From Spizellomyces punctatus DAOM BR117 (Eukaryota): a DNA stretch of 64,000 nt. Location of the stretch: NCBI GenBank assembly GCA_000182565.2, contig KQ257463.1. One strand, given 5' to 3'. This document shows, in pieces, positions 1 through 64,000 of this stretch. The position numbers and the translations under genes were made by a program. Every line of letters begins with the position of its first letter. Within the stretch, counting starts at the first letter, position 1. The notes beneath the pieces were generated by a model. That model saw only the letters and a list, made by a program, of their open reading frames with translations. It was not told the origin of the DNA and did no database searches.

Positions 1-906
1 CGCTGGTTCTACTTCGTCGCCTGTCGTCGAGCTGACTTTTTGGGGTTGTTTCTGATACGGGGTGTTCAAGGCGAAGAGGTGCGGCTGGACTGAGAATGGT
101 GCGCGGTGATGGCATATCCTCGTCGACGATGTAGGCACTGGATATGTTCGAAAACTGACCCTTGGAACTCCGCTGACTTTGAGGGGTGTGCTTCGTGGCT
201 GTATCCAATGGACCTTCTAACATAGACGGACGCGGAAGGCGAGATATCGCATTCCGTGTTGCAGTCCCAGGAGTCTTCTCCTTTGTAAACCCCGTGGCCG
301 GAGATACGCGTCGAGGTGGTTGCTGGTATGGCTCTACGTCAGAAGCTGAATCGGCTGTGCGGAAAATAAACATGGTGAGGTCTAGCTGGATCATAAATCA
401 GGGTCAACCTTTTACAACCTTTTGCATACTTTGGTTTGCTGGGAGTTGACATCCTGCCCGACACTCCTGAGCAGACCAGATAACGTTACAATTGTCACCC
501 GCATATCCCATAGCCAGAATAACTCCGCGTTTACCTTCTCGTGGCCCTCTGGTAATCTCATCCGTTTCATCTTCATCTTCACGAAACCAATCGTCCACAC
601 TCATAAGCCCATTTGCATCTGTTTGCACGTTTTTCGGCGCGGTTACACCGGTTTTTCTACGGATGGATGTCGTGAACATCCTGCATGGCCATCTCTGCGT
701 ACTTTCGTATAAATACAATAGGGCGAACCCACCTGCCCTTGACTCCAACTTCATGATAATTGTTTGGTCGTGGATCCTTTTGCCATCTCGCCTAGATTAT
801 AGGTTAGCTCATACAGGACATGCACCAGTCTAAAAAACAATCAAACGCGAACCTTCCGGCCAGGTACATCTGCATCCGCTTCCGCTGGATGGTGCTCGGT
901 GAGCAT
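1..906 (-). CDS. MIF2: Inner kinetochore protein CENP-C/Mif2 homolog, 5' part only (runs off the window start)
   Basis: Spliced N-terminus MLTEHHPAEADADVPGRK|ARWQKDPRPNNYHEVGVKGR|KTGVTAPKNVQTDANGLMSVDDWF resembles the Mif2 N-terminal motif (VG..GRKTG...D..G...D.F). GT-AG introns restore the frame and a Ser/Pro/Arg-rich region follows. The CENP-C box and cupin domain are outside the window. Confidence 0.65.
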
Positions 907-1659
907 AATATTAGGTAGATCACAGTGCTACAGCTATAAAAATAGTTCGGTTGCAGAGAGGATTTCCGACCGATCTTCGTGTGTCCCAGAGGCGCTATTA
1001 GGAATAGGATTTCGCTTCTATGTGGATCAAGCCTAGCGTGTCCGTTTAAGTCTTTAGATCGGCGAATCGTCGTAAGAAGGGTCCTTCCCCTAGGCAAGGT
1101 CTGCACGGCTTCTGCAGATCAACACGCTTCCACAGTTGTATCGCTATTGTGCTCATATGCTACTTCCTTCTGGCCCTTGTAGATTCGACAAACGCATGGG
1201 GCCAGAGTGCAAGAGTAATGGCAAGCCGATGTGGAATCCGTGTTTTCCGACGCGCTGCCTCGTTTTGCCTGTCCGTGTCCGACAGGCGAAATGGATCGAA
1301 TGGGCCGGTTGAAACCGCTATCACGTGCCATGTTGAGTCAGCAATTCTCCGCCCTTCTCCCGCTTCACCCTACTTCAAAATAAAAATAGTAACTGGGATA
1401 TATGGGGAGCAACAATGCTGCAAAAAAGGGGGCTTCATTGGAAAAGTCGCAAGCGTTAAGCCGGGTCGATAAGGTTCTAGGCAATCACCCGTACATTGTG
1501 GCGACTCATCGGGTTCCACTTTGCCAGGAACGATGGGCAAAGCTGAGGATTGTATTGACATTGTACGGGAGACAGGAATGACGACTCACGCGTCTTCTTG
1601 CGCCTTTACTACGATTCTCTGAAGATAAATCAAGGAATAACCCAGTACAAGATTCGGGG

Positions 1660-4600
1660 TTGCACCGTCCCCTGACGTACGTCGATGCGGGGGGAGTTTC
1701 TCCAACGGGAACCATGCCAGCAACTGCCGAAGCACCTACATCTGTTCTCAACTTGGAGCGCCGAATGCATACGAACTACGAACACCGGTCACCCGACTCA
1801 GTTACAGGACGGTATGCCAGTCGTGCTACAGTCGACGACAACTGGCGCTTCCGACAAAAGAGCAGTGAACCTGTACCTAGCCCTCGAATTGGCGGAAGCG
1901 CAACCGGTCATGCAAAAGGTCGGCGCGCTTCCATAGCTGGAGCTTTCACAGCATCTCTCGCAGCATCAAATCGTCGTCGAACTAGCGGATTCTTTGATAA
2001 GTTTCTGCAGCAATTCAAACGCGCGACACCGTCCGACTCTCGCCGCGATAGTAAAAGCGATATTGTATCTAATCCAGACCAACGCATCGGGCCGGTCGAA
2101 GATGAAGGTAGTGACCACAAGCCCGCAGACCACAAACCCGCAAAAAAGGGCCGCAAGCTGCAGGGAATTAGCAGAGATGGTGCCACACTTCGAGTAAAGA
2201 GCTGGGTACGAACATTGCCGGAAGATGAAGATCGAGCGGCATCCCACACTGGAGCAGGTCTCGACGCGAGATTGTTGATTGACCAGGCCCAGGCAGAAGC
2301 CGTCATTCCTGCGGAGCAAGTACCAAGCAAGCTTAAGCAAACTGTGGCCTCTCCATCTGATGTTACACTCCAGGAAGGAGGAGAAGTTGCTCCTTCCTCT
2401 GAAGGAAGGATTCCTTCAACTCCTATAGTGACAACTGCAATCGCTGCGCCAGTGCTTGAAGCCTTAGGATTGAGGCCAAGCTTTTCATCAGACAGGGTTT
2501 CTGAATTAGATCAGGGAACCGTGTGCGTACGTAAGGAGGATCATCGAAGTCAGCTCAATGACCCACAGCGCCCCCATTTGGAGCGACGACAATCATCGTT
2601 TTCGTCGGCTGTTGTCTCCAGCTCACGTCCGTCGACTAGCTCCTTTGGCGGTGACAGTTCAAAAAGCTCCCTCATCCTGGATCCGATTCGTACCATACAT
2701 ACATTTATTCCTATCGCTATACAACCAGATTATCTATCAGAAGTGGCAGATTATGATGACAAGAAAAAGAAACGGAAACCGAAAGGAGGGAGTCTCCCAC
2801 CAGTTTCGAATAGTGGTATGCAAGCATCCTCGTCACTGTATAGTCTCTCAACCAATCCTGCCCATGTTTCCGAACCTGCCGTTTCCGTCGCCGCTCATCT
2901 CACCCCGTCCCCCTCTTCAAACTCCCTCAAAAGAATATCTAGAAGCCTGGCCTCTTTGGGGTCGTCCATTTTCAACAACAGGAGTAATGCTAGCTTGCCA
3001 ATGAAAGTGTCGGGGTCTACTTCTTCCCTGGGGCACTACAGTGATATTAAACTAGAGAACCGAAGTAACACGGAACCTTCTCAAAACCTTCGGACATCCA
3101 TGCCACGATCTGGCTCACGAGGAGGAGTGACATTTCGAAATTTTGGGGAGCAAACGACCTCGACTGGGACACTCGGCCGGCATCCTTCTCGATCAAACCC
3201 GCGTATTCGTTCTATGGAATCAAGCAATTGGTCAATGTCGTTCCGACAACGCTCGGGCCCCGACGATGCGGACGGAAAAGTAGAGCCACATCCTAGTCCA
3301 GCAACGTCAATATCACCCAATGCGGTACCGGAAAAAACGTCTGTTTCTTTGCCAACCCAATTGGCAACCCTCCCTCCGACTTCGACCACAAGTGTCCTTG
3401 CAAGTAAGCGATCCCGGTCAATGGACTTTAACTTGAATAAGGGTGAACGCCCGGCGTCCAGGAACCAGTACGATCGTAGACGTCCCTTAGGACATCAAGT
3501 CATTGAAACTTCAACGATATACTCGATGCATGAAACTAGTCATACCCTGGTCAGCCCTTTAGGCGAGCCTGAAGAAACTCAAGGAAAGGTGAATCAGTAC
3601 CACATTATTCGGGACATTGGGTCGGGCGCATATGGGCGAGTTGTGCTATGCCGAAACGAACAAGATCAGAGATACTATGCGTGCAAAATCATTTCGAAAA
3701 GCAGACTACGTAAGAAATTTCGATGGTCAAACACAGGCTTCAGCGCTGGCGCAAGTGGGGGGGACCCAGAAATGGATCACTTGGCCAGCGTCAAGCGGGA
3801 GGTAGCTATCCTCAAAAAGCTTTCGAAACATCCCAACATCAATGCGCTGGTAGAGGTTTTGGATGACGGAAAAGAGGACAATTTATATATGAGTACGTGA
3901 TTTTATGCATTTCCGTTTCATACACGGGCAACCAATTGACTGCGGATATCAGTCTTTGAACTTTGTGAATTCGGTCCGATAATGAAGCTTCAATTGAAGG
4001 ACAGCGTGAATCCATTCTGCGAAGACTTGGCTCGGAAATATTTTCGCGATGTGGTCCTGGGTTTAGAGTATCGTAAGTTGCTGTCTCGTATAGTCGTCGC
4101 GTTGAGGGTTGCCTTTAACCTCGTCATTGTGATTAGTGCATTCGAAAAGAATCATTCACCGAGATCTGAAACCTGAAAATCTACTGTTGAAGGCGGCCCC
4201 ACCTTTAGGTGTGGTGCAGATCGCAGATTTCGGCATTTCGAGCATGTTCGAAGATGGAGAGGAAGAACCTGTGCTTGATGACAAGAATGCATCACCGCTT
4301 TTCAGCCCTCCAGAAGCTTGTCAAAGTATTTGACTACTCATGCTGCTCCATGGGTTTATAATTTGCTAATGCAGCGACTTTTTTCAGGTCATACGAAGCA
4401 GCTAAAGGGTTTTGCTGTAGATATATGGGCATTGGGAGTTACTCTATATTGTCTAGTTCACGGGCGCGCGCCATGGCAAGAAGAGAGCATTCTTCAGCTC
4501 TATGACAAAATAATCAATGCTAGCGCAGAGATCTCGAGCACTCTCTCTCCGTCGCTCCAGGACCTTCTATATCGCATGCTGCGCAAGAATCCCGATGATC

Positions 4601-5462
4601 GAATCACTCTCGCAGATATTAGGGTCCATCCTTGGATTACGAAAGATGGCGAAGATCCAATGTTGCCGACTGAAGAAAACTGTGTATTTGAGGAAGTGAC
4701 ACCGGAGGAAGTGGAGAATGCATTCCAACCTGCGATGATGTTTGTGACCAAGGTAGATATAGCACGTCGGACAGTTCATGAAACAACCAGACTACATTGT
4801 TGACCACATCGAATGAACAGATCATGAATAAACTGAAAGGGAAGGGCGGGAAAAAGACTTGTAGAACAGTCTCGGCACCTCCAACACCAGCCGCGGAAGA
4901 CATTTCTTCATCATCTCCTCTATTGGGCAACATGGACGCGCAGAGATTGGGATCGGGAAGGGTACTGTACGACGAGCCCCAATTGAGTGCTCGGCTCAAC
5001 GGGAAGGCCAATGATACCTCAACTACACATGCTGGAACTGGTGGTGCTTTACCGAGCGTACTACTGAAGAATTTTGAGGGAAAGCCAAATCGGATGCGTA
5101 TCTCCGCATCTGTAGATGCCTTAAATCGAATGCCTGGAGCTATCCCAGGACTTGGACTGGCTACCAAGAGAAATCCAAATCTACAAGGGAGATCACGCTC
5201 TTTTGCAGAACAGGGATCATTAGACGGGTTGCCCGCTCCATTTATTCCCTCTCCCTTGCGTGTGTCGGCAACCCCGCGAACCAGTTCTACGGGCTCTTCA
5301 CCTCCGGGATCCACGATAATGTTGACACCTCCGGATCATCCTGAAGCGCCTTCATGGCCACAGCCTGCTAATCTAACCGGACGGTGCGATTCTCGCCGTC
5401 ATGCTAGGAGAGGATCTTCAATGAATATAATTGATGAGGTACCTGAGCATAGCGTGTGCTAG
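1660..5462 (+). CDS. CAMKK-family Ser/Thr kinase (Ssp1/Sak1-like) with long low-complexity N- and C-terminal extensions
   Basis: Kinase motifs over about 5 exons: [49 protein letters not shown]...[45 protein letters not shown]. Start uncertain (TTG 1660 or ATG 1714). Confidence 0.85.
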
Positions 5463-6187
5463 GTAACGGCCACAAGAGCCCGTATATAGATGTAGTTCTC
5501 TATAGATGTAGTATAGCTTCCGATACGCTGAGTTTAACTGCTTGAACAAGGTTTATATACCGAAAGGCACATGACGAGACATTCCTTACTGAAAGCTTGG
5601 CTTGAGCTGTACGGGCCGGCCAACCCAGAAATGCACCCTACGGTTGAACAATGCAAAGACATAGCGGGCAACAGAATCTATTAAGACGCTCTACAAGGTG
5701 TTCACTTTGACCCTTCCCTGGAAGGTTATTCTTATTGCTACAGACCCCGGCTGAAATCTAACAGATGTCTGCAGACCAAGTAGCGGGATAAAGAGCTGCA
5801 AATGCTGTCACTGCAGCGGCAAATTCTGGCACTCTGATGAGTTGCCTTGCCATCACACCCTGACGAGCTCTGTTCAAATGCTTGTCTTATTAGATTCTTT
5901 GAAGACGACCATGTCTTCTCAATGCGGTGCCGCCCTTTCATCCTTGCAATACCAACTATTCCACCCCGACCTGAACGTTTAGAAGTTCATCGGCGATGGA
6001 TGTGCGGATTGTTGCTTACGGATATGGCTGCATCCGGTTGACATTAGAACCGATAACGACTGTGCCACATCCGCGCACATCTCGAGGTCGGTCGGCGGTT
6101 AGCGCTACGTCGTTTGCCCATCTACAATGCTCACAAATGGGAAACTGAGAGTTTACTATATTCGGTAGGGGCTGGTACTCTTGCAGG

Positions 6188-9100
6188 ATGGGTAATACAG
6201 TCTCTAGCGCTACGCCGCGAAGTGCGAGTGCCGGAATTGATAGTTATGTCAGTGAATTATCGGACGTCAGATACGAGAAGAGGTATAAAGAAATGAGTGT
6301 TCTATACATGGGTCTTGCTGCTAACTTTAGTATATGTACGTTATCATCAAAGCTTGGGAAGTGGTCATTTTATGAAGACGATAAGATGCAAACACCGTGA
6401 AGGTCTCGTTGTTGTCAAGATTTTTATAAAACCTGATGCCGGCATCTCCTTGCGAAAGTACGTCCAAGAACTAAAAGGTACCGCGTGGAAAACTTTCTAG
6501 CGGGGTAAATGAGGAAAGCATATTAAAGATGTTCAAAAAATAGCGGAGCGTGATATTCTTCTCGACATCCCGAATGCTTTCCCCTATCAAAGGATCATCG
6601 AGACGGATCGAGCGGCGTATATGATTAGGCAGCACCTTTACAGCAACTTATATGACCGTATAAGGTATAGCACACACTACACCCTTTTGACGTAGAATCC
6701 CAAATGGTAAACGCTGGGGCCGTACAGTACTCGTCCATTCTTGGCTTCAATTGAGAAAAAGTGGATAGCGTACCAGATATTGACAGGATTGGCAGCGGCC
6801 CATGCTCAACATGTATGACCCAGGCGATTATTACTGTAACGAGTTGATTACACCCTAATAATGCCTGTGAGATAGATCTATCACGGCGACATCAAAACCG
6901 AAAACATTCTGGTTACCAGCTGGAATTGGGCATATTTGACCGACTTTAGCAGCTTCAAGCCAACTTTCCTTCCCGAGGTGAGATACGCTGAAAAATGGAT
7001 GATTGCGAGTATCATTTGATTAAAATCATGCAGGATAACCCAGCAGATTTCTCATTCTTCTTCGATACGTCCTCGCGCCGTGTGTGTTATCTTGCTCCGG
7101 AACGCTTCTATGCACCAGGAGAGACGTTGTTTAGCGACAAGGATGGGAGCTTGTGTGAATCCATGGATATCTTTTCGTTAGGGTATTATAGTCCTTTATC
7201 TCATGAGTTCTACGTCACGCGAGTAATTTTCTATTTGATTGATAGATGTACCATCGCAGAGCTCTTTTTAGAGGGAACCCCACTGTTCTCCCTTTCTCAG
7301 CTGCTACGTTACCGAAGTGGGGATTACGATCCCTCACCGGAACTGGAGAGGATTGATGACCTTCATATAAGAGTGAGCATCGCGGACTGGAGAATCATGT
7401 TCAACATGAGCATATGACTAACATTTCACTGAAAGAACATGATAAAACACATGATTCAGCTGGATCCAGCTAATAGGAAGACAGCCGAGACGTATCTTGC
7501 TGAGTGGTAATGATCATGATGGAGTACTAGTGATATTATTGGAATGAACACTTATACCGCTACTATGTTTATCAGGGCTGGGAAAGCTTTTCCTGAGTAC
7601 TTCTACACATTTCTTCACAACTATGTTGCCTCGTTGGGAGACGCAACAGTATCAGCTAATCCCCTGGCAGACAGAAAAATCGAACGCATTTACCACGACT
7701 TTGACAAAATTGCCGTCGCTTTGGAAATCATGAACGAATCCACTCAAGACGAAGTAAGCGAACTGCCAGAGCGGGAGAGTCCTTCTGGACGAGCTGTATT
7801 GTCCGGGCATGTGGGTCTGTATCAGCCTAAAACTTGGACACATAATACTTTTATCCTACTTGCGCTCTGTTCGATACTAACTAGATTTTTGATTTTTACG
7901 TGTGACTTCCTTGTGGCTAACAGTAAGTTCCTCGTTCCTGCTATATCTGTTCATGATCGTTGGCATTTACTGCTTTTCTCAGGGCTGTTTGTCTCTTGCC
8001 GTGAATATACCGAATTTCCCGATTACGTGCGGCGAAATTGCACGAGGCTCCGGCGCAGGTCAGTTTGCTCAGTCAATTCAAGACTTTGGTCCTTTATTCT
8101 CTAACTTTTATGCCCTGTGTTTGGTAGGTGATGGCTGTTTGATCTTCACCACAATAATCTGCTCTGCCTTGCGCAACGTAGGGCAACCGTCTTCCAAGCT
8201 TTTCGCCCTTGATTTGCTACTTGCACTAGCAGTGCATCTCTCCGACGAGCCGCGACTGGACCGTCTTGTACCTTACATTGTAGCCCTTCTCGATGACGAT
8301 TGTGGCTATGTGAGAGCAACTGCAGTGACAACGTTAACGCAACTGGTAGGCAGCAGTATGGCGACTACCCGTTCTTTAGTTTACTGATATCCCTGTTCTG
8401 GAATAGTTAAACATGATAGAGCGTATTACTCCTCCAGATGCGAATATTTTCCCAGAGTACATTCTTCCTAGCCTGCGAAGGTTTTCGAGTGATCCAGATG
8501 CATTTGTCCGGGCCAAATATGCCCAATGTGTCCCAGCTATAGGTAAGCACAAACTGCAGAAAATTGTACGTATATTATACTGAAACACAATGGCAGCGGA
8601 AACGGCGCTGCGCTTCCTTGAATTGTCCCAGCTGCTCCGGGATAACAGTCATTCCGAACTCGAAGCTGATGGCGACCCATACCAGCAGGTATGAGAGGCT
8701 AACCACATTGCGAGTTTTGCTGAGTTGAAAATTGACGCATTGTACCAAGATCACATATGATTCCGGTCTGCGAGATCTGCAAGAGATTATACAGGAGGAG
8801 GTTATCACTCTACTTATCGATCCCGATCCTCTCGTCAAAAGAACCTTACTATCGGAAATGGCCCGCTTATGCATCATTTTCGGGAGACAGAAGGCCAATG
8901 ATGTTCTCCTCTCACATATGATTACCTACTTAAACGACACCGATTGGCAGCTCCGCAGGTAGGCATATAAAACAAAATCTGGCAATTCCGACGCTAATTT
9001 TGTCTGGTCAGTGCTTTTTTTGAGAGCATCGTGGGTGTCGGTACCTTCGTTGGTGGGCGAAGTTTAGAGGAATATATCTTGCCTCTGATGGTGCAGGCGC

Positions 9101-12100
9101 TGACAGGTAAGAGGCGAGCAAAACTGTGGCAGCCTTGTGGTTGTGCTAATGGAACTGTTTTTTGAAGATGCTGAGGAATTTGTGATCGAGAAAGTCCTTA
9201 ACGCTTTAACATCGTTGGCAGAGCTAGGTCTCTTGCAGAAGACAAAGTTGAAAGAGTTAGCAGGCACCGTTGTCCCTCTAGTCTGCCATCCGAATACATG
9301 GATCCGCTTTGGTAAGTGAGAGACGTAGATGGTTTTGGGTATCCGAGCACTGACCGAAGTGTTCGCCCGCGTATTTAGGAGCTATTGCATTTATCTCGTG
9401 CGCCGCACGCCTTTTGCCGCAAATCGATGTCCGGTGTATCTTATATCCCATCATCAGTCCTTTTTTGAAGACTGACATCGCAGACATCACCGAAGTCAAT
9501 CTGTTGGAGAGTTTGAAAAATCCGGTAATGCCTCCTGAGAAGGCATCGTTTAATGCATCCCCACCGTGAATGTTAATCGCAACCTTCAGATTAGTAGGGT
9601 ACTCTATGATCAGACGCTGGCGTTTGCATCAAAAGCTGCTGCAGCCGGGGATCGAGAACGCGTCTTATCGGGTGGTAGCTATCGAGGAATGGAATACAAC
9701 AGGCCTCTACATGGTGTCGTCGATGTTGCCAGTCCGACGGAAAGAGGAAAAGTCAGCCAGGGTCCAGAAAGGTGAATTGATTCGATGATTCCACATCAAT
9801 ATCTTATGCGGAGGCTGAAATTGCACGACATAGCAATGAGCTTCTGCAGCGACTGAGGGAACTCGGAATGACTGACGAAGATAAGGAAAAGCTCTTTGCA
9901 ATGAAATATTACATTTCGAAAGCAACGCAGTCGCGTCTGAGGTGAGATGAATCTATGAGGATGATTGTTTACGCAGACCAAATCTAACATCATGGGAACA
10001 GAAAGTCTGCAGCGGATATGCAGTATCAATGGGCATATCCTGATGAATTGGAGGGAAAGGTACTTAATCGGCAGTAAAATGTATCACCTTCAGGTTCTAT
10101 TACTAAAGTTCTTAATTGTTTAGTCTGATCTGGTAGCCCTCAAAAACTTTGGAATCACCCCACACACATTGTTCCTTTCTCCAAACGAAGACTTCCGGCC
10201 CAGCTTCCTGGTAAGTCCCTACTGAGACGGAGCGCCGCCAAGTGGTACTGATGTCCACTTAATGAAGGTTTCTGACGCTGTTCTGCCGAATGCACCGTGG
10301 ATGTCACGCGCACCCTCCGACTCGAATGTTTCCCAAGTATTCGATCCCACTCGCAGCTTGTCTCCTGTATCTGCATCCGTAAAACAGCTCAGAAGTCCGA
10401 CGCATCGAAGAAATGCCTCCGACACGTCGCTTATGCAACACCTGAACGTTAGGGCACGTTCACCGGCGATGGGGGAGCCTTATGCAACTTCGCCCACCTC
10501 GTTAATGTCAGAACGCCTCAGCGAGACGGGGACTGACGCTACATCCACTACCGTCAGCTCTGCACCTATGCCCCGAAGCGCTTCAGCCAATGTTCTAGTG
10601 CCCTTATCCAGGACCAAGCACCCTTCTGTAGGTGGAGGAGGTCTCGATAGCTTGTTGGCAGTGCCGGGAAGAGCTTCACCAATGGTGTCTGCGCCGCATA
10701 ATCGCAAAAGGAGAGGTCATTCACGAACAGGAAGTGATGCTAGCAGCATAGTAACCTCAACAACCAACGACGATGCAGCCAGTGTATCGGACCGTGTGTC
10801 TCTTATGACGGCTGGCGATGGTCACCCTGGACTAAGCACTAGAAGTGGGATGATGGGGAATAGCTTTGGTATACTTTCATCCTTAAGTCAGTCTATATGC
10901 CGTCCGTCGCTCACCTTCGTCACCTCCGTTATCTGATGACATAGAGGGCAAAGACAAGTATATTCGACGGCTAGTGGCCAAGAAAGTACGAGAATACTTT
11001 CCTCCTCCTATTCCAGGTACCGCCCATTGTGCTCAAGGATGAAAAGCGTTGTCCATTCATTGTTTGCATTGTGATTAGAGCTAGGACCAAAGGTTTCTAT
11101 ACGAACTGCCGCTAATGCACCTGCCCAGCGGCCACGTCGTGCGAAAGGAAGTTCGACTCTCAGTCACGACTGGAGTGGCTGGCGCCCGGAAGGGATTTTG
11201 GTTGCTCACCTTGCTGAACACCGCGAACCTATAAATTGTTTGCGAATCTCGGCGGACAACACCTTTTTCGTCACTTGCTCCGACGATAAGACTGTCAAAG
11301 TTTGGGATACCGCGCGATTAGAGAAGAACGTAACAAATCGGGCGAGATTGACATACACGGGACATGGTAAGCCGACGCACAAGGCTCGCTAGCTCATTGT
11401 TGACCAGGATCTGTATATGCAGAGGGCAAGGTCAAGGCGCTGACTTTCTGTGAAAACACACATAGCGTTGCCTCCGCGTCAGAAGATGGGGCCATCCATG
11501 TTTGCAGGTAACTAATTACGAAAGGCAACTCACTTGTACATCAGGTGCTAACAGACATTCCGCAGGGTGGAATGTGTCAACAGGGGCGGCGCTTGGCGGT
11601 ATATCGGATACCACCCTGTTCGCACCATGCACCTTGAAAACGATTATGTGGAACTTCTAGAACACTATGATACCGGTAAGTTAAACGAGATTGGCCTTGA
11701 ATATGAAATTCGTACTAATCACTGAATATCTGCCTCTAGAAACACATTCCGTTCTCGTTTACGTTACGGCAAAGGGCAAGCTTTGTGGCATCGACCTGCG
11801 AACCATGACTGAAGTCTGGTCTTTCGACTGTCCTCCCCAACATGGCAAAGTTACAGCCATGGTGCTCGATAAACAGAAGATTTTCTTGATTACGGGAACC
11901 CACCGCGGAGTGTTTACGCTTTGGGACTTGCGATTCAAACTACAGGTGAAAGTTTGGGCGCACCCTTCTCGAAAACCGATCCATCGGATGGGAATATGGG
12001 GTGGCTCTGAAGGTCTGTTCATTACCGTAGCGGTTGACGGACCCACACAGGAAGTTTCAGTGTGGAATGTGGATTCTAGTGAATGCCAGCAGGTGTGGTG

Positions 12101-12868
12101 TGTGGTCGCGGCGGGTCCGCATGGAACCGACATAGAGGAGGAAATGAATAAAGTGTATGGTGCCGGCTTAAAGGTATGGCAACTTTTAGGCGTGTTGATT
12201 TTTGCTTTCGTGTTATCCAATGACTTACAGTCGCAACTTAGGCTGTGCATCCACCGGACCTTGATGATTTCATCGGAACCAAGCCTAGCACGACATCAGA
12301 TACCACACCGATATCCGCAAGTGCTAATACCAGCGTATTTACTTTCCTGACCTTCCCGGACGCACCTTACATGCTGACTGCTGGCACTGACCGGAAAGTG
12401 CGTCTATGGTCCTTTACCGATATTGAAGCGTCGTATGTCGTAACTGGGCTGGAGCCGGATGACGCTCCCCCGCGATACAGGTTCGTTGACGGACGATAAC
12501 TCGTTATGGATACTTGCCGTCCAAGATCTAAAATTCCTCTTGTCAATTTCAGCTCACACCAATTCGGAGATATTCAGTTTCACTTTGAATATACGCCAAC
12601 ACACCACTTTACGCCAACAACTTCCTCCGTTGTCTCTGGAAGCGCAAGCACGTCCGCCTCACGTTCTGTGTCGTCTCCGAGACTTTTACGGACCGCCAGT
12701 AGCTCTCAACAGGCACGCACCACAAATACGGGCTCTGGTGTTGGAATGGTAGCAAGCCCAACGTTAGTCCGCCATCGAGACGCAATTGTGGATGCGGCCA
12801 GAACGGTTCTACCGTTTCCCATGCTCATAACGGCGGGTAGGGATGGTGTGGTGAAGGTTTGGAAATAG
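6188..12868 (+). CDS. VPS15: Vps15/PIK3R4, regulatory subunit of class III PI3K (kinase-HEAT-WD40)
   Basis: MGNTVSS myristoylation start; [58 protein letters not shown] region [27 protein letters not shown]40 region ending [13 protein letters not shown]. More than 25 exons. Confidence 0.97.
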
Positions 12869-13113
12869 AATGTGTATATATACTGGCATGCACTGAAGCC
12901 ATGTGGAGCATGTATTTTGTAGCTAGCTATGTAGAGTCTACCTCTTAAAATGGTCTTGATAATCCTAAGCCTATCAACAGTGCAGTTGGGTAACATTGAT
13001 GCAATGTGGCAGCACTTGCGATCCAGCCGATACAGTCCGCAGCGCCTGCCTCACCACTCGCAAGATATTAATTGCGGCATCTGGCGGTAGCTGCGATCAA
13101 ACTCTCCGGCATT

Positions 13114-14648
13114 CTAGATATTGTCCCATCCATCATCCACTCTATCGTATCCCAACATTTTTTCTACATGTTCCGCTATTGCCAAGGAGGAGGTTAACCC
13201 TGGAGACTCTATACCGAGCAAGTTAATGAACCCAGGGTGTTCCTTCGATGATTCAATGACAAAGTCATGGAAAGGGTCACCAGGTCCCGAAAGTTTTGGT
13301 CTTGTTTACGCGGAACAGTACCAAGGATTAGAGCGCTAATAGATATCACAATAGCCATCACTCGTTACCTCACCTTATTCCCGCATAATCGACCCGTAAA
13401 TCCTCTTTCTTCACTCTTCTTAAATATTTACTAACCGCTTCGGCAAACTGCTGGCTCATGGCTTCATCCTCCTGTACACCAACATCCTCTTTTGAATTCA
13501 CGTAAAAAGCATTGGGACCGAATTTGACTCTGCCAGCAAGGTCAACAGTGGAATGTACACCCAGCCCCTGAAGGTTTTTCTCAGGAGTGGGATATATTAA
13601 ACGCTTTACTGGCGGACAGCGTCCGGCGAACGTGTAGTAAACGCCTTTGCATGGGTAAATGCGATATGGCGATGTTGGTGCGATCATGGCGGCTACAGCA
13701 TCTGCGTAAAGTCCAGCACTGTTGATGACGTTGCGTGCGTGGATGATCGTGGGGGGTGTGTCAGAGGTACGGATGCGATACCCCGAAGAAGTGGCGGATA
13801 TCGAAATGACAGAAGTATGATAGACAACATCAGCGCCACGAGACTGGATCTTGGCCTGGATGCAATGGAACTCAGATCAGAGCGGTGTGGGAAAAAGGAG
13901 ATCTTTGTAGCAGTTATATTGACCTCTAGGCATTCCATCAGAGCATGTGAATCTATTATTCCTGTAGTAGGACTGACTAGGACTTCCTTTGCAATGACGT
14001 TCGGCTCTTGGTGTGCTGCCTCCTTCATTGACAGAAAATGCATTGGAACACCGAGTTTCTCTGCGCGGTCTTTCATATTTTTCAGATACAAGAACTGATC
14101 TGGTTCGGATCCAATGACCCATTTCCCTATTCGTGCATGGCGAATAGAGTGTTGGGAGCAAAAAGAATAGAGCAAACGGTTTCCGCGGGTGCAAAGCCGG
14201 GTCTTCAGCGAGTCGACAGGATAGTAAATGCCAGCTACGAATCCAGAAAATTAGTCTCATATTATAAGAGCTCCAGGCTAAACGTACTTACCATGTATAA
14301 CCTCAGAGTTGCGGGAGGATGTTTCCATTCCAAATGACGCATGTCGTTCGAGCACAAGAGTTGTCGTTTTGGGCTGCCGGCTCAGTCTTTCGGCAATGGC
14401 CAAGCCTGTAATTTGAGATATCAGGACAAGGAGACAAAACGTAAGGGGGAAGCGAGGCCGATAAGTTGCCCACCTACCACTCCTGCCCCAATTATGACAT
14501 TGTCGAAGCAAAGTTCAGGTTCGCTGATGCCGGATGTGGTAGTTGAGAATGCTGATTTTCTGGAGACTGAAAATGCTTCAGCTATCGTCGCAATTGCAAG
14601 CGTTCGGTAGGGTAAAACCCTAGCAAATGTAGTAGGTGATGGCAGCAT
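13114..14648 (-). CDS. L2HGDH: L-2-hydroxyglutarate dehydrogenase-like FAD-dependent oxidoreductase, probably mitochondrial
   Basis: [40 protein letters not shown]...[43 protein letters not shown]; basic N-terminal presequence-like segment. Confidence 0.88.
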
Positions 14649-14777
14649 CTGTAATGTTTTCAGTCAAAAACAAACGGAACTGAGCAAAGTTGGTTGATCT
14701 GGAGGTGTGAGTCACACGAGCAGGATGGGTAAGCACCTCGCACTTGTTTCCGTTTTCGAGTCTTTCGAGATCGCCAA

Positions 14778-16786
14778 ATGTCGAAACCATCGTCAACAAG
14801 CTTTGAGAAGGATTCTCCCGATATCAGTAATCATGAAGACGAGGACCCCGTTGTTCGCATTCCAGTTTGGACCGGGATCGCACTCCGGTTGGCGCTGTTT
14901 TTCTACACGGATGCATCCTCGTTCTTCAAACATCGAGTGGAAACAAGTACACCGGTGACGAGCTGGAAAAGATGTATATACACTACCAAGATATGTTATG
15001 CTTGAACCTTTTGGACTCAATGCTGTACTGTAGTTCAGGAAGGCCTGCACTTGTTCCAGCACGGACTGCCACCTTATGATGGCGGCGTTTACCACCAAGT
15101 GCGCGACATGCTATTGCTTCCCAAGACACGCCTCGGTTTTGATTATATCTTGTTTACATAGGCACCTTTGCTCCTAGCCGTTTTCAACTTCCTTCCTCCA
15201 ATTTTGATTCCATTCCTTTTCGTGGCACTAGACTATTGGATAGCGCGCGGCTTGGTGGAAATTGCAAGCTACAAGCGGAAGACTCTACAGGAAGAAGTGT
15301 GGCCCGAGCCTACATTGAAGCCTACATTACTAGCGCCACCGCCTTTGGAGGAAGAGAGCGATGAAGAAGAAACGGAAACCCCCAATCAGGAAACGGCCGG
15401 GTTGAACAGGGATGCTCACACAGAGCAGATAAAAGAAGCACCTAAAGGAGATACGTTGATACCACCTTGGCTGGTTGATGATCCTGCTACTCTCCTGCCG
15501 AAGAAGAGGCCAAAAGCAACCAAGAAGACTCCATCCCAACCGCAAGATGTTACTCGACCAGTGGATGCGTTACTCCAAGCAGAAGACATTGGATCGATCT
15601 ACCTTCTAAATCCATTCAGCGTAATGACGTGCCTTGCTCAAAGCACCTTATTGTTTACAATTTTAGCAGTCATCCATGGGCTCCGCTTTGCAATTAGAGG
15701 TAACGCTGCACCACCGAACCTTTTATTCTTGCTAGTCGCCGCAAGATTTCATCTAATGTACTTTATCCACTGGCAACCCAGGGAACAGGAGTCTTTCCAT
15801 GCTGTGCATAGCAATAGCAGCGTACCTTAGTCTTTATCCGGCAATGATGATCGCACCTGCGGTCCTCATCTTAGCTCGCAATAGCCATGTCGGGGTAAGA
15901 AACGCGATCTGATTCGAAAGCACCTCGGAGTTGCTCAAACTGCCGGTCTAGATTTCCAAGGAAATGCGGACAAGCTTGCCTCTCTTTATCGGTTACGCTG
16001 TTGCACTCCTCGGATTGTCGTACCTACTCATAGGATCATGGCAGTTTTTGGAATCCACCTACGGAGTCATGTAAGTTGCTTGGCAAATATCGTTCTTCAA
16101 TCTAGATTCTTAATCGTATGGTATTCATCAAGCTTGTTCGTTCCTGACTTGACGCCAAATATTGGATTGTTCTGGTACTTCTTCATTGAGATGTTTGATC
16201 AGTTCCGAACATTCTTCCTTTGCGTATTCCAAATATTGGTCTTTATCTTCGTCGTTCCAGTTTCGATGGTGTTCAAGTATGTGCGCTGCGACTATTTTTG
16301 CGAAAGAAAATCGCGATCTAATCGTGCGTGATACTTCATCCCTGCTCCCTGCTGCATTTAGAAACCATCCGCTTTTCGTAGCCTTCCTGCTTACAGCCAT
16401 CATGGCTATTTTTAAGTCGTACCCTTCACTAGGTGATACCGCTTTATATCTCACCTTCTTATCGATGAACCGGGAGTTGTTTAAATGTAAGCATCCGACG
16501 TCAATCGTTCGCATGGTCCATATTTTGACGATTCTCTTTAGACATGCGCCACTCCTTCCTTGTCTTTAGCGCACTGTTCTTCGCCTCCGTTTTGGGCCCG
16601 CTATTCTATTATCTGTGGCTTTATGCTGGAAGTGGCAACGCAAACTTCTTTTACGCCATTACGCTGGTGTTTGCTTTGGCACAAGTGATATTGATAACAG
16701 ACACTGGATTCGCTATGGCAAGAAGGGAATGGGACAGACTAAATCCGGATCTTAGAACGAAGAGAGTAGAACTGATACATCGATAA
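14778..16786 (+). CDS. GAB1: GPI transamidase subunit PIG-U/Gab1
   Basis: RVETSTPVTSWKR, PYDGGVYHQ, YLLNPFSVMTC, DLTPNIGLFWYFFIEMFDQFR.FF, FKSYPSLGD, LWLYAGSGNANFFYAITL. Confidence 0.93.
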
Positions 16787-16990
16787 TGAGGAGCATCTAA
16801 GTTAGACTATCAGTCGCGAGCAATGCCTTGGCAAGACGCTCTTCAATGGAAATTTTAAGCATACGCCGAATCGTGCCAGGCCACCCTCATAGATGCCTAA
16901 ATATTGATCCACACAGCAGCAAGTAAAGCATATTTGTTTATTAGACACCATCGCATCCGTCTCTATATTACAGCCCTCGCCTCCGTCGAT

Positions 16991-17409
16991 TTAGTGGTGG
17001 TGCATATTTGCGGTCGCATAGTTTGTGCCGTACTTCTTATCGAGCTCTTCGAGATATGCAATGTTCTTTGGCTCCTCCCAAGAGTGTTTGTGAAGCTGAA
17101 ATGCAATGCAACGGTTAGAGAAGTGCCAACAGGGATCCAAACACGGGTGCTCGTATTCCTGCAGCTGATAACGCCACGCTTGCTATAGCTTTCGTGTTAT
17201 ACAGCGGGCATGTTCGTTGTCGCTCCAGCAACCCATGACCTCGCGCAAACTCAACTTTTACTTACAAAGTGGTGAGGTCCATCGTGGTACATTCGGTAGT
17301 AAACAAAGAACCATACGGGAGCCATCATGAGCTTCGTAGCCCATACTCCGCGTACACGAGGGGCCGTAAACCCGAGACCGGGTGGTTTTGGGTGATGGTG
17401 TCCTGCCAT
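16991..17409 (-). CDS. NDUFB2: Complex I accessory subunit NDUFB2 (AGGG)-like, two exons
   Basis: Not in the ORF track. Exon 1 MAGHHHPKPPGLGFTAPRVRGVWATKLMMAPVWFFVYYRMYHDGPHHF|gtaagt; exon 2 LHKHSWEEPKNIAYLEELDKKYGTNYATANMHHH*. The WFF..YR..HDG...H.W pattern is typical of this subunit. Confidence 0.75.
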
Positions 17410-17755
17410 TTTCTAATGTCGTTGATGAGGAATGAGGACGATTGCAAGCAAAAATCCCCAAACTCGACTTTCCGTTCTCCGCGTATCTGGGCCACACGTG
17501 ACAGTGGCACAGTCGTTCCAGGGCATCGGTAAGCGTCAAGTCGGCGAACGCAAACACGCCCCAATCCTGTCTCGCCTGTAGCCCAAACGCCCATCGGAGC
17601 CTTTCATCTTCACGCTTTCACTGCCATTTCGCATATTTCATCCGTCGACAGTCTTCGCTACGTGTAGCGTTGCGGGAGTCGTGTTTGAACTCTTGGAATC
17701 CTAGCGTAGCACACCTCCGTTTCCACGAACACCAAGGATTGGCAAGTTTCACAAA

Positions 17756-19670
<1,915 letters not shown>

Positions 19671-19856
19671 CGTGGATGACTCTTGTAGTTTTCCTTCAAC
19701 TGAATCGCCTTGTGCCTATGAGCCGATATGCCGAAATGTTAGCCCGAGGCGAATAGAGGGGTGTCTGTTTTGCTGATATGTTGTCCACGTTTGTGGCGGA
19801 CAAAGATCACTAGTTGGGTCTAAATACACACAGTGCAGATGATGCTGTTTCTACAG

Positions 19857-20913
19857 TCATGCGCTGATCTTTGCCTTTACGACATGCAAAATGGTCCTAA
19901 AGTCTTCCCACGGAATATAATCCACTGACTCTCTGATGCACCACTTTTCCAAATCCTTCCCTTTCTTGGCAAAAACGATGTCCGCTTCTCTTGCTGCAGA
20001 TATATCCGATACTCCGTCACCCGCGAATACAATCAAGGGCGGGTTTGACGTGTATTGCTCTTTGGCGGCTTTAATGGCCAAGCTCTTGTCGTGTCCGTGA
20101 GAGCTATGGGCAGCGACACGGACAGTAAATAGGAGTTGATGTCAGCTATGGTTCATATAACCGAATTACCTCTCATCACGATACACGATTTCCCACTTGG
20201 AGGTGTCTCCTGTCCGACTAATAATAACATCGTTCGCCAGGATTTCCATAAGATCGTTGTTTTCCGCATATCCTTGAAGGAACATCTTTACTAATGGGCT
20301 CAGACCGCTGGATTTGTTATCGACCAGACGGGGTGAGATTAAATGTATGATGGCGGTTTAGTTTGACTCTACATGGTGCTTGCCTGCTGAGAACCACCAA
20401 TGGAATCCTTTGTATATTACAAAAGTGGTGAAACTCTTCAAATCCTAAATCAATCTTGACATCTGTTTGTTTGATTTCGATAAGCCATGTGGATACACAC
20501 TGGATTTTCTGTGCCCACCTTTCAAGAGTCTAAGGGCCTCCTCCCAGTTCAGGTCGACACTGTTTGTTGGTGTTATTCAAGTGACCTTGTCATGCTCAGA
20601 GGACTATAGCACACCTATTCCACATTTCAGCTACGGCACTTCGGAATGAAAGTGTTCCGTCTAGGATCTGGACATCTGCACATGGACGTTAAATGTTATA
20701 GCTGGGAATAACAAGATAAGGAGGCCAACCTAATGCTCTTCGATTCTCATAGCCCATACAATGGTCAATCAACAGCGTTCCCGTGTCTTGTGTGGTGATG
20801 GTGCTATTGCGAGTCAGGCCTTGTGTGAACCAGTAAGGTACTTTGACTTACCCATCAAAGTCTGAGAAAACCAAAACCTTGGGAGGATGCTGCGGTAGCT
20901 TAAGTTGCACCAT
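19857..20913 (-). CDS. HAD-superfamily IB phosphatase (MtnX-like / yeast YNL010W-like)
   Basis: MVQLKLPQHPPKVLVFSDFDG|TITTQDTG (motif I), VVLSSGL (motif II), HGHDKS (motif III), FAGDGVSDISAAREADIVFAK (motif IV). Confidence 0.88.
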
Positions 20914-21288
20914 CTTGTGAGATTGCTGACCAGGTTAGATAAAAGATTCCGTCTATAAAAGTGTGGATTGAGAAGGTTGGGGCAATGCGCTTGGCAAAAG
21001 AGCTTTTCAACGCGCTGCTCTCGTCTCAAGAACGCAAATGGCTGCCCAGGTCAAAATTGGGGCTCTACAGAAATGTCCTTTCTCGCAACCTACTAGACGT
21101 TTATCAGACCAAGAAGAGTGTCATGTTGCTTCGTTGGCTCAAAACGTCTTTCAAACATTTTGCCAGCGAGCGATCTCTTCACTTGGCCGTGTCCCAGAAA
21201 GGCTAAATAGCGTAAAGTGCAAAGTCGTGGCCCTTCAACTCGGCGTCGTTTCTTCCTCATTCCCAGCATCTCCATTCGCTGTTACAAA

Positions 21289-22360
21289 ATGTCACAAGAC
21301 AGCGTTATTGCTGCTCTTTCCAAAAGCTTGCCACCATGGCTTTTACTCAAGGCAACCGACCCTCTGTCCGTGGTTTATTTGGCAGCCTTGGTGATCGTCT
21401 TGTTGTTGAGTATGTACCCGGCGCATGGAATACCTTTGAGTTGCTTCACTTAACACGCACCTTCAAACGTAAAAAGGTACATTTATCGTCTTTTCAAAGA
21501 CGAGAGGACATAAACGGGACACATTCCTGCTGGCAGGTCTGTCGGATGCTGGAAAGACAGTCCTCTACGTGAAGGTTGGTGCGTCTGCGATAGCTGCCTT
21601 CGTGATATATAGCTTGCACCGCCGTAACAGATGCCTCTTTCGTTTACAGCTTCGAAATGGGCAGATGGTTGATACGCATACCTCTATGACGGAAAATGAG
21701 GGACGATTTGTACCAATATCTCAAAAGGTGAGCACTAGATTTGTGGCGAACGATGAAGCATTACTCATCATATTCTGTGTATCTATATAATAGCACGGCA
21801 AAAGCCAACAGCGTCCCGTCCATGTCGTCGATCTACCGGGCCATGAGAAGTTGCGATTTAAATACACTGAATACCTCCCTGTCACGGCGGGCATCGTTTT
21901 CGTCGTTGACAGCACCACAATACCGCGACAGCTTCGCTCCGCAGCGGAATACTTGTACGATATTTTAGCAAATCGCTACACTCAGAGGAATGAAATTCCG
22001 ATTCTCGTACTGTGCAATAAGAACGATATGCTGCTAGCGTTGAAGGAAGATAAGATTCAAACAATGCTGGAAGGAGAAATGTAAGTAAACACCCAAGCAT
22101 TCTCTGCAAGCTGGAGGCTTGTCTCTGATGACCCTTGTATATTTTCAAGTGACAACCTCCGCAAGACGAGGTCTGCCGAGGTGCAAAGTCAGGATGAAGA
22201 AAAGGATGACGAATTTATAGGGAACGAGGGTGAACCTTTCAAGTTTGAGCATCTACCAAATGCTATATCCTTTATTTCATGTAGCTTGATTCGTGATGAT
22301 AAGATTGGAGAGAATGGGCTTGATGCTGTAAATGCATTCATAACAGAGCTGACCCGATGA
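21289..22360 (+). CDS. SRP102: Signal recognition particle receptor beta subunit
   Basis: N-terminal TM segment, LAGLSDAGKT P-loop, THTSMTENE, VDLPGHEKLR, GIVFVVDS, AEYLYDIL, LVLCNKND, LEGEI|DNLRKTR, IGNEGEPFKFEHL. Confidence 0.92.
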
Positions 22361-22625
22361 AGAAACAAGTGCATTGGAGAAGGTAGCCCCATTCGATTGA
22401 CGCTTTGTGAATTCTGTTGTCCTCACATTGATATCAATGCTACTGGGAGTGCCACGCACCGATGCAGAATGTGGGCAGGAGAGTTGCTGTTCCAGAGTGG
22501 GTGGGCCCGCACGCAGCCGTCAACAATTATAATACGTGCCAATAAAACTTGTCTATATTTTTCTCTCCCCGCAAGACATACGCTTTTTCTAAATTATACG
22601 GTTTCGACTCGGACGCCTGCTTCAT

Positions 22626-23026
22626 TTACAAGATTGTACAACCACCGCCCTTTGGCTTCCTCGTGAAGGGGTTCTCTTCGGGCTTCAGATTTGATGTAAG
22701 CGGTTCGGAGGTTGATGTTACAAACGTCACCAGTCTATGAAGATGAAGCGGTCGAACAATTCAGTCAACCGTTCATCTAAATCGCCGAGAGGAAACATTC
22801 TCGAGGAGATACTCACGCTTTGCTTGCTTCCGAAACTTTCACTCGCGGCAATTCCTCATCTTGCCTGAGACGTTCATTCAATGCTGTGGTTACATTGTGA
22901 CAGTTTTAGCCATACTGTCAAGGGCAAGCACAAAACGGTTGTGGCTTGCAGCAGGTTTATCTGCGCTTGCCCTATAACACGCTCTACACACTCACCAATC
23001 AGTTTCTGTAATTTGAGCTCCGACAT
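22626..23026 (-). CDS. Heterotrimeric G-protein gamma subunit, three exons
   Basis: Not in the ORF track. Spliced MSELKLQKLI|ALNERLRQDEELPRVKVSEASKA|LVTFVTSTSEPLTSNLKPEENPFTRKPKGGGCTIL*: GGL-domain pattern (R.KVSEA, NPF) plus a CaaX box. Confidence 0.9.
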
Positions 23027-23392
23027 TTCGTTTCCGGCTCCCACAGATTAGTCGGCGTGGTATTGTGCAAATGTTGGTATGTGATTCGCAAATCTATTGC
23101 AATATGGGGGGTATCGAAAGCGTGCTTATAGCTATCGTAGGTCTGATGGATACGATCACAAGAAAGCGATGCAAAACACTAAAGCAAAAGGGCAAGGAGC
23201 GGAGTTGGGGTAAAGAAGCGCCTCTCTGGACCACACAATACGTGGACGAGCTTTCCAGCAACACGCGCATTAGGTCAGCTGCTTGGCGCAAATAATTTTA
23301 GTGACTTTTATTATTTGAGACTAGAGACTTGCAAGATCATTAGTTTTGACGAGGATTTTATTTGCTTTCTGGAAGCAGAAACATTGAGCAAG

Positions 23393-24611
23393 ATGTAAGG
23401 AATCATCGGTTGGTTGGGGCATTATTTTTGTACGAGTGAGATTCAGTATTGGATCTAATGGTCAACTTTAGGGGGAAAATGTGTCAAATCGTCATGGGGC
23501 CAGCTGGAAGCGGAAAGGTATAATCTTGCATCTCATACCATTCAATTACTCCAAAAGTGATTGACAATGTCTGGGTGTGGCAGTCGACATATTGCTCAAC
23601 AATAATGACTCATTGTGAGACGATAAAACGGACGGTACACCTTGTTAATCTCGATCCCGCCGCAGAGAGATTTACGTATCAACCAACAATAGGTAACAGC
23701 TTTGGGCTAGACAGAATTCACATGTGGGACGCCAACAACTTGGATCTACACTGTGAATGAGACTAGCGACAAGACAGACTCACTCGCAACTCCCTGCAGA
23801 TATCCGAGATCTCATCACACTCGAAGACGTTCAGGAAGAACTTGGATACGGCCCGAATGGTGGACTCATATACTGCCTCGAATTCCTCACAAACAACCTG
23901 GACTTTTTAGAGGAAGAGCTTGGCGACCATGACGATGACTACCTCATTGTTGACTGTCCCGGTCAAATTGAGCTGTACACACATTTTCCAATCATGAAGA
24001 CAATAGTGCAGGCCCTTCAACGACTGGATTATAGGGTCTGTGGAGTATATCTATTGGACTCGCAATTTGTGGAAGATCCTAGCAAATTTTTTGCTGGGGT
24101 CATGAGCGCCATGAGTGCCATGGTTCAATTGGAGATACCACATATCAATGTGATGACTAAAATGGACTTGATCGACAAGCGGCATAAAACCCAGGATATT
24201 GAACGGTCTGTTGCATAGATCTGTAGCATGAAGGAACTTGCCGTATGCACACTCAACCTGGCTGTTGCTTGTTCGCAGATACCTCTACCCAGATCCAACC
24301 CTCCTCCTGGAAGACGTGAATCAAAACACCCGACCAAAGTTCCGTGATCTCAATGAAGCTCTCGTACGACTGGCAAGTGTCTCCACTCTTACCTTACTGT
24401 ATGCACACAAATCACATCTGATTCTTTCCACACCTGACAGATTGACGAGTACAACATGGTAACATTCGTCCCACTCAATATCAAGGACGAAGAGTCTGTT
24501 GAATTGGTTCTATCACATGTGGATAACGCCATACAGTACGGGGAGGACGCAGAACCAAAAGAGCCAAAGGATATGGATTTTGAAGACTGGGAAGGACAGA
24601 GCGAAGACTAG
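23393..24611 (+). CDS. GPN3: GPN-loop GTPase 3
   Basis: [90 protein letters not shown]. Confidence 0.96.
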
Positions 24612-24912
24612 GAAACAACCGCACATCCATTTCATGTTGCCCAGCTCGTAGAGTTGTATATAGCATTCTTGTAGATAGGTTAATGATGATCATTAAGCAT
24701 TACATAGTTGAACGGATATTCGCTGCCTGACATGTACTTGAAACAAAAAAATCACAACTTGGGAGTTTGGGACACGACCGGAACCCGACTGGCACTTAAC
24801 ACACACAGTTTTAAAAAAATTAGCAAATGGCCAATTCTTTTTTTTGTCCCCTTCTATCTTTTCGACTGACAGCATCTATCTCTCAAATGCTCCCAACATC
24901 CCTACTCACTAC

Positions 24913-27900
24913 TCACCCCTTCTTGGACATGTATTCTTCAATCTTTTGAACAGGCACTGCTCCCTTGCTCAATTCCCATCCAGCTTTGATTTCTGCTACT
25001 TCCTCGTCTGTTATGATGAGGATATTCCTGGGGTCGTCGAGAATGGCCTGGGCGTCTTCGTCCGCTGGGGAGCCGCTTTTTTGGCTGCGTACATGGACAC
25101 TGAGTTTCCGTCGTTCAGGAGCAGAGAGAGCAATATATGTATCATAAAACTCTAGCAGGCTGTCTTGGGTGACACATTTGACCTAAATACAAGAAGAGCG
25201 TTCAATTCTGATTCACATCAGTCAGTCTTCCATCAGCGACATACCAAATCAGCATCTTCAATGTGCTGCTCAAAATTGTAGTACCGCGAAGAAACATGAG
25301 TCCACAAACGGTGTGACTCTTGTCCCAAGTTCTTATCTTTCTCCAACATTCGCGCGGCTAGGGCTGCTTGATGCTTTGCATATTCATCTGCTGTCAGTTT
25401 GCTAATGACAGACTGTAACGATACGCAGTAGATGAGTAACGGTATGTTATCGAATACGCAGCAAATGTACCAACCCGCATAGATGCCAAAAACGAGTTTA
25501 TCCTGCTCTCGAGGTACGCTGGGTCTTTTTCGCTTTGAATGATCACCCTGAATCCCATTATTCCCGTCGACTTGCGTAGACCGCTAAACACCATGTAACC
25601 TACACGAATTTAGGATTCTCGTTGGTATCCGCACCAGCCCTTGATCGCCGACAGACACTTACCAAGCTGCTCTTTTGTTCTGAGCTGGTCAAACGCGGGC
25701 TCATGCGCAATTTGACTGAACAAGTTCAGCTTTGCTCGTAGTTCTGCATCGGTGAAATCGCCCACCTGAATGTAATACTCGATGGCGGAATTGACATTGT
25801 CGGCGTTTGGAACATCACGCACATGTATATATGATATGCCTGTAAAAAATAATGCGGTTAACATATGCTTTGAGCTTTTAACGGATACACATGCGTACCA
25901 GGAACTAGAAGCTGCGTGCGCATGGTCTGTGCGCGCTGGAATAGTGGAAGGGCCTTTGGATGGAATGCGTCTTCGACAATGGACACCAACTTTAGTGCTT
26001 CCTAATTACCCGCAACCAACGACAAATTGTGAATGTTGTTCATGGTTAACGTATCTGACTCTCACAACCTACCTCTTCTTCAACATTTCCATGCACCAAC
26101 CCTTCAATGTGCATTTGTTCAAGCAGATGCGGGTAGAATTCTTCCACTTGCTGAGGCGTGATGCCTAGATATCAATGATAAGACAAATCGCCCCATTTGC
26201 AAACATGAAATCTAGGTATGCCAACCATAAAGTTCAACAAGCTTTTCCTCATGTGTCCACAATTTCTCTTGCGTCAAGTAGCTGACATAGTAGATTGCAT
26301 GCTGATGTGGTGATTCCATTGCCCAGTTTTTGTACGATCTGCACACCTATAAAGTCCAGATCTGGGTAAGCGTCATCGTGCATGCAAGTCAAGCGTATAA
26401 ACATTACTTGTTCACTAATGAATTTGAATCGTTCAGGATCAGCCTTGAGATTCTTCATTTTTTCCACAATCTTCGTTAATAGCGTCGGGAGCTTATCATT
26501 GTAACCCGCCAAAACGAGCTAACAAGTATAAAAAACTGAGTATGATGGGTCTAGCAAATGTACTGGCTTCTCGGCTTACTTACCACCATGCCGTCCGTGT
26601 TGTTGTCCAAACTATATGATAGTCCCGCAACTTCCGCGTAGTAAGAAAATTCATTAAGTGCGTCCTTGAGAAGGTCAGTATAGAGTCTCGACAGCGTGCA
26701 GCTTAGCGGTGAGACATAGGACAACGGGCTTGAAGACAGTGCACGTTTAAATATAAATCATCAGCATTGAGGGCGTCCAGTATATTCGCACCTCTTCAAT
26801 TGGAACCAGAGATTTGCCTTGGGAACCCAAAACGTGTCGTCTTTCTTATGCCACATTCGGGTAAGAGGCGTCTCCTTGATGATGTGCGCAGATCGCATTT
26901 TCTGTTGATCACCAGAAACAAACATCAGAATCTGAAGAGATGACCCATACGAACAGCAAGATCCCAACCTCTTCAACATCAAAGCGTCGCACATCAAACT
27001 TCTCAGGAATGAACTCGTTTCGGCTTGGTAAATGCAGTTCAGCATTGTGACCGATATTGGCCAGTGCCTTTGCAAATGTGGGTTAGTCTCGGCTGTAATC
27101 ACAATTTGCAACAGGCTAATCGTACCTGCTTCAAGCTTTCACTGAAGTCTTCGACTGTATACTCAGTCCCGTACCACTGCGCTTTTGAGAAATTAGTAGT
27201 GTCATGATGCGGAGATACCACAGTCAAACTACAAGGAATCATTCCGCGTAAGTATCACTGCCGTAATATGGCTAACATGAGAAACAAGCTCTACCGGAAA
27301 TTGTCTGGTCGCAGGTAACTAAGACACATGCGAACTTTCTCTGCGTCGTACTGATGCATCAAATAGGGACCCGACAAAATGTCTGGAGCATCGTATCTGT
27401 GCATGTTTCCAGCAACACGAGACGCGTAGGATGCCGGAGGGGACTTTTCTTTAAAGCGAAATGTCATTTCCGCCAATTGCTTGCACTACAGTTTTGTGAG
27501 CAATGGTAGAGACGTAACAGTCAGCGTGACTGCAGACAGACCTCGTGGTAAATCCAAGGTTGGACCCCATCTTTCACCACCATGTTGATATACTGGAAGA
27601 CGATTGGGACAATTTCCTCGTAATGTTCTAAAGATATATGATTAAACAGCTTAGCGTGTAGTTGATTTGGCCCGTTACTCACCGACGCCAGACAAGGTAA
27701 GGTCTATCGAGACCTTGAAAAAGTCAAAATTGATGCCACCATGGGTGACTCCAGCGGACAGCGCCAAAGCCCAACCTATACACTCCAATGAGATACCTGG
27801 ATAATATGGCCCAACAGTAAATCTTACCTTTCTTCTTGAGCAGGGAGAGAAGTGACCCTTCACCCTCATGTCCGATCAGATGGGCTAGGTACTTACTTGG

Positions 27901-29904
27901 CTAGAGGCAGCCAGAAACTTCATAAGCAGCAAGCATGAGAGATGATCCCTTGCATTGACAAACGTACTTGGACTTTGTAGTACGGCTGGGTATCAGGAAA
28001 TGGGAATGTCAATTCAAGATGACGTAGTTCCTTTACTGGTTTGATCAGCACTTGTTTCTGGTAAAACGGATGATCTTTAGGTTCGAGCGATACACATGGG
28101 TGAGCAAGTACTTCCAATCTCCTACCCCTAGTTCCGCAGCAGTGAGTGGATGTCCTTCAAAGGACGGTACGTCAATGGCCTTGTTTTGCACCGCGGAAAA
28201 TTTCTCAACAGCCCATTCAGCTAGCTGATCCAGGGGCTCTGGTGGTAGAGGTACGCGTCAGGAAGAAATTCGAGGGATGGCAAAACGATAACGATGACTA
28301 ACCTTTTCCCAACAATACGAGCTTCATTATATTGGAGCTGTAATACTTGCTGTGGAAGTCTAGCAATATTTTGCGGATGTCGAGGCCTTTTGACGCGGGG
28401 ATGTCTCGTAGAGTCTCCAGATTGCCTACATTAAGTCATAAGTCGATCAATTCGCAACCTTGCGAGGTGTCATCCATTCACGAGCATTACCGGTTCCAAA
28501 CTTGCGGTAAGGATGTTTTTCGTTCGACAAGTCTTTCTCAAGTTGATAAACTCGCCAGTTATCGGAATGCAGATTCTTTTTGTGCTCTAGTAGGTCGGCA
28601 ACGTTAGCTTTGATCCTCAAATCAATATTCCCACCCACGGCACCGTTCCATACACACCCGAGTCGACCGCATTCATTTCACGCTCAGTGCAAGATTCGGA
28701 GAATAAGGGGCTGATGAAGAACTGAGCGAATCTATACAAAAAAGCGTCAGTAGCGTTCTCCGCGTGATTCTGTCCTTCTTGACATCAGGCATACCGATCC
28801 AGGGCGCCTTCAAAGTGATCGGATGTAACCTCGAAATAATAATCTGCACAGGTTCCACATGAACATCATGTAGCGGATACACCCTTTTATGCAAAAAAGC
28901 TCATACTTGTGTTCTCAACTAAAATGAATTGGCAATTAGGAATATGGGAGGAACGAGACGCCCGGGGATTACAGTATTATCTCACCAGATGTGAATGCGT
29001 TTGAATATCCACCATGTTCAGAAAGATACTATAAAATATGGCACGTCGGGTAAGCAGCAGATTCTACATATTATGAGCAGGCTTTGCAGCTAGGCTATCC
29101 AACCTACTTGATTGTAATCGTTTTCCACTGGATACTACAATTATAAACAAAGAGCATAGTTTATTGGGATGACCCACGGAAGTTGTGATCCCCGCAAATA
29201 GTTTACCTTCTCTGTACCCTATATTGTAGTGAACAGTACACGCAAACATGAGTTCAAATAACATGTGAAACATCAAGGTTTGTCGGAAGAACGTCACAAC
29301 TGCAAATCCAAGTTGCCAACGTGATTGCATAATATGCGATTATGTCCACCGGCAACCTTTGTAATATCTGTGACAAGTATCTCAGAAGACCCTTCTCTTA
29401 CCATGAAGACTGGATGTCAAGATTATCGGCCCGAGTTGAAAGACAGAATATGTTAGCGATCGGCTAGAACTGAATCATTGCGTGAAACTTGCTCGGCGGG
29501 CAGAATCTGGCCATGCTCTATACCAGTACGACCGTACCAATACATTGATTCCAGCATCACCACCAAGCTGCGCTCATTTACACCAGGATCTGCCGCGATC
29601 AGTACATACGCAAGTGTTCGCAAAAATGCGCCAACCCAGCCACATCGTCAGGATCACATAGATGGCCCACATGAACATCCAGCGCCGCAGAAGACTTGTC
29701 CGTATGTGGGTCAGATATCAATAAAGCTTGGAGGTTGTTTTCAAGTGTGAGCATGCGGTATCCTCTATCATCTTGGTCGGGTTTGAGAATGTTGTCGAAA
29801 ATGGAGTATTTTGCACCCTCGGCACTAGCATTTTGGCCAGAAACTGCTTGCGTCGCTTGTGCAATATTTGGGTCTGTTGGCAAAGAAGGTGTATTGGACA
29901 CCAT
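24913..29904 (-). CDS. IDE: Insulysin / insulin-degrading enzyme (M16A metallopeptidase, Ste23-like); a possible extra terminal exon reaches 24752
   Basis: [38 protein letters not shown]....GLAHFCEH (HxxEH), [54 protein letters not shown]. Confidence 0.96.
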
Positions 29905-30100
29905 GACGTGAATGACAGCGGATGAAAAAGGTATAGATTGCTCAATTGCTCAAAATGCCGGACGGTTGGCAATTCGTCACAGCGTTGGGATGCGAAGGCT
30001 TGCACGTGAGCCCCAGGCTGCTGCGTAAGCAGACGCGTCCGTCAGTTGGAAAGCTGCTGTTAACCTTGTGCCGCCGGCGGTTCTCCAGCAGAACGTCAAA

Positions 30101-30681
30101 ATGGACTTTACAGATTATGAGAGTTTCCGGCCAAATATGAGTCGGGAGGAGATTTTCGACTGGTTTCAACGCCGGTTGAATCGCCCTCCTGAAGCATATG
30201 ACATATACAAGGTAAGATATTTGTCTAAAGTCTTCGTTCGTCATATTTAACGGACACTTTTGAACAGGTTGCCAAAGACTTTTATCAGCTGGGTGCATAT
30301 TCAAGGGCCTTGGTCTGCCTTCAGCAGTATGTGAGCATTGATTTCAGATCCTGTCTAAATAAATTGCTCGAGTTCCCGGCGGATCAAGCGTTGGCTGACC
30401 CTCGATCTGCAGATAACGCTTCCTGGCGCGTCTATTCCAGGCCGCCATCTGTTAGGGTACTGTTTTCTTAATCTTGGTGAGATTGAAAAAGCATTAAGAG
30501 AGTTCAAGAAATGCGTAAAAGGCATGTGGTCGCCAGGTTTTTATGTGGACCTAAATCATCTGACAGTTGGAGCCGTTGCATAGAGGGATACCATGACGAT
30601 TGGCAACTCGTCGTCGAATTGACAATGGAGATGGAGTCAAAGCGACGAAGGGAACAGGACATGGGCGCAATCCAGGTGTAA
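30101..30681 (+). CDS. Small (about 125 aa) TPR-like protein of unknown function, four exons
   Basis: Spliced MDFTDYESFRPNMSREEIFDWFQRRLNRPPEAYDIYK|VAKDFYQLGAYSRALVCLQQY|ITLPGASIPGRHLLGYCFLNLGEIEKALREFKKCVK|EGYHDDWQLVVELTMEMESKRRREQDMGAIQV*, with two TPR-consensus helix pairs. Confidence 0.75.
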
Positions 30682-30916
30682 ACCAACGAGACGGTGAATA
30701 AAGAGCACTCGCTGTACCGAACTATTTCTTTGCAAAATTGTCGTACGAACAAGTACAAGATACAATGGGTTAATTACCACAAGTATTGCTTCGAATAGGT
30801 GAGACCATATTTCCGCACAAGCGGAACCGGTTTCCAAAACCGCCTCACCTACGAGCCACCACATACACCCAATACAATCACCAATTAAACAATAAGCATT
30901 TTTAAATCTGCCCCTT

Positions 30917-32422
30917 CTACGACGACATTGTCTGCCCACCTTCTCCCGGAACACCCCCACCAGCAGGAGCTGCACCCTGCATAAAGAATGGAACCATTGC
31001 AGGGTTAACCGCTGCTGAAGAACCGTCCTTTTCGGTTTGTCCATCAGTTCCTTGGTCTTTTATTCCAGCTTCCCCAGCGTTACCCACAGGGGGTTGCTGA
31101 GGCTGTTGAGCTGAAGCTTGCTGTTGCTCACCCCACAAGCCGGCCGCCATCCTTGCAAATAGCTGCGCGGCGTTCATTGCGTTCAAACCAGCTCCAGCCA
31201 GGTTCATTCCGGCAGCAGGCGGTGCACCCGGAATTAGAGAGGACAAGAGAAGTTCACGCTCTCTGTCGCTCGCGGCCCTGTACAGATTTTCGCGTTCGGC
31301 ATCCCAGAATGACATTCGAGTCTTCAAGTCTTCCAAAGCGTTGCTGGTTGTGGAATTCCCAGCTTGATCCAAGGATGCTGCCGTATTAGGCGGTTGAGCA
31401 TGTCGAGAAGATGGCGACGACGCTCGCGACAAAGCAAGCAGATCATGAGCAATATCGGTCGGAGAAACTGGGCCGTTTGCCGCATTACCACTTGCTGCTG
31501 CCATGCGCGGATTCAACGAGGCCAGCATTGAGAGGTCGCCGAACGGTGTGGCAGGCAGTGCTCCCGCGGTTGCCTCCATGTCGTTTCCTGACGTTGGGTT
31601 GCCTGAAGCGGCTCCGGGCTTAGTACCCGTTGCGGTTGAGGTGGCGTCAGAGGAGCTGGTCGATCCGCTGATATCCATGGCACCTCCAGCGGCATTGCCA
31701 GCAATGTCGTTTGAGGCAGCCTTGGCAGTAGCGCCATCGGCTTCATCTGAGGCTTTCGCGGTTCCATCCGCATCAGCATCCATTGCTTGTGCTTCGGTTG
31801 CTTTTCCCTCGCCCTCTCCTGTGCTTACTCCACCTGCAGCTTCCCCTTCAGCTCCAGCGGGATTGCTTCCATTGCGCCCACCAACGTCATTCCAAAGAGT
31901 CCAAGCCATTTCTCTCAGTCGTCTGTTTTCAGTTTGACTCTGACGAACCTCCATCCGAAGTGCTTCAACAGCTCTGTAAATCTCTTCCCTCTCCCTCCAC
32001 CATAATTCCCTCTCGCGAACCCACACATCTCTCTCCGCGCTCAATCTGTCAACTATCATCTGGAAGTCGCGGCATTGTTGTTCTGTTTTTTGTAGGAGCG
32101 CGTCCTTGGATATAAGGGATTGGACTTTGGCTTCAAGGTCTTTAATATAATTCTTGCGTCGTTCACGAAAGTTGCGTTGTGCTTCACGATTTTGTTGGGC
32201 CCGACGCGCAGTAACTCGTGAAGGGGCCTTTCCGCCACCAGGTTCCCGGTCATCATAGTCGGCCGAGTTGGAAGAGAGATTTCCCGAGTCGTCCGGCTTT
32301 GGTTGGAGTGACGTCGTCTTGGAATTGCTACTCCCGGGCATATGAAGCCCAGAAGCACCCGGGCCGCTGAGACCAACTGGTGGGGCTGGGGGTAATGCAG
32401 TAGGAGTCGCGTAAGCGCTCAT
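30917..32422 (-). CDS. bZIP transcription factor (Yap/PAP-type basic region), intronless
   Basis: 501-aa ORF with RRAQQNREAQRNFRERRKNYIKDLEAKV followed by an extended coiled coil. Confidence 0.9.
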   Translation of the reverse strand: MSAYATPTALPPAPPVGLSGPGASGLHMPGSSNSKTTSLQPKPDDSGNLSSNSADYDDREPGGGKAPSRVTARRAQQNREAQRNFRERRKNYIKDLEAKVQSLISKDALLQKTEQQCRDFQMIVDRLSAERDVWVRERELWWREREEIYRAVEALRMEVRQSQTENRRLREMAWTLWNDVGGRNGSNPAGAEGEAAGGVSTGEGEGKATEAQAMDADADGTAKASDEADGATAKAASNDIAGNAAGGAMDISGSTSSSDATSTATGTKPGAASGNPTSGNDMEATAGALPATPFGDLSMLASLNPRMAAASGNAANGPVSPTDIAHDLLALSRASSPSSRHAQPPNTAASLDQAGNSTTSNALEDLKTRMSFWDAERENLYRAASDRERELLLSSLIPGAPPAAGMNLAGAGLNAMNAAQLFARMAAGLWGEQQQASAQQPQQPPVGNAGEAGIKDQGTDGQTEKDGSSAAVNPAMVPFFMQGAAPAGGGVPGEGGQTMSS

Positions 32423-32928
32423 GGCGTTCCTTACGAAACTATTGCCGCTTGGTTATGTAAAGACTAAAGTCCGGTTAAGGCGACGTGGTCCACGTCTTTG
32501 CAGAAGCCGATCGGTCGAGTTTTTGACCAATCTGACTTGCTTCAAAAAGGCGTGCAATGGGGCTGTCGATGGCAAAAGACAGTCCCTCAAAAAGCTCTTG
32601 CCAATTGCTTTTCAACAGTCGTTGCCCAGAAGAAAGTGTTCGCGATACCTGAGTCAGAAACGTAGCGTCAGCGCGTTGCTGCAGTTCCGTAAGCGCTTTC
32701 CTCGCCTTCTTGCCCAGCGGGAATCAAGTAAGCAGAAGGTCGGGCCATTACGAGAAGCGTACGGAAGGATTTCCTACGTGTGGCGCATGTTGTTATAGCA
32801 ACAGATCATATGACCAGCAATTCCGCGCATGTGATGTTTTATTATGTAAGCATTGCACGTGACGGTCGCTGAACAGTCCGCTGGGGACGACTGAACACGC
32901 ATTTGCCAACTCATCTGGGACCATAACC

Positions 32929-35900
32929 ATGGCGAGTTCGGCGCGATCGAGCGTCGCTACGCGGAGTGGAGTACCGCAGCGGGACAGAATTTTCAAAGAG
33001 CATGGGACGACAACGACAACGACAACGTCATCAAGTTCGGACGATGAGGATGAACTTGACAATGATGCGGATGACCTGAAGCGACCGAACGTACGCTGGA
33101 CGTCCGAAGAGCAGACTGCCAGTACGTCCTATGCTTTGAAGCGCTTTCCGTACTGAGGGTTATCATATGCGAGATCTAATAGGAATTTCATAGTATTTTC
33201 GTTTTATGGCCTGCAAAATGCATTCCCGCAAACGTGGGGGGAAACACGGGACGAACCTCAAAAAGGACCATCGACCATTACCTCGATCATATCAGGGGAC
33301 GCTTCACCAGCGAGTGCTGATATTCCAACGTTGCCTCACGAAGCAGACACTCCAGTAGATACATCGGACCCACTTGGCATCAGGGATTCCATATTAGGGT
33401 AGGCATGATCAGAGGGAAGGGCTGCCAACAGCAGGGGTGCTGAAAGCTCACTGAGATTCAGTAACATTTGCTGTAATGCGCATATAGGCGTGGAAGGCGC
33501 GGTCGAGGTCCTCTATCAAGAGTGGAAGCGGAACAATGTAAGCTTCGTGAGCCGAAAGCGTAACCAGAGATTCAAGACCTTGCTGACATATTTGAAGATG
33601 GAGCGCTGCTGATTACCAGCAGAAAGTTTGACGCAAAGCATTTCCTCCGAGAAGTTCACAAAACCACTTCGTACCGAGACCTGGAATTGGGCGCAGACCG
33701 CTTACATGCGGCCATCGATCATCGAGAAGATGTTATCAAAAATCTTGTAAAGACGCATTTTGCAAAATTTGTGAGCGCAAAAAGCACCATAGACTGTAGG
33801 TTTGCACGATGGGTATTCTATGGTATGTATGACAGGCACTTATTTTGGCCTCAGCTTTCTACGAGCAAATGCGAACCAAAAATCTCATTTCGTCTGAGGA
33901 TTATGGTGTGGCACCATTCGCAAGATCCATTGAAGGTTTGCATACGCTCATCATGATCGCATGCTGGTGTGACATCTCAAAATTGTATCGCCTTAGCCTT
34001 GAAAGTGGATGCTTCAGCACTATATACACCGCTCTTGGAACGGAGACTGAAGGCTGAAAGAATCAGGACAACCTTGAGCGTGCTAGGTCAATGGAAGTTT
34101 TTCTTCAACCTTCCCAGTGTCTTGCAGGGATACCATTCAAAGGTAGCCATCCTGGAATGCGTTGCAGACGATCTGTTCCATAATGCATTTCTCGCTAGGC
34201 CAAATACGACGCGCTTGTGCGAGACTACCAAAAAGGAAAATACCTCATGGAATCGTCATTTGGCCGCAACAGTCAAAGACTCGGAGTGAAAGCCACAGGC
34301 AAAGAAAAGGATGCCCTTCTTCCCCAAGCCCACCAAAAAGTTTTTGAAAAGGTGTGGAATGAAGCGGAAAACATTGTCTCTGAATGCCGGCGGGAGCTTT
34401 TCCGGCAACTCGGAGAGTCCTGGGTACCATTGGAAAATCAAGAAAGGATAATGACGTAAGTCATCGTCGAGTAATTAGAAGCTGCTGCCTATTCACTCGA
34501 GTATGTAACAACAGATATCTAATCGAGTTGAATGCGGATCCGGATCCTGTTCAGCTGTATGTGGAAAAACAGTATGAATGGATTTTAAGTAGATTGAGGC
34601 AAGCGTACGATAATCACTTGCGGAATTTGGACGGTACAAACGAGTCCACATTTACGCCAAGTCAAGGCTCTGTGCTAATATGTTGGATGCAGATTTAAAC
34701 AAGTGCCAGGGCGATCGTCCACAGCAGTTTACCGTTAGCCAACTCCGGAAGGCCCTGAATTCTGTCCAGTCACAAGAGTTTGAAGAAACTTTCGGTCAGG
34801 AGAATCCGTTCTGTCATGTTGCTGGATGATGCTCATTCATGGTGAAACTGTTTAGGCTATGACATGAATGTGAAGCTCTTCCGTATTACTGTTAGCCTTG
34901 TGAGGACGCTATGTGATATTCTTGGTGACTGCCTTCCTGATTTCTGGAAACTTTGCCGTATATATTGCGAAGGGCGCCTGCAAAAGGTAGGGAAAAGGTT
35001 GATATGGGCAAGGTAATTAGATTAACTCATTTGTCACTTAGACGCGAACGGCAGATGCCGAACTTGGACAGCAACGCTCTAAACGTCGTTTAGACGCACG
35101 GAAAATGGAGCAATGCCAGAAAAGGATTGCAAATATCATTGATCTCTACTCAATGCTGGTGGCCCGAGCATTCTTCCTCGACACGCCGCTGGCGGCATTG
35201 AAATCCATACCCCAGGAAGAAGACCCGCCTTCACGACCATCGATTGCATCTCCCGGAGAAGGTGAGGCGACAAGTTCTACAGCAAGTCCGGAGATTGCTA
35301 CAATTGTCACTCCGGCTACCGACGCTAGTTCTGCGCAGAGCCCCCTGTCCGTGACCACAAGTGACGCTGGGCCCTCTCCGGTGACTGCCATTCTACCACC
35401 TACCCCAATTTCCTACAAATATTCGACATTCCTTACCGCACACCCGTTGGTAGCTTGTTACTATTTTATCAAAATCATGTCGGAATTCGCACAATGCTGC
35501 AGTGAAATCAGAGCCATCAAGATCATTGGAGAAGACAAGCTAATACCTCTATTGGGAATGGGAATGGCCAAAATTCAGCAACGCGCGGTTGAGGTTATCT
35601 GTGAACAGCTAGTGGAAGGTGAGTACGGTAACTCCAGTTCTTTCTTTAAACCGTTATTCATTTTCGATACGTTATGTATCTCCAGAGTCCCGGGAATTCT
35701 ACCGTTACGAGGACTGGTCTTTTGAAATTGACAACGCTACTGTGGATATATCGCGGCCGCTGACGACAAATGCCGCTATTGCAACGGATTCTACGGCACT
35801 TCTTAAGCTTTTCTATCGACTGCACAAGTATGTTATTCGGTGCCTTCACAGAATTGCTTCTGCGCCAGTTATCAGTGGTCCGGAGAGAAGCAAGCAGGAT

Positions 35901-37212
35901 TCTCGTGACACGGCTGCATCAGGGATGGACCGAGCTGCAAGTCGCGACAGCCGTTCGCAAACTCTTGAGCCGGAAGTATCATCGACTCTAGTTAATCAGA
36001 TCCGACTAGCTTTCTACGATAGTCAGTACGCAATCCTTGATGGGCTCGAATGGCTAGCCACCGGATGGAAATGCCCAGCTGTAGCAAGTCCAAGCATGCC
36101 GACAGGCGTTGGCGGCATGGTAGGCGACACGCCCGTAAGAGCAATATTGCCTGGGACAGACCTACAGATATCGTCGTTTGGCGGGGAGGTGAGAGCGGTT
36201 ATGGGGAACGCCCCAGTGTGGAGAAGAAAAGTAAAAGCGGTCGATGTCCGTCAAACGGTAAGCTTACTGTACGGGTTCCATCTCCATCGGCGATGACCAA
36301 TCTGCTTCGTTTCGGATCGTATAGAGCATTCGCGTGATTATCATAATCAGCAATCTTGCCTACATGCGGACGACAGTGGTGCCAAAACTTGTCGCTCTTT
36401 TCCAAGAAAAGTTCAGGGTCACACTTACTTCTGACACAAACGTAAGTGCCCTTGTTTTTGCCACGATTGCGTAAACAAATGCAGGGCAAGAACTCATGTT
36501 TTGGCATTCATTCTCAAGAACCTTCTTGACATTGTCAACCACTTGGACACATTGTTATTCCATAATTACATGAGAAAAATTACTAGGAAGGTTCACGACA
36601 TTGTCCGACAAGGAATTTTATTTTCGGGGCTTGATTGGAATAGTCTTCCCCATCCCCAAGGTATGTTTGTCTCGACGTATGAAAGGTGAAATGCAAATTT
36701 ACTAATCCTGCTGGATCGCAGAGGTTCGTCCTCATTGCTACCGCGTTCTTTTGACCTTGGTCATGGTGCACGCTGAGATCAGTGAGGTGTCACGCCTCCT
36801 AGTGCGACGAGTACTCTCCGAACTCTTTTACCATTTAGCTCAGGACCTGCTGTTGACATTCCGAGCGATTGACAAATTCAGTCCTGGCGGAATGCTCCAA
36901 GCTACCCTCGAAACCGAATTCCTCCATCAAACTCTTACAGCATACGAAACGCCTGCCTCTGCTGCACTCCTCACCCTCATTTACGACACGCTCGAACGGG
37001 GTGTAGATCAACACGAGCTCGCTTTGGCTGAGACGGCACAAGATGGACGTGAGTCGATGAAAGATATGCTGAAAAAGGTCAAGATGTTTTTGGCCGAGGC
37101 AAAGCAGGCAACCGAGGTGGAATTCTCCTGTTTTAGGGAAATTGTTGATGATAGTGAAGGAGAGGAAGACCATGACGGGGGAGGACATGATGCCGAGGAG
37201 GCGTCAAAGTAA
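32929..37212 (+). CDS. SEC5: Exocyst complex component Sec5/EXOC2
   Basis: DPLGI; FDAKHFLREVHKTTSYRDLELG; KNLVKTHFAKFVSAKSTID; KFFFNLP; RDYQKGK; LPDFWKL; LVMVHAE; FSPGGMLQATLETEFLHQTL..Y; T.VEFSCF. Confidence 0.93.
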
Positions 37213-37305
37213 AATAAAATATATATAGTGCATAGTGAGGTGTTACAATACAATACTATTCAATGTGAAGCCTCAGAGCAGAACGTCCACTGGCGAATGT
37301 GCCGT

Positions 37306-38883
37306 TCACGTTTGCTTCAAAAAAATGGTGCCTGCGTCGCCCACGCCAACCAATACATTATGCTCAGGATGACAGTCAATCGAATTGAAGGGAAGCGATG
37401 TGGGACCCTAATGGGAATTTGCATTCAATTGGGTTTCCACCAGACAACCGCATACGAGTACGCTACCAACCTGCATTCGCCGTAGCGAGGCCGTTGTCGT
37501 CACCTCAGGAAAGTAATCTGGTACGCTCGAGTTCCATTGTGTAAAGCTGAATAGGATACACATGGTCCATGGTTATAGTTGCAGCTCGGGACACGACAGA
37601 CACGACCCACACACGCCTACTCACCATATTGTTGAGTCTTCAGCGCAACTAATCACTTCCCCGGGTCGATCAGGGTGAAATCGAACGTCCCAAACTGAAT
37701 CAAGTAAGAGTCAGACATGCAGCAAAGAGCTTGCGAAAACAGGGGACGCGACTTACCGGCCGCGGAGTGGGCAGCCGCTTTGGACAGGCCTGGTTTAGAA
37801 AGGTTGCGAAGGTCCCAGATGGCTACGTTGCCGAGTCGGTCACCTGTTGTTATTTTACCGTGCTTTTGTGAAAATGTAGTGCGTCAAATGATGGGAAGTA
37901 TGCCAATATCTAAGGACGGCAATGTGATTACCAGGGTTGGACTGACGGCAAGGCAGTTTAGACGTACAGGAGTTGGGCTTTGGCTGACGGTAATTGGAAC
38001 GTGAGAAGTATGAGCTGTAGACATGTGGCGATGTGTGCTTACTCTGCTAGTAATCTCCCAGGAGGTTTTTGTCGGCAGTCGAACAATGTGAGATGCCCTG
38101 AACTGCCTGAAATAACCTGCAAAACGACACCCAACACGACAGCGTTAGAGAAGACATACATAATGGCGAGAATGGGTGCACCAGCACTTACAATCTCATT
38201 AACAGTCCGCCACTGGACTCCAGTGATTTCCAGACAGTCGGCGTTGGGAATTTCGTGTATTTTCTCTCCATTCAGCGTACTGACGATCAGTTCTCCATCC
38301 TTCCCCACTACATTCCAACATCAAATTTAAGAATACTCCAATGCAACTTTTGCAGAACACCGTAGATCTCGCGCCAACATACCAGAAGCAATTTCCACAT
38401 CATTCCTTGTTATTGCCGCAACACCCACACAATTGCGACGATGTAATTTCGTCTCATTCACTGTTTTCAACATCCCATTCTTCCCTCTGTGAACGTACAC
38501 AATGCCGTTATTTCCCCCTGTTACAAGAGTTTGGCCATCGGGTAACCAGCATATGTCGGTGACATGGGAGGGATGAGGAAGGGATGTGACGAGATCCAGA
38601 GTGAATTTCCGACGGGAAGGTTCGTCATGGTCTGTTTCAAAGACGGTTGGGAGTCGACAGGCATAGGTTTGGAGTTGTGGGGTTTTGCTCTGAAAAGTTC
38701 CTGTTGCAAAGTAGATCGTGTTGGGATCTCCTGTGGGAGACCAGCGCACTTTATACAATGGACCAGAGCTCGTTGGATAGCTGTAGGTTTGGAGGTGAAT
38801 GAAGGGACGGGACGGGTACAAAGGTTGGTATGGCGTGGTTTCCGGGCTTACCGGAGATCAACGTTCAGATTGCTGGCGGTCAT
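37306..38883 (-). CDS. NUP43: WD40 protein, Nup43-like nucleoporin
   Basis: LYKVRW, VGKDGEL, LNCLAVSP, ITTGDRLGNVAIWDLR, AHSAA|VWTFDFHPDRPGEVISCAEDS, SLPFNSIDC...LVGVGDAGTIF match recalled Nup43 blocks in order. Confidence 0.7.
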
Positions 38884-39155
38884 TGTAGATCAGGTTACGA
38901 TCCCGAAATGATCGGATATGGACGCGCTCATTCATCGACAGTCCACTTTCCCAAATAAAAAAACCTTTCAACGCAACAGCTTCTTTTTTGCATATTTCAA
39001 TTAAGTACAAAGGCACCATCAACCCCTAAAGAACTACCAAACAACTGATGGGAAACTACAAAACTAGCGTATGTCGAATTGTGTATGTACGGGCTGTAAA
39101 CATGGGCACACCAAGGGGAATACATTGCGAGGGATTTCATGTCTCTTTTGGAGCA

Positions 39156-40431
39156 CTACATCATCTTGTGCAATCTCTCGGCAATGGCTAGCTGCGTTCG
39201 GGTCAGGTTGGCAAGGTAGACGACCATGAGAAGATCCTACATTGGAGACAGAATAGAGATGAGGAACAGTCGGAAACAAATCACCAGTGTATTTGCCAAC
39301 TCTCGTACCTGAAGATGACTGCTGAACATCTTTTCAAACTCGTCAGCATCAATACGAGGAACAAGAGAGACCGTGTCCATCAAGAATCGTCCGATTGCAC
39401 TGTTTGCTTGTTCCTTCTTTGTCTACAAGCGCGATTCCATTCAACATTGCTGCTCAAAGGACAGCCATTCTCCGCAACCAGATGCAACCTACCAATACAC
39501 TGTTGACATAGGTTGAAACAGTCTCAATCATGTTTTGTACTTGAAGCACCGATCGCTCCAAGCTGTCCATGTCCGACAGAAGGCCAGCCGTCCGGTCAGG
39601 TGTGTCCTTGGCCATGGAAATAAGATCCACTATAACAGAACCATATCAGACATATCCGTCTCCACTGCATCCCCAACGCGATCTACTCACATCCACTCCG
39701 TTCGGCGTCAAAGTACTTTACGTCACAAGGAATTTGCAGGAACATGCTTCCGGGATGATCTGTTCCCGGTACACCAACTTGAGAGCTACATGACCAGCAT
39801 ATCAGCATAACCACCTCAGGCAAGAAATACGATGCAATCATCTCCTGACCTGACAAATGCTCTACATGCCATCTTGTCATTCGACAGCTTTGTGTCAACA
39901 AGGAGGTGGACAGGTTGGAATGGGGCCGTTTCGTTGGCAAAGAACTCGTGGATCCAAACAGAGTTGGGGTTGATTTCCGTTCCGGTAGCATACCATCCGA
40001 CAATGGTTTCTTTGGAGTTGACGCGTTGGTGGAGGCTGTACATTTGGTTGAGATATTCAGTGTCGACGACGACCTAGTGGGAATGGCAATTTAGTGTCAA
40101 GTACTTCAACACTGTCCCACGGCTGCCTTTTGCTGCCAATATCAACATCTTTTCGCAAGTGCCGATCAGCAAGATCCTTTACCTGTTGATCACTCGTCTC
40201 ACTATGGCTCAACGGGAAGCAGTTTCGAATCTCCACTTCAGACCCATCCTCGCTTCTCACACCCAAAAGAGCTCCGATAACTCGTGGCTGTTGCTCCGGA
40301 CGACGGAGGTAGTGATCGAGAACGGAGAAGAGGACAACGGGACCGACGGAGACGGAGAATGTCGAGGGGGAGGACGTACCGAGGGACGCTGGGGGAAACT
40401 GGAGGTGGAGAAAGGAAGTTGACGTCGGCAT
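39156..40431 (-). CDS. EIF3F: Translation initiation factor 3 subunit F (MPN domain)
   Basis: PVVLFSVLDHYLRR....RVIGALLG..SEDG.EVEIRNCFPL.H.E; MYSLHQRVNSKETIVGWYATG; DLLMVVYLANLTRTQLAIAERL. Confidence 0.93.
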
Positions 40432-40601
40432 GGTCCGTAAATTATCGTCCGTAAATGCCGCTAGGAAATCAACGTTTTTCGTTGCCTTGCTGCCCATTCC
40501 CTTCGTTGGTTCAACTTCTTCCAAGACATAAGCCACGCACGTGAGTCTCACGAGACGCGAGGCTTCGGGCAACTCGCCAGCTGTGAGAAGAAGACTTGAA
40601 A

Positions 40602-40645
40602 GACGACGACGACGACGACGACGGACGACGGACGACGGGGACGAC
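40602..40645. repeat. Imperfect (GAC)n microsatellite in the eIF3f/NUXM divergent intergenic region
   Basis: gacgacgacgacgacgacgacggacgacggacgacggggacgac read directly. Confidence 0.9.
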
Positions 40646-40707
40646 CAAGAAAGTTTTTGTTTTGTGACAAGGTCGACCTCGTTCCTTTTGAAAGTTCAAC
40701 ACTCGCA

Positions 40708-41309
40708 ATGGTCAAGTTTTTCAGCAACCTCCCCGACTCGGACCATGTTCCCTATACGTTCATCACGGATGAGCCACATGTGCGGGATATCGTTCGTTAT
40801 ATGCGGAAAGACGATTTGATGCTCTGGGGAGGAATTGCCGCTGGATTCCCGGCATTGCACTTTGCTTGGGGTGAGTTGACCTTTGGGGTTGGTTTGAGCT
40901 GTGACTGGGCCGCAGCCGAAGCGAGATGCTGCTGCCCCCACTTGAAATGAGGGGATTGAAATGAAAAGGACAATGTCGGCCGATGCTGTACAAGGACTCG
41001 CTATATTGACCCAATATTTTGTTCTTATAGAACGTGCATACCCTTCCTTCCACCCCAAAGTCATGCCGCGCGTTATGGCCATCCAGATCCCATTCTTTGC
41101 TACCTGTGGATTCTTGTTTGCCGCTCAACGGTCCCTCTGTAAGTCATTTTATTCATCCAGTCAACAGCCTTAGATATCTCACATGAGAATCTCTTTCAGT
41201 CCGATTCTGGGGCTGGCGAGAGAACGATATCGAAGTGGCTCGCTGGAATGCAGAGGCGTCGGCTCGTCCGGCACCCGCAAAGAAGGGATGGCAAGACAAC
41301 GATTGGTGA
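40708..41309 (+). CDS. Complex I subunit NUXM (20.9 kDa / NDUFB1 family), three exons
   Basis: PYTFITDEPHVRDIVRYMRKDDL...GFPALHFAW|ERAYPS...GFLFAAQRSL|FRFWGWRENDIEV. Confidence 0.9.
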
Positions 41310-41606
41310 AAGGTGTACAATACGATGTATGGCTCGGCAACATGTGTGGGTCTGACCTAGAGTGCTATTGATGGTATATATATGAACAAAAGAAATAGGA
41401 TACCTTTTACTTTTTTTCGAGACAAGAATGTTGGAAGAAAGGGGATTTAATCAAGCTGTGTGCCAGTCGACAGGATGAGACCAAAAAATATCATTCTCCC
41501 AAGAAGCTCTGCACAAGCAATAGAAGGATATAGGACTCTAGGCGATATCAATGCCCAGCTATCTAATCTGTTTTAGGAAGGTCTAACCTCCGGAGACCAT
41601 CTCCCA

Positions 41607-44521
41607 TCAGTAATTCTCTTTGGCCTCTTTAGCAAGCACTTCCCCTTCCTTTTTGATGACGCCCAAATGTAATACCCTGTCTCCTGCCATGGCCACCGGA
41701 TTCGAACTACGTCCGATTGTCTGGTGAGAATAAGTAAACTGTCAGCTTTCTGATGATCATCTTTGATCAAGCAACAGACGGAACTCACCACCCCGGAAGA
41801 AGGAGCATAAATCTCTTCCACAATGTTCCCAAAGATATTCTTGATCCTTGCAATCAAATCTCCTTTTCTAACCACAGTATTCACATTTGGATACACCTCA
41901 AGCACTCCTCCTGTTTTCGTGTATATCCAGAAGCCCTTTGAACAGAGGATCGTAGAAGGGGGTGGTCCACCGTGAACGGTGTTCTCTGGGTCCATGGAGA
42001 ACATGTTCAGCCAGGCTAGAATGCGCATAACGCCAAGGTACGACCATTGGACATATTGGTTTTGGAAAAGCTGAGGGTTGCCGATTTCGACAGTGATCGC
42101 TTTGACGCCACGGTTCATGGCGGCTGAGCGGAGTGCACCTATCCGCTGATGTGTTAGTACGAATTCACTAGTTTCTGTTACATGATTCTCCCTTTCCCAT
42201 AGCAGCTCCTCACCATCTTGTCCACTGTTGTGCAAAATGATCTGAGGCTGTTGCAGCTTTGCCATTGCAGCCGCCATCGGGTCATTCATGTCACTTCTGA
42301 CATAGTAGGAATTAACCCGTCCAAAACTCGCCGTATGGAGATCAATCAAAAAGTTGAAGTGATTGACGACCTTGTCCATAATGTTGAACGCATATATTTG
42401 AGAGGATGTGCCTTCCGGTTGTCCAGGGAAGAGACGATTCAGGTCCTTCCCGTCAGAGAATTCTCTTGAATACCGGAGATAGCCGGGAACATTCACACAT
42501 GGGACGGCGACCACGGTTCCTCTGAGTTGTGACACGTCAATGTCTGATATGACACGATGGATACACGGCACGCCATTGAGCTCATTGCCGTGAACTACCG
42601 CGGTTATTCCGACCTTTTCACAGGTTTTAAAAGGACTGAACGTGCTTGAAAACGCAAATTATCACGCTACTTACCACAGGGCTATTCGATGGCACATGCG
42701 ATAAAATCCAGAAACAGTTAGTATATCCGTGTTTTACCAAAGAGATCGATCTTAATCACATACCCATCTTCTTTTCCCCTCGCCACAATGACGGGAATCC
42801 TCAACCATTCCGATAGGCCCTGTTTGGCAATGTTGATCCACGCTGTACTAATGGCTCCAACTGGGAACTCTTCAATAGCCAGCCTATCCCTCACAATAGC
42901 AGGTGGCACATCACTCTCATTCTTAAATCTTGCCGAAAAGACAGGTGGCCGATAATGTCGCGCTGAATCCCAATGTTTCAACGGAATATTCGCATTAATG
43001 GCAGAATCACCTGGGGGTGACGTGGCGAAGGGAGAGCCAACTGTGGAGTTATCATGTAAAAGATTTGTGGAAGAGGTTTGGGAGAAGGGCTGGAAAGGTT
43101 GATCGTCAAACACAATGATAGAGCCGGCTCGGCCGCGTGGACGAGGACTGGTGACATCGACAATCGATGCTCGGCGTTCGGGGCGGAGAAGATTGACTTG
43201 GATGATTAGGACAGTTGCATCCTGGTGGTCTGCACAGTGACGACATTGTTGAGCACCAGTTGAATAATATGCACAAGTGTTCCATCAATGGCACATACCC
43301 GTTTTGCCGTCAGGTCCATGTTCATCCTTTTCAAAAGGCGTCCCATCACTGGCTACTGGTGTCATTGCAAAGTCCGTCGGACTGGACTCATCTTGTCTCT
43401 CGCAAATCAATGTCTGGCCTGTCAACACAATTTGGGGTTCCAATGTTCCTTCGACAGCCACCTTAATTCCGCCGCTGACAACATACACAATCGTAAAATT
43501 TCCCAGGAGCATCTTGCTTGTCGGATTGGCAACTCCCACTCCGTTCGAATCTTTCTTTTCGTGTCCCGTACCATGTGGATGGTGATTGCATTCCCCGTCA
43601 TCACTTAGGCCATGCAAGCAGATCGTCTCTAGATTAGCGGTAACATGCGCCCTATCCCTGTTTGCAATGAATGTCAGATGCCGAATAGGTCCTGACCTAA
43701 TGCGACAGGTTGTCGGCCATTCTCCACTATAGGTATATGGGATGAGGGGACGAAGTGGAACGGGAGTAGCTTGGTCATTGTGGTGCAATGCTACGCGATT
43801 AGTGAGCGAGTTGCGCCGGGTATGAGCCACAGTGGGATGTGCATCTGGGAGAAGAAAGAGAGCAATGTCGTAGCCGGGGAAAACGGAAAAGGAACAAGAG
43901 TCTCGAACTTCAGAGAGGGCCAGGCGCCAGACGAATTCCTCGGTTTCAAAATCCGTGCTTGGGGGGCTGATCGCGATTTGATGGGTTTCTCCGAGACCAT
44001 TTTTCCAGGGCATTCGTATGTAGTCCTTTTCTTCGAGCACCTATGGTTTAGAAAAACAAGCCGCGCAAAGCGCACAAAGAAAGTGAGAAAAGTGATCAAT
44101 AGCGGAGAGTCAATGGGTTGACGACAGCAAAATCGTTTGGTGCACAGAAGCAGCCACGTTCCACTTTTCCATTGCATCCAATGGCAAAATCGTAGGTATG
44201 GGAAACCTGCCACGAGGGGGAACAGCCCCCAGCCCGCCCCCGCGAATAAACCTCCACACAACCCCGCCTCTTCCTCCCACAGTTTACCCCCGCGTGGGAC
44301 CTTGTTCACGTCAAAACCACCCGTAGGCTCCCTCCTTTCCTCCATCCTACTCATACCTGGATTTTGGGCAGTTCTATCGAAGGCTGGCCTGGGTTTCCGG
44401 TCATGGAAGGCGACAAAGTCATTGGGGGCAGAGTGTCAGGTCGCACCGAGGGGCTTGTCTGGACACTTAGGCTTTCGTGCTGGGGTTTCAGACCAGGTGA
44501 TATGACGCCCTTGTTTGGCAT
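41607..44521 (-). CDS. Fusion protein: HutD/Ves-like cupin domain plus AstE/AspA (M14) Zn-deacylase domain
   Basis: N-terminal KIQ|VLEEKDYIRMPWKNGLGETHQIAISP...FVWRLALSEV....FSVFPGYD (HutD). C-terminal GP|VVGITAVVHGNELNG, DLNRLFPG, IDLHTAS, GALRSAA, ITVEIG and a lipoyl-like hairpin. Canonical GT-AG joins keep one frame. Confidence 0.85.
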
Positions 44522-45313
44522 GGTCTTTATAATTAAAGACAATTGCTGTTTGCAGATGGTTTTTATTTGGCTGTAGATGTGTTTGTTATGTAAAAAGGCC
44601 AGAAGCTGTTTTGTCAAGAGATTTGATGACGCGACAGACGCGAAACCCTCCGCCCACAGGACTTGGCCAAAAGACTTTGGATTTCTTTTGCTTTTGCTTT
44701 TTGTTAATGCAGATCTTAAGAAGCATTACGCTTTGCTCCTGCTCCCGTTTGTTCTTCTAAAAATGGGCGGACTCTGGTCTGGGCTGGTCTGCAATGTAAA
44801 CGAAAGATAGTTCTGGGATTCGTTAGATATGAAAACCAACTGTTTCGTGAATACCAGAATCAGATTATTAAATGTGCTGCTATGTACAAGTATTCCATAT
44901 GTGCTTCTGATCAAATGATCGGTCTGCAGCAAGTCTGCAGCCATCATTTCAATCGCATTAGTTGAGAGACGGACTTTTACTCTGATACATCCTCGGTAGA
45001 TCCCCAACGCCTGGACAAGTCATGCCTGTATCAGATATTATTGCTCCACATACTCTGTTCATTTCCCATGTCATCATAGGAACTATCCAGCTTTCTTTCC
45101 TCTCATCCTCTGCTTGACCTCATCAATGGCCATCAGAAGGATACCTTGCTCCATGCATGGCTTCCTGAAATCACCTTCTATTTTCTTGCGCGCACCGGTG
45201 AGATGGGGGAGTTCACTCTTTAGTTTAGCTGTAGTGGATTCACGACTGTCCACGGAGGAACTGGTACATGGTGCAGAGGGCTCTGTCATTCAATCTGTTG
45301 GTGGAGGTGCCAA

Positions 45314-46657
45314 TCACTTTAATGTCTCCAGCTCCTTCTTAACATCCTGGAATCCATCTTCCCAAAATCCGTCTTCGTAGGGGGCAGCAAAGATTCTCTG
45401 GGTCGGCGGTGCAAACCAATAGTTCAGAGCCGTATGGAGTCCCGCTTGATCACCGGCAGAGCCAACTTCGTGAAACCAGCCGGCAGGGAGGTAAAGCATT
45501 TCGTTGGATGCGAGGGTGCAAGATGTTTTAGTGGCGTTCTGAAGGGCGGGATAGAGAGATTTGGTGGAAGGTGCGTGGAGCTCAGATATGGGAATGGTAC
45601 TGAAGCTTGGGGGGTCGGTTGGTGGAGATTTGGGCCGTTTTGCGGCGTGAGAGAGTGGAGGTGCAGAACGCTTTTGCGGTACACGTGCGAATGTCGGCCC
45701 ATTATCGTCGTCTTCGTCCTCATCCTCGTCATCTTCTTCTTCTTCTTCCCCATCCTTTATGTCCCCGTTTTCATCGTCTAGTAGCTCAAAATCATCAAAA
45801 TCATCTATAACGTCATCATCCTCCCCGCTCACCACCATCAACCCGTCCATGGCCGCCTCCAACTCTTTCTCCGCCTCTTCAATTCCTTCTCCAGCCTCTT
45901 CAGCTTCCTCCAACCGCCGCTCTGCAACTCCCACCTTCCACTCTGCCACGTCCCTTATGCCCGCCCCATCGTCCCTCCTGTGCATACCATCATAAAGAAT
46001 GTACCCGTTCGCACACACCCGGGCCACATCGCCTTGAAGATACATGTACTCCGCGTCTCGGGGGCTAAATAGAGTAAATCGCTTCTTGCCTCGAAGGAGG
46101 ATGTACAAGTTGTCTTGATAGTCATGGTGGAGGCCGGATGATGTCGGCGATGCCGGGTCCGTGCTCCCCATCCAAAGATTAACCATTTGAGGAACCAGAT
46201 GTCCCATCAGTTCCGGATGAAGGGGAAAATCGTTCACCAGATTTGTCAATGGATGCGGAAGGAATTCCAAAACCTTTTGCATCGCTTCGTCCTTGTCCTC
46301 ATGTGTTGCGTACTGCGTCGTCATGTAGAGATCACGTTCCCCATTTTCGAGCCGTTTTAAGAAATCCGAGAAGCGCATTTCCAATCTATCTAGCCCAGAT
46401 CCAAATCCTCCTGTCGATGGATGTTTGCGTTCCACTTTGACAGTGAGATCCCCTGAGCGTCGCTTGAGGTAATCTGCGGTCCATGTCGATGCTTTCCAGT
46501 TGGTAGCTGCAATCGGTGAAGTGAGGATGCAAGGAGTGCGCGTTGCAATGTATTTTTCAAAGAATTCTTGGGGTGTGGTGGTGCTGGGGTCAATGCGGTC
46601 TGGTGTCCATGAAGGCGAAGGCGGGTGGAAGCCCTTGTATTCGTTTGCAAAAGTCAT
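45314..46657 (-). CDS. JmjC (cupin-like 8) 2-oxoglutarate/Fe(II) oxygenase, intronless
   Basis: VNLWMG, SGLHHDYQDNLYILLRGKKRFTLF (HxD), MLYLPAGWFHEV (distal His), ALNYWF. Confidence 0.92.
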   Translation of the reverse strand: MTFANEYKGFHPPSPSWTPDRIDPSTTTPQEFFEKYIATRTPCILTSPIAATNWKASTWTADYLKRRSGDLTVKVERKHPSTGGFGSGLDRLEMRFSDFLKRLENGERDLYMTTQYATHEDKDEAMQKVLEFLPHPLTNLVNDFPLHPELMGHLVPQMVNLWMGSTDPASPTSSGLHHDYQDNLYILLRGKKRFTLFSPRDAEYMYLQGDVARVCANGYILYDGMHRRDDGAGIRDVAEWKVGVAERRLEEAEEAGEGIEEAEKELEAAMDGLMVVSGEDDDVIDDFDDFELLDDENGDIKDGEEEEEDDEDEDEDDDNGPTFARVPQKRSAPPLSHAAKRPKSPPTDPPSFSTIPISELHAPSTKSLYPALQNATKTSCTLASNEMLYLPAGWFHEVGSAGDQAGLHTALNYWFAPPTQRIFAAPYEDGFWEDGFQDVKKELETLK

Positions 46658-47447
46658 TCCTCAAAAATCAAACGCTACTCGTTGGGGAGGAAATCGACGA
46701 CGTTCCAAGATCTTGTAATCACATGACCAAGCATCTGAAAGTTCAACTTGTATCGTTTGAACGATGAACAAAAAGTATACGTTTGGGTTGAATAAAACAA
46801 GGCCATTCATGCAGGCAGACAGCACACATGCACATGGAGAGATAGGTATATGGTGCTTTTGGGCTTTTTTCCTTTTGAATGGAATTGGAGCGGTAGATGC
46901 AGAGGCAGCAAAAGGGAAATCGGGCAAACGCAAGCAAACAAAGAACATGGAGAAGGGAACTTGATGCATTCTGACTTTTTGCATCTGGCAATTCTTTCCC
47001 GTCATCGCAGCAGCCATCTTGCAATAGTTTGTTCAAGATTCTTGTTTATATTTCCATCAGCGATGATGGGCGTATCAGATCAGCTAAGCACACACGGCCT
47101 ACAAACGCATTTGCAGATCTGCTTTGCATTTCCTGACGGGCTTTTCCTTTTTGTAATTGGGAACGTTTGGACAATAAAAGGATTGGGGGTGTAGTGTGGT
47201 TACTGGTAAGTTGCCGTCTGGAGGCGTTCGATTTGCAGGAATTGGACCGATTGAGGATTGGTGGAGAGGGGATGCTGGGTTGGAACTGATCGCGGCTGGA
47301 GTGCAGAACAGTGTTTAACATGCGTTTTTCAGCAGTTCCAAAAGGCACCCGCCTATTCTCTTGGCCTTTCCATGCCAAAGCCCCTTGACCGTCCGGGAGC
47401 AACTCTGGAATTCGCTCTTCCACCACCCTGCAGCATAACGACGACGG

Positions 47448-50400
47448 ATGAGCATGCCTCCTCGCAGCTCACGTTACCGAGTGTCGTACATCATTAAGGA
47501 GGATTATGGCGAAAAACAACTGCACCGCGCTGGAATTAACAGCCTCGTGTTAGACGAGACGACACCGACCGAACTAGATGGTCAGGCAGGTGGATTACTT
47601 TACACGGCGGGACGGGATTCCATCGTCAATGTTTGGGAATGCCACATTGATAAGAAACGATATGATAAAGTGGTCAAAGAGCGGGAAATAAAGTTGCGAA
47701 TGCAACATCATGTTCATTCGCCGTATCGCAATGATAGCTTACAAGTTCCCGGTTTGGGAGGTTCAAGAGAGTTGCATAGGTCACGGTCCAATACAGGACG
47801 AAAACCTCGATCGCCTTTCCCACATTCTTACTTATCCCCGCAAAGACAGAGTCTCGATAGTGCCTCCCCTACTCTCGTGATTAATGGACCCAACGGGTCG
47901 GGAGGGTTGCAACTGGTGCAGGAACCCGGGTCGAGTGACGAAGATATCCATGATCATCATGGACCCATGCTGGACCACGAGGCTGGACAATCAATGGTGG
48001 AATCACCTGGGTCTGCAAACTCTCCACTGGACACCCCTGCCGAGGGGATGGTCTTTGGATCTCCACCAGAAACAGGTCGGCCGCCTCTCCCCCCAAATCA
48101 CCTGCCAAATGACCCAGGATTCAAACGAGACGAAATGGGATTTTTGCGTAAAACGAGGAGTGTGACATTTGGAGGAAAGTCGTCATCTTCGTTGATAATG
48201 CAAGGTGGAGTTCCTGCCGTTCCAAAGAGCTTTTCCTCTATGGATATTGATCGGGTGTTGGCTGCTCGTGGCAATGGGGTGCGTTACCTGCACAACATTT
48301 TTCCCGGCTAATGTGCAATAATGAACATTCATGAATAGCACCAGCAACCCCCAGCGACCCTCCGACGCTCCTTTCAACACCATAGTGACTGGGTCAATGA
48401 CATTGCCCTCTGCAATCATAACCAACATCGTCAGTATGACCTATTGTGGTTTTTGCATCTATGCTCTTCTTAACATCCCCACAGTAATCTCGGCGTCCAA
48501 TGATCGCACCATCTACGTAACAAGCACAATCGCACCCTCCTCTCCCATTATGATTGGACATCATTCCGACTATGTAAAGTGCCTGGCGTATTCAAAGCAT
48601 CGCGGTTGGGTTGCTTCGGGTGGACTCGATCATCGGATATTGTTGTGGGATTTGGGAGAGGGGAGAGGACTCCAGGGGGGCCTGAGCGTGAGTGATACCG
48701 CTGAAGGTAAATGAATGTGATTTTGAAATTTTGTGCGGATTGGTAAGTCGCTGACTTGTGCGCAGTGGTATTGAACGAGACGTCACCAAAGACATCTGTG
48801 TACGCTCTTGCGTGTAATCCTGCGGGGAATGTCCTAGTGTCGGGGTCGCCTGACAAGGTACTGCTTACCATACGTGTTTCTTGTTTGGACTAGGCCACTG
48901 ATGCGTCTTTCTAGATTGTCAGAGTCTGGGATTTTGCGCAAGGAAAGAATGTGATAAGATTAGCGGGACATACCGAGAACATTCGATCCGCGCTTGTCAG
49001 CGACGATGGAAAATGGGTAAACTCAGCTTGTTGGCGTACTGCACATTCATCGTCTAAAAACGTCCATCAAGGTCCTCTCCGCCTCTTCCGACGCCACTAT
49101 CAAACTTTGGTCCCTCGCCATGCCCCACCGCCCTATGGTGACCTACACTCATTACGAAGACTCTGTTTACTGTCTCTACTCGTCTCATCCCGACTTGGAC
49201 ACGTTTTGGGCAGGGGGAAGGGACGGATGGGTCACTAAATTGTCGAGGAGACGCATGGTGGAGAGTAGTGCGCTTTCATCGCGGAGTGTGGATGATGAGT
49301 TGGTGGATTGTGTTGCGATTTGTAAAGAGACAGGACCAGTCAATAAGGTATGTTTGCACTTTTTCTGTCGCTTCCGGTGCGTTTTGTTGATTTCATTCGA
49401 TTTCAGATTGTGGCAATCAATGACATGTACATTTGGACAGCCACCGCCAGTTCTAGCGTTAAACGATGGGTGCGTGCCTTTCATCTCCTCCATGACCAAA
49501 GTTCTATACTCAATCTCATTCTAGCGCGACGTGCCATTCCAACACGTCCAACTCGCCAAGCCCGGCATGGTCCACGATACCACCGATGAAACGGATCCTG
49601 TCATCATTCCTTCGAACGCCATTATCCGTCCTCCCACAGCCCTTGACGACGCCGCTTCCATGCGAAGTTATCGCCCTTTCTCGACTTATTCGGTGGATAC
49701 GTTTGCTACTGGTGGTGTCTCTCTCATTCCCTTGCGCGGTGAAGACGAGGAGGAGCCACCCATTGAACCCGCGTGGAAGGAGCCAGATGGTATCGTTCAA
49801 GGTAGGTCCCACCCTCCGTCCTTTTCTCAAAGGCCAACATTAATCCGCTTATAGGTGCACCGGGTATATCCAAATGCACCATTCTTAACAATCGGCGACA
49901 TATCATTACATTGGATACGGAAGGGGAGGTGGCAATGTGGGATATCATCCAATGCGTCAAACTAAAAAATTTTGGAAAGTTGGACTTTGAGGAAGTAGTG
50001 AAGCGAACGAATACCGTGGAGTGGGTTGCGAATTGGTGTAGTGTTGATACGCATAATGGGGTAAGTTGGCAGTTTAAAGTGCGTGTTTTATATTCGGATA
50101 AAGTGCTGATGGAGTGGCATTTAATTAGGTTTTGACCATTCATTTGGACGAAAGCAAGTGCTATGAAGCCGAGGTATATCACGATGAATGTGGCGTATCT
50201 GCCAAAGCGCCCAATGAGGAGCAGAGGGGTAGGTTCAGTAGCTGTTGTTTACCTACCGCATACTTATCCCTTCTGCAGTCAACCTAGGAAAATGGGTCCT
50301 CACCTATCTTTTTCGCAATTTCATTAATGCATGGTACTCGCCACGCCGGTCCTCGCTCGACGCTACTGGGGCATCACCACCGCGTCCACCCGACAATGAA

Positions 50401-51582
50401 CGCCCCTCAACCATTTCCATGCCTTCCCAAACATTTGAGGGTGACCTGCTGCGGGTGCATATGACGCCGTCCGTCGTGAGTCCTACCATTATGGAGGCCA
50501 CGACAGGGTATTTTGACGGGGAGCCGATGCGGAAATCTTTGGATACAGTTGGATCTGTCTCGGCCAGTCTGACAACGGAATCTACGAAAAGCGTCCGCTC
50601 GGAACCCGTCCTGTCCATCCCACCACCTCCTGAATCTGTTCCCCAACCCGCCGCCTTTAGCTCCGCTAATTCCCTCAGTTCCCTCTCCTCCATCCCTAGC
50701 ACCGATTTGGCACCACCCAAATCCGCTCCACCGGACATGGAAGCCCTCCCACCGCCTATCCCGCCTTCTCCCCCGTCACGCCCCAGCACGCCCCCCTCAA
50801 TTCCCCCATCGCCGTCAGCAGGAGACCGTACACCATCGTTTATGGATAAATTCAAGTTGCACGTCCGGCGACGAACAAGTTCGAGCAAGAGCGAAGAGCT
50901 TGAGAATGGGAAGAAAAAGTGGCTTGATAGGACCGGCTCAAAGGGGAGTCGGATGGGATCTGCGAAGCGGGAGGACGAAGGAGAGAATGGTGATTCTCGG
51001 GAGCAGGACGAAAGACAGAACCGTGAGCCATTACCAGCGCTGCCCCACCCTCCTCTCCGCAGCGATTCTATCACCTCACACATAAATACAACCGAAACTC
51101 CACCCCTACGCCTCCCTCCTGCACTCCCCGTTCTCATATCCATTGAAGAATCTTCCGAAGCTGCCACTTACCTCGATATTTACCGTGGTATGGTCGGCGC
51201 GATGGGCTGGGTCGAGGAACTCACTCGTGTCGAGAAATCCCTACCACCCTGGGTATTTGAGACCGTCGTCGAAGGCAAACCCCTCCCCATCAAAGAAAGT
51301 TCAAAGCTCAGTTTTGGGTTATCCCCGATGGACAGTATGGAAGAATTACCAGGTGGAAACCCGCGTCTCTCTGCCAACCGCATGCTCCGCATTCGTAAAT
51401 TGTCAGCGTATGTGATTGAGAGGCTTGGACTGGATGTACCGAGTGGATTGAAGCCAGAAGAGTTTGTGCAAATTTGGTGTGGAGACGAGTGTTTGCAGCC
51501 AGATATGACTCTTGCGACTGTTCGGCATTGTGTTTGGAAGGGAGTTGGGGAGGTTGGGTTAAAGTATCGAATGAAAACATAG
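47448..51582 (+). CDS. WDR48: WDR48/UAF1 (Duf1/Bun107-like) deubiquitinase activator
   Basis: RVSYII...HRAGINSL, LYTAGRD, HHSDWVNDI, HSDYVKCLA, GHTENIR, LNNRRHIIT, VANWCSVDT, VNLGKWVL..LF, RLSANRMLRIRKL..YV, DMTLATVR..VWK. Confidence 0.93.
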
Positions 51583-52375
51583 AATAGGGCAAGATGTTTT
51601 GTTTTTGTTTTTTTTTGTTGTGATTGAAATTGATTGAGTGTTCCGCTGTTTAAAGCTGCCAATACATGGAGAATGGTGCAGTTGCGGATGGAGATTTTGG
51701 TGTATTTTTAAGTATAGATGTATGGATTGGTTTGCATATTTTTGCTCGTCGTTATACAAATGAGTGGCATTTGGGCCAACAGACCTACATGCAATGATAG
51801 TGTTTTGTTTTCATTTGCTTGCATTGGGTTTGGCTTTTGTGATGTGAATCAAGTGCGTGCCGCTCAATCGAGAACAAGCATAGAGTATCTCTTTTCTGAA
51901 TGAAATGTTTGACGGATGATGGTCGCTATTGATATTGCTGGATACTCGACAATGTAGTATTAATACCAAATTGTGGAAACTTTTAATGTAAACCTGTTTG
52001 TAAGTCGCTGAATACATTCGAAGACAGGATACAGCGAGCTGGCATGGAAAATTGGGAAAGGATAGCAAAGGCCTCTGATGTTTATTAACATGCCGCCCTT
52101 GTCCAAGGTTCCTGTTACTTGAACTACTTAGTAAGTCGTTCTACCGTACTCATAACGCAAGTTAATAACTCATTTCCCAAGTGTAATATCGAATGTCAGA
52201 CGAGGATGCCAGTTTGTTTATAATGAAATGATCTGAAATGTTAAACAGACAAGAGAGGAGCGCCCAATCGTCTCTTTGACGTCCCAATTGGCTGAGGATA
52301 TACTGTGATATGCATGACAAAAGTCTTTGAAATGTCCTCACAGATTGGAATCCACACTTGGTTCAGATCAATCTT

Positions 52376-54213
52376 TTATGAAGCAGCAACCCACTGCAAA
52401 ACACCAATCACACCCCCCAATCCAATCGGTACAATCGGTGGCCACTTCCAAAATCCAACCGTCACAAACGTCAATCCCACCACTGCCACATAATACGGGT
52501 ACGCACCAACAGCCGCTCCACTCGGTTTATTCGAGATGGCTTTTTGCCAGAGGATCCATGTCCCTGTGTATACCAACCCCACTGCTCCGGCTGTCACGCC
52601 GTCCAAGATCACACGGACAATGCGACGTTCGCGGAGAGTGTTCCAGATGGGGAGGAGACCGACCATGAGGAGCATGCCGGGTAGGAAGATGCCCGCCCAA
52701 GCGAGCAGGGCGCCGAGGATGGAAGATTCTTTTCGATAGGCAAGAACTCCAACGTATACTAGAGCGAGTGTCATCATTTGTGTTGGTTAAGAACACACAC
52801 AAAATTGTACTTGCCAGAAAAATTAAATAAGGGCCCAGGTAGTGCATTGATCAGTGCGAACCCGAGAAGAAACTCTTGATTTGTGAGCCATCCTGGCGCG
52901 ACAACCCAAGTCTGCAAGAGAGGAACAAGGACAGCTCTATCCTATTGATGAGCGCCCATCTTGAATTGTTACTCTTTAGAATGCAATACTCACCCTCCTC
53001 CAAACGTGATGGCACCTAAAGAATTGAGATGCATGTTATCATGCGTGGCGCTCACATGCAGCAGGAAATGGGTATTATGCAATCATACCGACAAGGTAGA
53101 ACGTGAAGAAAATATCTAAAGCTCTTGGTAGCCGCGGTACGGACCTGACACCGATAGATACAATTAAAATGGCGCCCCACACCAATAGCACCACAATACC
53201 TATTCGAGGTGTGTAGGTAAGAGTTAGTGGGGCGGGCTCCGGTTCGGGTTCTGGTAGCGTGTTGGGTACTGCGGTGGGGACGCGGCGGCGGGATACGGTA
53301 GATATTGTGTCCTCTCGAGTGGAAGGGACGATGGTGATGGAGGAGTGAATAGGCGCAATTGTGGTGTGCTCCTCTTGATTGTTGGACGGTACATCCGCCA
53401 TCGCGATCTCCCCTTCGGAGGTACATATCTCTGAGTGCACTGAGCCATTGTCTTCAACGGCAGGATCATCTCCCTTCAAGCCCCGTCGTCTCTTCACTTC
53501 CTCCCACCGCTGTGCACCATAATCCACCCAATCTTGCCCCCAATACTCAAAGAAAACAGTCAACAGCCCCCCTGCTACCATCGTAACTGGAAGGACAAAC
53601 GGCTTGCTCGAACAGATTGACGCGATCGCACTTGCCAAACAAATAAACCGTTGGAGTTCGGTTCGTATGATTTTGGTCGATAGTCTGTAGGCTGCTAGGG
53701 CAATGAGACCGACTGCAGCTGATACGAGACCGTTTTGGAGGGAGGAGAGCCAGAGTGGAAGGGTTGCACCTGCTTTGGCGATGCTGCTGGCGCCAAAGAA
53801 GAGGATGATGGCTGCCGGTGTTCTGTACATGACGTGATTTAGCAAGCGGGAAAGGCGTATGCAACAATCAAGTAAGAACCTACGACCAAACAAAGAAAGA
53901 AACAACAGCAGGAAAGATGCCACTTCGTATCAACGCAATTGCAAAACTCATTTGAGCAGATCCCGGCCCCGGCAATCCTATACACAACCAGATTAAACGT
54001 TGCCAAAACTCTCTACATCCTTTGAAGGCAACCCTCACCCTGACAAATCCCAAACAACTCTGCAAAAACCGAATCCGATAGCCATTTTCTCCTTACAACG
54101 AATATTTCATGGTACAAGGCGATGGCAGCGTTGGGTCCACCAAATGTAATGTATCCCAATGGCGTGTAAATCTTGACGATTTCCCATAGTTTTTTCAGAA
54201 TGGCCGACACCAT
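52376..54213 (-). CDS. Chromate ion transporter (CHR/ChrA family, two-domain)
   Basis: LGYITFGGPNAAIALYHEIFVVRRKWLSDSVFAELFGICQ|GLPGPGSAQ; second domain AITFGG, WLTNQEFLLGFALINALPGP, GIFLPG, GVTAGAVGLV. Confidence 0.93.
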
Positions 54214-54649
54214 TTTTAAGAAGAGAAACAACGAGCAAGTCCATCTTTTAAATGAAATAAATAAAAGACGAGTTGGAAAAGCATCTCTCGCGACCTGAGG
54301 CTTGGATGACGAGTGCGGCTTGTGTGGCTTGTCGCGTTCTTCGCTCACGTAATCTGACTTTTGGAACACACTGGCATTGAAGGAAGCTACGAACGCAATA
54401 TCAAAGACGGCAAATGGATAAGGATTGGAAGCTTGAGAATGTCGCTGGCATATCATTATCAGCTGCTTCTATAGAATATTGCTAATGTCGGTGTCAATTG
54501 TTATGTGCATTCAGCATACGATGAAAGGTTCATGTTTGTGGACACTAACGAGTAAATGCTATAAATCTGCCAGCTTCTTGACGAGTTTCCCTAGGAATGA
54601 CATTGGGTAACTGCTTCTTGCCGGGTAACAGCCGTCTCTTTGATATACT

Positions 54650-56048
54650 CCTCAACTGCTAAATTGACATCTGCCAAATGACCTCAAAACTATACCAGAG
54701 GTGGGCTTCATACTCCGTAAAGTTGAGTCCAAAATAGAAAAAGTCAAATAGAAAACGTTCTTCCGCTCGTTCTCGGGCTGTGTTTGATAAGTGTTGATCT
54801 CGCTGGTCTAGAGGACAAAATACAAGAAACGAAGAGTGACAGGTTGCGGGGCGATAGCAAATGTCAATTCTGACAGCAGCTGCCAACTGGAATAATGTAC
54901 TCTTCACCCAAGACAGTCTCTTTTTCATAAAATCCATTACATCCAAAGTTGCCGACAATTTCCCATATTTTTTCTATATAAACCATCTATAGATATAAGA
55001 ACCATTTACATATGTCCTGACCTCATCGACCCACATCTCCATATCATTCTTCTCCCTGATGAACAGACATCTTCCTAGTGTTGAAGGCATTGGTGGCATC
55101 TTTGTGCCTTGCCACCAATAATTGAAATCGACTGGCGATCAATACTGAAGACTTGGATGGTGTTGTTTTTCTCGTCCGCGAAAGTTCGGTAATAAAAATG
55201 ACTGATGATCGTTACAAAGACAGGAACATTGGTCGTTTCCTGCAACAATTAATACACAACCAAGAACATGCAAATCCGTGACATACCTTTCCTCTAACAT
55301 ATGACCAAGGAATCTCTCACTGAGGTATCGTATCGGCTGAGGTTCCTGCACTCGCTGAGACTTCGTACACGGATACGTGGTGCCGCTGGTCTGTGTCAAC
55401 ACTTGAGAGAGACGAATTAGCTCATCATGGCTGTGGCTACTCGATAATGGTGTCAACCAGCCTAGGGAGCGGGCCTTCCATTTTTTCTCCCGTGTATGGC
55501 AATGAAACGGAACGAAGCATTGCTCAAGGGTTCAGTGGCCCGTGGAACTGCCATGTCGAAAAGAGGAAAAGGCGACAAATTGCAGGTAGGAAGCTAAAGT
55601 CGAAGCGCGCTGATGTGGTGATGTGTACAAAGGAAAATCGGTCAGGTTCAGAGAGGGCATTGCCATGTTTCTTGGGTGTTTACATATCCACCGTAATTCC
55701 TATTTCGCCAATGGCTTCACTAAAAAAATAGTGGTGTATTTCAACGCTTTTTATGCAGGCAGAGACTTGATTGATCGTCAAGAGGTCAACGCCTATCTTG
55801 TCGTTACATTTAATGGTAAAAGGTTTGTCAAGCTTCAGTGAAGATCTCGTAGGAAATGGATCATTCAAAGAAGTTCTTGGGTAGCTACGGTGGGCTTGAT
55901 ACTCTGCCTCCCACTTGACACTGCGATGGTCTGTAGGCAATGACTTTTTCATGGAATAGGCAAATCGCAACCAAAGCAAGTAAGCCGAGGTGGATCTTCT
56001 CGCATTGGCATCTTGGGCTGCATAAGCAGCGTCGCAGATGTGTCGCAC
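54650..56048 (-). mobile_element. Highly degenerate Ty1/copia LTR-retrotransposon pol remnant(s)
   Basis: 55680-56048 gives CDAAYAAQDANARRSTSAY...EAEYQA...PFTIKCND...IKSVEIHHYFFSE, co-linear with copia RNase H (CDADYAGD..RRSTSGY...EAEY.A...IYCDN...KHIDIRYHFIRE). Weaker IN-like (DLHVLGC) and RT-like (CLFI...TYVNG; LAAAVRIDICY) fragments follow with stops. No LTR recognised. Confidence 0.7.
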
Positions 56049-56496
56049 TAGAAACGCGGCTCAGAGACGACCGCAGGCGGATCTAAGACAGCGGCTTCAA
56101 CCTCCGCCCCGAAGACGGGTTTATGAATAGCTTTCTGTTGAGATCACGCAGCGGAGAGAAAAAAAAAAGAGGGAAAGCAGGAGACACGCAGAAAGAGAGT
56201 CCCCGATGTGGGGATGAATCAATGTATAAAGTCTAATATAGGGAACCACGCATCTACCACTGAGACCCATTCTATTCTACCGCTGACTTACATATATCCA
56301 TCCCGCAAACGTCAGTCGAGGAGCCGAAGATCGATCCTGGCACCAGTAGTTTCTGACTTAGAGATCACTGTAGTCAAACTCTTGAGTCGCGCAGGAGAGG
56401 TCAAGGCTGCCAAGATGATCCAAAATTGAACAGATTTCTGCAATCTCCAAATGCCCCATGCCATCGTTCAGCAAAGTCTTGCTTGTTTATAAGCTC

Positions 56497-57719
56497 TCAT
56501 CTTCGTCTCTTGGCGGTCTCTCTAGGAATGACACTGGGCAACGGTTTCTTATCAGGTAACACCATTTCCGTCCTTGCCTTGGGATCCATAAACAGCGTCT
56601 CCTTGCTATAATACTCGAGTGGTAAATTCCCATCTGCTAAATGCGGGTTCATGACCAAAAACTGCTTAAACTCTTCCGGAGGTGGCTTCATGCTCCGTAT
56701 CCCATAATTCACAAGTTGAATCCAAAAATAAGTCAATGTCAAATGAAATGTCTTTCCGTTCGTTCTCGGACTGTGTTTGATAAAGTGTTCAATCTTGTCA
56801 AAAATTAGATTCTTGCCTTTTTGTCGTCCTTCGCGGGTGAGATAGAGATAGGCAATGCGGAGATGTGTGTAATGGTCCCAGGTATCGAGGGTGCACGCGT
56901 CGAGTTGGCTGAGAAAGACGTCGTCGGGATCATCTTGCCGTAGGAGCCATTCTTCGAGTTTGGTTGAGAGGGAAGTAGTAGAAGAGGGATTGGGTGGTTG
57001 TGAGACACTTGGTGCCTGTGGGGTGACGATCTGCTCTGTGAGCCATTCGAAGGCTTCCGGTAGCCCTGTTTGGCTCAGGTGGGGTTCAAGGGCCCGGGAA
57101 GGGTATACTGCAAAGGCCCTGTTGCCTACTGTCGGAGCAAATTTCTCTCGAATCTCCAAAGTGCCCATGGCATTCGGCAAATCCTGCTTGTTTGCAATGC
57201 TATTTAACTAATGTCAATCAATTGTTTTAGAGAGGCAAGTAGCATTTTGCGGCACGCACACAATGACAGGGATGCGCTGATCACCAACGTCCGACAGAGC
57301 CGCAATCTCTGTTAGCATGGCCCTAAATTCTTCTACGGCTTCCGGAAACCGTTCGCGATCATTCGAGTCGACAATGTACATCAAACCCGACAGGCCCGAA
57401 AAGTAGTGTCGCCAGAGGGGTCGAATCTTGTCGCATCCGCCCACATCCCATAACGAGACGCTGACCGTACCCGCCCGTGTCTTTATGCTCGTCTTTTCGA
57501 CATTGAAACCAATTGTGGGGATGGTTGTGATAATCTGCACAGCATTGTCAGCAACGATTCCCCTTGTGCACTCTGCGCGGCTAGCACCACCTCGGTAGGG
57601 TCCAACACCAAGCGATACAGAATAGTTGTCTTTCCACAAGCGTCAAGTCCCAGAATAAGCAGTGTTCGGTCGGCGCGTGCAGGCAGCCATTTGCCAAAGA
57701 GAGTCCGGAGGGTTTCCAT
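56497..57719 (-). CDS. Atypical Arf-like GTPase fused to an uncharacterised C-terminal domain, three exons
   Basis: [66 protein letters not shown]; then [14 protein letters not shown]...[13 protein letters not shown]...YYSKETL...AR...VLPDKKPLP. Confidence 0.9.
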
Positions 57720-57810
57720 AAAATAAAAAAACCTCAAAGTAACGTCAGATGGAAATGCCTGGACGGAAAAGCTCAAAAAAGTCGGACGAAAGTCTTGTCC
57801 GTTCGCGACT

Positions 57811-57840
57811 GTCACGTGACTGCGCAGTAAGACGCGTCCC
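57811..57840. promoter_or_regulatory. Putative bHLH E-box (perfect palindrome GTCACGTGAC) with an adjacent ACGCGT (MCB-like) site in the Arf-like/DGAT1 divergent promoter
   Basis: Motifs read directly; a similar pair recurs at 30003/30031 and 40538/40553. Function is inferred. Confidence 0.45.
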
Positions 57841-57958
57841 TGGCCGTGGCTTATCTCCACGTCATCCGTCGATCCCCTCCTTTTGACCCTCTTCGTCCCC
57901 GCCTTGTCCGCCATCTTGCAGCAGCAGCAAGCTTATCCAAACTAACACGGCTTTCACA

Positions 57959-60062
57959 ATGATGGCTACAGTGCTATTAGAGACTACTCCGGAAAACCCC
58001 GCCGTCGAGGCGTGCGTAGAGGAGATGAAAACACATAACTCGCCGCGTCGACGAACTGTTGGTGGGCAAGCCAAGGAGGAGAAGAGGGAAGCTTCCCCAC
58101 ACGGTCAAGGCTCTCCAAAGAGACAGGCAAAGCTGTCAACATATTCCCATACATATGTTGTCCATACAGCGATTCGGGCGTCTCCTCTTTCCAAGGAGGT
58201 GAGTCCTTGTGTGATATTAGCATTATCTCTGGTTAGGTGCTGACAGGGTTCTGTAGAGTCCTGAACAAGACTATAGAGGATTCCTCAACTTAGCACTCCT
58301 TCTTCTTGCCGTCTCCAACATCCGTCTCATTATTGAAAATTACATGAAATACGGGTTCCTCCTCTCGCATCCATTCTCCAACCTCCGACTCTCGGACGTC
58401 CAATGGGCTTGCGTTAGCTGGGCTTTTCAGGGGGTAAGCTCTTTCTACTGCTTGCTTCCAACATTATGATTCTGACATGTATGTTAGATGAACGTTTTGG
58501 CCGCATATGCGACGGAGAAATGGGCGACGAGGGATATCCGGACGGACCGCCCTACACGCAAAATGGTCCGGTTGATTTATTTTATCAATATTGGACTCAC
58601 CATTACGATTCCTACGTTGATCGCGTATACAATATGGAATCCGGTGCGTGCTTCTTCTTATTATTCATTTTCCTGCATCTTTCATAACATTTGGACTTAG
58701 GCAATATCAGCTCTCAGTCTCTTCTCCGCGGCCATTCTTATGCTAAAACTCATATCTTATGGCCTTGTTTGTGGCGATATGCGCCGTGAAGCAGCCTGGA
58801 AAATTGTACCACATCGATGCGAGGATCTCACATCCAAGGATGCCAGGCTCAACACGGCGGAATTCGACATCAATATGACCTATCCGTTGAACATTACGCT
58901 AGGAAATTTGCTGTACTTTGTGTTTTGTCCAACTTTGGTAAGTGGCTGATGTACAGCTTTGTGGTTTAGGTTGACAAGCCTGATGTTTAACTTATGGCGC
59001 ATAGTGCTATCAACCCGTATACCCGCGCACACCTCGGTTCCGCAGTATTTTCTTTTTTAAACGCTTGATGGAGTTCTCAATCGGGATGGCCGCAATATAT
59101 CTGCTTGGAGTTCAATATGCAGGTACAAACACTTGAGCTACTGTTGCAAGGTCTTGACAGCAGGGGTTTCGGGGATGTACACAGCTCACCCATATTAAAT
59201 GCGCAGCTCCCACACTTCGCAACTCCCTACAAGCCCTTGACAAACTAGATTTCGTTCATCTCGTCGAGCGCGTTCTCAAACTGTCAGTCATCAGCGTCGT
59301 AATCTGGTTATTGATGTTTTATTGCTTTTTCCACTGTGCTTTGAATATGCTTGCGGTAGGTTGCTCTTTTGGCGCGTTGCTGTGAATCCTTTATTTATTG
59401 GCTCTGTAGGAAGTTATGCGGTTTGGTGATCGACGATTCTACCTTACGGTACGTACGCGGTTTCTCTCCTCAAAATATCCATTGTTCACTCACCTAAGCA
59501 CACCGTCATAGTGGTGGAACGCACGAGACATTGCCGAATACTGGCGACTCTGGAACACCCCAGTCCACAACTGGGGTAAACGGCATATATACATGCCTCT
59601 CATTATCAAACACAAGGTTCCCCCCATGGTGGCCAGTATCGCCGTTTTTACCTTTTCCGCTATTTTGCATGAGTTGTTGATTGGTGTTCCAACGCGTTGT
59701 GTGAATGGATGGGCGTTTTGGGGGATGATGATTCAGCTGCCTTTGATACTCCAAACGAGGGCGTTTGAACCCCTACGTAGGCGGAACGAAAAGCTGTTTG
59801 ATACCATCGGGAATTATATGTTTTGGATATCTTTTACCATAGGTTTGTTCATCTTTTTTATTCATTGCTGGTGATGAATGTACTAATGAGAGTTGTAGTG
59901 GGACAACCGACATGTGTTCTGGTTTACTACAGTCATTGGTATAAGGTACGCTCATTGGTATTCGTTGCGTTTCTATGCAGGTTGGTTAACCGGTCTTTAG
60001 CGAACGTATCTCTCGTGATGTCACAGAATAGAGGGCTTTATGCGGAGTTTGTAAGAGTATAG
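57959..60062 (+). CDS. DGAT1: Diacylglycerol O-acyltransferase 1 (MBOAT family)
   Basis: H....SPLSKE|SPEQDYRGFLNLALLLLAVSNIRLIIENYMKYG; LKLISY; YPLNIT..NLLYF.FCPTL|CYQ.VYPRT; ERVLKLS; FGDRRFY..WWNA; WNTPVHNW..RHIY.P; SAILHE. Confidence 0.9.
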
Positions 60063-60270
60063 TTTGACTGTCAAGTATATCGTATCAAGGCATCGGAAAA
60101 CAGTAATATAGTTCTTTTCACATGGCCATTCTCTAAAGGAAAAAGGCAGAGGATCATGATGTGGGCCAATGTGGGTCAGCAGTCAGTTTGGAGGATAAAT
60201 GCCGAATGGTTGTAATGATGTGACTACCATTCCGATCCATGCAGCTCACGGAAGATGCCATTTAAACTAT

Positions 60271-60684
60271 TCACACAATGACTCCAGGCCAATCCCTTAC
60301 TCCTTCTCCTTTCTTCACAGGCTGGACCTCCCCCTCCTTACCCACCTCCTCCGGCCGCCTAACGTCCGCTTCTGCCCCAGGGTATACCTCTTTCATCTCC
60401 TTTTCAGCCCTCTCTGGCGGCCGCGGCCAATCAGGGACATCCTCAGTCAATCTAACAGGCAGATCCTCGGTATCGACATCGGGTTCCGGGGCTACGCCGG
60501 GCGGAGCAATGGGGTCTATGTGCGGGTGGGTTGGTTGGACGTGCGTTGATGTGAAAAGAGGATGACTTGGATCGACTATCATGCCGTCTCTTGGGCCGGA
60601 TGGGGGAAACAGGTCCCCGCTACCAATTGGCAGAGGGGATATGGGATTGGGAGGTGAGAATGAGGGATCGGTGGAAGCTGACAT
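60271..60684 (-). CDS. Small Pro-rich hypothetical protein resembling the PI31/PSMF1 C-terminal region
   Basis: 137-aa ORF with IGSGDLFP...GMIVDPSHPLF...IDPIAPPG..PEPD...LP. Similarity is from recalled motifs only. Confidence 0.45.
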   Translation of the reverse strand: MSASTDPSFSPPNPISPLPIGSGDLFPPSGPRDGMIVDPSHPLFTSTHVQPTHPHIDPIAPPGVAPEPDVDTEDLPVRLTEDVPDWPRPPERAEKEMKEVYPGAEADVRRPEEVGKEGEVQPVKKGEGVRDWPGVIV

Positions 60685-60889
60685 TTTTTTGGGTCGTTTT
60701 TGTGATTAGTAGTAGCTTTGGGGTGCTTTGGCCAAAAACGTTACCAAACATATAGCTTTTATATCCTTTCAAACAATATTGACAACGTCATTCTTTTTAT
60801 GAGATTTTTATTACATATGTAAAAGAGTCTCATGACCATCATCACTCGATGGGGGATGCGACCGTTTATCTTCGCAAGTCAAGTGTGCT

Positions 60890-61877
60890 TTAAACCCTCC
60901 GAGCAATCAGCACCGAATTGATGACGTGATTATGGGGATGAACGACCAGCAGGGGGTCAAACCCTTCCAGCGAGTCAATCTCCACAGGCTAACAAGAAAG
61001 TGTTCAGTTCTCTTCAAGAGGTGGTTTTTACAAGCAGCTCTAGAATTACTCACTGGGTATAATAGTCCCCTCAGCGAATGCGCGCTCCTCACCACCAATA
61101 AAGCTCCCTGGCGCATTCCTTTACGGACATGTTCTAAAACCTTTCGCTTCTCGCCCGAATCCAACCCCACAAGTGCCGCAAGGTACACCACATCAAATTC
61201 ATTCAATTGGACTCCGTTGGACACATCACACACCTCAAAACTCATCATCTGCGAGATATGCTCGTTGTCGAGTTTTGATCCTACGAGTTTGGATGAGGTT
61301 TGGATGGCGCGGTCCGAGAGGTCCATGTTGTGGATCCTTTGTGTACGCTCGGGGAACCGTTCAGATAGTTCCTGCGCGAGGCAGATGGACGTCAGAGGGA
61401 GGGGACCGGAGCCGATGAAGATGTATTGCGTTGGGGGCGCAGTGGGAGGTGTGAGGGAGAGGAGAGCGTTGAGCTCGAGGCGTGTGAGGTCAATGTAATT
61501 GTTATAGTAAGGGAAGTCATTGATAGCGCCGTGTCCCTCTATCAGACGCTCAGGTCAGTAAAGCGGACCAGCATTGGAAAAAAGCAGGAGGATAAAAAGG
61601 TACCTAAAATCCTTACAACCCATTCCATCTCCAACCTAAACTCGCCCTCAGAGCACAACCTTCTTAAACTGCCTACAACCTCTTGAACACTCTCATTCCC
61701 GAGAACATCTTCCACAACGCTCCTCGGCCAGTTTCTCTCGCACAATTCAACCAGGGATGAAAAGAGAGCATTGATGGCTGGACTAGGGTCCAAGCTGCGA
61801 GCCTCTGAGAGGGACGCGTGAAGTTTGAGAATAGTAGGAACCAAATCTCTTGACGGCTGCTGTTTGAGGAGGACCAT
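60890..61877 (-). CDS. NAS: Nicotianamine synthase, three exons
   Basis: SLDPSPAINALFSSLVELC, LRRLCSEGEFRLE..W, FPYYNNYIDLTRLE, FIGSGPLPLTS, FDVVYLAALVG, LVVRSAHSLRGLLYP, VHP.NHVINSVLIAR. Confidence 0.95.
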
Positions 61878-62742
61878 GTTTGAGCACTGGATTTCGGAAG
61901 GAGCAGTCCATTCACGCATGAGGATTTATATGCAGCGCGACCCTATTCCCAAGATCTCTCTCACACACTAAAATGGAAGGCCGCCATCTTTACAACATTG
62001 CCCAACGGGGATCCAAGCGCGAAATGTCGCCTTTTTTTTATTGGGGGTCAATTTAGACGTCATGAAGCTTTTTGGGTTTGCGTACTGCTGGGCTGAAGGG
62101 GCACCACGTGGCGATGGTCGCTTTGAGGTTTTTATGCCACCCTCGTGCACCACACGGTACTGTACGCATTTGCAAGTCCAAAGCATGCGATGCCCAGAGT
62201 TTCTTGCATTGGGACGGATATGCAGTGCCCACCAGGTAGGTTTGGATCACCACCATCCTTCTGATTCACCATACCCATTACCACTCTACCACTGCAAAAA
62301 GTCATGTACTCATTGGACTATAAAGTATCAATCTAAATGAAAACTCTATGCATCCCCGCGTGGAATCTCTCGAAAGGCATCGGACCAACTCTTGGCAGTA
62401 AGGAAGGGGGATGATAACCTGTGAGGGCCCCTTGCACGTGAAGCCGCGCCTAAATGACGTGATTTCAAAGTTAAGGTTTTTGACGAGTACCTCACGGGTT
62501 ACAAGTTTTTTTCTTCTGTTTTTTTTTTGTATTTTTCTTTTTGGGGGAGATTGGCGGGACGGAAATTGGGGAATATTGGGGTGGATTTTTGGACATGGCG
62601 TGATGTTCTGTTGTGTTTTGGTTTCGTGGTGTGCTTTGATGCAGCTTTGGACACTTGGAAGAAACCTCATCGATAGGCTCCTCTTCGCCTGTCGCAGGTA
62701 CCTCATACAAACCTAGAGAAAACGGCGTTGTCAGAATCCTCA

Positions 62743-64000
62743 ATGGTCGTCATTTGCGAGGACATTCCAATGGCTGTTGCTAGGAGTGCAGGTGAGTACC
62801 CATCCTGTCGGCCTCTGTGTGTTTTGCTGAGAACTCAAACTGTTGAACAGCGACTCGGATGAGTGATGAGATGCGGTTGGGAGGTAGCCCCGTGCGCCGG
62901 TCATCTTTTGTTCTTGTTGGAGGTGAGCGACGTGTTAGAACACGTTAACTTTTTGTTGCACTTGCTTATTACAGCACTCCAGAGGCACAAGATCCGATTC
63001 AAGAACTCGTAGCAGAATCTACCAAGCCCGCTTGCACGCCTCCGCCCATCGACACCATTCAACTTCTCATCGACTTGAACGATGCACTGTTGGCGTACGG
63101 CACGCCCACCCATCGCATGGAAGCCCTCGTCGACGCCCTTGGAGAAAGCCTTCACATACCTGTTAAAGTGTACTACCTCCCAACGTACACCCTCCTCCAT
63201 TTCCTGGGTCCGCTACCACCCGGAAAGAGAGAGCAGCACATTGTGAAGACACGGGGTGGATGGGATTTTGACAAGCTCCAAGTTCTCCATGCCCTATGCA
63301 AGGATCTTATTCGAGGAAGAACGAATCCTGCTGGAGCCAAAAAGAAACTACAAGATATTCGAAACATGAGGGATGCGTGGAGTGAGTTGTGGATCGTCGC
63401 TGGGTACCCTGTGTCGGCTGCAACGAGTGCCATCATGTTTTTCAATGGGAACGGGTGGGATGCGCTTGCGAGTGGGTTGTTGGCGTCTATACCAGGTGGG
63501 ATGAGGTTGATTGCGAATCGATTTCCATCGCTGTGGGTACGTGTTAATATCTGCTGTTGGTAATCTTTGTGAATCTTTCTTGCACCTACTCACCGGTGAA
63601 ATCCTCCATAGTGGACATACGAAATCATATGCTGTGCCCTCATCAGCGTCATCGCAGCCTCCATTTCATCAACACGATGCTACCCTTCCCTGCTACTCTC
63701 CTCAGTCGTGACCTTACTTCCAGGGTACACTGTCACAGCCTCCGTGGTCGAAATCCTGACCAAGAACGTCATATCGGGTGCAGTGCGTTTGTGCTATACG
63801 GTAGTGTACTTGGCGGCTATGGCATACGGTTTGACACTTGCGCCCTTATTCTATAATGTGGCGGTTGGGAATGGGTTCCTGCGACGACCGCCAGGAGTGG
63901 AAAATGCATGTACGGCGGAACAGACGATTGCAGTCAGTCATTTATGGTTGATTTTATGTGTGCCGCTTTATATTGCTTCCTACAATATTTACCTCAAGGT
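62743..64000 (+). CDS. ThrE/DUF1212 (Prm10-like) putative amino-acid exporter, runs off the window end
   Basis: ALLAYGTPTHRMEA, YLPT, HIVKTRGGWDFDKLQ.LH, MFFNGNGWDA, LLPGYTVTASVVEILTKNVISGAVRL. The 5' exon structure is uncertain. Confidence 0.85.

Follow-up and report, generated by a model that had tools for sequence, protein, structure and literature searches.

Can a single insulysin gene of a chytrid supply its protease to both the cytosol and the peroxisome? The question is raised by the 3' end of a minus-strand gene in a stretch of 64,000 nucleotides from Spizellomyces punctatus DAOM BR117 (contig KQ257463.1), referred to below as the window. The stop codon of this gene lies inside a consensus 5' splice site, and splicing from that site would extend the protein by a short tail ending in PKL, a tripeptide that resembles a type-1 peroxisomal targeting signal (PTS1). 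The original prediction, made from the letters of the DNA, held that retention or removal of this intron moves the enzyme between the two compartments.

An insulysin gene with a stop codon inside its last splice donor

Judged by its sequence, the gene is a 26-exon-class M16A peptidase of the insulysin/Ste23 type, whose extent on the minus strand, counted from its initial ATG up to and including the PKL-isoform stop, is 24752..29904. The inverted zinc motif HxxEH is present as HFCEH in the first exon (translation of 29904-29602). Using as tblastn queries a protein of Spizellomyces sp. 'palustris' (P0001) and a Phlyctochytrium arcticum model (P0002), colinear matches were obtained from 29904 to 24916, covering residues 1-968. 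Both queries carry Peptidase_M16, M16_C, M16_M and PqqF-like C4, the four-domain architecture of about 1000 amino acids. In Pfam, the exon translations of the window matched Peptidase_M16_M (PF16187) at 6e-18, and a match to PF22456 was below the curated cutoff; the last exon alone matched no Pfam family. The zinc motif, the Pfam match and the colinear alignments uphold the earlier naming of the gene as an insulysin.

The last constitutive coding exon (24917..25182, minus strand) holds 88 codons plus GG, and its unspliced reading ends in ...EEYMSKKG. The C-terminus of the 'palustris' protein, with which it shares 97% identity, likewise ends in ...EEYMSKKG. A splice-site model placed 21 introns of 52-71 nt (median 63) in the gene, with loose GTNNGN donors, CTNAN branch-like motifs and the acceptors TAG (14 introns), CAG (five) and AAG (two). 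As a separate observation, the 'palustris' model and that of Borealophlyctis (P0005) lack a stretch of about 30 residues following HFCEHL which is present in other relatives; the corresponding small exons lie in the window at 29134-29108 and 29028-28981, and comparison of the sequences indicates that these exons were probably missed in the two models.

On the minus strand, the gene ends in ATG TCC AAG AAG GG/GTGAGT, so that the TGA of the unspliced, major mRNA (24913..24915) sits inside the donor GTGAGT (24916-24911). The donor is part of a tandem duplicate of seven nucleotides, GTGAGTA GTGAGTA (24903..24916), of which the junction reads described below use the first copy. If the second copy were used, the stop would be kept in the exon; no joint from it is listed among the RNA reads of run X10. 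The alternative intron that begins at the first copy is of the GT..AG type and spans 24795..24916 (122 nt, with an RNA joint) to an AAG acceptor, or 128 nt if it is taken to a CAG ending at 24789. A branch-point-like GCTAAT, of the same CTNAN type as in the gene's other introns, is found at 24819..24824. The AAG ending at 24795 is the first AG past this motif and is also the acceptor used in the reads, and the second possible acceptor, TGCCAG (24789..24794), follows 6 nt downstream in the same frame. An A8 run, a possible site of oligo-dT mispriming, is located at 24838..24845.

The coding part of the mini-exon (24752..24794) completes the glycine codon, after which 24793-24752 is translated as ASRVPVVSQTPKL followed by TGA; the PKL codons are at 24763-24755 and the stop is at 24754-24752. 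When the coordinates of the stop in its donor, of GCTAAT and of both acceptors were re-derived, the predicted positions proved exact to the base, and the translation agrees with the earlier statement that the AAG and CAG acceptors share one frame and one stop. Every AG lying 30-500 nt downstream of the donor was also enumerated. Acceptors at 80, 122 and 128 nt lead to the PKL ending, the first of these being an in-frame AAG at 24837, for which no joint is listed in X10. None of the other acceptors in the 30-500 nt range yields a PTS1-like end. The spliced isoform, with PKL before its stop, fits the pattern (S/A/C/P)-(K/R/H)-(L/M/I) and the unspliced KKG does not, which means that only one isoform encodes a PTS1. 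The last 14 positions of the spliced-form tail hold no acidic residue.

At 122 nt, the terminal intron is almost double the length of every other intron of the gene (52-71 nt), and it uses the rare AAG acceptor. Its donor, branch-like and acceptor motifs are shared with the other introns, and its splicing signals can therefore be regarded as normal. Folding of the RNA of the intron region gave nothing notable (z = -0.87), and a scan for bacterial promoters and terminators gave nothing useful, the models being bacterial and the host eukaryotic.

A C-terminal extension could in principle also arise from readthrough of the TGA with no splicing at all, and readthrough-derived PTS1s are known in fungi (PMC4207609). 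At this gene, readthrough would add VVSRDVGSI before a second stop is reached, and this sequence does not end in a PTS1-like tripeptide. This explanation was rejected, and we give it virtually no chance of being right.

How often such an arrangement would arise by chance was estimated from the sequence itself. TGA falls within GTGAGT in 30 of 2351 TGA trinucleotides (1.3%) on both strands of the 64-kb window. For a PTS1-like tail reached from any AG 40-200 nt downstream, dinucleotide shuffling gave 209 cases among 5000 shuffles (4.2%), and pseudo-donor by phase trials in the window gave 13 among 180 (7.2%). Multiplied together, the two chances amount to some 5-9 in 10,000 TGA-ending genes. Each feature is unremarkable singly; the pair is rare, although a genome should still hold a few such cases by chance. 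These frequencies bear on a reading that takes the junction for splicing noise, produced by the occasional use of a cryptic GT..AG pair in the 3' UTR; PKL would then be coincidental, and the enzyme of this lineage would be confined to the cytosol. The ease with which shuffles and pseudo-donors produce PTS1-like tails is in its favour. The placement of the stop exactly in a consensus donor, and the fact that each of the three acceptors at 80-128 nt leads into the PKL frame, count against it. Since exact junction reads are at hand and the family is so often PTS1-tagged, the functional reading is considered the most likely one, and splicing noise is rather unlikely.

Two mRNA forms in the RNA reads

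X10 is a raw-read RNA run with the same species label. Its reads are stranded and at most 60 letters long, and roughly 6% of the run yielded 713 reads that were placed on 24350-25550. They pile up where the two convergent genes of the region have their 3' ends. A joint 24794/24917 that skips 122 nt, CT..AC on the plus strand and thus GT..AG on the strand of the gene, was found in four reads with three different starts, all of them sense and with a shorter side of up to 24 letters. The junction had been predicted to run from 24916 to either 24795 or 24789. The AAG joint is borne out by these reads, and no joint to the CAG at 24789 reached the listing threshold in X10.

Reads that retain the intron, whose presence beside the junction reads was part of the same prediction, are in fact the majority. 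The sense depth is 76.5 at 24924-24964 and 57.2, 40.7 and 27.8 across three bins of the intron. It is 9.4 at 24760-24800, 13 at 24719-24759, 17 at 24678-24718 and 2.6 beyond 24677, so that sense reads run past the PKL stop to about 24680, and the 3' UTR of the long transcripts can be placed at 24680..24751 (minus strand). With four junction reads against a depth of 28-57 through the intron in this one run, both mRNA isoforms are present in vivo and the spliced form is the minority of transcripts in X10; a rough estimate from the reads would put its share at 5-15%. The arrangement in the DNA, the two forms of RNA and the exact junction between them were thus observed directly. With four reads from a single 3'-biased library, the support from RNA is thin, and such a small minority is also what splicing noise would leave behind.

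The opposite view would be that the PKL mini-exon is a constitutive last exon of a mainly peroxisomal enzyme, and that the unspliced reads stem from priming on the A8 run or from pre-mRNA. The library has properties that lend themselves to this view. Its short reads are 3'-biased and cover the gene over the last 450 nt or so, with a depth of 0-0.34 over 25183-25244; no constitutive intron is covered, and hence there is no internal yardstick of splicing efficiency. An extra A, indicative of slippage, occurs at the A8 run in 7 of 40 reads, and if the library was oligo-dT primed, this run could inflate the reads upstream of it. However, the depth of 27.8 at 24801-24841 lies downstream of the run, and priming on A8 cannot be its source; this depth is several-fold above the four junction reads. 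The length of the intron, twice that of any other, and its rare AAG acceptor also speak against this view. Although the family seems to have borne a PTS1 ancestrally, a constitutive PKL exon is regarded as improbable.

In the region of the mini-exon and its 3' UTR, the sense reads of X10 differ from the window at three positions: 24744 (four of seven reads), 24752 (four of seven) and 24764 (three of seven). The antisense reads differ at none of them (0 of 26, 0 of 32 and 0 of 17, respectively). The change at 24752 would turn the PKL-frame stop into a Trp codon, and as the stop would thereby be lost, it can be counted in favour of splicing noise. These variants could come from another allele, from a paralogue or from a mixture of strains.

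The antisense reads belong to a convergent gene on the plus strand (23757-24833), a GPN-loop GTPase (PF03029, 4e-50) whose stop codon is at about 24609-24611. Its 3' UTR (24612..24833, plus strand) is seen in the RNA reads: ten molecules in X10 end at 24833, and the plus-sense depth is 0 after 24841. Some 150 nt of it run antisense to the insulysin 3' UTR, and it lies over the whole PKL mini-exon, the acceptors and part of the intron. RNA from this locus was also met in a root metatranscriptome (X1), in which a 256-letter contig matches 24459-24714, at the 3' end of the GPN gene, with one mismatch. A near-identical chytrid was therefore transcriptionally active in that root sample. Two further data sets, X4 and X5, were rejected as RNA evidence because their contigs contain introns and are DNA-like.

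PKL and the C-termini of the insulysin family

In mammals, IDE bears a PTS1. The literature consulted lists Ide as one of the three proteases of peroxisomes. That PKL in particular is a PTS1-like tripeptide had been stated from the outset, and this is well supported by other organisms, as far as the consulted parts of the sources go. In Histoplasma, mNeonGreen bearing -PKL alone is imported into peroxisomes (PMC13343957). The Histoplasma Ste23 (G217B_1478) natively ends in PKL and was enriched 2.7-fold by peroxisomal TurboID with an adjusted P of 1.2e-4; this enrichment was seen in PEX+ cells and not in pex5 or pex7 mutants (PMC13343957, Tables S2/S5). The Arabidopsis peptidase PM16 (At2g41790, family M16) is listed with PKL as its PTS1 (PMC3355810, Table 1), and the same tripeptide is used by AKT3 of Alternaria (PMC9104257). 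Ste23 is not mentioned in Yifrach 2022 (PMC9513677). The use of PKL by peroxisomal M16 peptidases of both Histoplasma and Arabidopsis speaks against a coincidental tail.

To place the chytrid ending in its family, a set of 120 fungal homologues was collected with the C-terminal 349 residues of the 'palustris' protein as the query. A PTS1-like C-terminal tripeptide is found in 58 of the 120 by a broad pattern, which was written after the list of homologues had been viewed, and in 35 of them by the strict pattern [SAC][KRH][LM]. The endings are SKL (25), ANL (8), AKL (5), AKI, SKI and PKL (3 each, PKL being that of P0118, P0116 and P0101), PHL, AHL, ANM and SHL (2 each) and SKM, SRI and TKL (1 each). 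The remaining 62 proteins have no PTS1-like end, and many of these are from Mucorales and end in IDF or IEF. A PTS1-like end in half of the fungal homologues again argues against noise, and the family context supports a real, if still putative, targeting signal at this gene.

The closest relatives give a more divided picture. Three of the eight have a PTS1-like end, namely Geranomyces (AKI), Fimicolochytrium (TKL) and a Logan ORF, P0121 (AKL). Five have none in their protein models: S. 'palustris' (KKG), P. arcticum (SKK), Powellomyces (KAV), Borealophlyctis (MKQ) and Gaertneriomyces (DSV). This implies that members of this clade can live with an insulysin that stays outside the peroxisome, and the five models are a point in favour of the noise reading. 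P0121, the one match in a search of proteins of 'near' length, shares 63% identity with the P. arcticum model, and their similarity breaks off four residues before the model's stop. From this comparison, P. arcticum may have a similar hidden PTS1 exon that is not annotated. Its model ends in ...ASGVGSKK. NCBI places the species in Chytridiales; by its insulysin it is about as close to Spizellomyces as Powellomyces is (70 and 71%, respectively).

Wider searches for the tail were also carried out. An exhaustive comparison of the last exon with representative proteins gave 21 matches, none of them Spizellomyces-like with a tail, and a pattern-based metagenome scan returned 597 matching stretches and no relative. 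When the metagenome scan was run with alignment A1, one locus (L001) was found; this is the 3' end of a distant, intron-free insulysin with an SRF end, and it appears uninformative for the question of the mini-exon.

Probable dual targeting and its possible reach

Taken together, the explanation that we hold to be probable is that one insulysin gene gives rise to two mRNAs and, through them, to dual targeting, with the product of the minor form being peroxisomal via PKL. Most transcripts would keep the 122-nt terminal intron, and their translation would stop at the TGA inside the donor. The product ending in ...MSKKG would have no targeting signal and presumably be cytosolic. In a minority of transcripts, 24916..24795 would be spliced out, by which the stop is removed and 13 residues ending in PKL are added. 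Pex5 would then read this tail as a type-1 signal, and a fraction of the protease would enter peroxisomes. Plausibly, splicing is inefficient owing to the unusual length of the intron and its weak AAG acceptor. By analogy with the systems above, PKL would work as a PTS1 in the chytrid too; the enzyme would be localised in both compartments, and the ratio of the isoforms would matter. The switch between peroxisome and cytosol that had been proposed at the start is partly supported: both RNA forms occur, and the regulation of their ratio is conjectural.

Alternative splicing that yields a PTS1 is an established mechanism in fungi, as had been assumed, going by the consulted parts of the literature. 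Cryptic PTS1s are made in this way in GAPDH and PGK of Dikarya (Freitag et al. 2012 Nature, cited in PMC4207609 and PMC9549241) and in the 6-phosphogluconate dehydrogenase of Candida (cited in PMC4207609), and in Yarrowia MDH2, two 3' splice sites serve the same end (PMC3372373). The chytrid gene probably belongs to this class of cryptic PTS1s by alternative splicing. As in the Dikarya cases, which give a cytosolic and a peroxisomal enzyme, one gene has two mRNAs whose coding regions diverge at the 3' end, and the PTS1 is on the minor form only. However, the Dikarya cargo consists of enzymes of central metabolism in an ascomycete or basidiomycete, whereas here it is a protease in a chytrid; and dual localisation is known in those cases, while the chytrid insulysin is known here from its sequence and RNA. 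In contrast to the choice between two 3' splice sites in Yarrowia, a terminal intron is either kept or removed, with the stop lying inside its donor.

The Ste23 of Histoplasma and other insulysins of Pezizomycotina, which end in PKL or AKL, are of the same M16A family, and Ste23 shares the very tripeptide. Their PTS1 is constitutive and stands directly at the end of the ORF, whereas that of the chytrid can only be reached after splicing. Arabidopsis PM16, again with PKL, and animal IDE are likewise M16 peptidases listed as peroxisomal, but their signal is constitutive and their lineages are distant. No published description of the arrangement in the chytrid insulysin was found in the literature searched.

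Beyond dual targeting at this one gene, a broader scenario may be considered, although as a whole it is speculative and rather doubtful. The clade would have passed from a hard-wired PTS1 (AKL, AKI or TKL) to a splice-gated one; the relatives without a PTS1, i.e., S. 'palustris', Phlyctochytrium arcticum, Powellomyces, Borealophlyctis and Gaertneriomyces, would carry unannotated mini-exons; and the antisense 3' UTR of the GPN gene, or the stage of the life cycle, would set how much splicing takes place. If this transition is true, the making of cryptic peroxisomal targeting by splicing would date back to early-diverging fungi. Dual targeting at this one gene, if true, would already widen the range of such targeting, known for metabolic enzymes in Dikarya, to include a protease and the Chytridiomycota, and the trick would look either ancient or easily re-invented. 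It would also show that automatic gene models, which end at the first stop, under-report peroxisomal proteomes. The locus itself, combining a donor that contains the stop, an intron of 122 nt and a tail of 13 residues, offers a compact chytrid module in which these ideas can be tested.

Follow-up and report, generated by a model that had tools for sequence, protein, structure and literature searches.

The fusion of a HutD domain to a metal-dependent deacylase in a chytrid, Spizellomyces punctatus DAOM BR117, raises the question of what a protein family known from bacterial histidine utilization operons contributes to an enzyme in a fungus. HutD/Ves proteins form a widespread family with solved structures for which we know of no biochemical function. 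In one study, hutD of Pseudomonas is described as co-transcribed with hutC, and the function of its product is called unknown (PMC8034625). The initial annotation of the locus offered two explanations for the fusion, a Rosetta-stone link between HutD and the hydrolysis of an N-acyl amino acid of the histidine pathway, for example N-formyl-glutamate, or a ligand-regulated deacylase. The reading favoured here, to which we give about an even chance, is that of a two-module enzyme, in which a Zn amidohydrolase would act on a small N-acyl or peptidyl amino acid while an exchangeable ligand-binding domain at its N-terminus would regulate it or supply its substrate.

The gene lies on the minus strand at positions 44521-41607 of the window, by which we mean the whole 64,000-nucleotide stretch of DNA analysed, and its spliced model comprises seven exons and six GT-AG introns (Table 1). 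The model forms a single open frame of 747 codons that starts with the ATG at 44521 and closes with the TGA at 41609-41607, and the encoded protein is identical at 747 of 747 residues to the NCBI-annotated S. punctatus protein P0001. The earlier observation that a HutD signature and an M14-type deacylase are joined in one frame through GT-AG introns and a Ser/Pro-rich linker is borne out by this model, and the motifs on which it was based could all be located (PWKNGLGET, FVWRL, FSVFPGYD, HGNE, DLNR, DLHT, and TVEIG). The 7-nt exon 4 is required both for the reading frame and for the conserved GPVVGITA motif, and it is included in the annotated protein. The first residues of the protein, MPNK..., recur in the Gaertneriomyces orthologue P0002. 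The combination of HutD with AstE_AspA_cat is already annotated in public databases, while a literature search for a functional description of this architecture found none. The sequence and the structural models thus support one spliced eukaryotic gene for a complete HutD bicupin fused to a Zn deacylase of the AstE/AspA superfamily with intact catalytic residues.

Table 1. Coordinates of the S. punctatus fusion gene, its catalytic codons and its transcript end in the window.
Feature	Position	Strand	Remarks
Exon 1, aa 1-55	44357..44521	-	Start codon 44519-44521; low-complexity N-terminus; HutD strand 1 starts near aa 53
Intron 1, 316 nt, GT...AG	44041..44356	-	Spliced model
Exon 2, aa 56-303 (final codon split)	43299..44040	-	Most of the HutD bicupin, with inserts specific to chytrids; Pfam HutD 3.4e-22; confident AF2 model
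Intron 2, 69 nt, GT...AG	43230..43298	-	Retention leads to in-frame TGA at 43287-43285
Exon 3, aa 303-458	42764..43229	-	Last HutD beta-strand (aa 307-316), disordered Ser/Pro-rich linker, first deacylase strands; no in-frame ATG
Intron 3, 82 nt, GT...AG	42682..42763	-	Spliced model
Exon 4, 7-nt micro-exon CCCTGTG	42675..42681	-	Completes Gly458, adds Pro459 and Val460
Intron 4, 61 nt, GT...AG	42614..42674	-	Spliced model
Exon 5, aa 461-594	42214..42613	-	Catalytic core: HGNE, DLNR (517-520), DLHT
Codons of H468, E471 and H553	42592-42590, 42583-42581, 42337-42335	-	HGNE and DLHT residues, exon 5
Intron 5, 75 nt, GT...AG	42139..42213	-	Spliced model
Exon 6, aa 594-710	41789..42138	-	Catalytic Glu611 in TVEIG (42088-42086); start of C-terminal beta domain
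Intron 6, 68 nt, GT...AG	41721..41788	-	Spliced model
Exon 7, aa 711-747 and stop	41607..41720	-	TGA 41609-41607; ends ...KEAKENY, C-terminus common to the chytrid clade
Transcript 3' end	41534..41650	-	Sole strong minus-strand RNA peak within the gene, depth 80.5 (run X9)

A model of this kind could also be an annotation artefact, produced by the merging of two adjacent genes, or reflect bacterial contamination or recent transfer. Such a view can point to the single exon of only 7 nt and to the RNA data, which contain no read across a splice joint. The run in question, X9, is 3'-biased, about 6/100 of it was read, and it yielded no splice joints; the continuity of the transcript is predicted from the sequence model. 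Its depth is 0-0.44 in all bins from 42002 to 44107 and 0-0.1x in the zone between the domains, where no 3'-end peak of the kind expected from two separate genes is seen. The domain junction itself argues against a merger. Exon 3 encodes parts of both folds, with AF2 strands at E307-316 (HutD) and E428-453 (deacylase), and since there is no Met between residues 281 and 539, a separate deacylase would lack a start codon before its Zn site. The minus-strand ORF situated between the HutD and the deacylase ORFs has no Pfam match. Contamination or recent transfer is contradicted by the six introns of spliceosomal type, by a G+C content of 0.49 that is similar to the flanks, and by the ordinary eukaryotic neighbour genes in the window (Sec5, WD40, JAB/MPN, Cupin_8, and DUF3337).

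When the long relatives were searched for the two Pfam domains, HutD and AstE_AspA_cat were found together in 30 of 33, spread over many genera. Because the same two-domain protein recurs so often, the fusion lies far beyond chance. On all this evidence the artefact explanation is close to refuted. Source names are attached to 31 of the 33 long relatives, in every case the name of a chytrid species, and the check extended to four orders of Chytridiomycetes. In the tree the chytrid clade has an SH-aLRT support of 100, and the eukaryotic and bacterial clades form a polytomy, which neither favours nor disfavours the old bacterial transfer suggested in the initial annotation.

Whether the N-terminal half is truly a HutD domain was assessed by profile and structure comparison. 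The Pfam HutD profile (PF05962), whose failure to match would have undermined the proposal, scores 79.9 bits against a cut-off of 25 (3.4e-22) in the stop-to-stop ORF at 43285-44040 on the minus strand, which contains exon 2; the full protein scores 74.4 bits against the same cut-off of 25, with profile positions 2-113 of 181 covered. The family also includes HutD of Pseudomonas fluorescens SBW25 (5FCC, 5V00), PA5104 of P. aeruginosa (1YLL), and E. coli Ves. Residues 53-318 of the AF2 model align to 1YLL over 194 of 195 residues (Z-score 22.6, rmsd 2.0) and to 5FCC over 184 of 185 (Z-score 21.3), so that bacterial and chytrid domains share the same bicupin fold at Z 21-22.6 and an rmsd of 2.0 over 184-194 residues. 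As modelled, the HutD module (aa ~53-318) is therefore a complete bicupin as seen in solved HutD structures. Motifs were defined from an alignment that we built with 10 sequences each from bacteria and chytrids rather than from a published definition. Of the N-terminal motifs PWKNGxGxT and (G)PFS.FPG.DR, the chytrid domain keeps the first as PWKNGLGET and the second as FSVFPGYD, with the Arg that follows the Asp replaced.

In other respects the chytrid domain departs from its bacterial counterparts. Bacterial HutD proteins are standalone and about 190 aa long, whereas chytrid HutD is covalently fused to an enzyme. The two are only 24-27% identical, the chytrid domain carries three inserts, and some residues conserved in bacteria are gone: in the alignment, G.DR has lost its Arg and RDLNVM its Asp, both by replacement. 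Even the nearest standalone HutD proteins reach just 30-35% identity over half of the domain. Judged from these substitutions, the pocket of chytrid HutD may bind something else or nothing.

The two modules are connected by a linker (aa 320-412) with 14% Ser and 13% Pro that is modelled as disordered and contains conserved motifs encoded in exon 3, namely RxRxxS-IIV[YF]DDQP and W..ARHYRPPVFSAR. The full-length AF2 model has a pTM of 0.42 and unusable interdomain confidence, and the pLDDT of its deacylase half is mostly 30-70, a poor result explained by the near identity of the 28 chytrid sequences in this region.

The deacylase half was characterized by profiles and by alignment to solved structures. 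The AstE_AspA_cat profile (PF24827) matches the minus-strand ORF at 41573-42658 with 95.2 bits against a cut-off of 25 (4.9e-27) and the full protein with 103.5 bits against 25 (1.3e-29; residues 458-634, profile positions 2-189 of 192). H468, E471, H553, E611, and the pair N519-R520 are all in place, opposite the corresponding motifs of 3CDX, 3NA6, and 6TWL in the alignments. We take HxxE and the distal His to be Zn ligands, the Glu to be catalytic and the Asn-Arg pair to clamp a carboxylate, as in carboxypeptidases and aspartoacylase. Across 28 chytrids and 72 mixed relatives, little or no variation occurs at H468, E471, N519, R520, H553, and E611. The C-terminal module (aa ~413-747) is accordingly predicted to be catalytically active, as a Zn-dependent amidohydrolase of the AstE/AspA (M14-like) superfamily.

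Assigning it to one of the named enzymes of this superfamily proved less straightforward. Alignments extend as far as residue ~733 and are best to 3CDX (1.7e-18) and to DoeB (6TWL/6TWM, ~2e-12). DoeB/EutE, an N-acetyl-L-2,4-diaminobutyrate deacetylase, and the uncharacterized 3CDX, 3NA6, and 2QJ8 are thus the best solved relatives, sharing the two-part fold, the Zn ligands and the catalytic Glu, although the E-values within this group are only 1.7e-18 to 4e-11. DoeB/EutE also gives the best NCBIfam match (TIGR02994, residues 446-726), with 58.5 bits against an equivalog cut-off of 402.7, and the S. punctatus window shows no sign of the ectoine context of DoeB. AstE and aspartoacylase, whose names are used in the annotation, have the catalytic-domain family PF24827 in common with the S. 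punctatus protein, but it falls well below both equivalog cut-offs (19 bits against 305.65 for succinylglutamate desuccinylase, TIGR03242; 22.8 bits against 180 for aspartoacylase, NF002601). The database name "succinylglutamate desuccinylase/aspartoacylase" is hence only a family label, not a function. The deacylase belongs to a distinct, strongly conserved group nearest to the DoeB/3CDX branch.

The close bacterial relatives offer a different context. The deacylase has more than 3000 shorter relatives, and the bacterial ones of about 325 aa (Bacteroidota, Myxococcota, Planctomycetota, and others) are ~50% identical over the whole deacylase (~1e-100), with identical catalytic motifs. These standalone proteins are without HutD and are instead clustered with one or two ATP-grasp ligases. 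A GshB-like ATP-grasp protein is encoded in 41 of 80 bacterial loci and a protein of about 480 aa in 58 of 80; in two of the 80 loci the latter is in frame with the deacylase in a single ORF. Cultured bacteria with such loci include Portibacter marinus and Enhygromyxa salina, the second of which carries just the deacylase. The ~480-aa protein matches no Pfam family at 1e-4, no NCBIfam family and no PDB sequence better than E 0.5, and RimK matches, weak ones, occur in 3 of 15 members. A Foldseek search with its AF2 model returned 3N6X (8.5e-10), 3K1T (2.4e-9), and glutathione synthetases as best hits; at modest TM-scores of 0.37-0.50, these suggest an ATP-grasp amide ligase fold. Literature searches found no paper on a COG3608 predicted deacylase with ATP-grasp, and ATP-grasp partner genes do not occur in the S. 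punctatus 64-kb window.

The conserved association of the bacterial relatives with such ligases suggests that the chytrid enzyme acts on the type of compound that ATP-grasp amide ligases produce, and the deacylase would cleave a small N-acyl or peptidyl amino acid with a free alpha-carboxylate. A precedent within the superfamily is provided by the beta-Asp-Arg dipeptidases CphZ/AotO, for which one report describes the cleavage of small peptides originating from ATP-dependent ligases (PMC9974463). With 3FMC, a candidate CphZ structure, the deacylase has a weak partial match (4.5e-4 over 78 residues).

The bacterial loci also bear on the histidine pathway, for which N-formyl-L-glutamate or another related intermediate of the hut pathway would be cleaved by the deacylase and bound by the fused HutD, as has been proposed for HutD of Pseudomonas. 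N-acyl-glutamate is a substrate of AstE-type enzymes, and in E. coli K-12 ves, a member of the HutD family, shares the strand of astE and lies two genes away from it (order astCADBE-spy-ves). Furthermore, hutD has been implicated in preventing the build-up of hut intermediates such as formylglutamate, according to a passage of PMC8034625 that cites Gerth et al. (2017). Against this, the 2220 ORFs in the neighbourhoods of 80 bacterial deacylase relatives contained no HutD match, in a scan that recovered P0001 as positive control at 1.1e-30, and none of seven genomes with a bacterial relative matched the HutD profile, these genomes being partly MAGs and maybe incomplete. Likewise, the 415 N-terminal residues of the chytrid protein found nothing better than E 0.18 among the ORFs of the 80 loci. 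In the reverse direction, 20 bacterial HutD genes had 116 flanking ORFs, among which AstE_AspA did not occur, and our own deacylase profile was also blank there. This HutD-centred sample was drawn from 301 genomes of one class, probably Bacteroidia-like to judge by type IX secretion neighbours, and covers 20 of the 21 HutD-positive genomes among them (G095 was excluded); hut operons with hutD are known from another class, the Gammaproteobacteria. The neighbours of the 20 HutD genes are heterogeneous, with an arginase-family gene three genes away at one of the 20 loci. No hut genes were found among the scanned neighbours in the S. punctatus window. Together with the failure to reach the AstE cut-off, the low similarity to standalone HutD proteins and the presence of ATP-grasp partners instead, these results do not sustain the proposed link to histidine utilization and N-formyl-glutamate, which we now regard as quite unlikely.

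Indirect support for the other proposal of the initial annotation, a ligand-regulated deacylase, comes from another group of relatives. SPX (PF03105) is combined with AstE_AspA_cat in 12 of the 43 top relatives scanned, 11 of these 12 above the SPX cut-off. SPX is a eukaryotic domain that acts as a sensor of inositol pyrophosphates and phosphate status, and the fusions are accordingly presumed to be eukaryotic. The fusions (P0225, P0227, P0228, P0230, P0231, P0234, and others) belong to the same deacylase group as the chytrid protein, to which they are 33-38% identical over the whole proteins and 45-52% in the deacylase match. They form a clade of their own (SH-aLRT 95) that adjoins the chytrid clade in the best tree, the join having a support of just 55. 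Their layout is that of the chytrid protein, an N-terminal accessory domain followed by a low-complexity linker and a C-terminal deacylase, but with SPX at the N-terminus in place of HutD and a C-terminus ending in ...DDGH as opposed to ...KENY in chytrids. The literature search found no paper mentioning an SPX-AstE/AspA architecture.

Since these related proteins carry SPX at the same N-terminal position, the ligand-regulated option gains indirect support. The shared position is an analogy, and sensing by chytrid HutD does not follow from it. On the favoured reading, the chytrid gene would encode a two-module cytosolic enzyme in which HutD, tethered by the disordered linker, serves as a small-molecule-binding regulatory or substrate-capturing domain and takes the role played by the SPX sensor domain in the related proteins.

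An alternative is that the HutD bicupin is itself catalytic and performs a step adjacent to deacylation in one pathway, making the protein bifunctional. Isomerases, decarboxylases and dioxygenases are common among cupins, and once the HutD structures are set aside the best structural neighbours of the chytrid domain include the cupin enzymes AerE (Z 15.0) and BacB as well as pirins. In addition, residues that are invariant specifically in chytrid HutD (C104, H142, D144, and E193), together with the conserved insert ETICPHGLSDDG.C, could form a metal or active site. Against it speak the much faster evolution of HutD, the mean pairwise identity among 28 chytrid orthologues being 0.47 for HutD and 0.81 for the deacylase, and the replacement of HutD by SPX, a non-catalytic sensor, in related proteins. 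Catalytic activity is, moreover, not known for any HutD/Ves protein, in line with the description of their function in PMC8034625, and we consider a second active site improbable.

HutD might alternatively be a structural add-on that mediates oligomerization, localization or protein docking and has no small-molecule role, leaving the deacylase constitutive. The loss of some bacterial-conserved residues would fit this explanation, as would the members of the chytrid clade in which HutD is not detectable, namely P0037, P0038 (by its source label a complete ORF of 393 aa), P0040, and P0048 from Rozella. Nevertheless, PWKNGxGxT and FS.FPG.D are invariant across the 28 chytrids, and a retained pocket accounts for this better than a scaffold does, which makes a purely structural role unlikely.

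In its broadest form, the two-module enzyme would belong to an unrecognized deacylase family with an exchangeable N-terminal metabolite sensor, HutD in chytrids and SPX elsewhere, that controls the turnover of a small peptide or N-acyl amino acid which bacteria make with two ATP-grasp ligases, one of them of an undescribed ~480-aa family. This extension is put forward tentatively and is rather doubtful as a whole. If it is true, HutD proteins in general would be ligand-sensing modules, and the fusion would provide the first direct biochemical handle on the HutD ligand, a question as old as the discovery of hutD in Pseudomonas. The presence of SPX in place of HutD in related proteins hints at a link between the enzyme and nutrient sensing. 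The enzyme's true relatives belong to a little-noticed type of bacterial gene cluster with ligases and a deacylase, and one ATP-grasp family of this unstudied cluster lacks a Pfam or NCBIfam model. As the HutD fusion is kept across a whole fungal class together with a highly constrained enzyme, the question of HutD function becomes testable, and since S. punctatus, a harmless saprotroph, is transformable (PMC7213984), genetics are feasible in the very species in which the gene was found.

The base composition of the window is that of a eukaryotic chromosome: G+C lies at 0.44-0.52 throughout and at 0.49 around the fusion gene of Spizellomyces punctatus, a chytrid of the order Spizellomycetales. 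When placed by reading the strand, this gene comprises seven exons and six introns (316, 69, 82, 61, 75 and 68 nt, each beginning with GT and ending with AG) in a single minus-strand frame of 747 codons that opens with the ATG at 44521 and closes with the stop codon at 41607. The initial annotation had proposed that 41607..44521 holds both domains joined in one frame through GT-AG introns; these coordinates equal the coding span exactly, and the spliced model is identical at every residue to P0001, the NCBI-named 747-aa protein. The annotated protein includes a 7-nt micro-exon, without which neither the frame nor the conserved GPVVGITA directly ahead of the Zn-binding HGNE would be preserved. 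Exons as short as this CCCTGTG are easily missed by gene callers. The neighbors (Sec5, a WD40 protein, a JAB/MPN protein, a Cupin_8/JmjC-like protein, DUF3337, a bZIP protein and a chromate transporter) are ordinary eukaryotic genes, which removes contamination and recent transfer from consideration. A convergent plus-strand gene has its poly(A) end about 190 nt away from the fusion gene's stop codon.

Positions of features in the window and in bacterial loci (L numbers) fetched around deacylase relatives
Feature	Position	Strand	Remark
Stop-to-stop ORF	43285-44040	-	Pfam HutD, 3.4e-22
Stop-to-stop ORF	42718-43284	-	no Pfam match
Stop-to-stop ORF	41573-42658	-	Pfam AstE_AspA_cat, 4.9e-27
Micro-exon CCCTGTG	42681-42675	-	7 nt, between the 82-nt and 61-nt introns
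Linker motif region, P0001 residues 321-347	~43175-43095	-	
Linker motif region, P0001 residues 389-412	~42971-42900	-	
Upstream neighbor, Cupin_8 (JmjC-like) with acidic insert	45314-46660	-	4.2e-45; unrelated to the HutD cupin
Poly(A) end of convergent neighbor	41300-41416	+	135x reads; loose ends of A-runs at 41413
~480-aa protein, example	L009:3505-4962		56 further loci besides L009 and L072
~480-aa protein, example	L072:3548-4987		
Single ligase-deacylase ORF	L024:4459-6960		833 aa; MAG
Single ligase-deacylase ORF	L026:4690-6942		750 aa; MAG

Five lines of evidence indicate that HutD and deacylase form one gene. In the AlphaFold model (28 chytrid orthologues) a confident bicupin occupies residues 53-318, and its last HutD strand (307-316) lies beyond intron 2 within exon 3, which also encodes the linker and the first deacylase strands. 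The HutD part of this model is full-length when compared with solved HutD-family structures (1YLL and 5FCC, below). A separate deacylase would have no start codon before the metal site, because there is no methionine in residues 281-539. Both Pfam domains are present in 30 of the 33 longer relatives of the HutD exon, and every one of the 31 relatives with source names belongs to a chytrid species; the four orders checked (Spizellomycetales, Lobulomycetales, Cladochytriales and Synchytriales) all fall within the Chytridiomycetes. Reads came from a single RNA-seq run with a 3' bias, sampled to about 6%; in it the sole strong minus-strand signal is the 3' end of the gene (80.5x at 41534-41650), while minus-strand bins across 42002-44107 reach at most 0.44x each. 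These data contain no read across a splice joint; we infer that the transcript is continuous, and consider it highly improbable that the fusion is an annotation artefact. In P0024, a 1329-aa relative from Nowakowskiella sp., the fusion runs on into a phosphatase-type domain (PF22669), which may reflect a merged gene model.

The HutD assignment made in the initial annotation is borne out by the Pfam match (3.4e-22) and by the model, which spans the whole length of solved HutD structures: model residues 52/53 to 318 align with 1YLL at Z 22.6 (194/195 residues) and with 5FCC at Z 21.3 (184/185 residues). Chytrid HutD keeps the family motifs PWKNGxGxT and FS.FPG.D, but compared with bacterial HutD it carries three inserts and lacks some residues that are conserved in our own bacterial sample. 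Bacterial HutD/Ves proteins (Microvirga, Caulobacter) come closest among standalone relatives, with 30-35% identity over about half of the domain (1e-9 to 1e-12). A catalytic role of the HutD domain is rated as unlikely. The 93-residue linker (14% Ser, 13% Pro) is disordered in the model and contains two invariant short motifs, R336-x-G-S339-I-I-V-[YF]-D-D and W389..Y395-x-P-P-x-F-S-x-R. The first, a pattern of basic residues and Ser, reads RxRxxS in S. punctatus (R334, R336, S339), followed by IIV[YF]DDQP, and resembles a site for a kinase or for docking. The second, W..ARHYRPPVFSAR, is found also in the HutD-less relatives P0037, P0038 and P0040.

The C-terminal part matches AstE_AspA_cat at residues 458-634 (1.3e-29), and its alignment to solved relatives reaches residue ~733 (3CDX, 1.7e-18; 3NA6 and DoeB 6TWL/6TWM, ~2e-12). 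H468 and E471 (HGNE), N519-R520 (DLNR), H553 (DLHT) and E611 (TVEIG) are all present and are invariant or nearly so among the 28 chytrids and 72 mixed relatives; from work on carboxypeptidase and aspartoacylase we take them to be the Zn ligands, carboxylate clamp and general base. Sequence and models together show an intact Zn amidohydrolase, one of a separate group under strong constraint, that a flexible linker tethers to a HutD bicupin of full length. Among chytrids the mean pairwise identity of the deacylase is 0.81 (minimum 0.71), against 0.47 for the HutD part and 0.49 for the linker; the deacylase module is unusually constrained. Strict identity as AstE, aspartoacylase or DoeB was rejected by the NCBIfam equivalogs, which scored 19, 22.8 and 58.5 bits against cut-offs of 305.65, 180 and 402.7 bits, respectively.

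The results speak against the further proposal of a Rosetta-stone fusion that links HutD, a protein of histidine-utilization operons, to an N-acyl-amino-acid hydrolase, for instance one acting on N-formyl-glutamate. The HutD profile matched none of 2220 ORFs in 80 bacterial deacylase loci (positive control P0001, 1.1e-30), and none of seven genomes behind such loci, some of them MAGs, contained a HutD match. In one bacterial class a HutD gene was found in 21 of 301 genomes, a count that includes the unpublished G095, and no AstE/AspA-family protein was encoded by the 116 ORFs flanking HutD in 20 of these (G095 left out). A single counter-hint comes from E. coli K-12, the one genome representing Gammaproteobacterial HutD context, where ves, two genes downstream of astE, is encoded on the same strand (astCADBE-spy-ves; NC_000913.3 1824362-1826923). 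On balance, a role in the histidine pathway is quite unlikely.

The bacterial surroundings of the deacylase point elsewhere. More than 3000 shorter proteins are related to the deacylase part; those from bacteria are ~325 aa long and ~50% identical (~1e-100), and one from Rozella has 324 aa and 56% identity. The 80 loci are labelled as coming from Saprospiraceae and other Bacteroidota, Myxococcota, Planctomycetota and others. A highly conserved ~480-aa protein is encoded beside the deacylase in 58 of them, and a glutathione-synthetase-like ATP-grasp ligase is present in 41. The ~480-aa protein belongs to no Pfam or NCBIfam family and has no sequence match in the PDB. Its model is confident (pLDDT 81, pTM 0.88), and the best structural matches, at modest TM-scores of 0.37-0.50, are ATP-grasp amide ligases, namely 3N6X (putative glutathionylspermidine synthase, 8.5e-10), 3K1T (putative gamma-glutamylcysteine synthetase, 2.4e-9), eukaryotic glutathione synthetases and YgiC/YjfC; from this model it is predicted to be an ATP-grasp amide ligase. 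In two of the 80 loci (L024, L026) it is in frame with the deacylase in a single ORF; in bacteria the deacylase would then be fused to the ligase, not to HutD, though this may also be a MAG assembly error.

An exhaustive search with the whole protein returned 6803 relatives at E <=0.001. Among 43 of the top 150 scanned with Pfam, six combine HutD and deacylase, three are fragments with HutD only, 22 show no domain but the deacylase and 12 carry an N-terminal SPX domain before the deacylase (P0225, P0227, P0228, P0230, P0231, P0232, P0234, P0241, P0242, P0244, P0247 and P0302), with SPX scoring above cut-off in 11 of the 12. These are presumably eukaryotic proteins, SPX being a eukaryotic domain, and the pairing of SPX with AstE/AspA was not found in the literature searched. 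They start with the typical MKF.KQL...Y..YK.LK and end in ...DDGH, the chytrid clade ending in ...KENY; several "deacylase alone" members of the ...DDGH group (P0233, P0250) start SPX-like and are unscored by Pfam. For the deacylase domain, a quick maximum-likelihood tree (86 rows, 331 columns) recovers the chytrid/...ENY clade (15 HutD-bearing rows and seven without HutD) with an SH-aLRT of 100 and the SPX/...DGH clade, including the short, supposedly bacterial P0257, with 95. The two are joined in the best tree with a support of only 55 and form a polytomy with the bacterial clades; the data are thus compatible with one origin in eukaryotes and a later exchange of the N-terminal domain, no more. 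The gene may go back to an old bacterial transfer. P0302 has the longest branch and an altered metal site (HGNE to YGDE, DLHT to EIQS), and from these changes may be an inactive paralogue.

AstE/AspA family members cleave N-succinyl-Glu, N-acetyl-Asp and N-acetyl-DABA. Since known members act on such compounds and the carboxylate clamp is conserved, the substrate would be a small amino-acid derivative, N-acyl or peptidyl, whose alpha-carboxylate is free; one report adds beta-Asp-Arg to the compounds cleaved (PMC9974463). It would probably be related to the product of an ATP-grasp ligase, because such ligases are the conserved bacterial partners. More tentatively, the HutD domain might bind a small molecule and gate or feed the enzyme, by analogy with the bona fide sensor domain at the same position in the SPX group and because HutD of Pseudomonas is implicated in handling pathway intermediates, in a study that still calls its function unknown (PMC8034625). 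We give this whole reading, an amidohydrolase for a ligase-type small substrate gated or fed by HutD, about an even chance; that the HutD domain is purely structural seems unlikely.

Public protein databases already list the fusion together with its two Pfam domains, so that the observation itself is not new; none of the literature searched describes it. Both domain families are known and their combination is unstudied. The fusion offers a way to probe by experiment what HutD does and points to two unstudied arrangements, the SPX-deacylase architecture and the bacterial ligase-deacylase cluster with its unannotated ATP-grasp family. A 539-aa cluster in the Atlas is a look-alike of the ~480-aa protein (score 0.99); it is mostly eukaryotic, and its commonest phylum is Mucoromycota.

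What the first reader, a model, noticed from the sequence alone, without database searches (positions are those of the whole stretch)
56497..57719. Arf-like GTPase with catalytic Gln replaced by Cys, no myristoylation Gly, fused to a His-containing domain of unknown function
Seen: switch II reads [16 protein letters not shown] (Cys codon at 57433-57435) where Arfs have [16 protein letters not shown]. The N-terminus is MET rather than MG, and a roughly 150-aa C-terminal domain ([11 protein letters not shown]...FHLTLTYFW...YYS...AR...PD.KPLP) ends in a basic KRRR tail. Established: Arf1 Gln71 is needed for GAP-stimulated hydrolysis and Gly2 for myristoylation. Inference: a hydrolysis-impaired or differently regulated, non-myristoylated GTPase controlling an attached, possibly metal-binding effector or enzyme. 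I recall similar C-terminal domains as stand-alone bacterial and fungal hypothetical proteins but have not verified this. The gene lies directly beside a retroelement relic.
Basis: partly seen in the sequence, partly recalled or inferred. Interest (0 to 1): 0.78.

Follow-up and report, generated by a model that had tools for sequence, protein, structure and literature searches.

The report
Known Arl17 GTPase, uncharacterised tail domain
This chytrid-fungus gene encodes a member of Arl17, a published but functionally unstudied branch of the Arf switch proteins that has a cysteine where Arfs have their catalytic glutamine and carries a helical tail domain of unknown role that also occurs alone in bacteria.

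Summary
A three-exon gene on the minus strand (57719..56497) encodes a 368-aa protein, 100% identical over the 233 aa searched to an annotated Spizellomyces punctatus protein whose sequence equals my spliced model. It has an Arf-type GTPase domain with WDVGGC (Cys77, codon 57435-57433), starts MET, and carries a ~150-aa C-terminal domain.

The architecture is not new. Vargova et al. 2021 (PMC8358228, passages read) named it Arl17: an Arf1-derived GTPase plus one to three copies of a novel C-terminal domain, also stand-alone in bacteria, function unknown.

- Cys at the Gln71 position is a family hallmark: 117 of 126 aligned homologues, Gln in none. Gly2 occurs in 2 of 107.
- The tail domain folds with high confidence (pLDDT 94.6) into an all-helical domain. 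It has no convincing PDB match and no Pfam or NCBIfam family.
- At least 501 stretches in prokaryote genome contigs encode a ~137-aa stand-alone relative. All 80 loci kept carry names I recognise as Bacteroidota. No neighbour gene is conserved.
- Only His244, Arg249, Thr289, Tyr332 and Pro350-Asp351 are conserved throughout. A three-His metal site is not supported.

Function remains inferred.

The parts
56497..57719 (-). Whole coding region of the Arl17-type gene (3 exons, 368 codons plus stop)
   Evidence: spliced product equals P0004 as printed (100% identity over the 233 aa searched)
57591..57719 (-). Exon 1: residues 1-43, with the N-terminal helix [11 protein letters not shown] (no Gly2) and the P-loop GLDACGKT
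   Evidence: Arf PF00025, E 1.7e-05; helix 2-11
57535..57590 (-). Intron 1 (56 nt, GT..AG)
   Evidence: removing it restores the Arf frame and gives P0004
57260..57534 (-). Exon 2: residues 44-134 plus two bases of codon 135; switch I, interswitch, switch II
   Evidence: Arf PF00025 E 5.4e-23
57433..57435 (-). Cys77 codon (TGC) at the position of Arf1 Gln71
   Evidence: invariant in 47 of 47 and Cys in 117 of 126
57200..57259 (-). Intron 2 (60 nt, GTGCGT..AG, phase 2)
   Evidence: the splice gives PVIVIANKQDL as in P0004
56497..57199 (-). Exon 3: NKQD (G4) and the end of the GTPase domain, the linker and the whole tail domain in one open frame, then the stop
56980..57027 (-). Pro/Ser/Thr-rich linker, residues 193-208
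   Evidence: pLDDT below 50 at residues 198-205 in the full-length model
56536..56979 (-). Tail domain: lead-in helix (residues 209-221, eukaryote-specific) and conserved core (223-356), all-helical
   Evidence: AF2 pLDDT 94.6, pTM 0.88; HMM hit 223-356; 1373 library proteins at E <= 0.001
56857..56874 (-). HYTHLR motif (His244..Arg249), the most widely conserved polar motif of the domain
56500..56511 (-). KRRR C-terminal tail; not conserved in the family
   Evidence: pLDDT below 50 at residues 362-368

Best explanation
The gene is the Spizellomyces punctatus member of Arl17. [quoted passage not shown]

Shown: it keeps the nucleotide-binding motifs (P-loop GxxxxGKT, switch I TIPT, DxxG, NKxD), so it should bind guanine nucleotide. 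Cys at the catalytic-Gln position and the lack of Gly2 are hallmarks of the whole family, not accidents of this gene.

Inferred, at about one in three:
- It acts as a long-lived or non-canonically inactivated GTP switch, because the usual ArfGAP route needs Gln71.
- It reaches membranes or partners through an unmyristoylated, probably N-acetylated, amphipathic N-terminal helix.
- The flexible ~20-aa linker tethers an output module whose conserved His/Arg/Thr/Tyr/Asp residues bind a small, probably anionic, ligand or a partner protein. Access to this module would be set by the nucleotide state of the GTPase domain.
- Near-invariance of Cys, rather than of any non-Gln residue, suggests that the thiol itself is used, in catalysis with a dedicated GAP or in redox or covalent regulation.

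The confidence given (0.8) is for the identity and the family-hallmark statements; the mechanism steps stand at about one in three.
For: Identity:
- The 233 aa searched match the 368-aa annotated protein at 100%, and its printed sequence equals my spliced model.
- Arf PF00025 is found on all three exon pieces: above its 22.3-bit cut-off on exons 1 and 2, below it (18 bits, E 0.002) on exon 3. The nearest solved relatives are Arf1-type proteins (E 1e-42), then Arf6 and Arl1.
- The tail domain recurs in 1373 library proteins at E <= 0.001. Among the 216 I held, 138 also have the GTPase domain. True tandem copies exist, for example P0203 with three.
- The paper's description of Arl17 matches (passages): one to three copies of a novel domain, protists plus certain fungi plus rotifers, stand-alone in bacteria, no HHpred match.
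- My hits include rotifer (Rotaria) and chytrid proteins and a Chromera velia protein.

Hallmarks:
- Cys77 is invariant in 47 of 47. At that column there are 117 Cys, 5 Arg, 2 Gly, 1 Ser, 1 Asp and 0 Gln among 126 residues; 12 further rows are gapped.
- Residue 2 is Gly in 2 of 107 N-complete proteins.

Module:
- AF2 gives pLDDT 94.6 and pTM 0.88, all-helical.
- The first copies keep the full motif set, while later tandem copies lose Asp243, His247 and partly Thr291.

Tether and docking:
- The linker is disordered.
- The ESMFold2 docking test of GTPase domain (with GTP and Mg) against tail domain gave 'weak support': score 0.60, best of 3 controls 0.00, runs agreeing in at least 88% of contacts, partner pLDDT at least 87.
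- Calibration: the mark was reached by 51 of 78 solved complexes and 2 of 108 mismatched pairs. At 0.60 or under it was reached by only 5 of those 78 and by all 4 mismatches that passed (of 180). On eukaryotes, 39 of 65 solved pairs with no like complex among older structures and 2 of 126 unrelated pairs reached it.
Against: - No experiment exists for any Arl17; the paper calls the functions completely unknown.
- The full-length AF2 model has pTM 0.56, so it does not fix the two domains relative to each other. The docking pass is in the weak band, 'more often wrong than right unless the guess was likely beforehand'.
- The fold search gave no informative match: Foldseek best E 1.1; VIA best Z 5.1 over 76 residues, on a saposin-like protein. 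Ligand binding is therefore inferred from residue conservation alone, and I could not inspect coordinates to see whether the conserved residues cluster.
- Bacterial homologues have no conserved gene neighbour (best family in 10 of 79 loci), so context gives no function.
- Five homologues, including the rotifer representative P0088, have Arg instead of Cys, so the thiol is not indispensable.
- I could not confirm that this gene is listed in the paper. 'Spizellomyces' does not occur in the main text and the supplements are closed.
- RNA reads were too few to confirm the splice sites or the start codon. An in-frame ATG lies 195 nt upstream.
Confidence: 0.8

Rival explanations
1. The tail domain is an enzyme, a new His-based or metal-dependent catalytic fold switched on or off in cis by the GTPase.
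For: Invariant or nearly invariant polar residues (His244, Arg249, Thr289, Tyr332, Asp351) are shared from Bacteroidota to fungi. Later tandem copies lose part of the motif set while first copies keep it, as is common when one copy is active and the others are degenerate. Bacterial genes sit among small accessory enzymes such as isochorismatase, GNAT and beta-lactamase-like proteins, but in few loci (4-6 of 79).
Against: The three His are not jointly conserved: His247 is lost in later copies and His287 is Asn in 53% of the bacterial domains. There is no fold or sequence match to any enzyme. Arrays of one to four copies are more typical of binding modules.
Confidence: 0.2
2. The tail domain is an in-cis regulator of the GTPase (built-in GAP, GDI-like lock or dimerisation device) rather than its output. 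It would compensate for the missing Gln by supplying a catalytic residue in trans.
For: Near-universal loss of Gln co-occurs with the fusion. The docking test gave weak support: 0.60 against a best control of 0.00; the mark was reached by 51 of 78 solved complexes and 2 of 108 mismatches, but at 0.60 or under by only 5 of those 78 and by all 4 mismatches that passed of 180. There is precedent for a catalytic residue differing or coming from elsewhere: Sar GTPases conserve His at the Gln71 position (PMC3012027, passage).
Against: The domain exists alone in at least 501 stretches of prokaryote genome contigs without any adjacent GTPase among the conserved neighbours, so it has a GTPase-independent function. 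AF2 full-length pTM is 0.56.
Confidence: 0.2
3. The GTPase domain no longer switches. It is a permanently GTP-bound, or nucleotide-independent, scaffold, and Cys merely marks loss of hydrolysis.
For: Gln is absent in all 126 aligned residues. Within the family the P-loop Lys is Arg in 20 rows against Lys in 92, and NKxD is TKxD in 32 rows against 88, which suggests relaxed constraint in some paralogues.
Against: If only loss of Gln mattered, many residues would serve, yet 117 of 126 are Cys. The window protein keeps GKT, TIPT, DVGG and NKQD intact. The switch II sequence [10 protein letters not shown] is identical to that of the solved Arf in the alignment, which argues for continued selection on the switch.
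Confidence: 0.15
4. Annotation artefact: two separate genes (an Arf and a small helical protein) wrongly merged.
For: RNA reads were too sparse to show a single transcript. Gene-model chimeras do occur in this family, for example P0115, which joins Arl17 to Rad50 domains.
Against: The G4 motif, the end of the GTPase domain, the linker and the whole tail domain lie in one exon without a stop. The same fusion is seen in 138 of the 216 proteins held, whose named members include fungi and rotifers, an amoebozoan and Pigoraptor.
Confidence: 0.02

Closest known systems
Arl17 (Vargova et al. 2021, Genome Biol Evol, PMC8358228; passages read)
   Same: An Arf1-related GTPase domain followed by a novel conserved C-terminal domain with no detectable homology. 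It is found in certain fungi, protists and rotifers, and the domain is also stand-alone in bacteria. Function is unknown. My homologue set contains rotifer proteins and a Chromera velia protein, taxa the paper names for Arl17.
   Different: No difference in kind. The paper gives the domain as about 100 residues, whereas my model and HMM give about 135 core residues plus a lead-in helix. The main text does not mention the Cys-for-Gln replacement: terms 'switch II', 'catalytic glutamine', 'Q71' and 'Gln71' gave 0 occurrences. No Arl17-specific Gly2 statement was shown in the passages I read (fig. 7G tabulates Gly2 by subgroup, values not seen). It says Arl17 is missing from Stramenopiles, but hits here carry Mucochytrium and Heterosigma transcriptome labels. 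Its supplements may cover any of these points; I could not see them.
Arf1 (solved structures such as 6pta_A, 3lrp_A, 1hur_A)
   Same: Best sequence match (E 1e-42 to 4e-41). The P-loop, switch I and NKQD are shared, and switch II is nearly identical ([10 protein letters not shown]). There is an N-terminal helix.
   Different: Cys replaces Gln71. There is no Gly2, so no N-myristoylation. There is a 2-aa insertion before switch I and a 4-aa insertion in the interswitch hairpin. The G5 region TCAT is replaced by PSRAL. It also carries the extra 175-aa linker plus domain.
Sar1 (Sar GTPases)
   Same: An ARF-family member that lacks the catalytic Gln and is not myristoylated. It conserves another residue (His) at that position (PMC3012027, passage).
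   Different: His rather than Cys. It is a single-domain protein that works with the Sec23 GAP (recalled, not from a call). Arl17 is closer to Arf1 than to Sar1.
Other multidomain ARF proteins (TRIM23 and lineage-specific fusions listed in PMC8358228, section 13)
   Same: An ARF-family GTPase covalently joined to another functional domain, thought to regulate it in cis.
   Different: Those partners are known domains (RING/B-box, BTB, F-box, PH, VPS9, 2OG-oxygenase). Here the partner has no known family or fold.

Membership tests
Arl17 (PMC8358228) | ARF-family GTPase domain, most similar to Arf1 | tested here: met
   Pfam PF00025 on the exon pieces (E 5.4e-23 and 1.7e-05 above the cut-off; E 0.002, 18 bits, below it). 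Best PDB sequence matches are Arf1-type proteins at E 1e-42, ahead of Arf6 and Arl1.
Arl17 (PMC8358228) | [quoted passage not shown] | tested here: met
   One copy, residues about 209-356. The same domain is found in 138 GTPase-bearing proteins among the 216 held, some with two to three clear tandem copies (P0203, P0128, P0085).
Arl17 (PMC8358228) | The C-terminal domain has no discernible homology to described domains | tested here: met
   No Pfam family and no NCBIfam family. The PDB profile search gave only E 1.2. Foldseek best E 1.1 and VIA best Z 5.1. No named Atlas cluster.
Arl17 (PMC8358228) | The domain also occurs as a stand-alone protein in bacteria | tested here: met
   About 137-aa proteins whose source names I recognise as Bacteroidota. 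501 of 519 pattern matches in prokaryote genomes were confirmed by tblastn. The link to the eukaryotic profile is P0303 at E 2.4e-17, with motifs shared in alignment A4.
Arl17 (PMC8358228) | Taxonomic pattern named by the paper (certain fungi, protists, rotifers, Chromera) | tested here: met
   Named homologues are from Agaricales and Didymosphaeria, Chromera velia, and the chytrids Rhizophlyctis and Quaeritorhiza, Rotaria rotifers, Pigoraptor and Pyxidicula.
Arl17 (PMC8358228) | Listed in, or directly alignable to, the paper's own Arl17 sequence set | not testable with these tools
   The supplements are closed. 'Spizellomyces' has 0 occurrences in the main text. The accessions the paper cites could not be fetched.
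Arl17 (PMC8358228) | Placement in an Arl17 clade in a GTPase-domain tree | not tested
   The paper itself reports no statistical support for Arl17 monophyly. No tree was built here.
Canonical Arf (Arf1/Arf6 type) | Gly2 for N-myristoylation | tested here: not met
   The N-terminus is MET. Gly2 occurs in 2 of 107 family members.
Canonical Arf (Arf1/Arf6 type) | Catalytic Gln in switch II (DVGGQ) | tested here: not met
   DVGGC. There is no Gln among 126 aligned residues.
Nucleotide-dead pseudoGTPase | Loss of P-loop Lys/Thr, the switch I Thr, DxxG or NKxD | tested here: not met
   [16 protein letters not shown] and NKQD are all present in the window protein. Binding itself has not been assayed.

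The most novel reading that the evidence does not exclude
The near-invariant switch II cysteine is a working thiol. In one version, Arl17 is an Arf-type switch gated by redox state or covalent modification of Cys77. In another, Cys77 acts together with a dedicated, still unknown GAP. Either way the switch controls a tethered domain with a new fold, inherited from or shared with bacteria, that binds a small anionic ligand. [quoted passage not shown]
Probability: 0.15. Interest if true: 0.8.

Novelty: already known. Interest (0 to 1): 0.4.

Why it matters
Arl17 is one of the few ARF-family paralogues inferred for the last eukaryotic common ancestor for which nothing is known, because it is missing from all common model organisms (PMC8358228).

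If so, this single-copy, one-domain version would be a practical entry point.

The points added here give concrete experiments rather than a new discovery:
- a family-wide Cys at the catalytic position;
- a high-confidence helical fold without a convincing solved relative;
- a small universal residue set (His244, Arg249, Thr289, Tyr332, Pro350-Asp351);
- a large family of stand-alone relatives in genomes with Bacteroidota names.

Tried and rejected
- RNA evidence. No RNA holder was listed. Laying the one raw RNA-seq run of the same species label (X5, about 6 in 100 of it read) gave depth below 2 over the coding region and no joints. It says nothing about splicing, the start codon or a single transcript. 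The X1-X3 contigs behave as genomic DNA; X1 spans intron 2 unspliced.
- First genome-contig scan, with eukaryotic motifs: 20 pattern matches, none confirmed.
- Fold and family searches on the tail domain. Foldseek pdb gave no match at E <= 0.001, best 1.1. VIA wide gave one chain at Z >= 5: caenopore-5, Z 5.1, rmsd 3.4, 76 aligned. A second saposin-like chain scored Z 4.1. Both are below the tool's stated noise level for helical models. NCBIfam gave nothing at E <= 0.1 (one sub-cut-off row at E 0.11 for P0208). The PDB profile search gave only E 1.2. Atlas named clusters gave nothing.
- Bacterial gene neighbourhood, 79 of 80 loci usable. The commonest neighbour family is a Crp-like cNMP-binding protein in 10 loci. 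An isochorismatase and an unnamed 152-aa family occur in 6 loci each, and GNAT in 4. There is no conserved partner.
- Domain associations. Ten long proteins that lacked a full GTPase hit were scanned. Four gave a partial Arf C-terminus above Pfam's cut-off, two a weaker trace below it, and four nothing. These look like truncated Arl17, not new architectures. P0115 (Arf, tail and Rad50 domains) looks like a merged gene model.
- 'Ubiquitinyl hydrolase 1' names on two chytrid homologues: no deubiquitinase domain by Pfam.
- Retroelement relic: five ORFs between 55139 and 56429 gave no Pfam family at E <= 0.1. Not pursued further.
- Whole-genome search for paralogues: no genome is held for this window.
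- Full-length AF2: both domains are confident but pTM is 0.56, so no interdomain geometry can be claimed.
- Literature. Searches for 'Arl17' with 'Arl18', 'C-terminal domain', 'Arf-like', 'fungi' and 'domain of unknown function' returned only the 2021 paper as relevant. The Volvariella small-GTPase paper merely lists nine Arf-family genes. A search for a Cys at the catalytic Gln of an Arf-like protein found only Neuwald 2010, which concerns a different cysteine in Arl8.
- Copy counts. The copy counts are phmmer stretches and overcount: insertions in Agaricales domains split one copy into two. I therefore quote only clear multi-copy examples.
Full report
WHAT IS THERE

The minus strand between 57719 and 56497 carries a three-exon gene:
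- Exon 1 (57719-57591) encodes [43 protein letters not shown].
- A 56-nt GT..AG intron follows.
- Exon 2 (57534-57260) encodes [14 protein letters not shown]...[16 protein letters not shown]...RIPVIV.
- A 60-nt GTGCGT..AG intron follows.
- Exon 3 (57199-56497) runs without a stop from [11 protein letters not shown] through the end of the GTPase domain, a Pro/Ser/Thr linker and the whole tail domain to KRRR-stop.

The three coding parts add up to 1104 bases. The product equals P0004 as printed. P0004 is a 368-aa protein annotated in NCBI as 'small GTP-binding protein domain [Spizellomyces punctatus DAOM BR117]', and it matched the 233 aa I searched with at 100% identity.

THE GTPase DOMAIN

Pfam finds only the Arf family, PF00025 (E 5.4e-23 on exon 2). 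Against solved structures the best matches are Arf1-type proteins (6pta_A at E 1e-42, 3lrp_A at 1.3e-41, many Arf1 entries near 4e-41), then Arf6 (about 1e-37) and Arl1 (about 1e-31).

The printed alignments put Cys77 exactly opposite the Gln of [14 protein letters not shown]. They also show a 2-aa insertion before switch I, a 4-aa insertion in the interswitch hairpin, and PSRAL in place of TCAT in G5. GKT, TIPT, DVGG and NKQD are intact, so nucleotide binding is expected. That is inference; nothing was assayed.

IT IS A PUBLISHED FAMILY

Vargova et al. 2021 (PMC8358228; I read passages found by term searches, not the whole text or the supplements) propose 'Arl17'. They describe it as follows:
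[quoted passage not shown] - The domain has no HHpred-detectable homology and also occurs stand-alone in bacteria.
- It is inferred to derive from an Arf1 duplication before the last eukaryotic common ancestor.
- Its function is 'completely unknown'.

My data reproduce each element:
- The tail domain alone finds 1373 library proteins at E <= 0.001, 405 at <= 1e-10 and 99 at <= 1e-30.
- Of the 216 proteins I held at that point, 138 also have the GTPase domain.
- Clear two- and three-copy arrays exist (P0085, P0128, P0203).
- Named homologues come from many Agaricales and a Didymosphaeria, and from Chromera velia.
- Further named homologues come from the chytrids Rhizophlyctis rosea and Quaeritorhiza haematococci, bdelloid rotifers (Rotaria), Pigoraptor and Pyxidicula.

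I could not verify that this particular gene is in the paper's table. 'Spizellomyces' is absent from the main text and the supplements are closed. Further searches found no later paper on Arl17.

Yes.
- In an alignment of 47 fusion proteins, Cys77 is one of five invariant columns.
- In a local MAFFT alignment of all 138 GTPase-bearing homologues, the column holds Cys 117, Arg 5, Gly 2, Ser 1, Asp 1 and 12 gaps. That is 117 of 126 residues, and none is Gln.
- The five Arg proteins include the rotifer representative P0088.
- Among 107 proteins that start with Met and whose GTPase hit begins near the N-terminus, residue 2 is Gly in 2. It is Ser in 38, Ala in 17, Leu in 14, Thr in 8, and other residues in the rest.
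- The paper's main text does not discuss this: 'switch II', 'catalytic glutamine', 'Q71' and 'Gln71' gave 0 occurrences. Its supplementary alignment may show it.
- Also: the P-loop Lys is Arg in 20 rows against Lys in 92, and NKxD is TKxD in 32 rows against 88. Some paralogues may therefore be less constrained. The window protein has the canonical residues.

THE TAIL DOMAIN

With a 54-sequence alignment, AlphaFold2 gives mean pLDDT 94.6 and pTM 0.88 for residues 210-368. The model is an all-helical domain with one long helix at model residues 35-68.

It has no convincing relative among solved structures:
- Foldseek had no match at E <= 0.001; the best was 1.1.
- The Foldseek-independent VIA search of 48,161 chains gave a single chain at Z >= 5: caenopore-5, a saposin-like protein, Z 5.1, rmsd 3.4 A, 76 aligned. 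Another saposin-like chain scored Z 4.1. Both are below what the tool reports as ordinary for helical models.
- Pfam, NCBIfam, a PDB profile search and named Atlas clusters gave nothing.
- The unnamed Atlas neighbours are bacterial 'hypothetical protein' clusters of 128-163 aa (scores 0.92-0.93).

A divergent metagenome protein (P0303) matched the eukaryotic stand-alone profile at E 2.4e-17. Searching with it led to a large set of ~137-aa proteins, plus ~285-aa two-copy forms. Where a source name is given, it is a taxon I recognise as Bacteroidota: Spirosoma, Maribacter, Aquimarina, Winogradskyella, Fulvivirga, Pontibacter.

A pattern scan of one genome per prokaryote species confirmed 501 of 519 matches. 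The pattern was taken from this subfamily, so it cannot show the full bacterial range.

The bacterial and eukaryotic domains align along their whole length. An HMM-based comparison used 232 first or only eukaryotic copies, 47 later tandem copies and 135 domains from the set, which I took to be bacterial because all source names given there are bacterial. It shows which residues are universal. For first copies, about 26-27% of rows are gapped at the N-terminal columns because they are fragments.

| Residue | Bacterial | Later tandem copies | First or only copies |
|---|---|---|---|
| His244 | 100% | 87% | 71%, plus 27% gaps |
| Arg249 | 88% | 93% | 72%, plus 26% gaps |
| Thr289 | 97% | 93% | 90% |
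| Tyr332 | 99% | 80% | 90% |
| Pro350 | 90% | 87% | 93% |
| Asp351 | 89% | 85% | 89% |
| His247 | 99% | lost (K/F/L) | 62%, plus 27% gaps |
| His287 | Asn 53%, His 46% | 80% | 93% |

Asp243 is Gly, Ser or Asn outside first copies. A conserved three-His metal site is therefore not supported. A conserved polar pocket of unknown use is.

Bacterial gene context is not informative. In 79 loci the commonest neighbour family, a Crp-like cNMP-binding protein, occurs in 10. An isochorismatase and an unnamed family occur in 6 each, and GNAT in 4.

HOW THE TWO HALVES RELATE

- The full-length AF2 model (47 sequences) has mean pLDDT 86.0 but pTM 0.56. It has a disordered linker (pLDDT below 50 at residues 198-205) and a disordered tail (362-368). 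AF2 therefore does not fix the domains relative to each other. It also models an N-terminal helix at residues 2-11.
- The controlled docking test used ESMFold2 without alignments, with GTP and Mg riding along. It returned 'weak support': score 0.60, best of 3 controls 0.00, runs agreeing in at least 88% of contacts, partner pLDDT at least 87.
- Calibration for that test: the mark was reached by 51 of 78 solved complexes and 2 of 108 mismatched pairs. At 0.60 or under it was reached by only 5 of those 78 and by all 4 mismatches that passed (of 180). On eukaryotes, 39 of 65 solved pairs with no like complex among older structures and 2 of 126 unrelated pairs reached it.
- I treat docking in cis as possible, not shown.

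MECHANISM (INFERRED)

ArfGAP-stimulated hydrolysis in canonical Arfs uses Gln71, and N-myristoylation needs Gly2. Sar GTPases conserve His at the Gln71 position (PMC3012027, passage).

Arl17 lacks both features family-wide. It should therefore be a GTP-binding switch that is switched off slowly or by a non-canonical route. It should reach its site of action through an unmyristoylated amphipathic helix, by analogy with N-acetylated Arl proteins (recalled).

That 93% of members keep Cys, rather than any non-Gln residue, argues that the thiol itself matters. The Arg subclade shows it is not indispensable.

The tail domain is most simply read as the output or targeting module. It has its own GTPase-independent function in bacteria. 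It occurs in variable copy number, with first copies complete and later copies degenerate. It carries a conserved His/Arg/Thr/Tyr/Asp set suited to binding an anionic ligand or a partner.

Rival readings are listed with their tests: an enzyme, an in-cis regulator, a dead switch, or a merged gene model.

VERDICT

The architecture, however, was described and named in 2021, so it is not a discovery. The function of an ancient, model-organism-absent Arf paralogue remains open. The additions here are incremental: the quantified Cys and Gly2 hallmarks, a confident fold without a convincing solved relative, a universal residue set, and a large stand-alone family in Bacteroidota-named genomes without operon context.

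Noticed in passing
window 57720-57914 (minus strand): An in-frame ATG at 57914-57912 opens a frame (MADKAGTKRVKRRG...) that runs without a stop into the annotated start at 57719, 65 codons upstream. Homologues start at the position of the annotated Met, so the extension is probably 5' UTR. RNA reads were too sparse to decide.
   Followed up: partly
window 56300-56490: The only appreciable RNA-seq depth in the laid stretch (up to 13.1) lies just 3' of the stop codon and rises toward 56300, while the coding region has depth below 2. This could be a 3'-biased signal of this gene's UTR or a neighbouring transcript.
   Followed up: no
Five ORF translations from this interval have no Pfam family at E <= 0.1.
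   Followed up: partly
window 59512-59874 (+) and 53075-53929 (-): Flanking genes: an MBOAT-family O-acyltransferase exon upstream on the opposite strand (PF03062, E 5.5e-17), and a weak, below-cut-off chromate-transporter match downstream (E 0.0008).
   Followed up: no
P0088, P0177, P0164, P0140, P0197 (homologues, not in the window): A subset of two-copy Arl17 proteins, including the bdelloid-rotifer (Rotaria) representative P0088, has Arg instead of Cys at the Gln71 position (WDVGGRDKIRPL).
   Followed up: partly
GTPase-bearing homologues, alignment: The P-loop Lys is Arg in 20 rows against Lys in 92, and NKxD is TKxD in 32 rows against 88. Many mushroom (Agaricales) genomes carry several paralogues, some on one contig, for example Galerina, Psilocybe cubensis and Mycena rebaudengoi. 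This may be a lineage-specific expansion with relaxed GTPase motifs.
   Followed up: no
P0194, P0203 (chytrid homologues): Two three-copy chytrid Arl17 proteins are named 'ubiquitinyl hydrolase 1' in NCBI, but Pfam finds only the Arf domain in them. The name is probably propagated annotation.
   Followed up: yes
P0090 (Mucochytrium quahogii), P0212 (Heterosigma transcriptome label): Proteins with the tail domain carry stramenopile transcriptome labels, although the paper reports Arl17 as missing from Stramenopiles. Contamination has not been excluded.
   Followed up: no
P0115 (1583 aa): A protein joining the Arl17 GTPase and tail domain to Rad50/SMC domains. It is most likely two neighbouring genes merged by gene prediction.
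   Followed up: no
P0307-P0318, P0314 (Pontibacter sp.): Bacteria also have ~281-304-aa two-copy forms of the domain beside the common ~137-aa single-copy form, so tandem duplication is not confined to eukaryotes.
   Followed up: no
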